Source of the DNA: Thermodesulfobacteriota bacterium
GTDB lineage: Bacteria; Desulfobacterota; Desulfobacteria; Desulfobacterales; C00003060
Length of the DNA stretch: 64,000 nt
NCBI GenBank assembly: GCA_034189385.1
Contig: JAXHVD010000004.1
Coordinates: 131,195-195,194, forward strand
Direction of reading: 5' to 3'
Shown piece after piece: positions 1-64,000 of this stretch. The notes under the pieces were generated by a model. The model ran no database searches. It saw only the letters and a list, made by a program, of their open reading frames with translations, and had not been told where the DNA came from. Positions within the stretch are counted from its first letter, which is position 1, and every line of letters begins with the position of its first letter. The position numbers and the translations under genes were made by a program.

Positions 1-65
1 AGGATCTTGAGTTCTTTTAGAAGGGCCTTGTCGATGGTCGTGTTGTACATCTTGCGGTCAGTCAT
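1..65 (-). CDS. Small ribbon-helix-helix-like DNA-binding protein, 5' part only (runs off window)
   Basis: ATG at 65 on the minus strand reads MTDRKMYNTTIDKALLKELKIL, a beta-ribbon then helix pattern typical of RHH regulators. Divergent from the recombinase. Not in the ORF track. Confidence 0.6.
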   Translation of the reverse strand, partial: MTDRKMYNTTIDKALLKELKI

Positions 66-2108
66 GATATACGGGTATCAGAAGCCGGTACATTTTTCAA
101 TAAATATAGAATTATCGGTATCTTTTTCTTGCTTTTTGTGTTATAGTTTTATAGTTGTCTATACAATCACACACTTCCAAACAGTACGATGAAAAAGAGT
201 TTTAAAAACAATAGGTTCCCGAGATTCCCGGTGTCCGTGAGGTCCGGGGCGCCTGTACTGGCGTGGAAGGTCTCGGGTTCTTTTTTGGGTAGTCTCAATT
301 AAGAGAGGGTCAGAAAATGAAAGCAGCCATCTATTGTCGAGTATCAACACCGACTCAGAAAGAGGCCGAAACCATAGAAGGCCAGAGGGTCGCATTGACA
401 AAATACGCGGAAGACCGGGGCTGGGAGATTGTGGACGTATATGAAGACGAGGGCCTTAGCGGCAGTTTCCTAGAAGGCCGCAGGGATTTTCTACGGCTGC
501 TTGAGGACATGGGAAAGGGAGAGTTTGAAATCCTTCTGGTGGCCGAACACAGCCGTATCACCCGCTCTGACGACCCGATGGAAGGCGCTCTAATACTGAA
601 GACTCTATTGGACAACGACATTAAGGTGGCCTCTCCTGGGGCTGGCCTGGAGTCTGCTGATACCTTTGAAGGTCGCCTCATGTTCACGTTAAAAAGCATG
701 TTCGCCGCAAAAGAAAAGACCGACATTCTTGAACGCTTCAAGAGAGGCAAAGCGAAGTTTCTTGAAAAGGGCATCTACCCCAACGCGAGAGTTTGTTATG
801 GCCTACAAAAGGTGGTTCAACGGGGTAAAAACGGCAAAGTCATAAAGCACGAGATCGTCATCAACGAGGAAGAAGCGGCGGTCTTGCGGTCGGTCTATGA
901 TTGGATAGTCAAGGACGGTCAGACCATCAACTGGGCGGCTGCCGAGTTGAACCGCCTAGGCATAAGGACAGCGCAAGGTAAAAGGTGGAGTTCTCCCAGG
1001 CTTTCTGAGATTCTGCGGAACGAGGCTTTATGTGGCACAATGTATTGTAACAGGTACGTGTGGAAGACCACCGGCATCAGCCCCAAAGGGAAACAACAGC
1101 AGAAGCTTTTAAAGGTCAGGCCCAAGACGGACCCAGATGTAATTCATATTTATGTCCCAGCCATATTCAGCAAAGACGAGTTCAAGCTGCTGCGGGATAC
1201 GGTCAAGAACAACCGCCGCCGTGCACGGTCAAAGAAGGACAGCCCATTCTTGCTTACTGACAAGTTGAAATGCGGCATCTGCGGTGCTCGTCTAGTCGGT
1301 GCTTATGGTGGAAGTCCAGGTCAGAAAAAAGTGAACTATTATATATGCCACAACAGAAAGAAGTCGCCCCAGAGGCGAGAGCCAGACGAGAAGCCGTGCT
1401 GGCTGCCCATGGTAAACATGTTATCCCTTGACCAGAAGGTCGAACGTGATGTCTTGATTGACCTGTTTATGCACCCAAAGCGGACCCTGAAGAGCTGGTC
1501 GTCGGTGGATCAGAATAAGCGCCGCCGGGCCAAGCAGTTGAGGGATAAGGTGGCCCAGGCCGAGGAACGTATTGAAAAGTTGAGGAAAAAGAAAAAGGCA
1601 CTGCTTCAGAAGGCCATAAGCGGTGTTGCATGGGAGGGGTGGAATGAGGCCGATATCAAAGAGGCCGTTGAAGGTGAGAGGGTAAAGCTGGACCAGCAGA
1701 TCACCCTAGAAACCGAACGCAGGGACACGGCCAAAAAAGAGGCTGAAGCCTTAGAGGGAATGATTGAGAGGGCAAAAAAGGTTCGCAATGGGTCCAAGGA
1801 ATTGGAAGAGGTGGCGGCTAGGCTTGGTGAGAAGATCTTGAATATGACCGTTGCTGAAAAACGGACCTTGTTGGACTATATCATCCCATCCGGCCATTAT
1901 ATCACCGTGGAGCCTATTTTAGATGACCGGGAAATCTGGTACGACAAACCCAAAGGGGTGGCCCGGACACTTAAGTGTGAGTGGATGGTGATGCCTGTCA
2001 CGGTGCCTGATTTTAACTTAAAGGGGCTGGTTGCTGCCTTGCGGGAATACGATAAAACCGGAGTGATCCCAAAGGCTTCTGTATATTTAATGCAAAATAA
2101 GCATTTAA
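1..2108. mobile_element. Right end of an integrative element or prophage; junction near 2105-2110
   Basis: The integrase sits directly against a 5'-truncated host gene whose frame starts abruptly after TAA 2106-2108. Confidence 0.7.
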
Positions 2109-2131
2109 AGCGCCATTCAGGCAACCAATGA
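317..2131 (+). CDS. Large serine recombinase (integrase)
   Basis: N-terminal IYCRVST catalytic motif, resolvase and recombinase domains, Zn ribbon (CGICG...YYIC...C), coiled coil; 604 aa. Confidence 0.95.
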   Translation: MKAAIYCRVSTPTQKEAETIEGQRVALTKYAEDRGWEIVDVYEDEGLSGSFLEGRRDFLRLLEDMGKGEFEILLVAEHSRITRSDDPMEGALILKTLLDNDIKVASPGAGLESADTFEGRLMFTLKSMFAAKEKTDILERFKRGKAKFLEKGIYPNARVCYGLQKVVQRGKNGKVIKHEIVINEEEAAVLRSVYDWIVKDGQTINWAAAELNRLGIRTAQGKRWSSPRLSEILRNEALCGTMYCNRYVWKTTGISPKGKQQQKLLKVRPKTDPDVIHIYVPAIFSKDEFKLLRDTVKNNRRRARSKKDSPFLLTDKLKCGICGARLVGAYGGSPGQKKVNYYICHNRKKSPQRREPDEKPCWLPMVNMLSLDQKVERDVLIDLFMHPKRTLKSWSSVDQNKRRRAKQLRDKVAQAEERIEKLRKKKKALLQKAISGVAWEGWNEADIKEAVEGERVKLDQQITLETERRDTAKKEAEALEGMIERAKKVRNGSKELEEVAARLGEKILNMTVAEKRTLLDYIIPSGHYITVEPILDDREIWYDKPKGVARTLKCEWMVMPVTVPDFNLKGLVAALREYDKTGVIPKASVYLMQNKHLKRHSGNQ

Positions 2132-2855
2132 GGGGCTCGACGGTTTTCTTACAAAACCCTTTGACAACAGGGAATTGCGCAACAAGATTCAAGACATTGT
2201 CATAAAAAAGCGACTGAAGCAATTTGTCTCTAATCAAGTCTATGAGGAAATTAGAAACGATCCTGCTGTCATGAACCCCAAAAAACAGAAAGTGACCATA
2301 CTGTTTAGTGATATTAGAGGATTCACCGAGATGTCTTGGAAAGTCCCACCTGAAAAGATTGCAGAATTTCTAAATGACCACTACTTTACACCCTTGGGAG
2401 AAATCGCTTATCTGTACAACGGCACTGTAGATAAACACATTGGCGACTGTATCATGGTGATATACGGATCGCCTGTCTCCCATGAGGACGATATTGTCAG
2501 GGCTATTGAATCGGCAATTCATATGCAGAAGACTTGTAAGGCCATCAGCAAAGGATTGAAAAAAACAAATGGATTCAGGCTCCGTGTTGGAATCGGTATC
2601 TGTGCGGGCGAGGTAGTAAGTGGTGTCTTTGGCTCCTTGAGGAAAAGAGAATACACGGCCTTCGGGCTGCCGGTCAATATTGCCGCTCGTTTAGAAAAAA
2701 TGGCAAAGGGCGGGGAGATATTGGTCAGTGGTACGACCTACAAAGAGGTGTCCCACCACTTTGCGGCCGAGAGGATGACGCCGGCCATCCCCGTCAAGGG
2801 CTTGGATGAGCCTATTCCCATCTATCGGATTCTGGGCCCTAAGGCTTCAACTTGA
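2109..2855 (+). pseudogene. 3' part of a receiver-domain / class III adenylate cyclase gene, split by the element
   Basis: The frame upstream of TTG 2175 reads SAIQATNEGLDGFLTKPFDNRELR (end of a REC domain with KP motif). Cyclase motifs FSDIRGFT, DKHIGD and VNIAARLE are intact. Confidence 0.8.
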
Positions 2856-3741
2856 CGCAATGGCCCTTTTCAAGGTTACGGCCAAAAATGGGGACGACTT
2901 CCGCTCGGTCCTCTTTCACATGAGTAACCCTGACTTCGCCAATCTTGAGGCCTGGAACCAGATAGACTTTATCACCTTGGCCCCTTATCGGTTCGGCCCC
3001 TCCAAAGACCTCCAGCACATCTCCAGTGGCAAGCCCGGCATCCTTGCCTGTCGAAAGGGTCAACCTTTTGCCGGAGTCTGCAACAAGATACCCCTTCCAA
3101 GGTTCTTTGGCTAAACGCTTGCATACGAGCTTCACTGTCTTTGAGATGATCTTGGAGAGGAGGGGGCGTGCCATCGCCTCATTGTAACTGCCTGTATTTT
3201 TTGCTTCTTTCCAAACTCCTTCTGGAATCTCCACTTCATCAATGACCATCTCATCAAAGAGAATGGCGGTAGTCTCCGTATCATAGCACCTTACGCGGAA
3301 AGAGGCCCGCACGAGCGTTCGTGTTTGCCTGAATCCCCAGATGCCACGCTTTGCGGTGTTATACTCGATGTCCACAATGCTTTGTTCCAGTACCGCGCCA
3401 AGACCATAGATCCTGCCAAGGTTCCCAAGGGTCATGGTGTCGATCCGATCTGAAAGACGATGGGGAATCTCTTTCAGGGCCTTTTGGACTTCTCGGGAAT
3501 CTATGATGATAATGCCGTCACAGTGTCTGGAGAGAGATTTCATTAACTGGTTGTGGGCCGCCACCTGGAAATCGTCCCCTCCAAAACCAGAGTCGTTTAT
3601 GCTGGCCATGAAAGCTATCTTCTTTTTCAAGGCCCCTCCCTTGCCCATAATGTCCGCACCTATCTTATGGGCGGTGGCGCAACCGGCTACCGACAAAAGG
3701 CACACAAACAAGGCAGCTATTATACGGGTACTCTTCCCCAC
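2839..3741 (-). CDS. Lipoprotein, CsgG/FlgT-like architecture
   Basis: Signal peptide with lipobox VAGC; C-terminal GKDAGLATGDVLEVF resembles FlgT C-terminal domains. Confidence 0.6.
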   Translation of the reverse strand: MGKSTRIIAALFVCLLSVAGCATAHKIGADIMGKGGALKKKIAFMASINDSGFGGDDFQVAAHNQLMKSLSRHCDGIIIIDSREVQKALKEIPHRLSDRIDTMTLGNLGRIYGLGAVLEQSIVDIEYNTAKRGIWGFRQTRTLVRASFRVRCYDTETTAILFDEMVIDEVEIPEGVWKEAKNTGSYNEAMARPLLSKIISKTVKLVCKRLAKEPWKGYLVADSGKRLTLSTGKDAGLATGDVLEVFGGAEPIRGQGDKVYLVPGLKIGEVRVTHVKEDRAEVVPIFGRNLEKGHCVKLKP

Positions 3742-3892
3742 TATGATGCTTATCCCCTATGTTTTGTCGTCTAGGAAATGGGAACGAACTCGCAAGGAGT
3801 CTCCCCCGCTTTCCCTTCTCCAGTCCAGCGGCCTTTCTTATACCCTGAACGGTTACGAAGCAAGGTGAAACTTCGGTGAGGCTCCTCAATGG

Positions 3893-4315
3893 TCACATCT
3901 GGCCGGCGACCTCGTCCTTGTAAACTACCCTTGCAGTCGTCGTGATACCTCCTCGCGCTGAAAAAGTACCCACGACCTCCATAAATTTGGGTTTGAGTAC
4001 ACCAACAAGGTCCTCCAAGATGCGATTGACCACGTGCTCATAAAAGATGCCCACACTGCGATATTGGAGCAGATAATACTTGAGGGACTTCAATTCAACG
4101 ATCTTGTCCTTGGGTGTGTACCTTATGGTAATACGCCCAAAATCTGGGAGGCCTGAAATGGGGCAGACAGAGGTGAATTCCGGTTGGTCTATCTTAATCT
4201 CAATGTCCCTTTCTGCGAAATAGGGGTAATCGAGTACTTCAAGGACGTCTGAAACCACTGTGTCAGCCAGTTCAATTTTCGCCAACACTTTTTCCCGCAT
4301 ATCTGACACGTCCAT
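3893..4315 (-). CDS. queF: 7-cyano-7-deazaguanine (preQ0) reductase, short type
   Basis: PEFTSVCPISGLPDF and VELKSLKYY motifs; likely start MDVSD at 4315. Confidence 0.9.
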   Translation of the reverse strand: MDVSDMREKVLAKIELADTVVSDVLEVLDYPYFAERDIEIKIDQPEFTSVCPISGLPDFGRITIRYTPKDKIVELKSLKYYLLQYRSVGIFYEHVVNRILEDLVGVLKPKFMEVVGTFSARGGITTTARVVYKDEVAGQM

Positions 4316-5408
4316 GTGGGCTCCTTTCCGCACCTGCCTGCCAATGAAAACGGTCCGGCTCAGCTTTCTCTTGAATGCCATCCCTTTTCGCACGGAGTTG
4401 TCCACAGGCCGCACGAATGTCGGCACCCTTGCTTCGCCGGATGGTGGCGGTGTAGTGACGATCTGTGAGAACCTTCTGGAAGGCCAATATCTGGGCCTCT
4501 TCCGGTCTCTTGAACGGACTTCCTGCAAAGGGATTAAAGGGTATAAGGTTGATTTTGGCCCGCAGGGGCCTCAGGAGCCTTGCCAGTCGTTTTGCATCTT
4601 CGAGCCCGTCATTTACACCGCAAATCAAGACATATTCGATGGTAATCATCCTACCCGAGGGGAGGGGAAACCTGCGGCAGGCCTCGAGGAGTGTCTCAAT
4701 GGGGTAGGTTCTGTTGACGGGCATCACTTGGTCTCTCGTCTTGTTGTCCGCAGCGTTGAGAGAAACGGCCAGGTTCACCCTCACGTCCCGGCCAAGCTGA
4801 TGTAGCTGGGGAACCAGGCCGGCGGTAGAAATGGTGACGCGACGATTGGAAAACTGAAGGCCATTAGCGCTCGTGATGGTACCAAGGGCCTGGACCACGC
4901 TGTGATAATTGGCAAGGGGTTCTCCCATCCCCATGAACACAACATTGGTGATAGGGTCGCGGTGTCCGTGGTCATCTTGAACAGTGCAGACCTGGCCAAT
5001 GATCTCGGCAGGCTCCAAGTTACGCACGAGGCCCCCGCGACCAGTGAGGCAGAGTTTGCACCCCATGGCACACCCCACTTGGCTAGAGACGCAAAGCGTC
5101 CAATGCCCCCGTTCAGGAATGGCAACGGTTTCGATACAATGGCCATCCTTGAGGCCAAATAGGTATTTCTTTGAACCGTCCATAGAGGCCTGGACTCTTA
5201 TGGGCTTGAGGCGACCGATGGTGAGTCTTTCAGAAAACCACTGCCTTAAATCCTTGGAGAGGTCTGTCATCTGAAAGAAGGACCGAACCTTTCTATGGTA
5301 TATCCACCTCATGACCTGACCGGCCCGATAGGCCTCGATGCCGTGCTCTTGAAACCAATCAATGAGCCCTTGGTCGCTGAAGTTTGTTATGTCCAGTCGG
5401 GCAGACAT
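4272..5408 (-). CDS. rlmN: Radical SAM RNA methyltransferase
   Basis: SSQVGCAMGCKLC, MGMGEP and AACGQL motifs. Confidence 0.95.
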   Translation of the reverse strand: MSARLDITNFSDQGLIDWFQEHGIEAYRAGQVMRWIYHRKVRSFFQMTDLSKDLRQWFSERLTIGRLKPIRVQASMDGSKKYLFGLKDGHCIETVAIPERGHWTLCVSSQVGCAMGCKLCLTGRGGLVRNLEPAEIIGQVCTVQDDHGHRDPITNVVFMGMGEPLANYHSVVQALGTITSANGLQFSNRRVTISTAGLVPQLHQLGRDVRVNLAVSLNAADNKTRDQVMPVNRTYPIETLLEACRRFPLPSGRMITIEYVLICGVNDGLEDAKRLARLLRPLRAKINLIPFNPFAGSPFKRPEEAQILAFQKVLTDRHYTATIRRSKGADIRAACGQLRAKRDGIQEKAEPDRFHWQAGAERSPHGRVRYAGKSVGEN

Positions 5409-5521
5409 GGGATGATGAGGCCCCCTAGCTGGAATGCACAGAAAAAATATTTTCTTGACATATGAAATGACTGAAAATAATTAGTATAGGTTTATAACGT
5501 TCCAAGAGACATGGAGACGCC

Positions 5522-6850
5522 GTGTTTGAAAATCTTACTGACAAACTGAACGCCACCTTCAAGAAACTCAAAGGGCATGGCAAGCTCACTGAAAGCAACA
5601 TTGACGCCGGACTGAAAGAGGTGCGGATCGCCTTGCTTGAAGCCGACGTCCATTACAAGGTCACAAAGCAGTTCCTGGCATCCATCAGGCAGCGGGCCAT
5701 CGGCCAGGAAGTGCTAGCTAGCCTTACACCAGGACAGCAGGTTGTCAAGATTGTTAATGAGGAACTGGCCCGTCTTATGGGCAGTACGCACGAAGGGCCC
5801 ACTTTAATTGGCCGACCTGCCTCGATCATGTTGGTGGGCCTGCAAGGTTCAGGAAAGACTACCACAGCAGGCAAATTGGCCAAGTTTCTCATGGAGAAAA
5901 ACCGCAGGCCTTATCTGGTGCCGGCCGATATTTACAGGCCGGCGGCCATTGACCAGCTCAAGACGCTGGCCAAGAAACTGGACGTGGGGGTCTTCCCATC
6001 TGTCCAGGACATGGACCCAGAAGATATTTGCAGAAAGGCCGTCCAAAAGGCCCGTGAAGAGGGTTTTGATACCCTTCTGATGGACACGGCCGGGCGCCTT
6101 CACATTGATGAGGCCCTCATGGACGAGCTGGCACGCATCAAGGAGTCCGTTCAACCTTCTGACATCTTGCTCGTAGCCGATGCCATGACAGGGCAGGATG
6201 CTGTGAATATGGCCAAGGCCTTTAACGATGCGTTGGACATAGGCGGTGTTATCCTCACAAAGATGGACGGCGATGCGCGGGGTGGGGCGGCTATTTCCAT
6301 CCGGGCCATGACGTCAAAGCCCATCAAGTTTGTTGGTGTGGGGGAGAATCTGGACGCCCTGGAGCCCTTTCATCCCGACCGGATGGCATCTAGGATTCTG
6401 GGGATGGGAGACATGCTTTCTCTTATTGAGAAGGCCCAGAGTGCCGTGGATGAGAAGAAGGCTCTGGAACTTGAAAAGAAGCTTAGAAAAAGTCAGTTTA
6501 CCCTGGAAGACTTCCGAGATCAAATGGCCCAAGTCAGAAAGATGGGGTCCCTAGAAGACATTCTGGCCATGATCCCGGGGATGGGTAAGCTCAAACAGAT
6601 GAAGCAGTTCAAAGTAGATGAAAGGGAGTTGGTGCGCATTACAGCCATCATTGACTCTATGACGGCTCAAGAGCGACAGAAGCACCAGATCATTAACGCA
6701 AGTCGGCGAAAACGGATTGCTAAGGGCAGCGGAACGACGGTCCAACAGGTGAACCAGCTGCTGAAAAGCTATATCCAAGTGCTTAAGATGATGAAGAAAT
6801 TGAATAAGGGCGGCTTTAAGGCCTTTGGCCGTGGAGGGCTGCCGATTTAA
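5522..6850 (+). CDS. ffh: Signal recognition particle protein
   Basis: GLQGSGKTT, DTAGR, TKMDG motifs; Met-rich M domain. Confidence 0.97.
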   Translation: MFENLTDKLNATFKKLKGHGKLTESNIDAGLKEVRIALLEADVHYKVTKQFLASIRQRAIGQEVLASLTPGQQVVKIVNEELARLMGSTHEGPTLIGRPASIMLVGLQGSGKTTTAGKLAKFLMEKNRRPYLVPADIYRPAAIDQLKTLAKKLDVGVFPSVQDMDPEDICRKAVQKAREEGFDTLLMDTAGRLHIDEALMDELARIKESVQPSDILLVADAMTGQDAVNMAKAFNDALDIGGVILTKMDGDARGGAAISIRAMTSKPIKFVGVGENLDALEPFHPDRMASRILGMGDMLSLIEKAQSAVDEKKALELEKKLRKSQFTLEDFRDQMAQVRKMGSLEDILAMIPGMGKLKQMKQFKVDERELVRITAIIDSMTAQERQKHQIINASRRKRIAKGSGTTVQQVNQLLKSYIQVLKMMKKLNKGGFKAFGRGGLPI

Positions 6851-6868
6851 GGAGGAATCAACTCGCAT

Positions 6869-7129
6869 ATGTCTGTAAAAATCAGATTGGCCAGGTATGG
6901 CGCAAAGAAGAGGCCCTTTTATCGTATTGTTGTGGCTTCTACTGATGCCCCTCGAGACGGCAGGTTTCTGGAACTGGTGGGAACATATAATCCACTGAAT
7001 CAGCCTGCTGCCGTTCGTATCAAGGAAGATCGGATTAAGGCATGGATTGAAAGGGGGGCCATCCCGAGTGCTACGGTCAGGAGTTTATTGAAAAAGGAAG
7101 GTTTTTTTTCAAAAGCAGAAAACTTGTAA
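6869..7129 (+). CDS. rpsP: 30S ribosomal protein S16
   Basis: [22 protein letters not shown]. Confidence 0.97.
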
Positions 7130-7202
7130 GAGGATCTTTCCAAGCCAACGTAACCTTTGTCGGTGTCGCTATGCTCTTTTGACGGCGTGAGGAGGTCGGG
7201 AG

Positions 7203-7433
7203 ATGAAGGATCTGGTCAAGTACATTGCTAAAGCGCTGGTGGATCATCCTGAGGCGGTGGAGGTTTCCGAAGTCGAAGGTGAACAGACGTCGGTTATTGA
7301 GCTGAAAGTGGCTAAGGATGACCTCGGAAAGATCATTGGCAAGCAGGGTCGCACTGCCCGTGCCATACGCACGATTTTGGGGGCGGCTTCTGCGAAAATC
7401 AAGAAAAGGTCTGTCCTGGAAATCATGGAGTAG
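7203..7433 (+). CDS. khpA: KH-domain RNA-binding protein
   Basis: [10 protein letters not shown] (GxxG); usual position after rpsP. Confidence 0.9.
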
Positions 7434-7439
7434 GATACC

Positions 7440-7955
7440 ATGAGTGGAAATGCCCTCATCCCTGTGGGCAAGATCGTGGGTACCCACGGGATCAAGGGCT
7501 ACCTTAAGGTCTTTCCCTACGCTGAATCTTTGGATCTGCTTTCCCCAGGTGAGGACCTGGTCCTTACCCGTCAAGGGAAGATCCTTGCCACCTTTCGAAT
7601 AAGGTCTGCCCGTCCGCATAAGCGTGTCATCCTTCTTGCCCTAGAGGAGATAGCTTCTATTGACGCAGCAGAGGAGTGGATAGACTGCCAGCTTTGTGTA
7701 GACATGGCCGCCCTGCCTGAACCTGAAGAAGGCAGTTACTACTGGCACCAGATCATGGGCATGGAGGCCTTTACCTTGGACAACCGACGGTTGGGTCGCG
7801 TGGAGGCCATTATACCCACGGGAAGCAATGATGTTTATGTGGTCCGAAACGGCAAAAAGGAGGTGTTGATACCGGCCATCGATTCGGTGGTGGTAGATAT
7901 TGATCTGAACGAAAAGGTCTTGCGATTGGATCTTCCTGAGGGACTGGAAGATTGA
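7440..7955 (+). CDS. rimM: Ribosome maturation factor
   Basis: GKIVGTHGIKG motif, PRC barrel, synteny. Confidence 0.95.
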   Translation: MSGNALIPVGKIVGTHGIKGYLKVFPYAESLDLLSPGEDLVLTRQGKILATFRIRSARPHKRVILLALEEIASIDAAEEWIDCQLCVDMAALPEPEEGSYYWHQIMGMEAFTLDNRRLGRVEAIIPTGSNDVYVVRNGKKEVLIPAIDSVVVDIDLNEKVLRLDLPEGLED

Positions 7956-7959
7956 CAGA

Positions 7960-8724
7960 ATGAACTTCACCGTTCTGACCTTGTTCCCGGAGATGTTCGC
8001 CTCCCTCGTGGTGGGAGGCATTATCAAACGCTCCGTTGAAAACAAGCGGATATCCATTCAGACCATCGACATCAGAGACTTTGCCTCAAATCGCCATCGG
8101 ACCGTGGATGATCGCCCCTACGGGGGAGGATGCGGCATGGTGATGAAACCGGAGCCCATGGCCGGGGCCATCCGGCATGCCCAAGAAAGGCATCCTGAGG
8201 CCTTTACCCTCCTGCTCACTCCTCAGGGCCGTCTCTTTGACCAGGCCCTGGCCCGCGAACTGGCAGGGTGTGGGGGGCTTATTCTTATCTGTGGGCGATA
8301 TGAGGGCGTTGACGAACGGATCCGTGAGAATCTAGTTGATGAGGAACTATCGGTGGGAGACTATGTGCTTACCGGTGGTGAATTGGCCGCCATGTTGGTG
8401 ATCGATGCCGTAAGTCGACTCCTTCCTGGCGTGCTGGGAAACGAAGCATCAGCGCAAGAAGAATCCTTTTCAACAGGCTTGCTGGAATATCCACAGTACA
8501 CCCGACCCAGCTCTTTTGAGGGGAGGCAGGTGCCCGATACCCTCGTTTCCGGCAACCACGGGGCCATCAGGAAGTGGAGGCGAGAGGCTTCGCTGATCCG
8601 GACATTCCTCAAGAGGCCTGATTTGCTGTTGGACCTGCCACTGACATCAGAGGACATGAAGGTGCTGGAAAGACTCCAACAGGAGCTCCAGGCCATTATA
8701 GAAAAGCATTCGACCCCATTTTGA
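7960..8724 (+). CDS. trmD: tRNA (guanine-N1)-methyltransferase
   Basis: DDRPYGGG, CGRYEGVDER, GDYVLTGGE motifs. Confidence 0.97.
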   Translation: MNFTVLTLFPEMFASLVVGGIIKRSVENKRISIQTIDIRDFASNRHRTVDDRPYGGGCGMVMKPEPMAGAIRHAQERHPEAFTLLLTPQGRLFDQALARELAGCGGLILICGRYEGVDERIRENLVDEELSVGDYVLTGGELAAMLVIDAVSRLLPGVLGNEASAQEESFSTGLLEYPQYTRPSSFEGRQVPDTLVSGNHGAIRKWRREASLIRTFLKRPDLLLDLPLTSEDMKVLERLQQELQAIIEKHSTPF

Positions 8725-9296
8725 CCGGTTTAGACAGCAACCTCTACCTGGCTCTCGTACACCATCCGGTGTACAACAAGAATGGAGAGGTGATTGCTTC
8801 GGCAGTCAGCAACCTGGATCTGCATGATATATCGAGGGCAGCCAAGACCTACGGCGTGGGGGCCTTCTATGTGGTGACTCCACTGAGAGACCAGCGCGAG
8901 TTGGTCCGAAGAATCGTATCTCACTGGACGGAGGGCCTGGGGGCAGCATACAATCCTGACCGGCGAGATGCTTTGCGCCTCCTTCGGATTGTGGCGTCCC
9001 TGGATGCTGCACTGGATGAGATTTCAGCCTCTGGACTGGGCAGGCCCCTCACCGTCGCTACGGACGCCAGGCCGTACGCCGGAAGGATCAGCTACAAAGG
9101 GTTGCTAGAGAGATTGAAATCCCGGCGTCCCCTCTTGCTCATGTTCGGGACAGCGTGGGGATTGACACAAGAATTCATAGAGAAAGCCGATTGTGTTCTG
9201 GCTCCTATTAAGGGGCCTACAGTCTATAATCATCTGTCAGTCCGGTCTGCAGCAGCCATTGTCCTTGACAGGCTCTTGGGGACTGAGAGATTGTGA
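8721..9296 (+). CDS. SPOUT-type RNA methyltransferase (TrmD-associated)
   Basis: [24 protein letters not shown] motifs. Confidence 0.85.
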
Positions 9297-9310
9297 GTTT
9301 GGAGGAAAAC

Positions 9311-9658
9311 ATGGAAGCGATTAGGGCATTGGAAAAGGAACAGATGCGTTTTGATCTGCCGGCTTTTAGGGCTGGTGATACGGTGAACGTCCACGTCAAG
9401 ATTAGAGAAGGCGACAAGGAACGTATTCAGGTGTTTAAAGGGGTCGTGATCAGGAAGCGCCGGGGGGCAACCAATGCCACCTTTACGGTGCGGAAGATCT
9501 CTTATGGGATTGGCGTAGAACGCATCTTTCCCATCCATTCTCCCAATATCGACAAGATCGAAGTCGTAACGCGTGGGCGTGTCCGTCGCGCTCGCCTCTA
9601 TTATCTAAGAAAACTAAGAGGCAAGGCTGCTCGGATCAAGGAACTGCGCCCCCGCTAG
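9311..9658 (+). CDS. rplS: 50S ribosomal protein L19
   Basis: FRAGDTV...GVERIFP...[11 protein letters not shown] before 9311. Confidence 0.97.
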
Positions 9659-9797
9659 GCGCTACAGCTTTCTCTGGCCCCAAGAACCATCGGCTCTCGT
9701 GCTGTGTCTGGGAGGGTGTTCATGATCATGACCTGTGCTGTGAGTGAAGATTGCCAGCAGGCCTTTTGAACCGCCTTTTTTGGATCACAAAGTGGAG

Positions 9798-10436
9798 ATG
9801 GATACCAATAGGTTTGAGAAAAGGGCCCGGGAACAGGGGTTCTCGATCATTGCCGGCGTGGATGAGGCAGGGAGAGGCCCGCTGGCGGGCCCGGTGGTCT
9901 CGGCTGCCGTCATCCTCCCTGAAAGGGTCTGTCTGGAGCACCTAGATGATTCTAAACGTTTGAGCCCGGCAAGGCGAGAACAGCTTTTTGAGGCCATTTA
10001 TGAGCAGGCCATCTCAGTGGGGATAGGTCTTGTTGACCCTCCAGAAATAGACCGTATCAATATCCTTCAAGCAGCCCTCCTTTCCATGGCCATAGCGATA
10101 ACCAATCTTCGACCAACCCCGGAGTATTTGCTTGTAGACGGGACCTTTCCAGTAAAATCCACCCTGCCCCAAAAGCCCGTGACGCACGGAGACCGACGAT
10201 CTTCGTCTATCGCCGCTGCCTCCATCGTCGCCAAGGTGACGCGAGACAGACTCATGAGGCTTTACGACGATGAGTTTCCAGGGTTTGGCTTCGCCAAGCA
10301 TAAGGGGTATGGCACGAAGGCCCACCGCGCTGCTATTCGCACCCTTGGGTATTGTCCCATACATCGCAAGACTTTCCGAGGTGTAAAGGAATATGTGGAG
10401 GGCCTTCCTGGACAGGCTTGTTGGGCCAATGTCTAA
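9798..10436 (+). CDS. rnhB: Ribonuclease HII
   Basis: GVDEAGRGPLAGPV, DSKRL, AAASIVAKVTRD motifs. Confidence 0.96.
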   Translation: MDTNRFEKRAREQGFSIIAGVDEAGRGPLAGPVVSAAVILPERVCLEHLDDSKRLSPARREQLFEAIYEQAISVGIGLVDPPEIDRINILQAALLSMAIAITNLRPTPEYLLVDGTFPVKSTLPQKPVTHGDRRSSSIAAASIVAKVTRDRLMRLYDDEFPGFGFAKHKGYGTKAHRAAIRTLGYCPIHRKTFRGVKEYVEGLPGQACWANV

Positions 10437-10833
10437 AAATCAACCGTGCCCCAGACGAGACGAGAGCGTCGATAATCGCCAACATACGGGAAAACGAGGA
10501 GAGTCTCTTGCAGTGCAGGTCTTGAAAAAAAGTGGATACAAGATTGTCGAACAGAACTATAGATCCAAGTTGGGCGAAATTGATATCATCGCCAAAGAGG
10601 CGGGCGTTCTGGCCTTTGTGGAGGTGAAGGCGCGGCGGACAAACCAGTTTGGAGGCCCAAAGCAGGCCATCACGCCTCGCAAACAACGGAAGATGTCCAT
10701 GGTCGCCCTTGAATATCTAAAACAGACCGGCCAGATGGCAGAAAGGGCCCGTTTTGATGTGGTGGCTATCCACCTGACGCCAGGCCAGCCGGATGTCGAA
10801 ATCATCAAGAATGCCTTTGAGCTCGCCTACTGA
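10429..10833 (+). CDS. yraN: YraN family putative endonuclease
   Basis: GEIDIIA...FVEVK...RFDVV. Confidence 0.9.
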   Translation: MSKNQPCPRRDESVDNRQHTGKRGESLAVQVLKKSGYKIVEQNYRSKLGEIDIIAKEAGVLAFVEVKARRTNQFGGPKQAITPRKQRKMSMVALEYLKQTGQMAERARFDVVAIHLTPGQPDVEIIKNAFELAY

Positions 10834-11683
10834 GACTCCTTCTCCCGCCTCTGGGACGCTCTTTGTTGTGGCCACCCCCATTGGGAACATGGAAGACATT
10901 ACCCTTCGTGCCATCCGCACCTTGAAAGAGGTAGACCTGATTGCTGCTGAGGATACGAGGCATTCCCGGAAACTCTTGAGCCGCCATGAAGTCTCCACCC
11001 CCCTTGTCTCGTACCATGACCACAACAAGGAAAAACGCGCCCCTGAGCTGTTAAAAAGGCTCAAGGAAGGAACCTCCATTGCCCTTGTCACGGATGCGGG
11101 CACCCCCTCCATCTCAGATCCAGGCTATTACCTTGTTCGGAAGGCTATCGAGCAGTCCCTGCCTGTGGTGCCCATTCCTGGAGCATCGGCCTTGATTGCC
11201 GCTTTGAGCGTGTCGGGCCTTGCCACCGATAGCTTCGTGTTCATCGGCTTTGTCCCAAGGAAATCGGCAAAGCGCAGACAATGGCTAGATCGGCTACGAT
11301 ACGAACCTCGCCCCCTCATTCTCTATGAGTCTCCCAAAAGACTCCTTGGTTTGATGCAAGACATACTGAACATTATGGGGGACCGTCACACGACAATAGC
11401 CCGGGAACTGACCAAGCTTCACGAAGAGATCCTCAGAGGGCCGTTGAGCCAGTTGTTGGAAGAGATGTCACGGCGCGATCCTGTCAAGGGCGAGTGTACA
11501 TTGCTGGTGGCAGGATATGAAAAGAAGAGGGAGATCGATCTTGGTGCCTTACGGGACCGCCTCAGGCTTCTGGGTCAGGAAAAAGACCTGTCTTTGTCAG
11601 ATATGGTAAAGGAGGTAGCCAAAGAGTGGGACCTCCCCAGAAAGGTAGTCTATGAAGAAGCCCTAAAACTGAAAGGGAAATAG
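10811..11683 (+). CDS. rsmI: 16S rRNA C1402 2'-O-methyltransferase
   Basis: VATPIGNMEDIT, DAGTPSISDPG, RELTKLHEE motifs. Confidence 0.95.
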   Translation: MPLSSPTETPSPASGTLFVVATPIGNMEDITLRAIRTLKEVDLIAAEDTRHSRKLLSRHEVSTPLVSYHDHNKEKRAPELLKRLKEGTSIALVTDAGTPSISDPGYYLVRKAIEQSLPVVPIPGASALIAALSVSGLATDSFVFIGFVPRKSAKRRQWLDRLRYEPRPLILYESPKRLLGLMQDILNIMGDRHTTIARELTKLHEEILRGPLSQLLEEMSRRDPVKGECTLLVAGYEKKREIDLGALRDRLRLLGQEKDLSLSDMVKEVAKEWDLPRKVVYEEALKLKGK

Positions 11684-11903
11684 TCTTCACGAAGTGGACC
11701 CAAGTCCTTGTATTTTAGAATTATCTGAATATCTTGCCTACCACAACAAGGGGTTTCCGTACAAAGCAAACAGGACCCCATGGCCACCCTATTATTCTAT
11801 TGACCCACCGACAATTTCCCTACTATATAGAGTTAGGGTCCCGCCTATCTCCCTGATAGTTGGCCGATTTAGCGAGAGCGAACATGGGCAAGCAGGAGGT
11901 GCC

Positions 11904-12392
11904 ATGCCTATCTATGAGTTCTATTGCGAAGACTGCAATACCATATTCAGCTTCTTCTCAAGGTCTGTGAATACCACCAAGAGACCCCTTTGCCCTTCCT
12001 GCAAAAAAAGGAAATTGAAGAGGCAAATGTCCCGTTTTTCCAGACTCAAGGGGGCAAAGGAAGAAAGTGATGTGGATGATTTGCCCATAGACGAGGCAAA
12101 GATGGAAAAGGCCATGGGCCTCTTGGCCCAGGAGGCCGAGGGGATCAATGAGGATGATCCACGTCAGGCCGCCGATTTGATGCGTAAGTTTACGGAGGCC
12201 ACAGGGGCGAGTCTTGGGCCCGGCATGGAGGAGGCCCTGAGGAGGATGGAAGCTGGAGAAGACCCAGACCAGATCGAAGCGGAACTGGGCGACCTCATGG
12301 AAGAAGAGGAGCCCTTTGTGTTTGGTGAAAAAAGAGGGGGGCGGGCAAAAAGGACCACACCTCGCCGGGATGAGACGCTGTATGACCTTTAG
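11904..12392 (+). CDS. FmdB-type zinc-ribbon protein
   Basis: MPIYEFYCEDC...CPSC; RBS AGGAGG before 11904. Confidence 0.85.
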   Translation: MPIYEFYCEDCNTIFSFFSRSVNTTKRPLCPSCKKRKLKRQMSRFSRLKGAKEESDVDDLPIDEAKMEKAMGLLAQEAEGINEDDPRQAADLMRKFTEATGASLGPGMEEALRRMEAGEDPDQIEAELGDLMEEEEPFVFGEKRGGRAKRTTPRRDETLYDL

Positions 12393-12572
12393 ATGAACGA
12401 CAAGCCAATGGACCTAGTCCGTTCTTTTGGATCATCTCCAAAAGAGTTAAGCTGATCATGAGGGTTTCAGGGTTCAAGGTCGACCCAAGGTCTTTCTACT
12501 GTTTTTAAAGATCTTTCTATTTGGCGAAACCATCGGGATGCATCAACATCCTCGGCCCCTGGACCCCTTGCA

Positions 12573-12710
12573 TCTTTTTAAGGCAACAGCCGCAGTCTTT
12601 TCAAGGCGAACGCCGCTATCTTTTCAAGGCGAACGCCGCTATCTTTTCAAGGCGAACGCCGCTATCTTTTCAAGGCGAACGCCGCTATCTTTTTAAGGCA
12701 AAAGCCGCGG
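12573..12710. repeat. Six tandem 23-bp units (four identical TCTTTTCAAGGCGAACGCCGCTA, two diverged flanks)
   Basis: Units start at 12573, 12596, 12619, 12642, 12665, 12688. Confidence 0.97.
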
Positions 12711-12863
12711 TCTTTGAACCCTCTTCTCCGACTTGATCGGAGAAGAACTTCTTTAACGGTGGCCAAGGGCTTTGGGGTAACGGAAGTCTGGGCCCCATGG
12801 CAAGGCAGGCGAGCAATCGGCAACGTATAGAGATTCAAAAGTGTTTTCGGGAAGTTCATTGCT

Positions 12864-13400
12864 ATGACCACGGAACAAGTGATCTTGAGAGGCCCTGACA
12901 TCGACCGGATCCTGACCCGAATGACCCATGAGATCCTGGAAAAACACAGAGGGACGAAGAATCTCGTGCTCATTGGGATTAGGACAGGGGGGGTGTTTTT
13001 GGCAAATCGGATAAGAGAAAAAATCCTTTCCATTGAGGGTGCCGATATTGCCAGGGGCGATCTGGACATCAACCTCTACAGAGACGATTGGACACGAATA
13101 GCCCACCAACCTATCGTGCAGAAAACGGAATTGCCATTCTCTTTGGATGGTAAACAGGTCATCCTCGTTGACGATGTTCTGTTCACCGGTCGCACTGTCC
13201 GCGCGGCCATGGATGCCCTCATCGATTTTGGCCGTCCCGATCGGATTGAACTGGCCGTTTTTGTAGATCGCGGTCACCGAGAGTTGCCGATTGAGGCCAA
13301 CTATGTGGGAAAGTGCATTGAGACCATCCATGACACCATGGTGAACGTCTATTTGAGGGAAACCACGGGGCGTGACGAGGTGGCAGTCACTTCACAATAG
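12864..13400 (+). CDS. pyrR: Pyrimidine regulator / uracil phosphoribosyltransferase
   Basis: LDINLYRDD, VDDVLFTGRT, DRGHRELPI motifs. Confidence 0.93.
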   Translation: MTTEQVILRGPDIDRILTRMTHEILEKHRGTKNLVLIGIRTGGVFLANRIREKILSIEGADIARGDLDINLYRDDWTRIAHQPIVQKTELPFSLDGKQVILVDDVLFTGRTVRAAMDALIDFGRPDRIELAVFVDRGHRELPIEANYVGKCIETIHDTMVNVYLRETTGRDEVAVTSQ

Positions 13401-13573
13401 GATGGCAGTTTTGATGAATAGCCCTTTTGCGTCTTTTTCGTCCTTTGTGACCCTTTTCCGGTTGACAAAAAGGGTTTTTTTGTATATGCATCCCTTTGAA
13501 GTTCCCCCCGAAAGGCGTGCACCAAATCAGATAGTCTAATGTTACACTAACTTAACGAAAGGAGGGCGTTGGT

Positions 13574-13891
13574 ATGCCAACTGTTGAATTTGGAGGTAAA
13601 TCCTTTACTGTGGACGAGGACGGCTTTATTGATGATTATGCAAATTGGTGTCCAGAGTGGGTCCAGCATGTGAAGACAGTAGAGGGAATCGACGAACTGA
13701 ATGATGAACATTGGAAGTGCGTCAAGTTCTTGCAGGAATACTATGAAAAGAACGGTATTGCTCCAATGGTCAGGATTTTTTCCAAAGTCACCGGTTTCAA
13801 ACTGAAGCACATCTATGAGTTGTTCCCGTCTGGCCCGGGCAAAGGCGCGTGCAAAATGGCAGGTCTTCCTAAGCCGACTGGGTGCGTCTAA
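13574..13891 (+). CDS. dsrC: Dissimilatory sulfite reductase partner DsrC
   Basis: C-terminal GACKMAGLPKPTGCV with both conserved cysteines. Confidence 0.93.
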   Translation: MPTVEFGGKSFTVDEDGFIDDYANWCPEWVQHVKTVEGIDELNDEHWKCVKFLQEYYEKNGIAPMVRIFSKVTGFKLKHIYELFPSGPGKGACKMAGLPKPTGCV

Positions 13892-13930
13892 GAAAAGAAT
13901 TTGATGTTGCAAGAGAATTGAGATGTTCGA

Positions 13931-13967
13931 AAAGGAGGCTTTGCCCTTGTGTAAAGCCTCCTTTTTT
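13931..13967 (+). terminator. Intrinsic terminator after dsrC
   Basis: AAAGGAGGCTTT...AAAGCCTCCTTTTTT. Confidence 0.85.
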
Positions 13968-13980
13968 GTAGGAAGAAGAC

Positions 13981-14373
13981 GTGAACAGCATCCTTCAGGT
14001 CAAGACTAGCTCTCAAACCGAACTCATAGACATCACGACAGACATAGAAAGAAGACTCCAGTCACAAGGTATTGACGAGGGGCTATGCTTTCTTTTTGTT
14101 CCCCATACCACGGCGGCTGTGACAATCAATGAGCATGCTGACCCAAGTGTCAGGTCAGATATTGTCATGGTTCTGAATAAGATTGTCCCTTGGAAGGAAG
14201 CCTACCGTCATCTGGAAGGGAATTCTCCGGCCCACATCAAGGCGAGCATCATAGGAGCTTCAGAGATCGTAGCAGTGGAGAAGGCGCGCTTGCAGTTGGG
14301 CACCTGGCAAGGAGTGTTTTTCTGCGAGTTCGATGGTCCTCGAACTAGGAAGATTCATGTCCGGTTGCTGTGA
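13981..14373 (+). CDS. yjbQ: YjbQ family protein
   Basis: HTTAAVTINE, HLEGNSPAHIK, LGTWQG, EFDGPR motifs. Confidence 0.9.
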   Translation: MNSILQVKTSSQTELIDITTDIERRLQSQGIDEGLCFLFVPHTTAAVTINEHADPSVRSDIVMVLNKIVPWKEAYRHLEGNSPAHIKASIIGASEIVAVEKARLQLGTWQGVFFCEFDGPRTRKIHVRLL

Positions 14374-14734
14374 TGAGGAAGCGGGGGATTAATCGGGCCC
14401 TTGCGGGCCACCTATTGCTGGGCCACAACACGAGAAAATAGGGAACTTCAGGGGGATTACACCAAACGGGATGATTTAAGGACGCGATGAGGGGCCCTGG
14501 ATAAGAAACGCCAGAAGGATGGATTTTCTTGACATAGAATATTTTAATGTGATAATATTGTTAAACGAGTTGGTTTTGTCTTCTTTCAGCCTCACACCTT
14601 CGGGTGAGGCGACAAAGGGTTTGGGATAGGAACATTGTGCAGTAGAATAAGATGCCATCAAGGGCCAGACACCTTGTTGGCTTTTTTTCTGTCAGAGCCA
14701 TATCCCAGCAAAATAATGTCTTGAAAGGGGGGAT

Positions 14735-14941
14735 ATGGTCGTGGCAGAAGGTGTTGTGAAGTGGTTTAACGAAAAAAAGGGCTATGGCTTCATTAGCATG
14801 GACGAGGGTCAGGACGTCTTTGTTCACTATAGCTCTATTCTCGGCACAGGTTTCAGATCTTTGTATGAGGGCCAGCGCGTCCGATTTGAGGTCGAGCAAA
14901 GCGATAAGGGACCACAGGCGGTACAAGTCGAGACCATTTGA
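14735..14941 (+). CDS. Cold-shock protein
   Basis: KWFNEKKGYGFI and VFVHYS motifs; long structured 5' UTR. Confidence 0.95.
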   Translation: MVVAEGVVKWFNEKKGYGFISMDEGQDVFVHYSSILGTGFRSLYEGQRVRFEVEQSDKGPQAVQVETI

Positions 14942-15212
14942 GGTAAGGGACACGGCCTTTTGCCTAGAATCCCAAGGGGTTGCCCTTTATGTCTGTCGCC
15001 CCTAAAAAGGAGTGCGCCTTCATTCTGGTCACCAGAAGAGTCGTCTGGTAGGTCGAAGAATTTTGAAAGGGACCCTGTCATCTTTGATGGCGGGGTTTCT
15101 TGATTTGTTGGCCCTGTCTTGTCTTGATGAATTGTAGAAAGGTTCTGCAAGGGACTTCGAGGGTTTTGGGAAAACCAGACGGGCTTCTTGAGAAACCGTC
15201 TCTTCTTCACGA

Positions 15213-15313
15213 TTGAACCCTCCCTGTGGCCTGCGAAGCACTGCCATCAGGCAGAACCTACGGGGGGCTGCGGTAGCTCTCCTGTGGAGAATGCGTTCGC
15301 TTATTCGGTTCAA
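15213..15313. repeat. ~100-bp structured dispersed repeat, copy 1 (TTGAACC...GGTTCAA)
   Basis: Near-identical to 27159-27258. Confidence 0.9.
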
Positions 15314-15357
15314 GAATCAGTCCCCCAAGGAAACATACCTTCGCCTCAGACAGTGGC

Positions 15358-16068
15358 ATGGCAAAAACCGATCACATGATACTGGGCAGTCCCAGAGAGC
15401 CTCGGAGCCACTGCATTCGGTGCGGCACCTGTTGCCTGAAAGGAGGGCCCGCCCTTCACAAGGAAGATACCGGCCTATTCAGGAAGGGTATTCTGAAAAC
15501 GGACCATCTCTACACCCTGAGAAGGGGTGAAATCGTACGAGACATCAATGACAAGCTAACGCCCCTTAAAGGGGAGATTATCAAGATCAAGGGAAAGGAT
15601 GAGGGCTGCTGGACATGTATGTTTTACAACGACCAACAAAAGGCATGCAACATATACGAGGACAGACCTGTTGAATGCCGGGCTTTGAAATGCTGGGACC
15701 TAAGGGAGTTTAAGCAAGCCATGGCCTCGCCCCATCTGCAAAGAAGGCACCTTATCAACCCGCGCAATGGGATACTCAAAATCATAGGGGCCCATGAACA
15801 AAGGTGCTCCTATGAAACCTTGAAATCAGCTGTAAAAGAGCTGAGCGGACCGGATTCCCATAAGGCAGTAGAGATGATTCTTGACCTCTTGCATTACGAC
15901 CAGTGCATGAGGCCCTTATTGACAGAAAAGCTTAACCTGCATCCCCGTGCCATGGATTTTTTCTTTGGAAGACCCCTTAAGACTACCATCAAGATGTTTG
16001 GGCTTTCAGTCAGACAACAAGGCGATAGCTTTGTCCTCATGCCCGCCGAGTCCTGTCCCTCCAACTAA
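15358..16068 (+). CDS. YkgJ-like cysteine-cluster (putative Zn/Fe-S) protein
   Basis: CIRCGTCC...CMFY...CNIYEDRPVECR. Confidence 0.85.
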   Translation: MAKTDHMILGSPREPRSHCIRCGTCCLKGGPALHKEDTGLFRKGILKTDHLYTLRRGEIVRDINDKLTPLKGEIIKIKGKDEGCWTCMFYNDQQKACNIYEDRPVECRALKCWDLREFKQAMASPHLQRRHLINPRNGILKIIGAHEQRCSYETLKSAVKELSGPDSHKAVEMILDLLHYDQCMRPLLTEKLNLHPRAMDFFFGRPLKTTIKMFGLSVRQQGDSFVLMPAESCPSN

Positions 16069-16116
16069 CGGACACTACAGACATTGCCAGCTTAGACCTT
16101 GGGCTGGAATACTTGC

Positions 16117-16644
16117 CTATAGTTTCCTGGATGAGGTCTCCCGTTTTTTCAAGATTTTTTTGAGCCGTCTCTTATAAAGCTCCCGTTTGAGTTTGCTGAT
16201 GTGGTTGATGAATAGAATCCCATTTAGGTGATCGATCTCATGTTGTAGTACGATGGCAGGAAGTCCTTCCTTTCTGAGGAGGATCGGATTACCTTCTCTG
16301 TCCAAGCCACGGACGGTGATGCGTTTAGACCGCTTCACATCAGCGCTATAGTCAATAACGCTGAGGCACCCTTCCTCGCTTACCACACTCCCCTCTGCTT
16401 CAACGATCTCTGGATTGATCACCACCATCAGGTCATTCTGTTGGTCCTTGCTCGAGGTATCAAACATGATAACCCGGATCGGTTCCCCGACCTGGTTGCT
16501 GGCGAGTCCGATGCCAGAGGCATGATACATCGTGTCAGACATGTCATCAATGAACTCTTGTATCTTGCCGTCAATATTGGTGACAGGCTCGGCCGGTTCA
16601 ATGAGAACCGTGTCAGGATAGGTAAGTATTCTTTTTACAGCCAT
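16117..16644 (-). CDS. def: Peptide deformylase
   Basis: GIGLASNQVG, EGCLS, QHEIDHLNG motifs. Confidence 0.96.
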   Translation of the reverse strand: MAVKRILTYPDTVLIEPAEPVTNIDGKIQEFIDDMSDTMYHASGIGLASNQVGEPIRVIMFDTSSKDQQNDLMVVINPEIVEAEGSVVSEEGCLSVIDYSADVKRSKRITVRGLDREGNPILLRKEGLPAIVLQHEIDHLNGILFINHISKLKRELYKRRLKKILKKRETSSRKL

Positions 16645-16830
16645 TTTCAGACGCCTTTCACTGCTATTACTTGGGCATGCAACTGCTTCAAAACATGTTA
16701 CGCCGAATGTGATCCGGCCTTCCGTTCCTTATGCAGACTGGCCGACCCCCTGATCATTGTCGGGGCCGACAACCGCTAAAAAATTACTGCCTATCTTTCA
16801 AGAAGTCAAACTTTCTGACCATGGCCACAT

Positions 16831-18255
16831 CTAAAGTCTATTCAGGAGTCTTTCGTGAATGTCATCAAATCCGCCGTTGGACATGACCACTATAATGTCA
16901 CCAGGCGTGGCAACCTGAATGAGATGGTCTACCATGGTGTCGGTATCTGGGAGGTAATAGGCCTCTTTTCCACGGGCCATGAGTTCCTGGGCTAGCTGTT
17001 CCGACGAGAACCTATCCTGAACAGGGATCCTTTCCATTAGCGGTGGTTCTCGAACACAAACGAGATCAGCCACATCAAATGACTCAGCATATTGCTGTTG
17101 AAAGACCTTTCGTCGGCTCGAGTTGGTCCGAGGCTCGAAAACAGCCACGATCCTTTGATCAGGGTAGAAAGAACGGGCAGCAGCAAGGGTTTCCCTGACC
17201 TCCGTGGGATGATGGGCGAAGTCATCTATGACCGTAATACCGCCTTTAGTGCCGCGGATTTCCTGGCGACGCTTGACGCCCTCAAAGGTCTCCAGTGAAT
17301 AGCTGATGACTTCTGCAGGGATGCGCAGGTCGTCGGCCACGGCGATGACGGCCAGGGCATTCAACAGATTGTGGCAACCCATAAGGGGCGTCTTGAAATC
17401 TCCGAAGGCTTCCCCTCGCCTTGTGGCACGGAAACAGGTCCAGGGCGGGTCAACGCGCACGTTCTTGATGCTCCAGACAGAGGTCTCATCAAAGCCGTAC
17501 CCTGTGGCCCAGCAATGGGCTGACGCCATGAGTTCCCTCACCATGGGATCGTCTTGACAACCGACTAGGAGCGCATCCTTTGGCATGGCCTTTACAAAAT
17601 CAGAGAAAGCCTGTTTCACCTGGGACAGGTCAGAGTAGATGTCAGCATGGTCAAACTCAATACTCGTAAGGATGGCCCGAGACGGCACGTAATGGTGAAA
17701 CTTCGGCCCTTTGTCAAAAAAAGCTGTGTCATACTCGTCCCCTTCCACCACGAAGTACGAGCCGCCGCCCACATTGTAATTCCGGCCAAGGCTCTTCAAG
17801 ATCCCCCCCACCATGAACCCGGGATCAAGGCCTGCCATTGCCAATACCCATGCTAGCAGCGCTGAGGTCGTGGTCTTTCCATGGGTTCCTGCAACGACCA
17901 GCGCCGCCTTACCGTGGACAAAGAACCGGTTCAAGGCCTGAGGAAGGGAACAATAGGGCAGGCCATGGTCCAGCATGGCCTCCACTTCCGGGTTGCCCCT
18001 TGAAAGGGCATTACCCACCACCACCAGATCGGGCCGACGAGAGAGGTTCTCCGGCTGAAACCCTTTGGTCACAGGGATATCCTGCTCCAAGAGAAAGGTG
18101 CTCATGGGAGGATAGACGTGATCATCTGAGCCCGTGACTACGATCCCGGCTTCCTTGAACATCCCTGCCAGGGCCCCCATGCCGGTGCCACAAATACCGA
18201 TGATGTGGACATCCTTGATATTCCTGGGAATCCGGTTGTTCTCTAAGTATTTCAT
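16831..18255 (-). CDS. mpl: Murein tripeptide ligase Mpl (MurC-like)
   Basis: GICGTGMG, GTHGKTTT, EGDEYDTAFFDK, DDFAHHPT, FEPRTNSSRR motifs. Confidence 0.88.
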   Translation of the reverse strand: MKYLENNRIPRNIKDVHIIGICGTGMGALAGMFKEAGIVVTGSDDHVYPPMSTFLLEQDIPVTKGFQPENLSRRPDLVVVGNALSRGNPEVEAMLDHGLPYCSLPQALNRFFVHGKAALVVAGTHGKTTTSALLAWVLAMAGLDPGFMVGGILKSLGRNYNVGGGSYFVVEGDEYDTAFFDKGPKFHHYVPSRAILTSIEFDHADIYSDLSQVKQAFSDFVKAMPKDALLVGCQDDPMVRELMASAHCWATGYGFDETSVWSIKNVRVDPPWTCFRATRRGEAFGDFKTPLMGCHNLLNALAVIAVADDLRIPAEVISYSLETFEGVKRRQEIRGTKGGITVIDDFAHHPTEVRETLAAARSFYPDQRIVAVFEPRTNSSRRKVFQQQYAESFDVADLVCVREPPLMERIPVQDRFSSEQLAQELMARGKEAYYLPDTDTMVDHLIQVATPGDIIVVMSNGGFDDIHERLLNRL

Positions 18256-18712
18256 CTCATCAGCAACATCACAGGGAAGGTCCTATCTGTTGTTTCGCCC
18301 CCAGCGTCTCACGGACTGCTTTTTCTCTGATCCCAACAACAGAGCTCTTTTCCCTTTTCTTTGGCCCAAGAGTCTATGGCCTGGTCCCGCGCCTTTTTGT
18401 AACTATTGTGACAGGTTGGACTACCTTATGCAGGATCGGCAAAAACGTCAACTCCTGAATTACCCTGGACCTTGCTGGAAGGCACCAAAAGGTGAAAAAG
18501 GGCCGAAAAGGCCTCAAGGGCACTGCCCCCCACCTTAAGACCAGGTCTCCATGTTCCGGACAAATCGCCCCGCCATCGGGGCGTTTTGCTCCGGTGGTCC
18601 GTCGCCCTATTCACGGGCCTTTCCGGCCCTTCCGGCCATGTCAACGTGATTTAAGCGCAAATACAAAGAGATATCCATCAGCAACCCCACTGCGGCCTCG
18701 GCTTTTCGCCTT

Positions 18713-18728
18713 TGGCATGGAGGTTGCT
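18713..18728 (+). promoter_or_regulatory. Sigma54 -24/-12 promoter for the acs operon
   Basis: TGGCAT-GGAGG-TTGCT (GG-N10-GC), 60 bp before acs; palindrome CAAATCGCCCC..GGGGCGTTTTG at about 18560-18590 as a candidate enhancer. Confidence 0.8.
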
Positions 18729-18788
18729 CTAACCCTCTGATAACGGGGGCAACTATGTGTCGGACACATAAGGGAAGGAAGGAGGAAA

Positions 18789-20744
18789 TTGATGCAACTT
18801 GAGGCAGCAGAGAAGAACATGGAAGGCCCTGATCCTGGCAAGGAGACTACAGAGGCCCTGTTGCCCGAGAACAGAGTATTTCGTCCCTTGCCCCAGCTGG
18901 TGGTTGACGCGAACCTCAACCCAACCGATTACGAGGAGGCCGTGCAAAAAGGCCAATCCGATCCCGTTGGATTCTGGGAGGACGCAGCTCAAGAATTGGA
19001 CTGGTACAAGCCATGGGACACGGTGCTGGACCGCTCTGATGCCCCGTTTTTTAAGTGGTTTGTCGGCGCCAAGACGAATATCGCTTACAACGCGCTGGAC
19101 CGTCATATTGTCAGCCACAGGAAAAACAAGGTAGCCATCATCTCTGAGAGCGAAAGCGGGGCCCGGGAACGCATGACATACTACGACCTTTACCGGGCTA
19201 CCAACAGATTCGCCAACGTCCTCAAGTCGCTGGGCATTCAGAAAGGCGATAGGGTGGCCGTATATCTTCCCAACATTCCTGAAATCGCCATTGTCATGCT
19301 CGGATGCGCCAAGATCGGTGCCATCCACAGCGTGGTCTACGCCGGTTTCAGCGCGGCGGCCCTCAGAGAGCGTATAAACCATGCCGAGGCCAGGTTGGTG
19401 GTGACAGTAGACGGCTTCCACCGCAATGGCAAGGCCATCAAGCTGAAAGAGGTCGTGGATGAGGCCATGACCGCATGCCCCACCGTGGAGACGGTGATCG
19501 TAGTGCAGAGAGCGGGCGTGGAGATCGACATGAGTGATGGCCGATACCTTTGGTACCACGACTTGATGGAAGGCGAGCCTACTGAGTTTAAGACCTTGGA
19601 GATGGATGCCATGGATCCCTTATATATCCTTTACACATCAGGGACAACGGGCAAACCCAAGGGGGTCGTCCATTGCCATGGCGGTTACATGGTGGGCATT
19701 AATCGAACCCTGAAGTGGGTTTTTGATATTAAGGAGACGGATATCTTCTGGTGTGCGGCCGATCCGGGATGGGTGACGGGGCATAGCTACATCGTGTATG
19801 GCCCGCTCATCGTGGGGGCCACCACTGTCATGTATGAGGGGCATCCCCTCTTTCCAGGGCCTGATCGGATGTGGCAAATTATCCAGAAATACGGGATTAA
19901 CATATTGTATACGGCGCCCACGACGATCAGGATGCTTATGCGATTTGGCGCCCAGCATCCCCAGAGGCATGATCTTTCCTCGCTCCGCCTCCTTGGAACG
20001 GTGGGCGAGCCTATCAATCCGGAGGCCTGGGTCTGGTATCACAAGAATGTAGGAAACGAGAATTGCCCCATCATGGACACCTGGTGGCAGACAGAGACCG
20101 GGATGTTCATGGTGGCCCCCACCCCATGTAACGTGTTGAAGCCTGGATCGGCCTTCAAGCCCTTTCCAGGCGTCCATGTAGACGTGGTGGATGCCCATGG
20201 AGAGCCGGTTGAACCTGGAAAGGGTGGATATGTGGTGGTCAAGGAACCCTGGCCTGCCATGCTGAACACCCTCTACAAGGATTCCGACAAATACAAAGAG
20301 ATTTACTGGAGCAAGATTCCAGGGGTCTACTTGGCGGGAGACATTGCCACAAAGGACGAGGAAGGCTATTTCCGCTTCCAAGGCCGGTCTGATGACGTGC
20401 TCAACACGGCAGGTCACCGGATCGGGACTGCTGAGGTGGAAAGCGCGATTGTTAGCCACAAGTACGTGGCCGAGGCGGCCTGCATCGGTGTCCCCGACAA
20501 GGTAAAGGGAGAAGTGGCCAAACTCTTTGTGATCTTAAAGGAGGGTGTAGAAGAGGATGACGCTACGCTAGTAAAGGACCTCAAGGGCCATGTTCGAAAG
20601 GAGTTAGGCCCCATTGTCATTATCAAGGAAATCGCCTTTCAGGATAAGCTTCCCAAGACAAGGAGCGGCAAGATCATGCGCAGGGTCTTGAAGGCGAGGG
20701 AATTGGGATTGAAGGAAGGCGATCTTTCCACCCTTGAAGATTAG
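18789..20744 (+). CDS. acs: Acetate--CoA ligase, paralog 1
   Basis: YTSGTTGKPKG, DTWWQTETG, PKTRSGKIMRR motifs. Confidence 0.93.
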   Translation: MMQLEAAEKNMEGPDPGKETTEALLPENRVFRPLPQLVVDANLNPTDYEEAVQKGQSDPVGFWEDAAQELDWYKPWDTVLDRSDAPFFKWFVGAKTNIAYNALDRHIVSHRKNKVAIISESESGARERMTYYDLYRATNRFANVLKSLGIQKGDRVAVYLPNIPEIAIVMLGCAKIGAIHSVVYAGFSAAALRERINHAEARLVVTVDGFHRNGKAIKLKEVVDEAMTACPTVETVIVVQRAGVEIDMSDGRYLWYHDLMEGEPTEFKTLEMDAMDPLYILYTSGTTGKPKGVVHCHGGYMVGINRTLKWVFDIKETDIFWCAADPGWVTGHSYIVYGPLIVGATTVMYEGHPLFPGPDRMWQIIQKYGINILYTAPTTIRMLMRFGAQHPQRHDLSSLRLLGTVGEPINPEAWVWYHKNVGNENCPIMDTWWQTETGMFMVAPTPCNVLKPGSAFKPFPGVHVDVVDAHGEPVEPGKGGYVVVKEPWPAMLNTLYKDSDKYKEIYWSKIPGVYLAGDIATKDEEGYFRFQGRSDDVLNTAGHRIGTAEVESAIVSHKYVAEAACIGVPDKVKGEVAKLFVILKEGVEEDDATLVKDLKGHVRKELGPIVIIKEIAFQDKLPKTRSGKIMRRVLKARELGLKEGDLSTLED

Positions 20745-20768
20745 TTGGATAAAGAACAATTACTATTT

Positions 20769-20869
20769 TTGATGGCAAAGGAAGATGGTCCAAATGGAAA
20801 GGGCGCTGCTGTTTTCAAGCCAAAGGACGCAACCGTAGCGCCAACTTGGACTTTTTGCTAAGCCATCAA
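20769..20869. repeat. Intergenic palindromic element
   Basis: Nested inverted repeats TTGATGGC/GCCATCAA, GTCCAA/TTGGAC, GGCGCT/AGCGCC. Confidence 0.55.
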
Positions 20870-20886
20870 GGAAAAGGAGGAGATCT

Positions 20887-22830
20887 ATGGAAGCAAGTGT
20901 GTGGTGGTTATTCATCTTTGTTTTGGCCTACTGGGCCTACTGTATCACCTGGGGGATTAAGGGGTACATAGCGTCAAAGACGGCATCAGACTATTTTATT
21001 GCCGGCCGCGCCATCCCTACGTGGGTGTATGTGCTTGCAGCCACGGCAACGTCCTTTTCGGGATGGACCTTCATGGGGCATCCTGGACTCTTGTATCGTG
21101 ATGGCTTTCAATATGCCTACGCATCATTTTATGCTATCACGATCCCCTTTACAGGGGTTATGTTCCTGAAAAGGCAGTGGATGCTGGGAAAACGCTTCGG
21201 ATATGTGACGCCGGGTGAAATGTATTCAGATTACTTCAAATCTGATGCGATTAGGATTCTTACAGTCGTTGTGGCCCTCTTCTTTTCCATTCCCTATCTT
21301 GGCGTACAGCTCCGGGCCTCCGGGTTCTTGTTCAACGTTCTAACAAACGGCATGTTTTCCGTCGAGGTCGGCATGTGGCTACTGTCCATCGTGGTTTTTA
21401 TTTATGTGGCTTCCGGTGGACTGAGGGCCGTTGCATATGTGGACACGGTGCAGTGCCTGTTGCTGGCAGGCGGTATTACCGCTATCGGTATCATCGGTAT
21501 TACCTTTGCAGGAGGCTGGTCGGCATTGAACCAAGGCATTGCCCACCTGGCGAGCGTTGACACAAAATTGACAGCTGACGGTTACAGTCACTACATCGCC
21601 ATCCCAGGTGTCATTCAGTTTGTCAGTTCCGGCCCTAAAGCCATGGGCGGCGCCTGGACAGGCATTATGATCCTTTCTTATGCCTTCGCACTCATGGGCA
21701 TTCAGTCCTCGCCGGCTTTCTCCATGTGGTCCTTTGCCAACAAGAATCCCAAACCTTTTGCTCCGCAGCAGGTATGGGCTTCTTCATTTGGTATCGGCGG
21801 CATCCTGATCTTTTTTACGGCCATGCAAGCCTTCTCAGGGCACCTCATCGGTGCGGATACGAAAATGCTGGAAGCAGGATTTGGAAAGGACATCATGAAC
21901 CTTGGGAAAGACCTCATGGAAATGCCAGGGAAGCAAGGAATGATTGTACCGGCACTGATCAATCTCATGCAAAGTACTGCGCCATGGTTGGTCGGGCTCC
22001 TTGCTGTTTGTGCTTTGGCAGCCATGCAATCTACGGGCGCTGCGTACATGTCCACAGCAGGCGGTATGCTGACGCGAGATCTTTACAAACGCTTTCTGTT
22101 TCCAGGGGCTACCCACAAGACACAGAAACTCTTTGGAAGAATCGGTGTTTTTATCATCGTTTTTTCCGCTTTGATTGTTGCCACCACGTCTTCCGACGCC
22201 CTTGTGCTTTTGGGTGGACTGGCTGTTGCCTATGGTTTCCAGATGTGGCCCGCATTGATCGCCATCTGTTACTGGCCTATGCTCAATCGAAAGGGCATCA
22301 CATGGGGACTGATCGCCGGCATCATTGCTGTCACCTGTACGGAAACCATTGGAACAACATGGTTTGGAATCACCGCTTGGGGCCGCTGGCCATGGACTAT
22401 TCATTCCGCTGGCTGGGGGATCATCTTCAATTTCTCTATTGCAGTGATCGTCTCTGCCTTGACGCAGAATGCTGAAGCCCGTGCCCACAGGGAAACATTC
22501 CATGCCTTCCTCAAGGAACATGCTGGACTGTCCAGGGACAAGAAACACCTGGTACCCTTTGCATGGATCTTCGTAGTGGTTTGGTTCTTCTTTGCGCAAG
22601 GACCTGGGGCTGTTGTTGGAAACACCATCTTCGGAAACCCCACTGATTCATCAACCTGGGCGCTGGGCATGCCTTCTATCTGGCTATGGCAGATCATCTG
22701 GTGGGCCCTTGGTGTGCTGATGATGTGGTTTCTCGCATATAAGCTGAACATGTCCACGATTCCTGAAAAAGAAATTGAAGTTCTTATCGAAGACATCGGT
22801 GATATCGCCGTGGCTCCGGCCAAGGCTTGA
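20887..22830 (+). CDS. Sodium:solute symporter, probably monocarboxylate/acetate uptake
   Basis: DYFIAGR, SGWTFMG, GGLRAVAYVD motifs, many TM helices; substrate inferred from context. Confidence 0.88.
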   Translation: MEASVWWLFIFVLAYWAYCITWGIKGYIASKTASDYFIAGRAIPTWVYVLAATATSFSGWTFMGHPGLLYRDGFQYAYASFYAITIPFTGVMFLKRQWMLGKRFGYVTPGEMYSDYFKSDAIRILTVVVALFFSIPYLGVQLRASGFLFNVLTNGMFSVEVGMWLLSIVVFIYVASGGLRAVAYVDTVQCLLLAGGITAIGIIGITFAGGWSALNQGIAHLASVDTKLTADGYSHYIAIPGVIQFVSSGPKAMGGAWTGIMILSYAFALMGIQSSPAFSMWSFANKNPKPFAPQQVWASSFGIGGILIFFTAMQAFSGHLIGADTKMLEAGFGKDIMNLGKDLMEMPGKQGMIVPALINLMQSTAPWLVGLLAVCALAAMQSTGAAYMSTAGGMLTRDLYKRFLFPGATHKTQKLFGRIGVFIIVFSALIVATTSSDALVLLGGLAVAYGFQMWPALIAICYWPMLNRKGITWGLIAGIIAVTCTETIGTTWFGITAWGRWPWTIHSAGWGIIFNFSIAVIVSALTQNAEARAHRETFHAFLKEHAGLSRDKKHLVPFAWIFVVVWFFFAQGPGAVVGNTIFGNPTDSSTWALGMPSIWLWQIIWWALGVLMMWFLAYKLNMSTIPEKEIEVLIEDIGDIAVAPAKA

Positions 22831-22941
22831 TAGGGATAAACCATCATCAAGAAATCGGGCTCGATAAATCGGGGGGGTATATCCCCCCCTTTCCTTGTTT
22901 TTTCGCCCCCTAAGCGGTGTTAAAGGAAGGGATTCTGGGGC

Positions 22942-23181
22942 ATGGATGGAATGAGGATTTGGTACTGGATTTCATCAATTGGGCTTGCCGCTCTTCTCTT
23001 TCGACCTGCCAAAAAGATGATATTTACACAAAGAGTGAGAAAGACCGAACGAAAGCTTGATCGGCAGTTGACTGAAGACGAGAGACGAGACCTGGAAAGA
23101 AGAACGATCCCTATAACCGTATTCATTGTCGTAACCTTTTCCTTCTTATTCAACAGCGTTATTATGAATAAGTATTTTTGA
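22942..23181 (+). CDS. Small two-TM membrane protein
   Basis: Two hydrophobic segments; follows the SSS gene. Confidence 0.65.
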   Translation: MDGMRIWYWISSIGLAALLFRPAKKMIFTQRVRKTERKLDRQLTEDERRDLERRTIPITVFIVVTFSFLFNSVIMNKYF

Positions 23182-23294
23182 TACAATTGGGAAGTCGTTC
23201 TCTCCATCCCGGTTGCATTGGAACCTCAGCTGGCACATGCAAAACCGGACAGGCAAAAGAGGGGGCCTTCGCCGAGCCCTGGCATTTAAACACC

Positions 23295-23864
23295 ATGAAT
23301 AAGAATACACTTGTTGTAATCATCACGCTATCCATACTGGGTGTTGTCGGTTTCTACTATTATAAATACACGGTTATGGAACGCACCCCAGGAGAAAACC
23401 GATACAGGCTCGGAAATAAATATCTTGAAGACGGCGATTATGATAAAGCGCTTCAGACATTCAATGAACTATTACCGGAGAATGTTGAATATAAGGAAGC
23501 TCATCTCGCCAAAGCCATTACCCTTCTGCAAATGGGGCGGCTGGACGAATCCAGGAACTCTTTTGACAGCGCCATCGGATTGGACAGCGATTATGCCCAG
23601 GCTTATGCCAACCGCGGGATTCTGAATGACAGGGCCGGACAGTATGAGGCCGCACTGGCCGATTACAGAAAAGCCCTCGCACTTGACCCCGAATTGGCCG
23701 AGGGCCCTGGATGGCTTTGGAGGTTTCTCCGAAATATTCCAGACCCTCCCCCAACGATTGCCGACAGAGCAGACTATCTGGAAGAGCAGTTAAAGAAGCC
23801 CGAAAGTGAGCGACTTCTTCGGGTGCCGGAATTAGATTCAAAACAAAGGATGTATAAAAAATAA
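23295..23864 (+). CDS. Membrane-anchored TPR protein
   Basis: N-terminal TM helix, TPR motifs (AYANRG...ALADYRKAL). Confidence 0.85.
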   Translation: MNKNTLVVIITLSILGVVGFYYYKYTVMERTPGENRYRLGNKYLEDGDYDKALQTFNELLPENVEYKEAHLAKAITLLQMGRLDESRNSFDSAIGLDSDYAQAYANRGILNDRAGQYEAALADYRKALALDPELAEGPGWLWRFLRNIPDPPPTIADRADYLEEQLKKPESERLLRVPELDSKQRMYKK

Positions 23865-24063
23865 AAGGCGAAGGCATGGAGACAAGTTGGGACAGGGTAT
23901 TTGGAAATACAACTATCAGTGCCATATACGGCAGTACAAAGAATATGAAATATTCTTGGAACGTTGCAAACTGCATGCGTCGTAAGAAGATATCCACTTT
24001 CTAAGGATGCAGATCCTATTTCCAACAGTGGTTTGATTTAGAAGATATTGAAAGGAGGTCTCT

Positions 24064-26097
24064 ATGAGTAAAAAAGAGGTTGTTGAAACATCTGAAGCTC
24101 AAATCGCAGTACACTGGAAAGAAGAGGATTACTACTATCCTTCCTCTAGATTCATTGGCCAAGCCAATCTGACGGATCCTTCGATTTACGAAAGATTCAG
24201 TCTTGAACATTTTCCAGACTACTACACCGAATTTGCTGAAATGCTGACATGGTACAAATACTGGGATGAAGTCTTAGATACTAGTGATGCCCCCTGCTGG
24301 AATTGGTTTAAAGGGGGAAAACTCAATGCAAGTTACAACTGTATTGACCGCCACCTTGAGAAGAATAAAAACAAGACGGCCATTCATTTTGTGCCTGAAC
24401 TTGAAGAGGAAAGAGTTAATCATATCACCTATCAAGAACTCTATGTCAGGGTAAATGAATTTGCCGCCCTTCTTCGTGATTTTGCCGGATTGAAAAAGGG
24501 AGACAGGGTGACGGTGCATATGCCCATGTCAGCCGAGCTTCCCATTACCATGCTGGCTTGCGCACGGTTGGGAGTCATTCATTCCGTCGTATTTGGAGGT
24601 TTTTCTGCCAATGCCTGTGCTGACAGGGTTGTTGATTCCAACAGCAGGGTTCTTGTCACCATGGATGCCTACTATCGAAGTGGGAAACTGCTGAACCACA
24701 AGGATAAAGCTGATGAAGCCGTGGCCATATCAAAAGAGCAAGGCCAGGTTGTTGATAAAGTCCTTGTGTGGCAGCGCTATCCAGGAAGGTCTTCAACTGA
24801 AACGCCCATGGTCGAAGGCAGAGACTATTTTGTTAATGATGTGGTTAAAGATTATTATGGTCACCGTGTTGAACCGGAAAAGATGCTATCAGAAGAGCCG
24901 CTCTTTCTCATGTACACCAGCGGAACGACTGGAAAACCCAAAGGTTGTCAGCACAGCACAGGGGGGTATCTCGCCTATGTCACAGCCATGTCCAAATACA
25001 TTCAGGATATCCACCCTGAGGATGTCTACTGGTGCATGGCTGACATCGGATGGATTACCGGACACTCCTTTATTGTATATGGTCCCCTGTCTCTTTGTGC
25101 TTCTAGTGTTATATATGAAGGGGTACCAACCTATCCTGATGCAGGACGATCATGGAGAATCGCTCAGGAACTGGACGTCAACATATTCCATACAGCCCCT
25201 ACAGCTATCCGTGCCCTAAGAAAGATCGGGCCTGATGAGCCTGCAAAATACAATTATCATTTCAAACATATGACAACAGTGGGTGAACCCATCGAGCCGG
25301 AAGTTTGGAAATGGTATGAATCTGCTGTAGGCAAGGGCGAAGCCATTATTGTTGACACATGGTGGCAGACGGAGACCGGGGGGTTCCTCTGCAGCACCGT
25401 ACCGGCCTTAAAACCGATGAAACCTGGAAGCGCAGGACCTGGGGTTCCAGGCATCCATCCCATTATTTATGACGACGAGGGCAATGAGGTAACCCAGCCT
25501 GGCATTGCAGGAAACATCTGTATTCAAAACCCATGGCCCGGTGGATTCCAGACCATATGGGGCGACAGGGATAGATTCGTTGACACCTATTATGCCAGGT
25601 ACTGCAAGAATCCAGAGAGCAAAGATTGGAGAGACTGGCCTTATCTTGCCGGAGATGCTGCCACCAGGTCAGAAGATGGTTATTTCAGGATCCTGGGCAG
25701 GATCGATGATGTTATCAATGTTTCAGGCCACCGTCTGGGAACCAAAGAAATTGAGTCTGCTGCCCTTGTGGTGCCGCAGGTGGCAGAATCAGCCGTTGTA
25801 CCCGTTGCCCATGATATTAAGGGCAGGGAGCCTGATCTTTATATTGCTCTGAAACCCGGGGCTGAGGCTTCGGAAGAACTGGCAAAGGAAATATCCGAGG
25901 CTGTATGTGATCAAATCGGAAAAATCGCAAAACCAAGAAAAGTGTGGCTTGTTCCGGATATGCCCAAAACCCGCTCTGGAAAGATCATGAGAAGGGTTCT
26001 TGGAGCCATCTCGAACAAGGGTGATGTCGGGGATGTCATGACCCTGGCTAATCCTGAGGTTGTGGAGACAATTAAGGAGATGGTTCAAAAGGATTAG
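24064..26097 (+). CDS. acs: Acetate--CoA ligase, paralog 2
   Basis: Same Acs motifs; clearly diverged from paralog 1. Confidence 0.93.
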   Translation: MSKKEVVETSEAQIAVHWKEEDYYYPSSRFIGQANLTDPSIYERFSLEHFPDYYTEFAEMLTWYKYWDEVLDTSDAPCWNWFKGGKLNASYNCIDRHLEKNKNKTAIHFVPELEEERVNHITYQELYVRVNEFAALLRDFAGLKKGDRVTVHMPMSAELPITMLACARLGVIHSVVFGGFSANACADRVVDSNSRVLVTMDAYYRSGKLLNHKDKADEAVAISKEQGQVVDKVLVWQRYPGRSSTETPMVEGRDYFVNDVVKDYYGHRVEPEKMLSEEPLFLMYTSGTTGKPKGCQHSTGGYLAYVTAMSKYIQDIHPEDVYWCMADIGWITGHSFIVYGPLSLCASSVIYEGVPTYPDAGRSWRIAQELDVNIFHTAPTAIRALRKIGPDEPAKYNYHFKHMTTVGEPIEPEVWKWYESAVGKGEAIIVDTWWQTETGGFLCSTVPALKPMKPGSAGPGVPGIHPIIYDDEGNEVTQPGIAGNICIQNPWPGGFQTIWGDRDRFVDTYYARYCKNPESKDWRDWPYLAGDAATRSEDGYFRILGRIDDVINVSGHRLGTKEIESAALVVPQVAESAVVPVAHDIKGREPDLYIALKPGAEASEELAKEISEAVCDQIGKIAKPRKVWLVPDMPKTRSGKIMRRVLGAISNKGDVGDVMTLANPEVVETIKEMVQKD

Positions 26098-26223
26098 CGG
26101 GTAGTATAGAGTGGACCGGTGAGTGCTGAGAGATTCCATTCATAATGCCCGTTTATGGACACTTAAGTCCTTCACATGTGCTCACAAATTTTTGGGGCCA
26201 GGTTAACGCCTGGCCCTTAGCCC

Positions 26224-26769
26224 GTGCCAGAGCAGCGGGACGGTCTGTTGGATAAGTACTTTAAAAAAGGGGGAATGTTTCTAATGGAACTTATGGGGAG
26301 AATTGAAAAATTCGGGATTATTTTAGTCGGTCTTCTATTTCTAACAGGTATCATGAACTGCGGTGGAGCCAGAAAACAAGCCCAAGCGCCGGAAGCCTTA
26401 ATCAAAGACTATATTGCCAAGCACCAAACCATGGTGGATTTGTCCCTTGCGAACTTATATATAGACAAGGAACAAGACAGTATCACGGAAAAAATCAACC
26501 TTGAAATTGAAAAGAGAAAACACGAGGGTACGCTGCAGAAGATGCAACACGCCTCTTTTGATTTTTCCAATTTAAAAATAGACCTCGTGGGCCAAAAAAA
26601 GGAATATGTTGATGACGAACCAGAAGATTTTCTAAAAATTGCTACAAGCGGCAGTATCATCATGAAGACTGAAGAAGACTCAAAGCACATTCCAATTGAT
26701 GACGTTATTATCCTTGAGAAGGAAGGCAAATCCTGGAAAGTCACAGAAACGATCCATCCTTGGGGTTAA
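26224..26769 (+). CDS. Hypothetical lipoprotein (true start probably about 26275-26293)
   Basis: Hydrophobic stretch ending GIMNC; C-terminal LEKEGKSWKV. Confidence 0.6.
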   Translation: MPEQRDGLLDKYFKKGGMFLMELMGRIEKFGIILVGLLFLTGIMNCGGARKQAQAPEALIKDYIAKHQTMVDLSLANLYIDKEQDSITEKINLEIEKRKHEGTLQKMQHASFDFSNLKIDLVGQKKEYVDDEPEDFLKIATSGSIIMKTEEDSKHIPIDDVIILEKEGKSWKVTETIHPWG

Positions 26770-27158
26770 GTAAGAACCCAAGCCTAGTCTTTTCTGATTT
26801 CAAAATAGCCGGAAGCGTTTGCAGCCGGCTATTTTTTTCGAAACACCTTTATTTCTCGTCGAGTGTCCGCCGAATTTACCAAAGAAACCCTATCCCCGCT
26901 CCGGCTCCGGACCAGGCAATGGCATCTAGTTGCAGGGAGGGGCATCTGGCAAGTCCAGCGTTGACATCTAACGGCATCCCGATGTATTCTACGAAATATA
27001 GCAGGATGCCTCGACCTTTGGTCGAAAAATTTCACTTTATTGATTTAAGAACATGTTTTCCCTTGAGACATCTGCAACTTCAGCTGGAGAGGCCTATGGG
27101 GCTGACAACGGCTCCATGCATCCCCCTGACAAATGTAACTTGTGACACTGTTCGTTGA

Positions 27159-27258
27159 TTGAACCCTCCCCGCGGCCTGCGAAGCACTGCCGTCAGGCAG
27201 AACCTGCGGGGGCTGCGGTAGCTCTCCTGTGGAGAATGCGCTCGCTTATTCGGTTCAA
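27159..27258. repeat. ~100-bp structured dispersed repeat, copy 2
   Basis: Near-identical to 15213-15313. Confidence 0.9.
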
Positions 27259-27284
27259 CAAATCGCCAGAAGAGTAATGGAGCG

Positions 27285-29168
27285 ATGGCTACGATGTCTT
27301 TAAACGACTGGCAGTCAATGGTTGTTACACCGCAAACAGTGATCAAAAAGATCAGGCCGGGTATGAGTATTTTCCTGGGCACGGCCGTGGCCGAACCGCG
27401 CACCATGGTTGGACACCTTATGACCTCCGATGCCAGAAACATGGAAGATCTCGAATTGATTCAAGTCGTCAGTGTGGGAGACGCCGTTTCACTGCAGACA
27501 CTTCAAACCCGGAATTTCCGCCTGAAAACGTTCTTTCCCGGCTGGGTGGCCGATGAAGCCATCGAAGAAGGCCGTGTGGATTTGATACCCAGTCGATTTG
27601 TCAAGATTCCCCAGCGGATTGAATGCCTCCTGAGACCGATTGACGTGGCCATTGTTCAAATTACGCCTCCAAACGAAGCCGGATTCTGCAGCCTCGGTAT
27701 TGCCGTTGATGTGGCCCGGGAAGCCTTGGAACAGGCCACTATTCGTGTTGGCGAAATCAACACACTGATCCCGCGCACCTTTGGCGACACCTTCGTTCAA
27801 GCAACGGAATTTGACTTTCTGGTTGAAGCCACCGACCCCCCCATTTATTTCGACCGCTGGGAGCTAGACAGTACCTGGGATCAGGTGGCAAGGCATGTGG
27901 CCTCACAAATTGAAGACGAAAGCTGTCTGGCCTTTTCTATCGGCCCCCTGTACGAGGCCTTAGCGAAAAGACTGGCAGGCAAGCGTGACTTGGGAATACA
28001 CTCACCGATCTTCACAGATCCCTTAATGGATCTCATGATAGGAGGAACGGCCACCAATCGGCGCAAAGAAAACTTTCGCGGCAAGGCGTTGACATCCTAT
28101 GCCATTGGCACCAAGGAATTGATGGCCTGGCTGGATAACAATCCACTCGTTGAGTTTCAGCGCATCAGCAGGGCATTCAATCCGGTGATTATTGGTAGTA
28201 ATCCGCGCTTTGTCAACGTGGTGGCAGCCCGAAAAGTGGATTTGTATGGTCGAATGGGGCTTTACAGTGGAAAGGGCAATGTGGCGGCCGGACCGGCGGA
28301 AGTGATGGATTTTCTAAACGGCGCAGAATTGTCCGATGGCGGGCACTCTATTTTCGCGCTGACCAGCCGGGACCCCACCGGTGATCCGAACATTTTACTT
28401 TCCATCGCCGATCTACCCAATCAGTTCAATGCTATTGAATCCGTTGGGGCGGTGGTGACGGAACACGGCATCGCCTTTCTTGAAGGACGCACTCTTAGGG
28501 AAAGGGCTCAGGCCCTAATTGACATTGCGCACCCGGAAGACCGGGCCGCCCTAGTGGAAGCCGCCAAAGAGAAAAAGATCCTATACGGCGATCAGATCTT
28601 TCTGGCCGATAGCGCACAGCTGTATCCGTCGGACATCAGGGCAACCCAAACCATTAAAGACGATCTTATTGTAAGATATCGACCAATTCGGCCATCTGAT
28701 GAAGAAGGCATGCGTCATCTCTTTTACAGGTTTTCGGATGAGGCCGTTTACGCTAGATATTTTCACTCCGTAAGCAGCATGCCCCATGAAAAAATGCAGG
28801 AATATGTCAACGTGGACTGGAACCAGGTCATGTCCCTCGTTGGTTTGATCGGCGAAGAGGGCAAGGGGCGTATCATTGCTGAGGCGCGTTACATCAGAAT
28901 TCCGGGCTACTCCTTTGCTGAAACGGTTTTCGTAGTGGACGAAAAGTATCAGCGATTAGGAATTGCTTCATTTCTATATAAAATGCTAATACGGCTGGCC
29001 ATGGAAAGAGGAATAAGAGGATTCACGGCAGACGTGTTGGCTTCCAACAGAAGCATGATGAAAGTATTCCACAAGGGGCCTCTGCCGGTTAAAGCGCATC
29101 TGGAGACCGGTGTCTATCAGCTGGAGATCCCGTTTGATGAGCAGAATAAGACTGAATGCGTTTGTTGA
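27285..29168 (+). CDS. Acetyl-CoA hydrolase/transferase-like domain fused to a C-terminal GNAT
   Basis: PPNEAGFCSLGIAVD and VVTEHGIAFLEGRTLRERA; GNAT motif A YQRLGIAS and VLASNRSM. Confidence 0.85.
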   Translation: MATMSLNDWQSMVVTPQTVIKKIRPGMSIFLGTAVAEPRTMVGHLMTSDARNMEDLELIQVVSVGDAVSLQTLQTRNFRLKTFFPGWVADEAIEEGRVDLIPSRFVKIPQRIECLLRPIDVAIVQITPPNEAGFCSLGIAVDVAREALEQATIRVGEINTLIPRTFGDTFVQATEFDFLVEATDPPIYFDRWELDSTWDQVARHVASQIEDESCLAFSIGPLYEALAKRLAGKRDLGIHSPIFTDPLMDLMIGGTATNRRKENFRGKALTSYAIGTKELMAWLDNNPLVEFQRISRAFNPVIIGSNPRFVNVVAARKVDLYGRMGLYSGKGNVAAGPAEVMDFLNGAELSDGGHSIFALTSRDPTGDPNILLSIADLPNQFNAIESVGAVVTEHGIAFLEGRTLRERAQALIDIAHPEDRAALVEAAKEKKILYGDQIFLADSAQLYPSDIRATQTIKDDLIVRYRPIRPSDEEGMRHLFYRFSDEAVYARYFHSVSSMPHEKMQEYVNVDWNQVMSLVGLIGEEGKGRIIAEARYIRIPGYSFAETVFVVDEKYQRLGIASFLYKMLIRLAMERGIRGFTADVLASNRSMMKVFHKGPLPVKAHLETGVYQLEIPFDEQNKTECVC

Positions 29169-29244
29169 GGGGGCAGATGCCGATATAACATGTTGCATTT
29201 GCAATTCTTTTATGTTCAACCCGCCACTCTTGCTCCACTGGATT

Positions 29245-29489
29245 GGTTAACTTGTTCAGAGGCTTATACCGACAGAGGGATGGTGAATGACAGAGTCAGA
29301 CAGTATAGAACCGCACGAAACGATGAGAGAAAAGGCCTTAAACTTTACCCCCAAACTGGCCGAGGGCCTCGATGGCTTTGGACGTTTCTCCGAAATATTC
29401 CTGCCCCCCAACCATTCTCGATGGCCTAGATTATCTGGAAGAGCAGTCTAAGAAGCCCGAAAGTGAGCGACCTCCTCCAGTACCGGAAT
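29245..29489 (+). pseudogene. Degenerate copy of the 3' half of the TPR gene
   Basis: Colinear with about 23585-23831 (e.g. GATGGCTTTGGA.GTTTCTCCGAAATATTCC, TATCTGGAAGAGCAG, AAGAAGCCCGAAAGTGAGCGAC) but frameshifted. Confidence 0.85.
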
Positions 29490-29810
29490 GGCCTCTTATC
29501 TTGAAAAAATATCCAGTTCTGTGATAAGCTTTAGTGTTGCGTATGTAAAACGTTGCCGTCATGTCGGCGTCGGATTGTCCTCCAGAAGGGTTTTTATTTG
29601 GCGCGTAACCCCAACAAAAACAGACGAAAGGCTTGTCTTCGGTCATACCAACTGCCCAGGCGCAGGCCGGGGAAGATATGTCCTGCTCCTCGGGCCCGGA
29701 TCCCCGAGAATGGGTTCCTGAGATTGACAGAGCCATAAGCAATCAAATCCTGATGGCAAAAAGTCCGCCGAAGACGGATGACCAAGGCATCAAGACGGGA
29801 GGGAACCAGG

Positions 29811-31745
29811 ATGGTTAACATCCCCTACAATACCATCATTGATTTTTTCCGGCAGGTAGTGCCGTTTAACGAACTTCCCGAGGATGTTCTCAAGAGCCTG
29901 CCGCGCAAGATACTGATCGACTATTTTCCGAAAGAAAGCCTCATCCTGGAACAAGATGGGTCTCCTTGCGACTGTCTCTACATTATCCAGACTGGAGCTG
30001 TGAAGAAGACCGTGCGTAAAGAGGGTGTGGATATCCTACTGGAATACAGGACAGAGGGGGATTTTTTCGGAAGCGCTTCCCTTATTAATAGAACAGGGCC
30101 TGCCTTCCGTGTCGAGGCCCACGAGGACACGGTCTGTTACTTGTTGCCCCGGGCGACCTTTGATGAGTTGATGCAAAACGACGTGGGGTTTCATGAACAC
30201 TTTGCCATTAGGGTGTCCAAGCTTGCCTACCGTCTGAGAAAGGCCCAGACTGGTATCTTGGCCCCCCAGAGGTCTACCGGTACTGTGGTCTTTCGATCAG
30301 ACGGCTACCTCTTCAATGTTACAGCCGGCGATCTGGTGAAGGGAAAGCCCGTAACCTGCTCTCCCTATCATGAAGCGGCCTTTGTGGCCAGATTGATGGC
30401 CCGGGAGGGCGTTGGTTCAGTGGTAGTGGTGGATGTTCAGAACCGTCCCCTGGGCATTGTAACAAAAAGTGATATGACCAATCGTATCCTTGCAGCAGGG
30501 AAATCGGGATCTGAACCCGTGAGAACCATTATGAGCGGGCCCGTTGTCTCTGTGGCCCCAAAGGAGCCCTGTTTCAGCGCCCTCCTCAAAATGGCCACGT
30601 TCAACTGTCACCATGTCTGCTTGGTCGTTGGGGAGTTGCTTTACGGAGTTATCTCGCAGCACGATCTCATTTCGCTTCAGGGGTCTAATCCCCTTGCGGT
30701 GATAAACGATATCCAGAAGGAGACAACTATTGAGGGGCTCTCGCGGTTGGTCCATTCCATGGACCGCACCATCAAGGGCCTTCTTACAGCAGGCGTGTCG
30801 TCAAAAGAGAGCGCCACCTTCATTTCTGAGTGGAATGATCGCCTTACACGAAAGATCATTACACTGACAGAGGAATCCTTGAAAGAAGACGGTCTAGGGG
30901 AACCCCCTGTGCCCTATTGCTGGCTTGCCTTGGGCAGCGAGGGCCGCAAGGAGCAGACCCTGCGAACTGATCAAGACAATGCCATCATCTATACAGACCC
31001 CGACGCTGAATCAGAGAAAAACGTCCAGGACTACTTCCTTCGTTTGGCGGATGGCGTGGTTTTCGGGTTGGAGCGCTGTGGCTTTCCCTTGTGCAAAGGA
31101 GGGATCATGGCCAACAACCTAAAGTGGTGCCAGTCAGAGACCGTTTGGAAGCGGTATTTTGCAGGCTGGATCAACAAAGCCTTACCGGAGGACTTGCGGA
31201 ATTGCACCATTTTTTTTGACTTCCGCCCTCTTGCCGGCACTGCTGTACTTGCCCAAGGCCTCCGGACTTTTCTGAACGAACATATTGCGAAGAATAGGGG
31301 TTTCTTGAGACATCTGACGACAAACGCCCTTTACAACGGACCGCCCTTGGGCTTCCTGAGAGCCCTGGTAGTGGAAAAGACGGGTGATCACAAGGATGAA
31401 TTGAATCTCAAAATGAGAGGACTTGTGCCTTTGGTGGATGCCATTCGAGTCCTCGCCCTAAGCGCTCAGATTAACGCCACCAATACATTGAACCGACTGG
31501 AACTGGTCAAGAAGAAGGGGCTTCTCAAGGAGGAACTTGCAGAAGATACAAAAGAGGCCTTGAATTTTATCATGTTTTTGAGATTGCATCATCATATGGC
31601 TCAAAAGGAACAGGACTTAGAGCCGAGTGACTATATTGATCCCAAGGCCTTGCCAAAACTCCAGGGGAAGTCCCTTATTGAAGCCTTTCATGTCATTCGG
31701 GACCTCCAGGGAGAGGTGAAAGCTCTTTTTCCAGAAAGCCTTTAG
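29811..31745 (+). CDS. cNMP-binding / CBS / DUF294 nucleotidyltransferase-like protein
   Basis: cNMP domain, CBS pair, GSEGRKEQTLRTDQDN, GFPLCKGGIMA, FFDFR. Confidence 0.9.
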   Translation: MVNIPYNTIIDFFRQVVPFNELPEDVLKSLPRKILIDYFPKESLILEQDGSPCDCLYIIQTGAVKKTVRKEGVDILLEYRTEGDFFGSASLINRTGPAFRVEAHEDTVCYLLPRATFDELMQNDVGFHEHFAIRVSKLAYRLRKAQTGILAPQRSTGTVVFRSDGYLFNVTAGDLVKGKPVTCSPYHEAAFVARLMAREGVGSVVVVDVQNRPLGIVTKSDMTNRILAAGKSGSEPVRTIMSGPVVSVAPKEPCFSALLKMATFNCHHVCLVVGELLYGVISQHDLISLQGSNPLAVINDIQKETTIEGLSRLVHSMDRTIKGLLTAGVSSKESATFISEWNDRLTRKIITLTEESLKEDGLGEPPVPYCWLALGSEGRKEQTLRTDQDNAIIYTDPDAESEKNVQDYFLRLADGVVFGLERCGFPLCKGGIMANNLKWCQSETVWKRYFAGWINKALPEDLRNCTIFFDFRPLAGTAVLAQGLRTFLNEHIAKNRGFLRHLTTNALYNGPPLGFLRALVVEKTGDHKDELNLKMRGLVPLVDAIRVLALSAQINATNTLNRLELVKKKGLLKEELAEDTKEALNFIMFLRLHHHMAQKEQDLEPSDYIDPKALPKLQGKSLIEAFHVIRDLQGEVKALFPESL

Positions 31746-31753
31746 CAACGACC

Positions 31754-32482
31754 ATGTTGGGAATCTTCAAGAAGCGTGATCTTAGAAAGCGTTACGAACT
31801 GCAAACAGGACGGGACGAGTTGCCCGATGCCGTCCGTAAGCAGTTGGAAGTAAGGGACGCCTATGAAGGTGACACCGTCATCTCAGAGGCGAGTTTTGTT
31901 GTTTTTGACACAGAGACTACAGGCCTGAACCTGAAAAAGGGGGATCGACTTCTCTCCCTGGGAGCCGTAAAGATGACGGGAGTACAGATTCATCTGGGAG
32001 AGGCCTTCTACGAACTCATCGATCCGCAACGTCCTATCCCAAGCTCTTCTATCTTTATCCACGGCATCACGCCAGGCATGGCCAAGGCCAGGCCCCATAT
32101 TTCAGAGGTCCTTTCAAGCTTCTTGACCTATGTGGGGTCTCACGTTTTAATGGCCCATCATGCTTCTTTTGACATGCAGTTTCTCAATCACGCCATGGAG
32201 GGCTGTTTTGGATTTCCTGTGCAGAACATTGTCATTGATACGGCATCAGTGGCTGGCTGGATCCGACGTATGGAAGAAGTGGAAGTCATGGATCGGGAGA
32301 GCTCGGCCGACACACGCTTTGATGTCGTGGCCGCACACTTTGGAATCACCGCGCAGGACCGCCACTCTGCCTTTGGCGATGCCCTGTCAACTGCCTTGCT
32401 TTTCCAACGTTTTATCAACATATTGAGCGCCAACGGCGTGAAAACGTTGAAAGAACTGGTGAGAATCGGAGGCTTGGCCTAA
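31754..32482 (+). CDS. DEDDh 3'-5' exonuclease (DnaQ-like)
   Basis: FDTETTGL, HHASFD, RHSAFGDA motifs. Confidence 0.9.
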   Translation: MLGIFKKRDLRKRYELQTGRDELPDAVRKQLEVRDAYEGDTVISEASFVVFDTETTGLNLKKGDRLLSLGAVKMTGVQIHLGEAFYELIDPQRPIPSSSIFIHGITPGMAKARPHISEVLSSFLTYVGSHVLMAHHASFDMQFLNHAMEGCFGFPVQNIVIDTASVAGWIRRMEEVEVMDRESSADTRFDVVAAHFGITAQDRHSAFGDALSTALLFQRFINILSANGVKTLKELVRIGGLA

Positions 32483-32515
32483 CAAGACCCATGAATAGCA
32501 CCGTGACCTAGAGCA

Positions 32516-33268
32516 ATGAGATTCTCTAAAAGTGACAACGAAGTCATTTCCAGGGAACGCCTGAGGGCTACCAGTAGGATGGCGGGGGAAATAGCCCATG
32601 AACTGAACACTCCCCTTGGCGGGATCTTGATATACAGCCATCTCCTTCTGGAAGATCTGGCCGAAGACGATCCACATATGGAAAACGTTGTTAAGATAAA
32701 CAAGTTGGCCCATCGGTGCAAAATTATCCTTCAAAGCTTGCTGGATTTTGCCCATGAGGGAAGCCCCCACCCAAAGAAGGTGGAGATCAACCGGGTCTTG
32801 AACAATGTGATAGGTTTCTTGGAAGATCATATCCTTTTAAGAGGCATTTCCATTGAGACCCTTCTTGATCCAGCCCGTCCGAGGGTCATGGGTGATGAAA
32901 ACAAACTGGAGCAGGTCTTTATCAATCTCGTTATCAATGCGGCACAATCGATGGACGGAAACGGTGAGCTGAAGTTGCGTACATGGTGCGCCCTGGACAC
33001 AAAGGACGTAAAGATCCAATGTTCGGATACTGGGTGCGGCATAGACGAGAAAAACATTGGGAGGATTTTCGAGCCCTTTTTTACTACCAAGGAAAAGGGC
33101 AAGGGGTCGGGGCTAGGCCTCTCGCTCTGCCACGGGATCTTGGAGCAACATGGTGGCACCATCACAGTGGATAGTGAACGGGGACGGGGCACCACCTTCA
33201 TCGTATCCCTCCCCTTGGTCCAGGAAAAGGCTGACCGGACCTTGCAGATTGCAGAGCAGGGACAATAA
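32516..33268 (+). CDS. Histidine kinase with no sensor domain
   Basis: AHELNTPL, NLVINA, DTGCG, FEPFFTTK, GSGLGL; only 250 aa. Confidence 0.9.
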   Translation: MRFSKSDNEVISRERLRATSRMAGEIAHELNTPLGGILIYSHLLLEDLAEDDPHMENVVKINKLAHRCKIILQSLLDFAHEGSPHPKKVEINRVLNNVIGFLEDHILLRGISIETLLDPARPRVMGDENKLEQVFINLVINAAQSMDGNGELKLRTWCALDTKDVKIQCSDTGCGIDEKNIGRIFEPFFTTKEKGKGSGLGLSLCHGILEQHGGTITVDSERGRGTTFIVSLPLVQEKADRTLQIAEQGQ

Positions 33269-33288
33269 CCATAGAACGGACTGCGTGT

Positions 33289-34650
33289 ATGAACACCAGT
33301 TATAACATACTGGTCATTGACGATGACGCCTTTATGCGGGACGCTTGCCACCAGACCCTCACGAAACATGGGCACAGTGTCACGCTGGCAAAAAACGGCA
33401 AAGAAGGGCTGTCCCTACTCGAAAAATGGGCCTTTGACCTTGTCCTGCTGGACCTGAAGATGCCTGAAGAAGACGGGCTATTTGTCCTTGCCAGGATCAA
33501 GGATCTGGATCCAGAAGCGATCGTTGTCATGATTACTGGACACGGCTCCATTGAAACGGCTGTCCAGGCCATCAAACTTGGAGCCTTTGACTTCCTGGCC
33601 AAACCCTTCACGCCTGATGAACTGATCAGTCTAGTCAACCGGGCACTTAGAAACCGGCGCCTCACCGTTGAGAAACTGGGTGTCAAGCAAGACCCCAGAA
33701 AGTCGCCCGGACAAATAGAAATCGTCAGCCAAAGCCCTGCCATGGAAAAGGTGAGGGAGATGATTGCCATGGTAGCCCCCACAGACAGCACGGTCTTGCT
33801 TCAGGGTGAAAGCGGAACGGGCAAGGGCCTCGTGGCCCGCAAGATCCATGAGATGAGCAAGCGACGGGGGCAACCCTTCATATCCGTCGATTGCGGTTCT
33901 CTGGTGAAGACCCTGTTTGAAAGCGAGCTCTTCGGCCATGTGAAGGGGGCCTTTACTGGCGCAGAGGCAACGCAACATGGAAAATTTGAGATGGCCCACG
34001 GCGGGACCCTCTTCTTTGACGAAATATCCAGCATCAACTTGGAAATCCAGGCCAAGCTCCTGAAGGCGGTGGAGGAGAAGAGTATATCCAAGGTGGGAGA
34101 CCACAGGGTGGTCAAAGTGGATGTGCGCCTAGTGTCCGCTACGAACCGGGAGCTTCAAAAGGCCATTGCCAAGGGGCTGTTTCGCGAAGACCTGTTTTTT
34201 CGTTTGAATGTCGTTTCCATACATATGCCGCCGTTAAGAGATCGTAAGGAGGACATCCCTCTCCTGGCAGAGCATTTTCTGAAGATATTCAGTCGACGCG
34301 AGGGCAAGGTAGTAAAAGGTTTTTCGTCTGACGCCATGGAGGCCCTTATAGGATATGGATGGCCCGGAAACGTCCGTGAACTTGAAAATACCGTAGAACG
34401 ATTGATCGTCTTTGCTCGCGACGAAACCATTACCTCCCAGGATCTCGCCTATTCCAACACCGATCTTTCCCGGCTGGTAGCCACAGAACCGGTTCGTCTC
34501 AAGGAAATAGAACGACAGCACATCATGAAGGTCCTGGACAGAGTAAATGGGAACAAGACCCATGCGGCTGAATTGCTGGGCATTGATCGAAAAACCCTAA
34601 GGACGAAACTCAAGCAGTACGATATCCTGTCAACAGAAGACGGCCCATAG
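33289..34650 (+). CDS. Sigma54-dependent response regulator (NtrC family)
   Basis: REC domain, GESGTGK, GAFTGA, WPGNVREL, Fis HTH. Confidence 0.95.
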   Translation: MNTSYNILVIDDDAFMRDACHQTLTKHGHSVTLAKNGKEGLSLLEKWAFDLVLLDLKMPEEDGLFVLARIKDLDPEAIVVMITGHGSIETAVQAIKLGAFDFLAKPFTPDELISLVNRALRNRRLTVEKLGVKQDPRKSPGQIEIVSQSPAMEKVREMIAMVAPTDSTVLLQGESGTGKGLVARKIHEMSKRRGQPFISVDCGSLVKTLFESELFGHVKGAFTGAEATQHGKFEMAHGGTLFFDEISSINLEIQAKLLKAVEEKSISKVGDHRVVKVDVRLVSATNRELQKAIAKGLFREDLFFRLNVVSIHMPPLRDRKEDIPLLAEHFLKIFSRREGKVVKGFSSDAMEALIGYGWPGNVRELENTVERLIVFARDETITSQDLAYSNTDLSRLVATEPVRLKEIERQHIMKVLDRVNGNKTHAAELLGIDRKTLRTKLKQYDILSTEDGP

Positions 34651-34716
34651 GCTTCTGGTAATATACTATTTCTCTCCTACCTCTCTTCTCCACTTCAAAC
34701 GCAGTCATAGATAGTC

Positions 34717-36594
34717 TCAATAACTTCCCAGTATCCTGAAATAGTCTGTTTTTTCTTCCAGGGCAAGGAGCAGGGGTTTGAAGGACGCTGTCTCAACATC
34801 TGCCTCAACATCCACGTAAAACATATACTCCCAGGGTTTCCCGTGGATGGGTCTGGACTCCAGCTTTACCAAGTTGACCCCCCCGTCGGCAAATATCTTC
34901 AAGGTCTCATAGAGGGCCCCTGGCCGATTTCCCGCCGAATAAATAAGAGAAGACTTGCGCCGTGGCCCTTCTTGGAGTTGTTCCGTCCCAATGACGACAA
35001 ATCGGGTGAAGTTTCTAGGATTGGTTTCAATACCTTCTTCCACGACCTCCATGCCGTGGATCTGGGCCGCCTCTTTGCTGGCAATAGCCGCATCGGCCAG
35101 ATTCCCCCCCTCATGAATCTGTTTGACGGCCCGTGCCGTGTCTTTGGCAGAAACGAGCTCCCAATTTTCATGGCGGTCCAAGAACTGGCGACACTGCTGG
35201 AACACCTGGGGATGAGAAAACACACGCTCTACGTCCTCAACCTTGGCCCCGGGATGGCCAACTAAGTGGTGCATAATGCGAAGAGTAATCTCCCCTATGA
35301 TTCTCAAGTCATGTTCAAGGAGAAGGTCATAGTTCTCGTGTATGCTCCCGGTGAGTGAGTTCTCCAGTGGCACCACACCGAAATCGGCCCCCCCCTCCTT
35401 GACCGATTCAAAGATCGCCCTAAATGAAGACATGGGCACGGCTGAGACCTTGGGTCCAAAATACTGGGTGCAGGCCTTGTGACTGAACGTCCCTATCTCT
35501 CCCAAGAATCCAGCTCGTTGGGCTCCCTTGCCTTTGGCTTTGCTCAAACAACTTACGGCGCTGGCCTTGTCCAGGTAGCCAAAATCCAATTGTTTCCCTA
35601 CTACCGGTGCAATCACATAAATGTTTCGCATCAGTCGACCAAATTGCTTCGGATAGAGGCTCTGGGCACCGTCTGAAAGGGCATTGTCTGGATCATGATG
35701 GACCTCTATCATGAGACCATCGGCACCCGCAGCAATAGCCGCTCTGGCCATGGGACTGACCTTCTCACGGATGCCCGTGGCGTGGCTGGGGTCGATGACG
35801 ACCGGCAGATGGGTCAGCTTCTTGATGACCGGAATGGCAGACAGATCAAGGGTGTTGCGGGTATAGGGTTCAAAGGTTCGAATGCCTCTCTCGCAAAGGA
35901 CGACATTGTCGTTTCCTTCTGAAAGGACGTATTCTGCTGACATGAGCCATTCCTCAATGGTAGCGGCAAGCCCCCTCTTTAGGAGGACCGGTTTGCCCAT
36001 CCGTCCCAAGCACTTCAGAAGTTCAAAGTTCTGCATGTTTCGTGCACCAACCTGTACCACGTCCACATACTTCATCATCATGTCCGCCTGGGCAGGTGAG
36101 GTGATTTCCGTGACTACGCGAAGGCCCACCTCTTCTCTGACCTCGGCAAGGATCTTTAGCCCCTCTTCACCCAAGCCTTGGAAGGAATAAGGAGAGGTCC
36201 TCGGCTTGAAGGCCCCCCCTCTGAACATGACAGCCCCGTACCTCCTCACATGGCGGGCCACAGTCATGGCCTGGTCCCGGCTTTCAACGGCACAGGGCCC
36301 TGCAATGACCACGATACGCTCTCCACCAATGGCCACGTCTCCAACATCTACCACCGTGTCTTCATGATGAATTTGCCGACTCACCAGTTTGAAAGCTGTG
36401 GAGATGGGAACTACCTTTGCCACACCAGGTAGCTGCTGAAAGAAACCGGAATCGTGGCGGGCCTTGCCAATGACGCCAATGATAGACTGCCCGGCGTCGG
36501 ACATCTCCCGAACCATGCATCCCTCTTCGCGGATAGCACTTTTGATCCGGCTTTTCTGTTCCTCTGTAATCTGCTCTTCTAAGACGAGAATCAT
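34717..36594 (-). CDS. Type I-beta DAHP synthase fused to prephenate dehydratase-ACT
   Basis: [26 protein letters not shown]; then [24 protein letters not shown]. Confidence 0.92.
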
Positions 36595-36668
36595 GACTAA
36601 ACCTCCTTTGCGTGTAATCGGTTAGGAACGTTTAAGATTCGTTAAGAAGGGGCCCCTCTTTTGTGCGT

Positions 36669-36706
36669 AAAAAAAGAAAGCCCCGAGAACTTGCTTCTCG
36701 GGGCTT
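36669..36706 (-). terminator. Attenuator terminator of the Phe leader
   Basis: Minus strand AAGCCCCGAGAA-gcaag-TTCTCGGGGCTT followed by a T tract. Confidence 0.85.
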
Positions 36707-36769
36707 CACACCACAAAAAAACCCCGAGCAGACCCAGCGTGGTCCACCCGGGGTGTTTGACTTCTTGCG

Positions 36770-36853
36770 TCAGACTTCCGGGTGGACGCTTCTAAAGATA
36801 AAAAAGAAGCGCCCAAAGGGAAATAGTCCTTTCATGTTACCGCTTTCCATCAT
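36770..36853 (-). CDS. Phe-rich attenuation leader peptide MMESGNMKGLFPFGRFFFIFRSVHPEV
   Basis: RBS AGGAGA, six Phe codons, alternative hairpins, upstream of DAHPS-PDT. Confidence 0.85.
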   Translation of the reverse strand: MMESGNMKGLFPFGRFFFIFRSVHPEV

Positions 36854-36882
36854 CGATCCATCTCCTATTAACATAAAATAAG

Positions 36883-36911
36883 AAGATACCCCATTGTCCC
36901 ATAGCTGTCAA
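36883..36911 (-). promoter_or_regulatory. Sigma70 promoter for the Phe leader / DAHPS-PDT
   Basis: TTGACA-17-TATCTT on the minus strand. Confidence 0.75.
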
Positions 36912-36942
36912 GCCTTCTTTGACTCATTGACAAAAATTGTCG

Positions 36943-36971
36943 TTGACAAAGAAAGAAGGGGATGGTAGCCT
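36943..36971 (+). promoter_or_regulatory. Sigma70 promoter for the trp operon
   Basis: TTGACA-17-TAGCCT. Confidence 0.7.
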
Positions 36972-37018
36972 GTGTCAAATAGAAGGAAATGGAAAGAGGC
37001 TAGACCTTGAGAGAAGGC

Positions 37019-37075
37019 ATGAGAATATATTGGTGGTGGTGGAGCGCAGCACTTGAAGTGTGCCCACCAGGTTAG
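37019..37075 (+). CDS. trpL: Trp leader peptide MRIYWWWWSAALEVCPPG
   Basis: Four consecutive TGG codons upstream of trpE. Confidence 0.88.
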   Translation: MRIYWWWWSAALEVCPPG

Positions 37076-37095
37076 CTTGAAATAATCGCAAGCAC

Positions 37096-37131
37096 AAGCC
37101 GTGAGCCACTTCAAGGCCCACGGCTTTTTTT
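37096..37131 (+). terminator. trp attenuator terminator
   Basis: AAGCCGTG...CACGGCTTTTTTT; CACTTCAAG inside the hairpin is complementary to leader CTTGAAGTG. Confidence 0.85.
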
Positions 37132-37187
37132 GTTTCCTCCAAAAAGCCGTGGGCCACTCAGACCCGCGGCTTTTTGGTAAAGGAGAC

Positions 37188-38678
37188 ATGAAAGAAGGCA
37201 GCCATTTTCCCGCAAGAGACGCATTTCTGAAGCTGGCAGAAACATCTAATCTGATTCCGGTCTACCGAGAGATCCTTTCAGACTTAGAAACACCCATTAG
37301 TGTCTTTAAAAAACTTAATCCAGGCCCGTACAGTTTTCTGCTAGAGAGTGTGGAAGGAGGTGAAAGATGGGGGCGTTACACCTTTGTTGGTTTTGATCCC
37401 CTCTTTATCTTCAAGAGCAGGGGCACCCGCGTGACCATTCAAAGAGGGCGCCACTCAGAGGAGCAGACTGTGGATGACCCTCTCCGTTTTCTTGAAAGTC
37501 GCCTGGCCTCCTACCGACCTGCCGTACTGGAGGGCCTTCCCCGGTTTTTTGGTGGGGCTGTTGGGTATATTGGATATGAGACCGTTTCCTTTTTCGAGCC
37601 CATACCGGACAACCTTGCAGATGAACGGGGCCTTCCCGACACATGGTTCATGGCGCCCAGGACCGTGCTGGTCTTCGATAATCTGAGGCAGTCCATCAAA
37701 GTGGTTTCTAATGTCCACCTACAAGAGGACGATGAAGCGGAAAAGGCCTATAGCCAGGCCGTAGATGACATCTGTGACATCGTTGACCGATTGCAACAAC
37801 CTGCACCGATTGCAGCCAAACCGCAGCAGACCCGAGGACCGGGCATTATCCACAACAGAATCCCCCAGGCACAGTTCGAATCTATGGTGGTAGCGGCAAA
37901 GGACTACATACGCCAGGGGGAGATCATTCAAGTGGTCTTATCCCAAGGGTTTGAGACAGCGTCCAAAGCAGCGCCCTTTGAAGTGTACCGGGCCATCCGT
38001 CGGATTAATCCGTCGCCCTATCTCTTTTTTCTCCAATTTGAAGATGCTGCCCTCCTTGGCTCTTCCCCTGAAGTGATGGTCCGCCTTGAGGGACGGCGGG
38101 TCACACTGAGACCCATTGCAGGCACTAGGCCTCGGGGGATAACCGAGGATGAAGATAGCAGACTTGAGGCCGAGCTGCTGGCCGATCCAAAGGAGAGGGC
38201 CGAACACGTGATGCTGGTGGATCTTGCCAGAAACGATGTGGGGCGCGTGGCCGAGTACGGGACAGTGAAACTCAGCGACCTGATGGTCGTGGAACACTAC
38301 TCTCACGTCATGCATATTGTCTCCAATATTGAAGGAACCTTGAGAGAAGGCCTCAGTGCCTTTGATGTAATGCGGGCATCCTTTCCGGCCGGCACGGTAT
38401 CCGGTGCACCCAAGGTTCGGGCCATGGAAATCATTCACGAACTAGAGCCCTGTCGCCGAGGGCCCTACGCCGGCGCAGTGGGCTATTTTGGTTTCGGGGG
38501 CAACATGGATCTGGCCATTACCATACGGACCATCGTGTTCAAGGAAAACAAAGCCTTTATCCAGGCAGGGGCCGGCATTGTGGCCGATTCCGTACCTGCC
38601 AAGGAGTATGAGGAGACCGTGCATAAGGCCAAGGCGCTTTTCCAGGCGATCACGATGGGGGCGGCAGGATTGGAGTAG
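37188..38678 (+). CDS. trpE: Anthranilate synthase component I
   Basis: [52 protein letters not shown]. Confidence 0.96.
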
Positions 38679-38682
38679 GCCT

Positions 38683-39246
38683 ATGATACTCATCATCGAC
38701 AATTACGATTCATTCACCTACAACCTAGTTCAGGCCTTCGGAGGCTTCGGGGAGGAGTTGGAGGTTTTCAGAAATGACCAGGTCTCCTTGGACCATATCC
38801 GAACACTGTCAGTGGACAGACTGGTCATATCTCCAGGACCAGGGGTGCCGGCAAGGGCCGGGATTAGCCTTTCCGTTATTCGCCACTTTGCGGGACGCGT
38901 CCCTATTCTCGGAGTGTGTTTGGGACATCAGGCCATTGGCGAGGCCTTTGGAGGAAGAATAGTGCCTGCCGAACGCCTAATGCACGGCAAGGTCTCTGCC
39001 GTCTATCACGACAGCAAGGGCTGCTACCGGGACGTGAAACACCCTTTTAAGGCAACGCGCTACCATTCCCTGGTGGTGGACCGCCCTTCGCTGCCCGAGT
39101 GTTTGGACGTTGTCTCTGAAACCGAACAAGGAGAGATCATGGGAATAAGGCACAGAGAGCTTGCCATAGAAGGGGTGCAGTTTCATCCTGAATCCTTTCT
39201 CACCCAAGAGGGTGAGAAGATCTTGTCCAACTTCTTGCGTCAGTAG
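38683..39246 (+). CDS. trpG: Anthranilate synthase component II
   Basis: [29 protein letters not shown]. Confidence 0.95.
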
Positions 39247-39329
39247 CAGACCATTTTGCCCCCCTGCGGAGGGCTGGGAAAAGGTTGGAGCGGTGAATTC
39301 CACATGGTCATCTACAGTCTTTGACTAGT

Positions 39330-39520
39330 TAGTGCCCATCCACCAATCACTCTTGGATTGACAGGCACGAGCGTGAGTGCCCAATTAAGAAATGAGCGGT
39401 TTTTTTGATGAGCAAGGCGGCACAAGGGTTTGCGGCGAGGCGTACATGAGGTACGTCGCAGCCGAGAACCCGCGGACAACGCCGCTCATCGAAAAAAGAG
39501 CCATTTATGGATGGGCACTA
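39330..39520. mobile_element. MITE-like palindromic element between trpG and trpD
   Basis: Perfect 13-bp terminal inverted repeats TAGTGCCCATCCA / TGGATGGGCACTA; internal GATGAGC/GCTCATC and CGTAC/GTACG stems. Confidence 0.75.
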
Positions 39521-39552
39521 GTTAATAAAGGCCATAGCATATGGAGGGCGTC

Positions 39553-40608
39553 ATGATAAAGGATATGATTCAAAAGGTAGTGAAGGGGCAGGACCTTTCA
39601 GAAGATGAGATGGTCAGCGTCATGGACGAAATCATGGAGGGTCATGCGACAGACGCGCAGATCGGGGCATTTATAACGGCCCTTCGCATGAAAGGGGAAA
39701 CGATTTCAGAAATTACCGGTGCAGCAAGAGTCATGCGTGCCAAGGCTACTCCCATAAGAGTCCAAGACCTTGGCATTAGCATTGACAGGGATGAAATTAA
39801 TGTGGACCAGGAAACAGTGGTAGATACTTGTGGAACCGGCGGTGATGGAACAAACACCTTTAACGTCTCAACGACCACGGCCTTTGTGGCCGCCGGCGGC
39901 GGGCTGAAGGTAGCCAAACACGGCAATCGAAGTGTCTCCAGCCAGTGTGGAAGCGCTGATGTCCTTGCGGCCTTGGGCGTGAATCTGGACGTGCCCCCTG
40001 AGGTTGTAGAAGAATGCATCAAGACAATAGGCATCGGCTTTCTTTACGCGCCCAAGCTTCACGGCGCCATGAAGTATGCTATAGGGCCCCGACGGGAAGT
40101 GGGTATCCGGTCTCTATTTAATCTCCTTGGTCCTCTGACCAACCCAGCAGGGGCCAATGTTCAGGTTCTGGGTGTGTACGATCCCGGACTTACTTCAGTC
40201 CTGGCTGAGGTCTTGCGCCGCCTGGGGAGCACAAGTGCCATGGTTGTCTTTGGCGAGGGAAGTTTTGATGAAATCAGTATTGTGGGCCCCACCCAGGTGA
40301 GTGAACTTAAAAACGATACCATCAAGGACTATCGTGTAGAGCCCGAAGAATTTGGTATGGTCAGGGCGCGTCTTTCAGATATTAAGGGCGGCGATGCCAA
40401 AGAGAATGCAACCATCGTTCGCGAAGTCCTTAAAGGCCAACCAAGTGCTAGGCGCGATATGGTACTTTTAAATGCAGGGGCTGCCTTCTATGCAGCAGGC
40501 AAGGCCACGGACATGGCCGAAGGGATCAAGATGGCGGCAGTGAGCATTGACTCGGGCGTGGCAGCCCAAAAACTTGACCAGCTCATCGAAGAGACCAATA
40601 AAGACTGA
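39553..40608 (+). CDS. trpD: Anthranilate phosphoribosyltransferase
   Basis: [29 protein letters not shown]. Confidence 0.96.
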
Positions 40609-40633
40609 TGTTGCTGACGATCTGGCCTTTTGA

Positions 40634-41443
40634 ATGACAAGACCAATGATCTTAAATGAAATTGTAGCCCATAAGCGAAAAGAGCTTGAACGTCTTAAAT
40701 CGGCAGTCCCTTTGGTTTCCCTTGAGAAACGTTTGAAGAGCCTTGAGCCCCCTCGGGGCTTTAAGGCGGCCCTTGGACAGTGGCCAGGCATTTCGTTGAT
40801 TGCCGAGATAAAGAAGGCCTCTCCCTCTGCTGGCGTGATTCGCAAAGACGTCGATCCCGTGAAAATAGCAAGGCTCTATGAAGGCTTTGGGGCTTCGGCT
40901 GTTTCCGTGGTCACTGATGAACGTTTCTTCCAGGGCACCCTTGCGAGCATGAAAAAAGTAAAGGAATCCGTTCACATCCCCGTGCTGCGAAAAGACTTCA
41001 TCATCGATCTCTATCAGATCTATGAAGCCAGGGCCTTTGGAGCAGACGCGGTCTTACTGATTGTAGCTCTTCTCTCTGATGCTCAACTGCGGGGCTTCCT
41101 TGCCCTTTGTAGAGAGCTCCATCTCGGCACCTTGATAGAAGTCCACACGAAGCCAGAGCGGGACAGGGCCATTGCAGCAGGCGCTGACGTGATAGGCATC
41201 AACAACAGAGATCTAAGGTCCTTTGCGGTAGATCTTTCCACCACCCTGAGTCTGATTCCCGGCATACCCGAGGACACCCTTTGTGTGAGTGAAAGTGGAA
41301 TTAAGACGATAGATGACATCAAGTGCCTTGAAGAGGCAGGGGTTGCTGCCGTACTGGTGGGCACTGCCTTTATGGCGGCAAAAGACATAGCGGCAAAGGT
41401 GCAGGAGCTGTTTCCCCCCAACAGATACACGGGGGGCACATGA
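40634..41443 (+). CDS. trpC: Indole-3-glycerol phosphate synthase
   Basis: IAEIKKASPS, LRKDFI, GINNRDL, SESGI. Confidence 0.96.
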   Translation: MTRPMILNEIVAHKRKELERLKSAVPLVSLEKRLKSLEPPRGFKAALGQWPGISLIAEIKKASPSAGVIRKDVDPVKIARLYEGFGASAVSVVTDERFFQGTLASMKKVKESVHIPVLRKDFIIDLYQIYEARAFGADAVLLIVALLSDAQLRGFLALCRELHLGTLIEVHTKPERDRAIAAGADVIGINNRDLRSFAVDLSTTLSLIPGIPEDTLCVSESGIKTIDDIKCLEEAGVAAVLVGTAFMAAKDIAAKVQELFPPNRYTGGT

Positions 41444-42096
41444 CAAGGGAAAGCATGTTCAATCCTGTCCCAAGAATAAAGGTTTGCGGCATTACCAGGC
41501 AAGAAGATGCTTTTTATGCCGCCAGCCTGGGAGTGGACGCCGTGGGGTTTGTCCTTGCCAAAAGCCCGCGAAGAGTGGACCCTGAAAAAGTAAGAGAGAT
41601 AACTTTGTCACTGCCCCCCCTTGTGAGCACGGTGGGTGTGGTGGTGGACATGGACCTTGAAACTCTGCGCAAAACGGCCTCCTTTTGCAGGCTCCATTGG
41701 GTGCAGCTGCATGGCCATGAATCACCGGAGTACTGCAGGGCCTTGGATGTCAACATTATTAAGGCCGTCCGGGTCAAAGACAGGGAAAGCCTAGAAGCCA
41801 TGGCTGCCTACAGGGGCTGTGTGCATGGCTTTCTTCTGGATACTTATGTGAAGGGCAAACCCGGGGGCACGGGCAGAACCTTTGACTGGGCCCTTGTCGA
41901 GGAAGCAAAAAAATACGGTCCCGTCATTCTATCTGGAGGCTTGACTGCCGAAAGGATAAGAGAGGCCATTGCCTTGGCCAAGCCCTATGGTGTCGATGTA
42001 AGCAGTGGCGTAGAATCAGCGCCTGGCGTCAAAGACCGCGAAAAGATGCGACGCTTTGTAACAGTAGTTCGATCCACTATGGGAGACATGGAATGA
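41440..42096 (+). CDS. trpF: Phosphoribosylanthranilate isomerase
   Basis: [27 protein letters not shown]. Confidence 0.96.
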
Positions 42097-43319
42097 GAAA
42101 AAACAAGAGAGCTTACTTTGGAGAATTTGGCGGCCAATTTGTGCCGGAAACGGTCATGCCTGCCCTCTTGGAACTGGAGGAGGCATTTCAACATTACCGG
42201 AGCGACAAGGGGTTTAAAAAGACATTAGCCGCATACCTAAACCACTATGCAGGCCGCCCCACGCCGCTCTATTTTGCACAGGGGTTAACGGAGAGGCTAA
42301 GTGGCCCTCAGATATACCTGAAACGCGAGGACTTGACCCATACAGGAGCCCATAAAATCAACAACACCATCGGCCAGGTCCTGCTCGCAAAGGCCATGGG
42401 AAAAGAGCGCATCATCGCAGAGACGGGAGCGGGCCAGCATGGTGTTGCCACAGCCACGGCCGCTACCCTTTTTGGGCTGTCCTGCGCCGTGTACATGGGT
42501 GAAACGGACATTGAGCGTCAGGCCATTAATGTCATGCGGATGAAATTGCTGGGCGCTGAGGTCATCCCTGTGCTTTCAGGAAGTCGAACCCTGAAAGACG
42601 CCATCAATGAGGCCCTCAGGGACTGGGTGACCAACATATCTGACACCCACTATGTGATCGGCTCGGTAGTTGGCCCTCACCCCTATCCTACCATCGTGCG
42701 GGAGTTTCAGTCGGTTATTGGCAAAGAGACCAAAAAACAGATGAAGAAGGCCACAGGGCGCCTGCCAGATGTCCTCGTGGCCTGCGTGGGCGGAGGAAGT
42801 AATGCCATGGGCCTTTTTGCCCCCTTCGCTAAAGACGCTGTGCGCCTCATCGGTGTGGAGGCCGCAGGCGATGGGATCGACAGCCACAGACACTCGGCCA
42901 CGCTGTGTGCAGGCCATGTGGGCATCTTACACGGAGCAAAGAGCTATCTCCTTCAAACCCTGGGAGGTCAGATCTCAGAGGCCCACTCGGTGGCCCCCGG
43001 CCTTGACTATCCAGGGGTTGGACCGGAGCACAGCTCTCTGAAGGAGACCCTTAGGGCCGAATATATCTCTGTGACAGATGAAGAGGCCCTAGAGGCCTTT
43101 CAACTTCTTTCCACAACAGATGGAATCATACCGGCTCTGGAAAGTGCCCACGCCATAGCCGGGGTGTGCAAACACGTATCGGAGTTTAGGCCAAAGGATA
43201 TTGTCGTCATCAACCTCTCCGGTCGGGGAGACAAGGATTTGGACATCGTTGCACAGTATCTGGCGGAATCATCAGAAGACTCACCCACACCACCACACCT
43301 AAAGGATGAAAGGCCATGA
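42093..43319 (+). CDS. trpB: Tryptophan synthase beta chain
   Basis: [36 protein letters not shown]. Confidence 0.97.
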
Positions 43320-44110
43320 ACAGAATAGATCACCTTTTTGAGACCTTGCGAGCCAAAGAAAAGACAGCCCTTATGCCCTTTCTCGTCGCTGGGGACCCGA
43401 CCATAGCCCACACTGCTGATCTAATTAGGGCCGTAGAACAGGCCGGTGCAGACATCATAGAGCTGGGAGTACCCTTCTCAGACCCCATCGCAGATGGGCC
43501 TACCATACAGGCCGCAAGTCAGCGGGCCCTTGCATCGGGGGCAACCTTGGGAAGGGCCCTGGATATAGTCCATGACCTTAGAAAAGACGTCCATCTCCCC
43601 ATCGTCTTGATGTGTTATTACAATCTTCTCTACCAGTACCCTTTGGAAAGATTTGCGCAGCAGGCGGCAGCGGCAGGTATTGACGGAGTCATCGTCCCGG
43701 ACCTCCCCCCTGAAGAGGCAGATCCCTGGCGGCGGGTAGCGAAGAGGACAAAAATTCACACCATATTCCTGGTCACGCCCACTACTCCCCTCCACCGGGT
43801 CAAGGCGATCGACAGGCTGAGTAACGGTTTCTTGTACTATGTGTCCGTCACCGGCGTCACCGGCGCCAGAGACGATCTGCCCCAAGATCTTGCCGTTGCC
43901 CTGGACCGGACACGCAGGGAGGTCCGCAATCCCTTGGCCGTTGGCTTTGGCATTGGGGCAGCTTCTCAGGTGGCTGCCTTGGCCCCTCATACAGACGGCA
44001 TTATTGTAGGAAGTGCCCTGGTCAAAGTGATTGAACAGCACCGGAAAACCAGCACCTTGCTTCATCGGGTCAGCAGTTTCATCAAAGACCTAAAAAGGCC
44101 TCTCTTGTAA
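43316..44110 (+). CDS. trpA: Tryptophan synthase alpha chain
   Basis: [27 protein letters not shown]. Confidence 0.97.
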
Positions 44111-44305
44111 AGATGACACCTTCACCCCCTTTCCTTTACCCCTGGAAAGAGTACAGTAACGAGTCAATGTCCTCTCGTCCGATGACGGATAAGGGCTAAC
44201 GGTGAGCAACTCCTCTGCCATAAGTCTAGTTGACCCTGTATAGCCTTTTTGTTACACTTTCATATTGAAGGGCCTTTCGCCCGGGAAGCTGGACAAGAAG
44301 GTAGA

Positions 44306-44746
44306 ATGCAGATGCGTATTTGTGTGATCGACGGTCAGGGTGGCGGCATAGGAAGTGCTATCATCAGAAAGCTCAAAGATGCCTTCAAAGAATCCGTAGA
44401 CATCATCGCTCTTGGAACCAATGCCGTGGCCACCGCCCAAATGCTTAAGGCCAGGGCGAATCGAGGCGCTTCGGGCGAAAACGCCATCGTCCGCACAGCT
44501 GCTCAGGCTGACGTCATTGTCGGTCCCATAGGAATTGTCCTGGCCCATGCCATGATGGGTGAGGTGACACCCCCCGTGGCTCAGGCTGTAGCGGAAAGCC
44601 CTGCCAGAAAATTCCTGATTCCCCTTACCCAGGAAAATGTTGAGATTGTGGGATGCCCCCAGGCACCGCTGCCACCGCTGGTGGAGCAATTGATTGAAAA
44701 ACACCTCAAGGCGCTGATAGGGGAAAAGAATGAGGGCCCCCTTTGA
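44306..44746 (+). CDS. DUF3842-like protein
   Basis: VIDGQGGGIG, LGTNAVAT, GASGENA. Confidence 0.8.
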   Translation: MQMRICVIDGQGGGIGSAIIRKLKDAFKESVDIIALGTNAVATAQMLKARANRGASGENAIVRTAAQADVIVGPIGIVLAHAMMGEVTPPVAQAVAESPARKFLIPLTQENVEIVGCPQAPLPPLVEQLIEKHLKALIGEKNEGPL

Positions 44747-46467
44747 GAATCAAGCTCGCCAAAACCGCTGGCTTTTGCATGGGCGTGCGCAGGGCCGTTG
44801 AAATCGTCCTGGATGTTGCCAACAGCCAGGAGGGCCCCATCTATACCTTCGGCCCCCTGATACACAATCCCCAGGTTTTAGAGATCCTTGCGGAAAAGGG
44901 TGTTTCCATTCTAGAGGACCTGTCAGTGAAAGGGCCCGGCAGCGTTGTGATCAGGGCCCATGGGGTCCCACCGCAGATCAAGCAGGCCCTTTCCGATTCC
45001 GGGCTCACTGTTATCGACGCCACCTGTCCCAGGGTGGTCAAGGTCCAAACCATCATTGCAAAATATGCCAAACAGGGCTATGGGGTTATCATCGTAGGCG
45101 ACAGGGACCATCCTGAGGTAACGGGCCTGCTGGGATATGCCAACGGCCAAGGCCACGTCCTTTCCTGTCTTGAAGACGTGGATCGACTCCCATCCCTCGA
45201 ACGGGCCATTGTGGTCGCCCAGACCACCCAGGACGGACGGTTCTTTAATGCCGTAGCCCACACCATCAGAGAACACTTTTCCCATTTCAAGTTGTTTGAC
45301 ACGATCTGTGATTCAACACACAGACGCCAGGCTGAAGTTAGGAATATGGCAAAGAGTGTAGACGCAGTGGTGGTAGTGGGGGGGCGCAACAGCGGCAACA
45401 CCCAGAGGCTGGCTCAGGTCGTTGAGCAGGAAGGGGTGCCGGCCTTTCACGTGGAAAGGGAGGAGGAACTGGACCGGAAGGCCATAGAGCCCTTGCAGGC
45501 CGTGGCCGTCACGGCCGGGGCGTCCACCCCGAACTGGGTCATCAAGAAAGTGTGCCGGACCCTGGAGGGCCTTACAAAGAAGAAATGGTGGAGAGTCATC
45601 TTCAGGATCCAGCGCTGGCTTCTTCTGAGCAATCTGTACCTGGCACTGGGGGCAGGCTGTCTCAGCTATACATGTGCCCTGCTGTCAGGAATCAGGCCAA
45701 GCCTGCCGTCGGCCATCATGGCGGCCTGTTATGTCCTTTCCATGCACATACTCAACAACTTCATCGGCAAGGAGGCCGTCCGTTACAATGACCCGGACCG
45801 GGCCCACTTCTACGAATACAACCGTGGCATCCTTTTGAGCTTGGCGGCCCTTTCAGGGGCAGGAGGGCTTTTCACAGCATTTACTCTGGGGCTGGTCCCT
45901 TTTTTTGTCCTCTGTATCATCAGCCTCCTCGGACTGTTGTACAAGGTGAAGCTCTTTCCCCGCCCCCTTCACATGGGAAGACACATCGAAGGGATCAGCG
46001 ACATCCCGGGCTCCAAAACCGTGTTGATTGCCCTGGCGTGGGGGGTGGTCACGGTGGTTCTCCCTCACCTTTCCATATCGCTGACCATGACCGCGACGAT
46101 GATCGTTGTCTCTCTTTGGGCTGCTCTCATAGCCTTTGTTAGAACAGCCTTCTTTGACATCCTGGACATGCAGGGCGACCGCATCGTGGGACAAGAGAGT
46201 CTTCCTATTCTCTTGGGAGACAGAAAGACGCTACGGCTATTAAAACAGCTTTTGACCCTCTCTTTGGCCCTTCTCGTCGTAGCGCCCTTGGCACAGGTGG
46301 CCACTGGTTTGGCTTATTACTTGGTCCTTTCAGTGTTCTATATGGCAGGCGTTATTGGGGCCTTTGAAAAAGATTGGATCGTACCTGGTTTCAGGTTTGA
46401 ATTTCTAGTTGAGACCATTTTCGTCTTCACTGCAGGGGTATCCCTCCTGTGGCAACTCTTCACCTGA
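44743..46467 (+). CDS. ispH: IspH (HMBPP reductase) fused to a UbiA-like membrane domain
   Basis: GFCMGVRRA, DATCP, TICDST, TAGASTP; C-terminal TM helices with DILDMQGDRIVG. Confidence 0.88.
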   Translation: MRIKLAKTAGFCMGVRRAVEIVLDVANSQEGPIYTFGPLIHNPQVLEILAEKGVSILEDLSVKGPGSVVIRAHGVPPQIKQALSDSGLTVIDATCPRVVKVQTIIAKYAKQGYGVIIVGDRDHPEVTGLLGYANGQGHVLSCLEDVDRLPSLERAIVVAQTTQDGRFFNAVAHTIREHFSHFKLFDTICDSTHRRQAEVRNMAKSVDAVVVVGGRNSGNTQRLAQVVEQEGVPAFHVEREEELDRKAIEPLQAVAVTAGASTPNWVIKKVCRTLEGLTKKKWWRVIFRIQRWLLLSNLYLALGAGCLSYTCALLSGIRPSLPSAIMAACYVLSMHILNNFIGKEAVRYNDPDRAHFYEYNRGILLSLAALSGAGGLFTAFTLGLVPFFVLCIISLLGLLYKVKLFPRPLHMGRHIEGISDIPGSKTVLIALAWGVVTVVLPHLSISLTMTATMIVVSLWAALIAFVRTAFFDILDMQGDRIVGQESLPILLGDRKTLRLLKQLLTLSLALLVVAPLAQVATGLAYYLVLSVFYMAGVIGAFEKDWIVPGFRFEFLVETIFVFTAGVSLLWQLFT

Positions 46468-46532
46468 ACCTATTCACACCAGCAGCATAAGGTGGTCGGC
46501 GAATGATCCGTCCCCAGCCCTAAACAAGAGCC

Positions 46533-46733
46533 ATGTCAATCCGTATGATCGCTCAAGAGCTCTACCGCCTCGAGAAAGAGGTAGAAAAGATGGAAGAACA
46601 GTGCCAATCTGCGCCTTTCCAAGATCGGGAATCCATCAAGGAACGTCTGAGGCAAGTCAAAGCCGAACGGAACCGTATGAGAAGGGCCCTTGATGGCGCC
46701 AAGGAGCCGCCGCCATTCCGTCAGCCCACGTAG
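46533..46733 (+). CDS. Small coiled-coil hypothetical protein
   Basis: Heptad-rich 66-aa ORF downstream of ispH. Confidence 0.6.
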   Translation: MSIRMIAQELYRLEKEVEKMEEQCQSAPFQDRESIKERLRQVKAERNRMRRALDGAKEPPPFRQPT

Positions 46734-46937
46734 AGATTGGACGTCCTGCCCAAAGACCCGCTGGCAACGTCCCCACCCATGATGACCTTTGCAGAACTCT
46801 TTCGAGGATTCGCTGTGGGCTTTTGGTGGTCCTGTTGGGCTACGGTGGGAGGTCCGGCCCTGGCGGTTCAAAAGGATCCAGGACCAATCAAGAAAGTTGT
46901 ACAGATGTCTCACGTCTTTTTCAGGACAAGTACCTGA

Positions 46938-47567
46938 TCACATCCGAAGGGCCAGACACAAGCCATCCTTCTCAGGAGAATGAAAGGGAAGAAAAGAAAG
47001 CAAGTGCACGGCCCTCCATTGGGAACTCTCAGACAGGGCGCCGTTGAAATCATCTGCCCCCTGGAACCCCACGTTGTCAGCCACGAGGAGCCCTCCACGC
47101 CTGAGGAGGCGGTGGCAATGGGATAAGGCAGGAAGATACTCCTCTTTATCGATGTCCATGAAGACCATATCGAATGGCCCGCGCATCTTTTCCAATTCCC
47201 CCAGGGCGTCTCCCGCAATGACCTCAATGAACCCGTCCAGTCCTGCTCTCTTGAAATTTGCCATCGCCCTTTTTGCCATGGCTTTGTCTTTTTCAAGGGT
47301 CACCAAACGTCCCCTTTTCTCTTTACAAGCCCTTCCGAGGTAGATGCCAGAGTATCCAGTGGCCGTTCCCAGTTCAAGGACAACGCCTGCGTCCACGGCA
47401 CGGGCCAGCACATAGAGTAGCTCGCCAACCACTGGGCCAATAATGGGAATTCTCTCATGCCTGGCCTCTTCTTCCAGTTCCTTCAAGAGCCGATCCCTGG
47501 CCGGGGCCAGTTTTCTAAAGGCTTCCTCCAGATCTGGAATCATCTTGGACATCCGTCCCTCCTGCAC
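46938..47567 (-). CDS. O-methyltransferase (caffeoyl-CoA OMT-like)
   Basis: LELGTATGYS, FDMVFMDIDK, VADNV. Confidence 0.9.
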   Translation of the reverse strand: MQEGRMSKMIPDLEEAFRKLAPARDRLLKELEEEARHERIPIIGPVVGELLYVLARAVDAGVVLELGTATGYSGIYLGRACKEKRGRLVTLEKDKAMAKRAMANFKRAGLDGFIEVIAGDALGELEKMRGPFDMVFMDIDKEEYLPALSHCHRLLRRGGLLVADNVGFQGADDFNGALSESSQWRAVHLLSFLPFHSPEKDGLCLALRM

Positions 47568-47590
47568 TCAGCCTGTCAGCTCTTGTTGGT

Positions 47591-47896
47591 CTACTTCTTC
47601 CCCCAAACGGGGTCCATCCCGAAGCGCTCGAACCACCAGTCCTCATCTGAGAGATGATTTCTCACTTCTTCTTCAGAGAAACAGTATTTGTAATTACTAC
47701 AATAGTCGATAATCATTCTGTACGCATCTACAATCTTGATGGTCATCTCTGTGCACGCCTCTCTTGGTTGCTTACTTCTATCAGGGTGCCATTTCCTGAG
47801 AAGCGCTCTGTAATGGGATTGAATCTCTTCCATGGTTGCACGTTCCGGCAATGCAAGTAGCTCCCGTGCCTTGGCAATTTCTTCATGTTTTTTCAT
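47591..47896 (-). CDS. Small J-domain protein
   Basis: KWHPD motif. Confidence 0.85.
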   Translation of the reverse strand: MKKHEEIAKARELLALPERATMEEIQSHYRALLRKWHPDRSKQPREACTEMTIKIVDAYRMIIDYCSNYKYCFSEEEVRNHLSDEDWWFERFGMDPVWGKK

Positions 47897-48151
47897 GGGT
47901 GGGTCCCTCTCATTTTATGAGCCATCGTAGCGGCTCAAAAAAGACAAAAGTTGTCTTTTTCTCCCTGGCCTGCTTTCGACCCTCATCAGGAAACTGCGAA
48001 ACAGTATCTCTCCCGAGCCCCATTTCCCAACTCCTGATTTGGTAAAGGACTATAAGAGAAAGGGCGGGCGGCGTAAAGAAAAAAAGCCACGGGAAGCCAG
48101 TACGGTCCTGGAGGTCTGAAAATCGTTTCAAAAAATGATGAGTCATGTGGT

Positions 48152-49825
48152 ATGAAAAAAAGATATGGTTCTGATTTAAAGGATCCCTTTATGACAGACT
48201 ATCTACAGGCAGTAGCCTCCAGCTATTTTGATTATGTGGCCAAGTCCTTTCCGGTCATGTGCTCTAGTGACGAGTTCCACTTCGTCCCACGAGCAGAGAG
48301 AGCCGGCCAGTATTACGACCGTCTGGAGAATCTGGATTCAGATGCCATCACCGACTACATTGCTACGCTCAAGGCCTTTCAAAGGAAGTTTGATCGGCTG
48401 ATAGCGCAGGAGAATGATTTTGAAAGGCTCACCGATCTTGAACTCCTGAAGGCCAGCATAGGCGGGATTTTGATAGAATTAGACATGAAGGCGTCGTGGC
48501 GCCATAATCCATTGCTCTATCTAAAAACTGCCTTCATAGGCCTCGATTATGCCCTCACAAAGCCTGCCGGTGGACCCGAGGAGCGGGACAGAAGGGCATG
48601 TGCCCGATTGGAAGCCATCCCCAGGCTGCTGGAGCAGGGAATCAGAAACATCGACAGCGTACCCAAGACGTATCATCGGGCCTCCGTAGCCATGGTGTCT
48701 GATTGCCAGTGCTATCTCAGGCAAACAGGCGAGCGTTTGATCCATTTTACAAGTGGTGTGGCAAAGGCCTCGTCTGCCTTAGATGCCTTTGGTGCGTTTT
48801 TGGGGGCACTGACTCCTCTGGCAGACCAGGAAGTGGCCGCTTCATCTCTGGAGGTCACTTTAAAAGACCATTTCCTCTCCAACCGCACCCTGCCGGAGAT
48901 ATTTGAGATTGCAGTGGAAGAATGGCACGAAAACGAAGGGGAACTCAACAAGCTTCAGAAGCGTATTGATCCCGACAAATCCTGGAAAGAGTTGTATGGC
49001 ACCTACACCCCTTCTGGTGTGGCGGCATTAGACACTGCTTCACTTTATGAAGGTGAAATTGAAAAACTGGGTTCTTTCTTTCGGGCAAACGGTTTCGGTG
49101 AGGTTGATATGACCTCTCCCTTGGAACTCTGCGACACACCGACCTATCTCCAATCTGTACGCAGTGCGGCCTCTTTCAGCGCCGCCCTTTGCGCAGACCC
49201 AAGAGAGAAGGACCTATTCTATATGACCATGCACCTCCCACGGCAAAAGGGACAGCAAGCCGGTGCCCTGCTTAAGAAAAGGCTTCACCGGGAATACAAA
49301 TTTCTTTCTGCCCATGAGACCATTCCGGGGCACCACCTGCTCGACAGCCTTCGAAGGAAATCAGAAAACCCCATACGGCGTCAAATCGAATCAGCCCTTT
49401 TTTACGAGGGCTGGGCCTATTATGCTGAGACACTCTTGACTGAGTGTGGCTACGTGGAAAGTCCCGTAGAGTTTTTGGTGGATCACAAACGGAGGTTGTG
49501 GAGGGCCGCTCGATGTCAAGTAGACGTAGGCCTGGCCACTGGAAAGCTCGCCAGAAAAGATGCTGTAGAACTGGTCATATCTGCCGGATTTACCTCGAAA
49601 GAAGCCGAAAGCCAAATAGACCGCTTCCGATTGAATCCAGGATATCAATTATGCTACACCTTGGGCCGTTATGAAATCATGAGACTAAGAAAGACCTACG
49701 GCGCCCGATGGGGTCTGGACCGGTTTCACAGACAACTGCTGAAGGGGGGAGAGATCCCCTTTCATCTTATTGAGAAACGATTCAAAAATCAGGACCTGAC
49801 GGACGCGAAAGGCGACAAGGAGTAA
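48152..49825 (+). CDS. DUF885 family putative metallopeptidase
   Basis: HETIPGHH and YEGWAYYAE motifs; no evident signal peptide. Confidence 0.85.
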   Translation: MKKRYGSDLKDPFMTDYLQAVASSYFDYVAKSFPVMCSSDEFHFVPRAERAGQYYDRLENLDSDAITDYIATLKAFQRKFDRLIAQENDFERLTDLELLKASIGGILIELDMKASWRHNPLLYLKTAFIGLDYALTKPAGGPEERDRRACARLEAIPRLLEQGIRNIDSVPKTYHRASVAMVSDCQCYLRQTGERLIHFTSGVAKASSALDAFGAFLGALTPLADQEVAASSLEVTLKDHFLSNRTLPEIFEIAVEEWHENEGELNKLQKRIDPDKSWKELYGTYTPSGVAALDTASLYEGEIEKLGSFFRANGFGEVDMTSPLELCDTPTYLQSVRSAASFSAALCADPREKDLFYMTMHLPRQKGQQAGALLKKRLHREYKFLSAHETIPGHHLLDSLRRKSENPIRRQIESALFYEGWAYYAETLLTECGYVESPVEFLVDHKRRLWRAARCQVDVGLATGKLARKDAVELVISAGFTSKEAESQIDRFRLNPGYQLCYTLGRYEIMRLRKTYGARWGLDRFHRQLLKGGEIPFHLIEKRFKNQDLTDAKGDKE

Positions 49826-49828
49826 AAA

Positions 49829-51217
49829 GTGATAGATTTTGTTGGATACCACTCAGAATGGAACCTGGGTAGCCCAGGAGGATGGGACTACCAGCGCATT
49901 ACCCAAGTCATCGGAAAGGCTGTGTGGCAAAAGCTCAATGGAATTCTGCCCATTAAAGTGGATCTGGACTTTGATCACCCCCTGCTCTTTCCGGTGTATG
50001 GATTCGTGGACATGCTCGTGGAGGCCCATAGGGCGCGCGAGGCCAACGATCAGGGGCTCATTGCAGTCGTGGCAGAGGAGGAGACCTTAGAAAGCGTAAC
50101 AGAAAACCGGAACCTGGCCGAACACCTTGATCGCGTGGACGGCATTTCAGGTTCCTTGATGGCTCCCCATGACCTGGAACTGTACAAGGGCCGGGTCTGT
50201 TGGAAAGGGCAGCCCGTTTCTGTCATCTTCATGGACTTTAACACGGACGTGCTCTTGGCTGAGCACCGCAAGCACAATCTAAAGGCCCTTTTACAGGCAG
50301 TGAGAGAAAAGCGGGTCATTAACCCCCGGGGCACAGAACCGATTAATGTGAAGAGCATGTTTGAAGTGATGACCGATGCCCAGGGCCATCGGTTCGACGA
50401 GGAAGTGGTGGCACGGACCCCATGGACCCGTCAATTCTACGAACGCAGAACCACAGGGCCCAAGGGTGAAGCCATTGACAATCTAATTGAGTGGACCCGC
50501 TCTCACTGGGACGACCTGGTCTTAAAACCTGAGCGGGGCTATTCCGGTAAAGGGGTCCAAGTAGGCAAGGTCAACAAAAACGCAGACAAGGCCGTGAGTC
50601 TGGCCCTTGAAGAGGGACATTACATCGTCCAGGAAAAGATCCCTCTTCATCTCTGGGCGGAAGAGATTCCCACTTTGAATCAAGAAGAGGGCCGCATCAT
50701 TTTGGAGCGCTATCAGACAGATTTCCGCTGTCTCATGGGACCGAAAGGCCTGTTCGGATTCTTGTGCAGATTTGGCGGGGTGCCAACGAACGTGGGAAGT
50801 GGCGGCGGGGTGCAGCCCCTGGGTCTGCTCCGTTCAGATATGAACGTACGGGAGGCAGTGGCCCGAATCAACGAGGCTATTATGGATATGGCTTACGAGG
50901 ACGTATCTGAGGTGGTTGAGGTACAAAAGGACATGGCCATGGACCACAAGTTCACCTATTTACTTGGCCCGATCAAGCTGGCGCTGAGGCCTAGGGTGAT
51001 TACCATGTCTCAGCTCCGTTCCCTGGAAAGGTATTGTGCTGCCATGTGGAAGGACTGCCTCACCTTGGAGAAGATGTGGCTGTCAGGGGAACTAAACGAC
51101 ATCGTTAAGATCGAAGAAGATGAGCTTGAGATCGCCAGGATGCAGCCATGGGGTGGGTCCCCCGCCATCTTCGCTTCAGACGGTCTATTCGGTTTTGGAA
51201 GCCATCCCGAGGAATAG
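49829..51217 (+). CDS. ATP-grasp-like amide ligase (circularly permuted type)
   Basis: EWNLGSPGG, VLKPERGYSGKGVQVG, YIVQEKI, DFR, TNVGSGGG. Confidence 0.7.
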   Translation: MIDFVGYHSEWNLGSPGGWDYQRITQVIGKAVWQKLNGILPIKVDLDFDHPLLFPVYGFVDMLVEAHRAREANDQGLIAVVAEEETLESVTENRNLAEHLDRVDGISGSLMAPHDLELYKGRVCWKGQPVSVIFMDFNTDVLLAEHRKHNLKALLQAVREKRVINPRGTEPINVKSMFEVMTDAQGHRFDEEVVARTPWTRQFYERRTTGPKGEAIDNLIEWTRSHWDDLVLKPERGYSGKGVQVGKVNKNADKAVSLALEEGHYIVQEKIPLHLWAEEIPTLNQEEGRIILERYQTDFRCLMGPKGLFGFLCRFGGVPTNVGSGGGVQPLGLLRSDMNVREAVARINEAIMDMAYEDVSEVVEVQKDMAMDHKFTYLLGPIKLALRPRVITMSQLRSLERYCAAMWKDCLTLEKMWLSGELNDIVKIEEDELEIARMQPWGGSPAIFASDGLFGFGSHPEE

Positions 51218-51222
51218 AGACG

Positions 51223-51996
51223 ATGCAGACAGACCCTGACTGGTGGAAGACCATCTTTGACGAGGTCTATCTCCTTACAGACGCCCGTTCGGTCTGCAAC
51301 GAAGACATCACGCGCCGTGAGGTGGACCTTATCTGTCAACTTCTTCCCATCGGTTCTGGAGACAAAATTTTGGACCTTTGCGGCGGCCATGGCCGCCACA
51401 GCCTGGAGTTTTGTGCCCGGGGTTTTACAGGGTGCACCCTGGTGGACTACTCTGGATATCTGATCCATTGTGCCAGGACAAGGGCGGGAGAATGCCGTTA
51501 TCCCATAAAATGTATTCAGGCCGACGCAAGAGACACGGGGCTTCCTTCTGACACCTTTGACCACGTGCTGATCATGGGGAACTCTCTTGGCTACATCCCG
51601 GAAGCCACTGCTGACAGGGAGATCCTAGAGGAAGGGAAACGGGTGCTGCGCCCAGGTGGCTGGCTATTGGTAGATGTGACGGACGGGCAGGCAGTAAGAG
51701 AGACCTTCAGCCCCAAGGCCTGGCACGAAATCAATGAAGACATGGTGGTCTGCCGCGATCGAAAACTGGAAGGAAACACCCTATGGGCTCGCGAAATAGT
51801 GGTAAGCAAACAGAAGGGGCTAATACGGGATCGATCCTATGCTATCCGCCTTTATGAAGACCGATCCATCGGTGCACTTTTCAAAGAGGCGGGGTTCAGT
51901 CAAGTCAAGGTTCATACCAACTTTTGCCCCCACAAGCAAAAGGGCGATTACGGCTTCATGAACTGTCGCATGTTCGCCGCCGGTCAAAAACCGTAA
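51223..51996 (+). CDS. Class I SAM-dependent methyltransferase
   Basis: LDLCGGHGRH, GNSLGY, LRPGG. Confidence 0.9.
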   Translation: MQTDPDWWKTIFDEVYLLTDARSVCNEDITRREVDLICQLLPIGSGDKILDLCGGHGRHSLEFCARGFTGCTLVDYSGYLIHCARTRAGECRYPIKCIQADARDTGLPSDTFDHVLIMGNSLGYIPEATADREILEEGKRVLRPGGWLLVDVTDGQAVRETFSPKAWHEINEDMVVCRDRKLEGNTLWAREIVVSKQKGLIRDRSYAIRLYEDRSIGALFKEAGFSQVKVHTNFCPHKQKGDYGFMNCRMFAAGQKP

Positions 51997-52023
51997 AAGC
52001 AATCACCAGGACCACATCCCATT

Positions 52024-53385
52024 CTATGTGAACCCATTGGACAAAGGAAACTCAGATATCTTGTGGGAAACACTGTCGACGACGGCCGGAAACTCCTCAG
52101 GCTCAATGCCCGTCTTCCTAAGCCGTGATGCCAGTTCATCTGTATTTAACCGTTCCAACTCCTGACCCACTATAAATCGTGACATAATCAAGTCAGCCAC
52201 ATAGACCAAGTGGGTAAGCGCCACGTCGACGGTGGCCTTTTCAGGTTCGTGATGGTATGTGATGGCTTCTTCCAGGTTCTTCGGTAATTCCCAGTTCTTC
52301 GCCAAGCGGTTCCCGACCTCTGTATGGCTCAAGCCAATGAGGTCGCGTTCCATTTCCGTCAATTCAATGCCCTCTTGCTGCGTTCTACGGTAGAAGAAGG
52401 GGAACGCAGAGGCAACGTACTGATCCAGCACGGCTTTTCCAATGTCATGAAGCAGACCGGCCGTGTACCCCACGGCAGGTAAAGCCATCCCCGTAGAACC
52501 AGCCAACATTTCGCTGGTAATGGCCGTGCCGAGGGCATGCCTGAAAAGTCCTCCTTTGCACAGGGAATATCCCTTTTCGTCTATGGTAAAGAAATCGTGC
52601 AATGAAGCAATTAGAACCAACTGAAGAAGATTTCTGCCTCCTATAAGGACCAAGGCTTGGTCCACAGAATCGATCCTTTTCTTTAAACCAAAGTATGCCG
52701 AATTACTGAGTCTGATGACTCTGGCACTCATCACCTGATCCTGCCGCAGTTCTCTGGATATTTCCTGCAGCCCCTGTTCGTCATCACGCATCATACGGAT
52801 CACTTTGAGAGCGATCTGGGGAATTGGGCGCACCCGATCAATAGCGCTGTCAACCTCCTCTGGCGAGGGTTTCTTAAAGCCTTCCACGGCCTTGGGAGGT
52901 ACCTCACACAGGGGCTCAACGCTACTTTCAAAAGTCGACAAATCCAGCCCCAAACAGCAGGTAAAAAATCCGCCAGTTTCCCTTTTGCTGATGACAATGC
53001 CTTCTTTTTTCAAAAGGTCGACGACTATGTCCGTTGTACGACCTCCAATATCAAGTATCAGATCCCTTTCTGACAAAGGCCCCACTAAGGCGCCACCAGC
53101 CATGCACGCCGTGAGCCTCTCCTTTTCAGCGCCCCTATCACACAACCCTTTGATGAAAATGGGTAGACCGGTGGAGGCATATCTTTCCAAATGCCCGTCC
53201 TCCAAGGCCCCTGTAGGCTCTGGGAGGATGAAATGGGCCAATCCGCCCACGTAGGCGTCGGGATCACAAAGGGTCACACCCAAACACGTTCCCAGGCAGG
53301 CCTCCAAAACCAGGTCTTTCTTTCCACTGATGATTTGACTTCCTGAAGGGACAATCTGTTTTCTTGACTTGTTTCGTGTTATCAT
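52024..53385 (-). CDS. CheD-like deamidase fused to an HDOD domain
   Basis: LGTCLGVTL...GGLAHFILP; SNSAYFG, HALGTA, GLLHDIGK. Confidence 0.85.
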   Translation of the reverse strand: MITRNKSRKQIVPSGSQIISGKKDLVLEACLGTCLGVTLCDPDAYVGGLAHFILPEPTGALEDGHLERYASTGLPIFIKGLCDRGAEKERLTACMAGGALVGPLSERDLILDIGGRTTDIVVDLLKKEGIVISKRETGGFFTCCLGLDLSTFESSVEPLCEVPPKAVEGFKKPSPEEVDSAIDRVRPIPQIALKVIRMMRDDEQGLQEISRELRQDQVMSARVIRLSNSAYFGLKKRIDSVDQALVLIGGRNLLQLVLIASLHDFFTIDEKGYSLCKGGLFRHALGTAITSEMLAGSTGMALPAVGYTAGLLHDIGKAVLDQYVASAFPFFYRRTQQEGIELTEMERDLIGLSHTEVGNRLAKNWELPKNLEEAITYHHEPEKATVDVALTHLVYVADLIMSRFIVGQELERLNTDELASRLRKTGIEPEEFPAVVDSVSHKISEFPLSNGFT

Positions 53386-53520
53386 TAGATGTTTATGGTA
53401 TTGAAACCGCTATGGAGAGACGATCCGCCTTTGCCCCCGTAAATGATGGTCAGGGCCTTTTCAGACAAAGAAGACAGCACCCATGAGGAGGTATTCCCGG
53501 GTCATCTGTGTCCTTCATGA

Positions 53521-53581
53521 TCATACATAACAAAACAACCACCCGCATAGCGGGTGGTTGTTTTTGCCATGATATGTATGA
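53521..53581. repeat. Long intergenic hairpin
   Basis: AAAACAACCACCCGC-ata-GCGGGTGGTTGTTTT plus outer TCATACATA/TATGTATGA. Confidence 0.8.
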
Positions 53582-53793
53582 AAAGCACTGTCGTTTCAAA
53601 CTCCACTTTAGTAGTAATTATTTTAATCACCAAGGCCTATAAATGTCAAGATTAAAGGGGCCTAGCCCAGTGCCCGTTGTATGACCGTATCGGAATTCCT
53701 TCAGGGCTCTTCAGGATCTGGGGATGTCACTTAGGGGGTTGGCGGTCCGCCATAGGCGAACTTCATAAGCAGGGCTGCAGAATGCCCCATGGC

Positions 53794-54984
53794 TTAAGGC
53801 TCCTTTGGCAGGGTAAAAAAGAAAGTCGCCCCTTTGCCTTTCTCAGATTCGACCCAGATCTTCCCGCCATGGTTCTCCACAATCTTCTTGACGATCGCCA
53901 GTCCCAGACCAGTTCCGCCATCATCTTCGATGTCCTCTAATCGGTGGAACATCTCAAATATCTGTCGGTGATATTTCGGGTCAATGCCTATTCCATGATC
54001 CTTGACGTAGAACTGATGGAATTCTTTCTTGTCTCCGTATCCAACGATGATCGTACGATCTTTTGTGTCTCCCAAGAATTTGATGGCATTCACCAGGAGG
54101 TTTTCCAAGACCTGACTGATCCTTTTTTCGTCGCAGCAGATGGTTGGAAGGTTGTCTGACACAACGACCTGCACACCCTTTTCTTCAAGATAGCTTCGCA
54201 GGCCTGAGACGACATTGCCGACGATGTCAACAGACGGAGCGTCCTCACAAACACAGGGGACTCTCCCTGTCGCTGACAGTCTCAACAGATCAGATATCAA
54301 CATCTCCATTCTAAGGGCATTGGTCTGAATCTGCTCAAGATAACCTAGGCCTTTGTCGTCGAGTTTATCTCCATACTTCTTGAGGAGGCGAGAGGAGAAT
54401 CCGCCGATGCCGATGACAGGTGTTTTCAACTCATGAGAGACAAAATGGACAAAGTGCTCCAGCTCTTCATTCTTTATTCGCAGCTCTTCTTCTACCCGTT
54501 TCCTCTCAGCGATCTCTTGCCTGAGGCGTGTGTTGGATTCTGAAAGGTCCCGGGTCCTCTCCTCCACCCTTTTTTCCAACTGATCATGAGCTTCTCGCAA
54601 AAGCTTTTCTGCCCGCTCTTGTTCTGTAATTCTTCTTTCCTGAATTCGAAAGATATCCCAAAACAAGCGTGCAGCCACATGGTCCATCAAACGTACATGG
54701 TCCGGTTTGGTTCGGGAGATCTCGTTGGCCACGTCATCACGACCAGTGAGCTCAATGACCATGTTCAGGTCTTTGATATCGAACAATTCGCCGTAGTCTT
54801 TCGTTGTATAGATTCCCATCTCCTGGGCATAACGGTAACCCACCGCCTCTGGATTGGTGCATGCCACACCGACGAGTCTCATGGGAAGCTCGTTAAGCTT
54901 TTCCGCAAATATTATCTCCATGATGGCCTTACAGCCGGGACCACCACCGACAATGGCAACACTAAGTGGTTGAGCCTCCTCCAT
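53794..54984 (-). CDS. Cytoplasmic histidine kinase with N-terminal Rossmann-like domain
   Basis: VAIVGGGPG; SHELKTP, NAIKF, DHGIG, GTGLGL. Confidence 0.88.
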   Translation of the reverse strand: MEEAQPLSVAIVGGGPGCKAIMEIIFAEKLNELPMRLVGVACTNPEAVGYRYAQEMGIYTTKDYGELFDIKDLNMVIELTGRDDVANEISRTKPDHVRLMDHVAARLFWDIFRIQERRITEQERAEKLLREAHDQLEKRVEERTRDLSESNTRLRQEIAERKRVEEELRIKNEELEHFVHFVSHELKTPVIGIGGFSSRLLKKYGDKLDDKGLGYLEQIQTNALRMEMLISDLLRLSATGRVPCVCEDAPSVDIVGNVVSGLRSYLEEKGVQVVVSDNLPTICCDEKRISQVLENLLVNAIKFLGDTKDRTIIVGYGDKKEFHQFYVKDHGIGIDPKYHRQIFEMFHRLEDIEDDGGTGLGLAIVKKIVENHGGKIWVESEKGKGATFFFTLPKEP

Positions 54985-55299
54985 GGCCTGATCCTTTCTC
55001 AGACAAATCTGTGTCTTGAATGTACCCTTCCGCGTACCGGGAAGAGGTCGACATCTCGAAAGGAATCATACGGAATTGATATAGGAATGGTCAAGCTTCA
55101 AGAAGGCCGACACCCCACGCACGTGGATTCACACAAGCATCGGCCCGGTTCAGCTTGCCCCATAGCATGGCCTTATGGAACGTCAATCGGAATACAGAAG
55201 GGGCTAGAAGAATGGGGAGGCACGGTGAAGATTCCGCCTGAATACCAGAAAAATAGCGGTCTTTTTAAAATGTTACCTTAATAGCCTCTGGTCAACAAC

Positions 55300-55820
55300 C
55301 CGTGAAGCTTTAAACTGCTCAGCACCCAGGCGCCTATTCTCGATCGCCCGCCGGCTCTCGGGACGCCGCCACTAGCTGTGGCAGCCGCTAAGAGACAGCA
55401 AAAGTCCCTGGCACCTCTTTTCAACACTCCAGAAAGTGCGGTCCTCTTCTATGAAGCCGAATATCATTTCTGGTCCTCCAAGAAGGTGGCCACAGCTTTT
55501 GTTATGATGTCACGCTCCCGGCGAAGGCGCTCAACTTCACACCTTAAACTGCGAACCTCCTCGTCTTGGGCATTGAGACAATCTGTACCCGGGAAGGCTT
55601 GCTCACCGTCTCTGTGCCGGTCGCGTTTCCACCGGCTGATGACACCTTTGCCTACAGTGAGATCTCGCTCAACCCTGGTCTTTGTGTTACCTAGCTCCAA
55701 TGCCAGTCGCACAGCCTCAACCTTAGACTGTCTTTCGTAGGGTTTTCCCATGTCCGAACACCTCCCATTACCTTATACATCTTAGCTGTTCGGTGTGTCC
55801 GCGATTCTGGGAAAGGGGCA
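55300..55820 (-). mobile_element. Degenerate IS3-family remnant (orfA 55464-55751 plus broken orfB start)
   Basis: KVEAVRL...SRWKR...AFPG...LRRERDIITKAVATF; -1 frame MIFGFIEE...; IR-like end at about 55794-55820. Confidence 0.8.
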
Positions 55821-56957
55821 TGGTGTGCAAGAGCTACAAGCCAAGATGTATGAGACGACCCTATGGGCCTTCTGTGGTACTAGAGATACCTTTTATATTC
55901 CGCCTACCTTCTTCTTTGTTGTGTGACATGTTTCCCCGCTGTTTTGTCGAAAATTCGTGTCCAGCACTTAGGTGAACCCAGGGTCGGGTCACTTTTGCTC
56001 TGTAACCATACGAAGGGGCGGCAGCACCGGAGCCGAGGTCGGTGTCTCATCCTAGGATTTAGTGTAGGTGCGGTGAGGGCACGTCTTGCCACCGGCTCCA
56101 GACTTCTGCCACGTAATAAACATACTAGCACAAAGCATGCCGAAGCTCTTAACAGACCTATTTAGAAACAACCGGTAGCCGCGATTGAGCAAAAACGTAA
56201 AATGGATTTTTGACAGCAACAAGGTGTGGGAAGCCAGCAAACAGCATCAAGGGGGATCGTTGGTACTTCCTAGGAATTGACTATTACGAAAAATATCAGG
56301 AAATTAGTGGTTGCCACCGGCTAGAGATGCAGCCGCCTCTCATGCTGTCTGAAAGGGTAAGTTGGAACTTGGATCCGCTCTCATTAAAGGGCGCAATTGA
56401 AAAGGTTAAGAGGACCGAAAAGACGAGAGACCATAACAAGCACCCATACCCTCCTGTGCAAGTCCTGCATCTGAGCTATCCGATCAAAATGACAGCTCGA
56501 CAGAGGAAATGGGATAGCTTGTCGCAAGACATCCTCTGGAATCAGAGATCCCCCTCCTAGATTTGTCCAGAGTACCCTAAAAGTTCGGCCTTTCAAATAG
56601 TTGCTTATGCATAGCGCCACTAAACATTCAGCGAAACCAAATGGCAACCCTATTAGCCTCGCTAAGATTCTCCACCGACAGAATCCAGGTGCAGATCATA
56701 GAGCCTGTTGGGCACCCCCGTGAGCTGGCCCTAGTCCCTCATCCGGCCGACCAGCGTGCTTACCGTCAATTTCTCCGTCCTGGGAAGATGACAGGTAAGA
56801 TTCACAAGAAGAGTTGAGCCGAGATTGGTTTTGAATATCCGAAAATTCATGCTTTTCAAATAGTTGCTCATGCATAGATACTATGCAGGGTCACTTGGGC
56901 GCTCCTTTGGTGTATAAGATTAATAACCAAAAACACAAGAACCAAAGGAGGAAAGCT

Positions 56958-58109
56958 ATGAAAAAAACCCAAGTGACCCTGGGAAAACAGGCTAACACAG
57001 GACTGGCCACATTGTACACAGCCTTTGAATTGAGCAACAAGAAGTGGAAGCTGGCATTTAGCAACGGCGACAAGGTTAGGCAGGTGACTGTGCCGGCAAG
57101 AGCCTTGGGCCACTTGCGTAGAGAGATAGACAAGGCCAAGAAGCGTTTTCAGATGCCCAAAAAGGTGCGGATCGTAAGCTGTTACGAAGCTGGCAGGGAT
57201 GGGTTTTGGTTGCACCGGTATTTGACCACTAAGGGCGTGGAGAATCTTGTGGTGGATTCTTCGAGCATTGAGGTCAATCGGCGCAAGCGGCGAGCCAAAT
57301 CAGACCGTATTGATGCAGGACAGCTTTTGAGGATGCTGATGCGGTATCATGGCGGTGAGAAGACGTTATGGTCAGTGGTTCGTGTGCCAACGGTGGAACA
57401 AGAGGATGCTCGTCAACTTCATCGTGAATTGGAGGCCTTGAACAAAGAGCGCACTTGTCATCGGAGTCGGATTCGGGCCTTTTTGATCCAGCACGGGATT
57501 CAGATCGGTAATCCAAGCAGGTTGGATTTCCTGAAGACTTTGGAGTCTCTTCGCACCTGGGATGGCAAGGTGCTCCCATCAGATCTCAAGGCTCGTGTTG
57601 TGAGGGAATACAAACGGCTGCAGATGGTAGAAGACCACATCAAGTTTTTGGACAAAGAGCAGGAGCAGCGGGTTAAAAGAGCTGACAGTTCATCGCTTCT
57701 GAAGGTTGCAGCACTCAGGAGACTGCGTGGGATAGGCCCCAGGAGTTCGTGGCTCTTTGCCATGGAGTTCTTCGGGTGGCGAAAGTTCAACAACAGGAGG
57801 CAGGTGGCGGGTGCTGCGGGCTTGACCCCCACCCCATATGACAGCGGAGGCAGTCGGCGGGAACAAGGTATAGGTAAGGACGGAAATCGGCGTGTGCGCA
57901 CAATGGCTGTTGAGATGGCATGGGGCTGGCTACGCTTTCAACCGCGCAGCAAGCTGAGTCGGTGGTTCAATAAAAGGTTCGCGCAAGGAGGCAGCCGGAT
58001 GCGGCGTATTGGCATTGTGGCCATGGCTCGCAGACTATTGATCGATCTTTGGAAATATCTTGACTATGGCACTGTGCCCGAGGGAGCAATTCTGAAAGCT
58101 CCAGCGTAG
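56958..58109 (+). CDS. IS110 family transposase/recombinase
   Basis: AFELS, CYEAG, KSDRIDA (RuvC-like), GLTPTPYDSG (Tnp serine); RBS AGGAGG. Confidence 0.93.
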   Translation: MKKTQVTLGKQANTGLATLYTAFELSNKKWKLAFSNGDKVRQVTVPARALGHLRREIDKAKKRFQMPKKVRIVSCYEAGRDGFWLHRYLTTKGVENLVVDSSSIEVNRRKRRAKSDRIDAGQLLRMLMRYHGGEKTLWSVVRVPTVEQEDARQLHRELEALNKERTCHRSRIRAFLIQHGIQIGNPSRLDFLKTLESLRTWDGKVLPSDLKARVVREYKRLQMVEDHIKFLDKEQEQRVKRADSSSLLKVAALRRLRGIGPRSSWLFAMEFFGWRKFNNRRQVAGAAGLTPTPYDSGGSRREQGIGKDGNRRVRTMAVEMAWGWLRFQPRSKLSRWFNKRFAQGGSRMRRIGIVAMARRLLIDLWKYLDYGTVPEGAILKAPA

Positions 58110-58139
58110 CAAGTACTAAGATGGCAAAGGTTTCGGTTC

Positions 58140-58305
58140 CATGGTTGGCAAAGGTGCCCGGGATAGTGCAGGGTGTTCTCACAGACGCCGTCGTCATAGA
58201 GGGGGCACCTTTCCAAGGTGGTTCAGCAAAGCGCTGCCTAGGCGCATGCTGCATCAGGTGTTCGACGCAACACAACGTCGGCACGGATAGAAGCTGGTAA
58301 AGGGC
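58140..58305 (+). ncRNA. Putative bridge/seek RNA of the IS110 element
   Basis: Two stem-internal loop-stem modules whose loops match the target and donor junction sequences. Confidence 0.7.
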
Positions 58306-58680
58306 TCTTGAGTCTGACGGTTAAAATGAACCCGCCAACGAACTGAGGCTAATCGTCTTCATCGAGACACAAGATAAATTGAGGAGGACAGCAGCTAATT
58401 ATTTGCACCAAAGAAAGCCCTTGACATGGGAGACTTACATAGAAGCACTATCGCCAATCGGCGTGATCAAAGAAGTGGTGTAGATAGACAGAGGAGACCT
58501 CGCATTTCAGAGAGTCTTGGGAATTGAGAACAATCGGGCATTATCTCTACGGTGGTGAAAATCAAGATCGATAGCATATACCAAACCTGCAGCCAGAACC
58601 GCACGGCAGACGCGATTGATAGCTGCAGCAATCTCTACTTTTCGCCAAACACCATGTTTACTGCATATGGACATGCAAAG

Positions 58681-58714
58681 AAAAAAAGCGCAGGCGCTTA
58701 AACCCTGCGTTTTC
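58681..58714 (-). terminator. Intrinsic terminator
   Basis: Minus strand CGCAGG..CCTGCG followed by CTTTTTTT. Confidence 0.7.
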
Positions 58715-58734
58715 TCTAACGACTCAAGACGAGA

Positions 58735-58923
58735 TTACACTTGAAACGCGGACCTTCGGTCAAGGCCACTTCTTCGATCAGGGGCGCTTCTGCGATCCAA
58801 CCCACTTCTCCGGTCTTCGGCGGCTCTTCTTTCAGGAATGTGGCTTGAGTATGAAAATCCCCTCCGATCGACACCTGAACGCCTACCGCCGTTGTCATGT
58901 AGTTTTATTACCACGCCAGCCAT
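58735..58923 (-). CDS. Small Arg-rich (D/E)RR-repeat protein
   Basis: Period-6 DRRS repeats with synonymous variation; lies between the PEP-CTERM gene and a terminator. Confidence 0.7.
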   Translation of the reverse strand: MAGVVIKLHDNGGRRSGVDRRGFSYSSHIPERRAAEDRRSGLDRRSAPDRRSGLDRRSAFQV

Positions 58924-58967
58924 ACCTAAATCAGCGCATTATTTCTGATACCACTCAAATATAAAAG

Positions 58968-59633
58968 TTACGCTTTCTTGAAAAACCTCTTCCGTCCAAA
59001 CCCAGCCAAACCAACCAGCCCACTGCCTAATAGCAGCATAGTGGCTGGTTCCGGCACAGGGCTACCTGGGTCGTTGATGAAACTCTCACTCCCTCCGCTG
59101 TCAAAGCCTTGCACGTGAATGCCGATACGCAATTCCCCAGAAGCCAACTCGGCAAGCACATCTGAAAACTCACCCCCGTCCTGCAAATCAAACAGAATTC
59201 CCAAATACTCTCTGGGATTCACGCCATTTGGCTGTTTTGGGGGGTCTGAATCTGCTGAAAAACCGGCCGTGGTCACAAAAGGCGGAAAGAGTGTGTTACC
59301 TCCAGGTAAGACTTCTGAATTGTCAGGGTTGCTAAATGAGACACCGGAAGACGAGTTGTCAATGGATGCTATCCCCAACAGCGTACCGTCGTCAAAGAAA
59401 ACATCACAAATCGAAGAGGGGGCAGGGCCTGTGTTGTGGAAAGTAAACAAAGCCCCACCTCCAGCGTCCTCAGTAACGTCTACCCAAAGTTGGGCCTCTC
59501 CAATCGCCGCATCCGTTGCCTTGTTGTTGGTGATGTTGTTGAATCCAAAAGGTATGGCATGAACAGGCGGAGCAATTAGCGATACAAAGACAATTGCCAC
59601 AAAATAAATTCTCATTTTCGCTCGCAGTTTCAT
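58968..59633 (-). CDS. PEP-CTERM sorting-domain exoprotein
   Basis: Signal peptide; C-terminal VPEPATMLLLGSGLVGLAGFGRKR. Confidence 0.92.
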   Translation of the reverse strand: MKLRAKMRIYFVAIVFVSLIAPPVHAIPFGFNNITNNKATDAAIGEAQLWVDVTEDAGGGALFTFHNTGPAPSSICDVFFDDGTLLGIASIDNSSSGVSFSNPDNSEVLPGGNTLFPPFVTTAGFSADSDPPKQPNGVNPREYLGILFDLQDGGEFSDVLAELASGELRIGIHVQGFDSGGSESFINDPGSPVPEPATMLLLGSGLVGLAGFGRKRFFKKA

Positions 59634-59789
59634 TTGATAATTCCTCCCCAGTCTCATTGCGGATCAATATTCAGTTGTTCACTGGTGCATTGTGGGTCTT
59701 GATTTCTTAACTCGTTCACAACAGTACCCAGATTGTCTCTTCCGTCCCATTATTCAAAATTGCGAGAAGTCTTACGGAGAGATGATACT

Positions 59790-59805
59790 AGCAAGGGGCG
59801 TACCA
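59790..59805 (-). promoter_or_regulatory. Sigma54 promoter for the PEP-CTERM gene
   Basis: Minus strand TGGTAC-GCCCC-TTGCT. Confidence 0.75.
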
Positions 59806-60536
59806 GGAGAAGGCCCTGTAAAAAATAAGAATAAGAAACCCCGTTTTTGGTTAAATCTCTATTGCTTAAATCATTTAGCTGGTCGTGAAATTCCATAAAT
59901 AACGGAAGACTTTGGGAAGGGTAATTAATATGGTATGTAATTTATTTCCCACATTTTATGTACTTTTATGCCACATTATGATTAGATTCCATTCGAGAGC
60001 CATAGGCGGGGAAAAAGTGAAGTGGGTTCGGTTTTCCCATACCTGGGGGGGTGCTCACCATAGGATTTCAGGTGTGATCGCTTGCCAATACCACAGCAAA
60101 AACCGTCCGTGAAAATTCAAAGATTTTCGACGATTATGGCAGCCCTGGACAGAACACAGGTTTGTCTCCCAGATGGCACATGGGAAACGGTCCAGTCCGA
60201 TGGATGATTGCCTACCAGGTCTAGGATTAATCAACCAAATGATTTTATTTCAGATTTGTAACGAATACCACAAGCGTTGTCCAGCTCGCGGAGCCATCTC
60301 GCAGGCCTTTCCGTGAAAGGGGGGCAAGACGACGCTGTTGGGAACATTCACAAGAGGAGTTGAGTGGAGGTTGGTCCTGAATATCCGAAAATCATAGGCT
60401 TTCAAATAGTTGTCTGTTCACCGGGTTATCCACCCTCCACTGAAACCACACGGCAGCTGTCATCTATATAAGAAATCAAACATTCAGCCAGGTCTGCCCT
60501 GGGATGAGGCAGTTTTACGGTCAAACCTGCCGGTCT

Positions 60537-61385
60537 TTACTTTTCGGGTTTGGCCCCCCTGCGATTAATGGCATAGTAGCCTTGAATAGAGATGAAGGGC
60601 ATGACAAGCAACCACAGCAGTGTCAGACGGCTCGGGTCGCGAAATTGATTCAGTCCAATTGTCATTTCTACATGACCTTTTGATGGTTGAGCCTTATAGG
60701 TTCCCATCACCCGGTCCCACCACGGTAGGTTAAAACCGAAATTGCTGTTGGCTTCGCTTGGAAATACGGAATGATGAACCCGATGCATATCAGGGGTAAC
60801 CACAAAAAGTCTCAGTATACTATCAACACCGAGTGGGATCCGAAAATTGCCGTGATTGAACATTGCTGTGCCATTAAGCAGAATCTCGAAAATGACTACG
60901 CCTAGAGCAGGCGCTCCCAAAACTATGATAGCACACCCCTTGATTAGCATTGAGATTATGATTTCAATAGGGTGAAAGCGTGTTCCCGTGGTCAAATCAT
61001 AATCCATATCCGCATGATGCATCATATGCAGACGCCAAAGTGTGGGAACCGCATGAAACATGACGTGTTGCAGGTAAATGACAAAATCGAGAACGATGGC
61101 AGATAATACGACTTTCAGCCAATACGGAACATTGAAATTGTTGAATATACCCCAGCCTCGTTGCTCAACCCATATGGCCATTCCTACAGCCGCCGCAGGA
61201 AAAACGAGACGTAACACCACAGTGTTTATTACCACAATTCCGATATTCGCAAACCATCGACTACTTTTGGAAGTCGTCATTTTGCGACGAGGAGCGATAA
61301 GCTCAACTAAGGCAACGATTGCAAAGATGCCAAAAAAGAAGGCCAGTCTGATGACCATTTCGTTCTTTGCAACAAATTCTGTCAT
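60537..61385 (-). CDS. Sterol desaturase / fatty acid hydroxylase family protein
   Basis: His boxes HVMFH, HMMHH, HRVHH; TM helices. Confidence 0.9.
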   Translation of the reverse strand: MTEFVAKNEMVIRLAFFFGIFAIVALVELIAPRRKMTTSKSSRWFANIGIVVINTVVLRLVFPAAAVGMAIWVEQRGWGIFNNFNVPYWLKVVLSAIVLDFVIYLQHVMFHAVPTLWRLHMMHHADMDYDLTTGTRFHPIEIIISMLIKGCAIIVLGAPALGVVIFEILLNGTAMFNHGNFRIPLGVDSILRLFVVTPDMHRVHHSVFPSEANSNFGFNLPWWDRVMGTYKAQPSKGHVEMTIGLNQFRDPSRLTLLWLLVMPFISIQGYYAINRRGAKPEK

Positions 61386-61619
61386 TGGAACCCCATCTTT
61401 CCAAGATGCTTATTGTGCGCCAACACAAGCCGAGTATAGATTTCCTCCTCTTATCTGACCAGAGACGACTTGCCAGTCGCCTGTGAGTAGCTTGCCAGGG
61501 GTTATACTACAACAACCGTTTGATTTTCTAACAGACCTCTGACTGATCTCAAAATCCCACCTGTGAGCTGAACTGTGGTTTCCGCAAATACAGGACCACC
61601 AAGGGCGTCGTCCAAGTTT

Positions 61620-61949
61620 TCACTCCGATGCCGGGGGACCGTCTTGAAAATTCAGAAAATGGTCTTCGGCCTTATCAGGTCCCTTTATGACTCTGGCCAA
61701 TTCTCCGACAAGCGATCGCCTGTCTTTGATTATGAGCGTGTTTGTGGGTGCGTGGGCTACGATCGTACCGTCCTTGGTTAAGAGGGGCCTCAGAACAGAG
61801 GCAAGATTCTCAGCATCCGCATACTGGAGGGGTATTACCTTGATGACCATCGGATCCCTATACGGACTCATGGGTTCGGCACACTCGGAATCCGGACCAA
61901 TCCCTGCCACGAATATTAGCGCCACTAGGACGCAGCACAATCTGCCCAT
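61620..61949 (-). CDS. Stand-alone secretin N-domain protein
   Basis: Signal peptide, then VIPLQYADAENLASVLRPLL...TNTLIIKD. Confidence 0.7.
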   Translation of the reverse strand: MGRLCCVLVALIFVAGIGPDSECAEPMSPYRDPMVIKVIPLQYADAENLASVLRPLLTKDGTIVAHAPTNTLIIKDRRSLVGELARVIKGPDKAEDHFLNFQDGPPASE

Positions 61950-62212
61950 GTTGGTGGATTTGTTCCTCAGCGAATGATTGGAGACCCAGCTTCTGCTGAG
62001 AAAAGATACTCAGTATCGAAACGTTTTGCAACAACCAGTTACGATAGCATTTGGCTAGCTAAAAAATGCAGGTCTTTGAAATGGTTGGCTTCCATAGCAT
62101 AATCGCCAATCGGCATGATCAAACAAGCGCTTTATGTATACATAGCAGAGTCAACATGTAACGCCACTTCTCTGGCAAAGTTGCCACTACAACATGTTGG
62201 GTCTTCTAGCGG

Positions 62213-62243
62213 AAAAGGGCAGGACCATTTCTGATCCTGCCCC
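62213..62243 (-). terminator. Intrinsic terminator
   Basis: Minus strand GGGCAGGA..TCCTGCCC followed by TTTT. Confidence 0.7.
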
Positions 62244-62274
62244 CACTGGATATTTGTTTGTTGCGGCGTTTCAG

Positions 62275-64000
62275 CTATTCTATATCAAGATCCGGCACGA
62301 AAGTCTGCATCGTATTAGGAGAAGCGTCAAGCGTAACGCAGTAGTCCCCCTCGTACTTCTCACCCCAAATCACTGCTCTACCAGGTGCCTCCATCACCTT
62401 TACATGGTAGTCGCCCGTCATAGGCAGCGTAACCGTCATCTCAAGGGGCAGTTTATCGTTGAGTCTCTTAAAGAGCCGAAGTCCATTCCCTAGGTTTCTC
62501 ATTATCAAGACAGCCCTTTGTCCGGCACCGTATGCCGGTGGACTCGATTCCAGCGTTACCGTAACCGTCTCTCTCTCGGTTCCCGTGAACTTGAACACAT
62601 CCATGTCTGGAGCGTATGGCCTCGGATCGTCTCCAAGGGTAGAGCAGAGAGTGCGAGCGAAACCCCCACAATTGGCAGAAGCGCAATCAGTGCCATTGCC
62701 TTGATAGGTTCCACCGGCTGAAGTGCACTCAATGGCGATGGCTTCCATACACGAACCGTCAGGCAAGCAACATGCACCCTCTGGCTGTGCACAATTGGCA
62801 GAAGCGCAATCAGTGCCATTGCCTTGATAGGTTCCACCGGCTGAAGTGCACTCAATGGCGATGGCTTCCATACACGAACCGTCAGGCAAGCAACATGCAC
62901 CCTCTGGCTGTGCACAATTGGCAGAAGCGCAGTCAGTGCCATTGCCTTGATAGGACCCACCGGCTGAAGCGCACTCGCTGGAAGTGCCCTCCGTGCAAGA
63001 ACCGTCGGGCATGCAGCACGCCCCCTCTGGTTGTGCACAATTGGCAGAAGCGCAGTCAGTGCCATTGCCTTGATAGGACCCACCGGCTGAAGCGCACTCG
63101 CTGGAAGTGCCCTCCGTGCAAGAACCGTCGGGCATGCAGCACGCCCCCTCTGGTTGTGCACAATTGGCAGAAGCGCAGTCACTGCCATCGCCCTGATAGG
63201 TTCCGCCAGCAGAAGCGCACTCTGTGGCACTGCCCTCCGTACAGGAGCCATCAGGCATGCAGCAGGCACCGGCCGTGATCTCAAGTACCATCACCGTGAC
63301 TGTGGCCTCATTCGACGTGGCACCTTCATTATCTTGTACCGTATAGGTGAAAGCGTCGTTTCCAGTAAAACCTGTGTCAGGCGTATAGGTGACAGTGCCG
63401 TCTAGATTGTTGATGACGCTGCCCTCACTTGGCCCTGACAGTATCGCCACCGATGTGGGATCGGTAGTGCCGTCGACGTCGACATCATTGCTAATGACAT
63501 TGATACTCACCGGGGTGTCTTGGTCCGTCGTTTCCAAGTCGTCATGTGCCACGGGAAGTTGATTCGCTGAACCAGTAGTCGTCAGCCAGACACATGGACT
63601 AACAATGTCGCCAGTTGGATGATGTGCCACAACCCTCCAGGTATACCTGCGGCCAGCCTCAAGACCGTCTACCGTGATCGAAGTAGACGAGATATTGTCT
63701 CCTATTCTCTCAAACGGGCTAACCACCCCACTGGCCAAGTAAACGTCGTATCCTGTGGCGCCAGCAACACCATCCCAGCTGAGAGTGACACTGCCGGAAA
63801 CGACATCACTGCCGGAAGAAGGATTCATGCTGTAAATGCCTTGGCGCAGTGTGGAAGGGATTTTTGTCATGGAGACTGAGTACGTCCCAGAGTGATCCAG
63901 ATTGTAGTCTTGGATAACTATAGTATAAAGCCCACTCTGTTCCAGCTGGTGGTCCAAACGACTACCACTGAGATCATAGGTGTATGCTTCAGCGGGTCCG
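62275..64000 (-). CDS. Large secreted modular protein, 5' end off window (FN3-like, Ig-like, Cys-rich repeats, PPC-like)
   Basis: Frame open to the window edge; WDGVAGATGYDVYL, NQLPVAHDD...TYTPDTGFTGNDAFTYTV, GACC repeats. Confidence 0.85.
   Translation of the reverse strand, partial: GPAEAYTYDLSGSRLDHQLEQSGLYTIVIQDYNLDHSGTYSVSMTKIPSTLRQGIYSMNPSSGSDVVSGSVTLSWDGVAGATGYDVYLASGVVSPFERIGDNISSTSITVDGLEAGRRYTWRVVAHHPTGDIVSPCVWLTTTGSANQLPVAHDDLETTDQDTPVSINVISNDVDVDGTTDPTSVAILSGPSEGSVINNLDGTVTYTPDTGFTGNDAFTYTVQDNEGATSNEATVTVMVLEITAGACCMPDGSCTEGSATECASAGGTYQGDGSDCASANCAQPEGACCMPDGSCTEGTSSECASAGGSYQGNGTDCASANCAQPEGACCMPDGSCTEGTSSECASAGGSYQGNGTDCASANCAQPEGACCLPDGSCMEAIAIECTSAGGTYQGNGTDCASANCAQPEGACCLPDGSCMEAIAIECTSAGGTYQGNGTDCASANCGGFARTLCSTLGDDPRPYAPDMDVFKFTGTERETVTVTLESSPPAYGAGQRAVLIMRNLGNGLRLFKRLNDKLPLEMTVTLPMTGDYHVKVMEAPGRAVIWGEKYEGDYCVTLDASPNTMQTFVPDLDIE
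62668..63270 (-). repeat. Five tandem 123-bp (41-aa) Cys-rich GACC repeats
   Basis: Visible in DNA and protein; units 2 and 3 match each other, as do units 4 and 5. Confidence 0.95.

Follow-up and report, generated by a model that had tools for sequence, protein, structure and literature searches.

A gene that encodes a receiver domain fused to an adenylate cyclase is split at codon 89 by a 15,176-bp element carrying a large serine integrase, and elements with unrelated cargo interrupt the same codon elsewhere. The elements are of a known kind, the target is new and recurrently used, and its mapping is precise: both junctions, the in-frame join of the two gene halves, the crossover position shared by three genomes and the empty sites of close relatives are read directly from the DNA. 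As to what the insertions do, we think it probable that site-specific selfish elements inactivate a dispensable cAMP gene, in a manner that is reversible in principle. We favour this reading because the insertions occur sporadically, split alleles stand beside intact sisters, and mobility-type genes have been kept (a terminase-like gene in the source genome, G000, and a replication initiator in a second genome, G395). Weighing against it, both complete cases (G000 and G395) are undamaged, only 3/16 integrases of the clade can be tied to the cyclase gene, the attP arms of G000 are no more symmetrical than chance, and repeated hits on one protein-coding site without replacement sequence are the pattern that, according to PMC10111431, is usually understandable as regulated gene integrity.

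The integrase gene and its junction with the host

The window is the whole stretch of 64,000 nucleotides that was analysed (G000:C34:131195-195194, where C34 is the contig), and positions given without a contig refer to it. The element (G000:C34:118129-133304) lies mostly upstream; its right end, set by the join positions and with no strand assigned, covers 1..2110. At 317..2131 on the plus strand is a large serine integrase of 604 aa with Resolvase, Recombinase and Zn-ribbon domains. Its catalytic serine is present, and S10 is invariant among the integrases compared. The original prediction had this gene crossing the junction and taking about seven codons from the host, and it does so: host DNA supplies the last six whole codons (RHSGNQ) and the TGA stop, in addition to a shared junction codon. 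The attR site spans 2079..2140 (plus strand), with the element arm reaching to 2108, the core AG at 2109-2110 and the host arm starting at 2111. The bases AAAG at 2107-2110 are common to both junctions, and the core dinucleotide lies within them. The att site adjoins the integrase gene, inside its last codons, and has a short core and no long duplication. No tRNA that could serve as a target is found on contig C34, and Rfam gives no match in the element region of either G000 or G395.

On the excised circle the integrase would have a different tail and would lengthen, in silico, from 604 to 612 aa. Beyond the last conserved residue the tails are unrelated between elements (RHSGNQ; GDSCYK...; an antisense peptide), and the other integrases of the clade end at or before the junction point or carry unrelated tails. 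A functional role for the tail change has been rejected for now, since the tails are neither conserved nor related. The attP of G000 is no more symmetrical about its core than chance would have it (12/32 against 11.7 when shuffled), and that of G395 forms a strong inverted repeat (22/32 against 11.3 when shuffled). Compared with each other, the two attP sites match at 33 of 64 positions, against 24.0 (p 0.006).

The two halves of the host gene

The 3' part of the host gene (2109..2855, plus strand) encodes the receiver from codon 89 onwards, a linker and a class III adenylate cyclase domain (PF00211). By general receiver topology, we take the receiver remainder after codon 89 to be alpha4-beta5-alpha5. 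Upstream, the cyclase frame extends to 2109 as SAIQATNEGLDGFLTKPFD, where TAA at 2106-2108 closes it, and the cyclase motifs FSDIRGF, DKHIGD and EYTAFGLPVNIAARL are undamaged; the earlier description of this frame and of its motifs was accurate. The missing 5' receiver half, which had been expected at the other end of the element, is found 15,176 bp upstream, outside the window and directly after dusB (G000:C34:117863-118132; 89 aa, ending TGYATMER-stop, PF00072). The attL core AG is at G000:C34:118127-118128, also outside the window.

When C34:117863-118128 is joined to the 3' half at AG, with 15,176 bp removed, the result is 336 aa with one terminal stop. The halves had been predicted to join in frame, and the product is indeed an uninterrupted receiver-cyclase that is colinear with intact orthologues, with no gap at the junction in the alignment to the 28 loci, of 29 orthologous ones, that cover it. 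In silico, excision would both rebuild this protein and alter the C-terminus of the integrase, much as had been proposed. We also considered orthologues that natively start near 2175, a possibility ruled out by the 27/28 genus orthologues that are open frames of 338-408 aa (the remaining one is cut by the contig start). The receiver (PF00072) and the class III cyclase (PF00211) are both recognized, and the catalytic and ATP-specifying motifs are present. For the catalytic domain of an intact orthologue, PDB 3r5g (CyaB) and PDB 2w01 are among the best solved matches (E ~1e-33). The host gene resembles these class III cyclases in having the metal-binding and ATP-specifying motifs, whose roles we take to be the generally accepted ones, and differs from them in that the predicted cyclase is fused to an N-terminal receiver.

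In the integrated state, read-through from the integrase might give a receiver-less, unregulated cyclase and leave cAMP synthesis on, an outcome that we regard as very unlikely. The 3' half is co-oriented with the integrase, no terminator-like site was found on the plus strand between the two, and the catalytic domain is undamaged; class III cyclase domains on their own are often active. However, the starts proposed in the original prediction, TTG 2175 and ATG 2271, are without a well-spaced ribosome-binding site (a purine run 1-2 nt upstream of the former and none for the latter), which speaks against that part of it, and ATG 2128, overlapping the integrase stop, is out of frame with the cyclase. 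In G395 the alternative cyclase starts differ and are made by that element's own end, so a receiver-less cyclase would be no conserved design. Moreover, an inverted insertion (P0002, below) would allow no read-through, and the cyclase half is not found in a third genome, G036 (assembly 89% complete). A regulated cyclase is likely not produced while the element is integrated.

The same codon in other genomes

When 401 genomes of the order were searched with a profile, one close integrase besides that of G000 came up, namely in G395, which belongs to another family. This integrase is 42% identical to its counterpart in G000 and immediately precedes a cyclase half whose cut is at the same place. 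The receiver half is 8,663 bp upstream, again after dusB, and the join gives 335 aa. The G395 element carries a RepA-like initiator, a tyrosine recombinase and HTH and RHH genes, and by tblastn it has no cargo in common with the G000 element except recombinases. The G395 receiver half is matched identically by P0027, a protein with the source label Desulfobacteraceae. G395 also holds, about 18 kb upstream of this second element, an open reading frame of 10,356 aa or more (G395:C1:660501-691569, L285/L287, minus strand) that by eye looks like a giant surface protein.

In G036, from the genus of G000, the same left junction with core AG is present, and after a further 1.9 kb the element end recurs as a second copy of 66 bp; neither the cyclase half nor an integrase is found in this assembly (89% complete). 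By eye, the 1.9 kb (G036:C107, L356:3512-5469) holds HU, an rpsU-like ORF and a dksA/traR-like remnant. The 66-bp copy is 95% identical and marks a tandem or nested mini-element without integrase. The crossover position is identical in the three genomes, and the cores are the first two bases of codon 89: AG in G000 and G036, GC in G395.

A further integrase, P0002, is 41-42% identical to that of G000 and 62% to that of G395. Its tail fits the antisense of a receiver half, read from the same crossover, at 34 of 35 residues (shuffles: mean 5.9, maximum 15), from which we infer that its element was inserted in the inverse orientation. Searches with P0002-P0004 in genome, metagenome and viral collections returned distant integrases only, or no match.

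These observations suggest how the insertions may arise. The element's own serine integrase likely placed the 15.2-kb element at codon 89, which this group of integrases likely uses as a dedicated landing site, likely inactivating the gene. Following established serine-integrase chemistry, an AT-rich attP at the end of the integrase gene would recombine with a conserved attB in the receiver-coding sequence, and the two-base core would have to agree with positions 1 and 2 of host codon 89. An inverted insertion, as for P0002, would follow if the core were reversed or palindromic; recombination at a two-base core would thus account for both the host-matched cores and the occurrence of either orientation. 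Since attP brings no replacement sequence, insertion would leave a receiver stub lacking the C-terminal third, plus a cyclase half with no good start. Excision, which would be precise, would repair the gene, and it likely serves the spread of the element and not a host programme. The site is likely favoured by being conserved across the order in a dispensable gene, and the insertions would be mostly recent and independent, with some of them decaying.

The full profile search delimits a distinct integrase clade (12 clusters at E < 1e-135, followed by a gap). Among the 252 integrase loci examined, those of G000 and G395 alone adjoin the cyclase gene. Only 3 of the 16 clade integrases examined have tails traceable to it, and the remaining ones stop no later than the junction or have scores typical of unrelated tails. 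In a quick tree the G000 integrase and the G395/P0002 pair fall on different deep branches, so the cyclase target may be ancestral to the clade. A more distant serine integrase, at L033 (G026:C230), lies beside a tyrosine recombinase and has a different target: it ends near the 3' end of what by appearance is a ribosomal protein L3-like gene.

That integrases on different deep branches have the site in common would also suit manipulation in the element's own interest. Here, silencing the cyclase would lower cAMP functions that are harmful to the element or bear on host exposure, with DNA uptake and surface receptors as the proposed examples. In the part of PMC10083194 covered here, competence genes are enriched among integrase targets; in the portion of the target data covered, receiver domains account for 13/1069 targets and 3/908 random genes (FDR 0.076), and the G000 host has 10 matches to cNMP-binding domains. 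Yet no link between the cyclase and competence or receptors was found, a second cyclase remains in the cell, and reuse of the site is explicable by sequence conservation alone. We judge this explanation quite unlikely.

How common the splits are

A protein search restricted to 48-156 aa gave 45 receiver relatives, nine of which break right after codon 89 (P0016-P0021, P0024, P0027 and P0030, two of them being G036 and G395). The same break was present in 12 of the 19 further cluster members that were read. Counting G000, there are eight types of tail among the split receivers; the 97-aa forms end at the very codon at which the G395 element end stops. Shared lengths suggest that the split proteins known without DNA end at a stop and not at a contig edge.

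In a tree of 65 receiver sequences (88 columns, with many forks unresolved), split forms stand beside intact sisters. For example, P0016 has the same sequence as the beginning of P0061, which continues into the cyclase. One branch consists of seven split forms only; full-length members lay outside the search, so the branch supports no claim of fixation. In the intact sequences nearest to P0016, P0019 and P0020 the core position reads TC, which makes a third core likely.

Among genomes, splits are sporadic. The gene is split in 2 and intact in 27 of the 29 genomes of the G000 genus that have it (37 searched), and split in 1 of 11 in the G395 family (26 genomes searched). Two further families give 0/40 (52 searched) and 0/15 (17 searched). 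An order-wide draw matched 97 of 401 genomes, with frames of 92-98 aa in G000 and G395 alone. Six other short receiver frames were set aside because they end with their contig, carry a late frameshift or encode a receiver that stands alone. One nearly complete genome has a receiver alone (L318, G189:C2:3254-3580; 143-aa frame), with no cyclase within the 4 kb examined.

Breaks at other positions were also seen. The receiver halves P0022, P0023, P0039, P0062, P0063, P0077 and P0078 diverge at codon 82 and have the common tails SDHALLSL, SDYALLSL or AI; this set is possibly another insertion site or a recurrent deletion. P0031, P0033 and P0037 (also P0026 and P0035) break around codon 101-105; in three of them LLK stands at one and the same position, and no such split was found in 40 genomes of the nearest family.

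Condition of the split gene

Over 141 conserved columns, the joined G000 gene has 1 change and the joined G395 gene 2, against a median of 2 in 47 intact genes. Compared with its nearest intact relative, the G395 gene has a dN/dS of 0.12; for G000 the pairwise dS to its relatives is saturated and dN/dS is uninformative. Among the split receiver halves, 18 of 21 are unchanged at all 28 invariant columns, and over 45 conserved columns the set does no worse than intact genes. The exceptions are P0021 (G036) and P0030, each with a single change at an invariant column (Y84, within the att arm), and P0024, with four, including the conserved threonine. Excision in silico restores an undamaged frame in G000 and G395 and does not do so in P0021/G036 or P0024. 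Most insertions thus look recent or still usable, and some look dead. So few changes at invariant columns fit recent insertion, and would fit continued use through excision equally well.

The receiver-cyclase gene itself looks dispensable, because it is not found in 2 of the 15 genus genomes that are at least 90% complete and because G000 encodes a second class III cyclase.

Empty sites, excision and its possible regulation

Six DNA runs (X1-X6) were studied as assembled contigs; the shares of X5 and X6 are small. In X1 a single contig of 15,799 bp spans both junctions with 0 differences, and misassembly is thereby ruled out. As X1 is possibly the source sample, it tests the assembly and adds no independent strain. 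A second X1 contig skips the element and differs at 23 of 277 bases, which assigns it to another strain. In X2, exactly 15,176 bp are missing from a 620-bp contig that has 7 differences, and most bins along the element have little cover or none, pointing to a near-identical (99%) strain without the element. Scattered pieces of the element occur at low depth in X3 and X4, and X4 has two empty-site contigs that differ at 6 of 110 bases and so come from other strains. Neither a circle joint nor a same-strain empty site is present in the X1-X6 contigs, which drop rare forms, so the missing circle joint is no proof of absence. The search for attB/attP junctions that the original prediction had called for thus gave no excision product.

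The central proposal of that prediction was a possible excision-controlled cAMP switch. As a case of regulated gene integrity, such a switch would have a signal act through a directionality factor to excise the element and yield the full receiver-cyclase in a subpopulation or at a given stage. The precise in-frame join in both complete cases, the undamaged halves, an attP without replacement sequence and the repeated hits on one codon of a signalling gene all speak for such a switch. On the other hand, most relatives keep an intact gene, the cargo is unrelated, both orientations occur and mobility genes are kept. Some split alleles decay (P0021/G036 and P0024), and no directionality factor was identified among the scanned ORFs. 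The lack of a circle joint or same-strain empty site in the contigs adds to this, weakly, given that rare forms are dropped. With no excision product in the contigs, and with the element absent from the near-identical strain and from 27 of the 29 genus genomes that have the gene, the switch has found no support so far, and we consider it unlikely.

A wider version, in which an old integrase clade has specialised on one cyclase codon across the order and excises on cue, seems improbable to us as well. If true, cAMP synthesis would be switched on by DNA rearrangement with a core matched to the host codon, and the cyclase would be the first second-messenger enzyme under excision control found in the searches made. 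Either outcome would be instructive: should excision be regulated, DNA rearrangement would control cAMP in these uncultured anaerobes; should it not be, as under the selfish inactivation that we favour, a perfect-looking 'switch' would arise from plain site-specific parasitism.

Relation to known elements

Several serine-recombinase elements restore host genes by excision, such as skin in sigK and SPbeta in spsM. Long-term residence (fixation in a lineage or loss of mobility genes) is typical of skin and is not required for comK-type prophages. It is not what we see here: the element is absent from a 99%-identical strain, sisters are intact and mobility genes are kept. The likeness to regulated gene integrity lies in the interrupted coding sequence, the attP without replacement and an excision that restores the frame, whereas the elements described here are sporadic, their cargo is unrelated and some split alleles are decaying. 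The sequence features of a candidate, as worded in the part of PMC10111431 covered here, do appear in this gene, and that part of the source holds such targeting to be usually understandable as regulated gene integrity. The functional side of a regulated switch has been demonstrated for phi10403S in comK, according to the portion of PMC10052878 covered. Interruption alone is common, given that 43.4% of islands lie within coding sequences in the part of PMC12424338 covered.

Closer parallels are the elements of Durrant et al. (PMC10083194), for which the comparison draws on part of the paper. There, conserved genes (comM/magnesium chelatase and a prolyl isomerase) are disrupted by serine-integrase elements, and the likeness extends to divergent integrases at one conserved coding position, a short core, an att site beside the integrase and an empty site in close relatives. 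The same part of that source covers the core modularity of serine integrases. In contrast to the cases described there, the target here is a receiver-adenylate cyclase, the natural core varies with the host codon (AG, GC) and both orientations occur. The word 'cyclase' has 0 occurrences in the text of PMC10083194 and its 8 supplementary files, and the main text of PMC13626063 has no match for cyclase or receiver.

By its domains, the position of its att site and its empty sites, the element is a large serine integrase integrative element. Our literature searches returned no report of a receiver-adenylate cyclase as a target; the tables of Mageeney 2020, reportedly the main catalogue of such cases, lie outside their scope and may bear on this. 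The finding adds a signalling enzyme to the genes repeatedly targeted by serine-integrase elements. It also provides two attP/attB pairs, fully mapped, that use different natural cores at the same position, and in addition an inverted case; together these offer a ready test of how integrases track changes in the host codon, as well as new integrase-site pairs.

Cargo of the element

The element has 48.4% GC, against 51.8% for the genome. Besides the integrase, a 51-aa ribbon-helix-helix gene of the element on the minus strand (C34:131104-131259) reaches into the window, with its 5' part at 1..65, and ends outside. The cargo beyond the window comprises a topoisomerase-like protein (342 aa), a Cro-like HTH protein, a terminase large subunit-like protein (576 aa; L001:6828-8558, E 3.7e-10), a small serine resolvase/invertase (244 aa), an IF-1 homologue scoring above the TIGR00008 cut-off (L001:11522-11758; G000:C34:127522-127758) and a PEP-CTERM gene (L001:13928-15050) just upstream of window position 1, together with ORFs that match no family. 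The scan of 19 element ORFs detected no capsid, portal or tail family, which leaves the terminase-like gene in a 15-kb element with none of these genes detected beside it. None of the scanned ORFs was identified as a directionality factor.

Phage satellites (PICI-like) and integrative mobilizable elements resemble both elements in size (9-15 kb), in having an integrase and small HTH/RHH regulators, and in combining a packaging-like or replication gene with no detected capsid or tail family. Unlike PICIs, however, the G000 element has a terminase-like gene with no primase or AlpA detected (Pfam, PHROGs), and that of G395 has a RepA-like initiator and a tyrosine recombinase with no terminase match. 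We do not class the elements as PICI-type satellites: HTH genes are present and structural genes were not detected, but there is no AlpA or primase match.

The PEP-CTERM gene and the region upstream of it resemble several host loci at 68-89% identity, which explains a multi-copy signal in the DNA-run contigs. This gene is likely cargo captured from a host-type gene family.

Follow-up and report, generated by a model that had tools for sequence, protein, structure and literature searches.

The locus analysed here raises the question of whether an RNA-guided recombinase can be read from a single stretch of DNA together with the RNA, the target and the donor on which it would act. The window, i.e. 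the whole 64,000-nt stretch of DNA that was analysed, contains an IS110-family element of 1,568 bp that is flanked by two AG cores and sited in a dispersed host repeat. A first-pass annotation had proposed that this element is an intact programmable recombinase with a 3'-encoded RNA. Based on (i) the boundaries of the element, (ii) its intact gene, (iii) a five-helix RNA fold and (iv) guides that follow target and donor among homologs, we suggest that the element is very probably an IS110-family RNA-guided bridge recombinase system of IS1111-type layout that works like IS621, with gene and RNA lying opposite the CT-core strand.

Element boundaries and the host-repeat target

An AG at 56876-77 and another at 58444-45 delimit the element. 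BLAST of the reconstructed empty site against the genome together with nhmmer identified the target as a dispersed host repeat, the left half of which occupies 56797..56875 and the right half 58446..58549 on the plus strand; the nhmmer profile has 26 hits on 15 contigs, seed copies and the element junction being counted. Empty copies of the repeat run through the insertion site, one of them (C36:3456) with the exact sequence CATAG-CACTATCGCC and seven further ones with two mismatches in 12 to this sequence. Since these uninterrupted copies read across the site, the element boundary is independent of the guide argument, and the empty site that had been reconstructed at the AG core in the first-pass annotation is borne out. 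Empty sites and homologs alike show a dinucleotide core at both junctions, no other duplication and a specific target. The core at the left junction (56876..56877; AG on the plus strand, CT on the minus strand) was recognized from empty repeat copies and from homolog left ends, of which 81 of the 82 found carry AG. The left end (56876..56885, plus strand) consists of the 7-nt extension AGATACT followed by the 3-bp inverted repeat ATG, as judged from homolog ends and the 7/3 rule (PMC11187229), and the right end (58438..58445, plus strand) consists of the 3-bp inverted repeat CAT, the 3-nt extension AGA and the core AG, as judged from the sequence and homolog ends. The first three positions of the inverted repeat match in 47/47 homologs and later positions in 15-60%; over a 12-bp window, 6/12 positions match in the studied element and a mean of 6.0/12 across the 47 homologs.

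A boundary at the 5-bp repeat CATAG (56873-77/58438-42) was rejected because it would leave AAG: of nine pattern-matched repeat copies, six lack AAG at that distance, one carries it and the remaining two diverge in other ways. Boundaries in other copies had been named as a check in the first-pass annotation, and homologous elements have the same boundaries as the studied element. Three copies of a related element in Cupriavidus have identical ends and different flanks, and palindromic targets are restored exactly at the AG core in five of the nine joined sites that were folded, the other four being uninformative.

DNA, protein and RNA-model searches found the element as a single copy in the 4.1-Mb assembly, the target sites of which, one perfect (C36:3456) and 11 with one mismatch, are empty. 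An assembled contig from a possible source run comprises the left flank, the element and the right junction with zero differences, and the right junction is also covered in a second sample of the same sequencing study. Neither a second insertion site nor a circle joint was present in the contigs of four DNA runs; a joint of 56845-58450 in run contigs is another repeat copy and not a circle or a new insertion. BLAST of the non-coding end against plasmids gave no match, and Rfam has no match for the element or for four repeat regions.

It had also been proposed that circularisation joins TTGACA at the right end to GATACT or TACTAT at the left end. Of this proposal the GATACT version stands: TTGACA (58421..58426, plus strand) is the predicted -35 box, based on homolog conservation, and GATACT (56877-82, plus strand) the predicted -10 box, based on its spacing to TTGACA, giving a predicted circle promoter TTGACA-18-GATACT, whereas TACTAT would sit 21 nt from TTGACA and was rejected as a -10 box. 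The spacer is 17 in 31/47 homologs, and TTGACA occurs in 43/47, a count to be read with the fact that TTGAC belonged to the end-finding pattern. On the plus strand of the linear form no promoter was found. Head-to-tail junctions were seen only twice, on one Caballeronia plasmid; their length falls 1 nt short of that predicted for the circle junction, and this short tandem junction is confined to one record. Among viral contigs there was no relative of the recombinase protein, and viral matches to the junction motif are attributable to chance, with no transposase in 233 loci and four matches in which TTGAC lies inside an unrelated long phage gene.

The recombinase and its predicted bridge RNA

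An uninterrupted gene on the plus strand (56958..58109) encodes an IS110-family recombinase of 383 aa, for which profiles, fold, residue counts and alignment to IS621 indicate the catalytic set E24, E77, D116, D119 and S296. Given the ribosome-binding site AAGGAGG (56945..56951, plus strand) upstream of 56958 and homolog lengths of 381-383 aa, this start is favored over the ATG at 56883. The protein scores 189.9 bits against NCBIfam NF033542 (IS110; cut-off 140) and lies above the cut-off of Pfam PF02371 and below that of PF01548 (22.9 vs 29). The structure model has a mean pLDDT of 80.9, and its first Foldseek matches are IS621 and ISCro4, the best being IS621 8wt9 (E 2.6e-12, about 20% identity). 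E77, D116 and D119 are invariant in 208/208 homologs, as is S296 in a G--P----SG motif that aligns with the IS621 serine motif; the alignment of D116/D119 with the IS621 pair is weak. From its motif and its place at the end of strand 1 in the model, we infer that E24 is the counterpart of IS621 D11. At this first tetrad position 201/207 homologs have Glu and 6/207 have Asp. Glu in place of Asp as first catalytic residue was not found described in the accessible parts of the literature searched, which excluded subscription literature, and 'EEDD' is absent among the literature matches listed. Glu at this position appears compatible with activity, since multi-copy relatives with Glu have moved recently, as seen in three identical copies with different flanks.

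Relatives of the protein form at least 7,968 clusters at E <= 1e-60, and within the same phylum 3/400 other genomes have a protein match at E <= 1e-40. The PF01548 label is carried by only 60 of the 120 closest proteins; surveys that require PF01548 may thus under-sample the clade.

Downstream of the gene, the predicted bridge RNA covers about 200 nt of the plus strand (58143..58339, ends approximate), with an outer helix of 58144-49 and 58334-39. It is defined by five conserved helices, three obtained from RNAalifold and two added by hand, in which, over 54 sequences, 90.9% of cells in 30 pairs are paired and 23 of the 30 pairs have two-sided changes, against 34-47% of cells paired in a slid control. 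The folding energy of the non-coding end alone is not significant (z -1.5).

By folding and structure alignment, the target-binding loop (58150..58212, plus strand) comprises an outer stem (58150-59/58203-12), an inner stem-loop (58172-89) and two strands of 12 nt (58160-71) and 13 nt (58190-202). The first strand carries the left target guide, GATAGTGC-A (58162..58170, plus strand), assigned by covariation (n=49) in the d3 register: it pairs with the plus strand of the right flank over 7 nt, i.e. the first seven bases of the right half of the host repeat, and with one core base, the second core position being mismatched. The second strand carries the right target guide, CAT-AG (58195..58199, plus strand), the pairing partner of which is the minus strand of the left flank, the last bases (CAT) of the left half of the repeat, and of the core. 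It is followed by the handshake bases A,G (58200..58201, plus strand), for which the donor calls for A,T. The donor-binding module (58220..58332, plus strand), delimited by structure alignment, is a multi-loop closed by 58220-25/58327-32 with a central stem-loop at 58258-84; its closing helix is 87.8% paired, with one pair showing 21 two-sided changes, and its central helix is 97% paired. The left donor guide, GCATC (58251..58255, plus strand), matches the left end at 4/5 positions and in the family also covers 58250, which is mismatched in the studied copy. The right donor guide, ATAGAAG (58287..58293, plus strand), is identical to the five terminal nucleotides of the right end together with the core and is assigned by identity and position. 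The donor-loop handshake base C (58294..58294, plus strand), assigned by covariation, matches the first target base after the core (58446). In the studied copy, both loops have a fitting first handshake base and a mismatched second one.

These parts include all motifs of the first-pass annotation at the positions given there, i.e. the stem 58150-59/58203-12, GATAGTGC at 58162-69, CATAG at 58195-99, the stem-loop 58258-84, ATAGAAG at 58287-93 and TTGACA at 58421-26, with GCATC located at 58251-55. Of its overall claim, the intact recombinase with a 3'-encoded RNA, an open gene, the catalytic positions and a covarying RNA fold are upheld, and the qualification, which concerns activity, lies in the single copy and in four mismatches of this copy to its substrates (58170, 58201, 58250 and 58252). 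That annotation did not mention the handshake bases, the multi-loop form of the donor module, Glu in place of Asp at the first catalytic site or the fact that the target is a repeat.

How far the motifs exceed chance was gauged by shuffling the 324-nt non-coding end 20,000 times at the dinucleotide level: GATAGTGC occurred in 0.34%, ATAGAAG in 1.9%, CATAG in 23% and GCATC or GTATC in 43%, and GATAGTGC, ATAGAAG and CATAG occurred jointly in 1/20,000. The motifs were chosen after the fact, so that covariation across homologs is the stronger test. The homolog set comprises 89 loci including the window's own, at 49-70% identity. Motif searches located a left end in 82 loci and a right end in 72, one of the latter (L021) being set aside as uncertain. 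The RNA anchor is present in 82 loci; at least 250 nt downstream are available in 82, and 80 of these carry the anchor. After dereplication at 80% RNA identity 58 remained, of which 54 form the structure alignment, four truncated or divergent rows having been excluded. The null consisted of 20,000 shuffled RNA-flank pairings. Guide registers were chosen after inspection of the data, and the p-values of the covariation (all p <= 5e-5) overstate its significance, related elements not being independent.

The loops covary with the flanks, a check that had been named in the first-pass annotation: among 49-54 dereplicated elements with differing flanks, covariation with target or donor is seen for three guides and for two handshake bases. 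The left target guide matches at 5.71/7 positions compared to 2.98 in shuffled pairings (n=49; best of three registers for both), and a fixed register fits worse (3.8-3.9/7 vs 5.7 for the best of three). The right target guide matches at 2.69/3 compared to 1.07 (n=54), with 54, 50, 41, 33 and 33 of 54 elements identical at the five positions before the core, the full 54/54 being reached at the base that adjoins it. For the left donor guide the values are 4.28/5 and 3.50 (n=54), and positions -4, -3 and -2 each covary with the left end (p = 0.0002 each); the weak GCATC match, read in the first-pass annotation as part of a second module, is in this way confirmed as the left donor guide. The donor-loop handshake base equals the first target base in 47/51 elements (0.92 vs 0.47 shuffled), the remaining four permitting a U:G wobble, and the second handshake base of the target loop matches the donor in 48/54 (0.89 vs 0.68 shuffled); both tests reproduce the published handshake rule (PMC11208158). 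The second handshake base of the donor loop did not covary (0.18 vs 0.16 shuffled). The right donor guide is invariant in 54/54, its first five bases having served as the anchor for picking rows, and ATAGA-AG is present at 68/71 homolog right ends; given this invariance, its role rests on identity and position and not on covariation. Outside the model set, six elements were retrieved subsequently, and in each of them the flank agrees with the left target guide; among nine plasmid copies, two have flanks that depart from the guide.

Left-guide register, proposed mechanism and alternative readings

The two target guides differ in how they are placed relative to the core. The core of the right target guide lies 3 nt from the outer stem in 47/47 homologs with a right flank. 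The strand carrying the left guide has 12 nt in 39 of these homologs, 13 in seven and 14 in one, and a clear register, defined as at least 6/7 matches with a margin of 2, was found in 31/47; the other 16 have none, several of them with 3-4/7 matches. Among the 31 clear cases, 13 are in the d3 register of the studied element, in which the left guide overlaps both core bases and a spacer base; in 14 it lies one base further out, in three it lies two bases further out and has no core pairing, and in one it lies one base further in. The register label requires at least eight changes on a quick tree and differs between close pairs (L080/L082, L075/L084 and L006/L011). In L073 the core was moved by one base because its right end was 1 nt short. 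In L084, L085, L073, L067 and L081 the target hairpin reappears once the flanks are joined at the AG core, and boundary error therefore does not explain the register shift. The shift is partly accompanied by a shorter opposite strand (10 of the 14 d2 cases).

We suggest that the right guide would fix the core while the left guide slides, so that the same nine RNA positions would read the target from -7 to +2, -8 to +1 or -9 to -1 and, once, from -6 to +3. Sliding of the left guide was not found described in the accessible parts of the literature searched, which excluded subscription literature. A survey of 86 bridge-RNA models, as far as its accessible part goes, may include the clade (10.64898/2026.10.21.760802), and the accessible parts of two further reports (10.64898/2026.08.14.744561 and 10.1101/2024.06.21.599552) added nothing on it. 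Whether the clade is a distinct subfamily of bridge recombinases, very large (at least 7,968 clusters) and apparently uncharacterised, with an EEDD site, a near-fixed donor and a left guide of free register, is in our estimate evenly balanced.

By analogy to characterised relatives, the following model can be outlined. Circle formation would join the -35 box of the right end to the -10 box of the left end, and a single transcript would comprise the gene and then the RNA, being processed or ending near 58143-58340. Both DNA strands would be bound by base pairing, those of CAT-AG-CACTATC by the target loop and those of the circle junction by the donor loop. Cleavage through a phosphoserine (S296) would occur beside the core on the strands that the right guides hold, followed by their swap; and the handshake bases, which would pair only after the swap, would drive insertion. 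In this model, the element would have inserted into a copy of the host repeat with a perfect match to its guides. The junction would be completed by exchange of the second strand or else by replication or repair in the host, the latter being suggested by the sliding left guide. The fate of the second strand is a matter of dispute, with resolution of a Holliday junction put forward in some reports (PMC11208158; PMC13626964) and exchange of mainly one strand in others (10.1101/2025.10.25.684509; 10.64898/2026.08.31.748434). We infer that a left guide of free register fits one-strand exchange better than Holliday-junction resolution. Whether the left guide overlaps the core by two, one or no bases bears on how the second strand is handled, i.e. 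cut by the enzyme or completed by replication. If the register is indeed free, only the strand held by the right guide would be positioned for cutting and insertion would be a one-strand exchange finished by the host; the natural variants would provide a ready test of two-strand and one-strand models, and up to two extra bases would be programmable on one side.

The same data have to be weighed against other readings. That the motif matches are by-products, i.e. chance or short local copies of the flanks with no guiding role, is highly improbable: shuffled sequence often contains two of the four motifs (23% and 43%) and the fold is neither unusually stable nor matched in Rfam, but the covariation is position-specific, involves two different strands in about 50 diverse elements and falls into fixed loops of a covarying fold. 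We also consider it unlikely that, as in the seekRNA model, the working RNA is the target half only (about 58143-58215), with ends recognized mainly by the protein and a donor module that is a precursor part or acts in one step. A short target-only RNA is abundant in four IS1111 elements and sufficed for ISEc11 (PMC11187229), and target-loop-only RNA makes up 90% of the CazIS110-1 reads (10.1101/2025.10.25.684509). Here, however, the inverted repeats are only 3 bp, and the covariation of the left donor guide with the left end together with a donor-loop handshake that tracks the target in 47/51 elements indicates that selection keeps the donor module paired.

Alternatively, the element may have the origin that we propose and the studied copy be recently disabled or weakly active, having inserted once and since lost pairing or being silent under a circle-only promoter; we regard this as possible, if doubtful. 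The single copy, the empty perfect target at C36:3456, the lack of a plus-strand promoter in the linear form and the 18-nt promoter spacer, compared to 17 in 31/47 homologs, would all fit such a history, as would the mismatches at 58201 and 58250, positions that match in 48/54 and 46/54 members of the family. The mismatch at 58252, in contrast, is common to 9/54 homologs, the open frame retains all five catalytic positions, the two ends and the two promoter boxes are intact, and proteins of 82-92% identity are present in several datasets.

Comparison with known systems

Our preferred reading is that of an IS621-like bridge recombinase with a 3'-encoded RNA. On the minus strand the core of target and donor reads CT, and ATA and TAT flank the donor, a pattern reported for donors of the IS110 group (PMC11208160). 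With IS621 and ISCro4 (IS622) the element shares a RuvC-like domain and a Tnp domain with a catalytic serine, the CT core (PMC11208160, PMC11208158, 10.1101/2025.05.14.653916), the guide order LTG, RTG, LDG, RDG, the handshake bases, the ATA/TAT triplets flanking the donor and a circle-junction sigma70 promoter, which is predicted in the studied element; with IS621 it also shares, in the d3 register of the studied copy, a 9-nt left target guide that includes the core. Unlike these elements, it has about 20% protein identity to them, an RNA downstream of the gene, gene and RNA opposite the CT-core strand, a donor module in multi-loop form, apparently Glu as the first catalytic residue and, among its relatives, a left guide of varying register. 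A multi-loop donor module has been described for many IS1111 orthologues (PMC11208160).

The layout is that of the IS1111 seekRNA elements ISEc11, ISKpn4, ISPst6 and ISPa11, which likewise have a 3' non-coding region with the top-strand match 5' of the bottom-strand match, 7-nt left and 3-nt right extensions and a junction promoter, which is predicted in the studied element, and in the case of ISPa11 a host repeat as target (PMC11187229). Across homologs, the long non-coding region lies 3' of the gene, with a median of 83 nt at the left end (n=82) and 369 nt at the right end (n=71). That gene and RNA are on the plus strand explains the order of matches in IS1111 seekRNAs, in which the top-strand match comes first. 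In contrast to these elements, the inverted repeats are 3 bp compared to 11-13 bp, the protein has 383 compared to 330-350 aa and apparently departs from the DEDD set, and the donor guides and handshake bases of the studied element are not described for them in the accessible part of PMC11187229. Strict membership in IS1111 fails on the inverted repeat of only 3 bp; the same source mentions elements that combine a 3' region with repeats that are short and imperfect.

Judged by eye from motifs and table order, ISRel9, ISMno20, ISAzs35, ISMno25, ISGdi7 and ISSph11 in ISfinder are apparent kin, for which the literature searched gave no RNA or activity data. In the parts available, five of the six adjoin proteins of the CYEAGRDG type and share C-terminal motifs in Durrant's Supplementary Table 1, Siddiquee's source data assign the label IS1111 to ISRel9, ISSph11 and ISMno20, and the identity matrix lists all six outside the core IS1111 block.

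The kind of element is already known, 3'-encoded bridge/seek RNAs with readable loops having been published; the features that merit attention lie at the level of the clade, i.e. the Glu site, the sliding guide and the handshake in a 3'-RNA group. The studied element provides a bridge recombinase of which RNA, target and donor are all readable at once. A 3'-RNA element with a 'reversed' guide order here keeps the geometry of IS621, including donor guides and handshake bases, and this retained geometry bears on the published doubt, expressed in the part of PMC11187229 available, that both groups share a mechanism.

Host repeat family and neighbouring genes

The repeat into which the element is inserted belongs to a modular, intergenic family, which is represented in the window by pieces at 56560-56650, 56797-56875, 58446-58600, ~60340-60410 and ~62050-62140 and is found on 15 contigs, with several copies lying close to contig ends. 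The family is uncharacterised, and Rfam returned no matches for it. On the minus strand of the window, a 229-aa protein (58968-59657) has a tail that we take to be PEP-CTERM-like, and a 560-aa protein (62275-63957) carries cysteine-rich tandem repeats (GACC-PDGSC). A 95-aa ORF (55464-55751, minus strand) lies ~1.1 kb away from the element; judged by eye, it resembles an IS3-family orfA remnant.

Candidate traces of earlier elements

Two decayed fragments of a related transposase gene, each ~90 bp long and 81-82% identical, are present in the same assembly (G000:C52:303-393 and C10:3989-4081), and both adjoin copies of this host repeat. We read these fragments as remnants of earlier elements from the clade of the window's element. 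A further repeat copy, L340 (G000:C6:117222-117282), has an additional AAG precisely at the insertion point. This AAG is what would be left if such an element were deleted between its two CATAG repeats, a reading that concerns this one case only, with different small indels close by in other repeat copies.

Tandem copies and incomplete relatives

On plasmid NZ_CP049319.1 (~659000-664300), three copies of a relative with 42% identity (L102, L103 and L097) are arranged head-to-tail. Both junctions in this array are one A short of the predicted circle junction, which leaves a promoter spacer of 16 rather than 17 nt, and the right end of L073 is short in the same way. Candidate causes of the short array junctions are a mistake in the assembly, slippage during recombination, and selection favouring a junction that is dead.

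Among incomplete relatives, L346 (G409:C100:18328-18485) retains the RNA and the right end, but the stretch analysed around them gave no match to the transposase, and L345 (G445:C589) is truncated at its 5' side; in both, the left guide still fits the right flank.

Targets, guide register and end length among relatives

In several relatives (L067, L073, L079, L081, L084, L085 and L088), the target is the right arm of a G/C-rich, REP-like hairpin; the left-guide register without core overlap clusters among these hairpin-targeting relatives. Right ends measure 545-811 nt in L003, L014, L017-L020, L036, L052 and L077, compared with 334 nt in the window's element, and the longer ends contain additional sequence 3' of the RNA.
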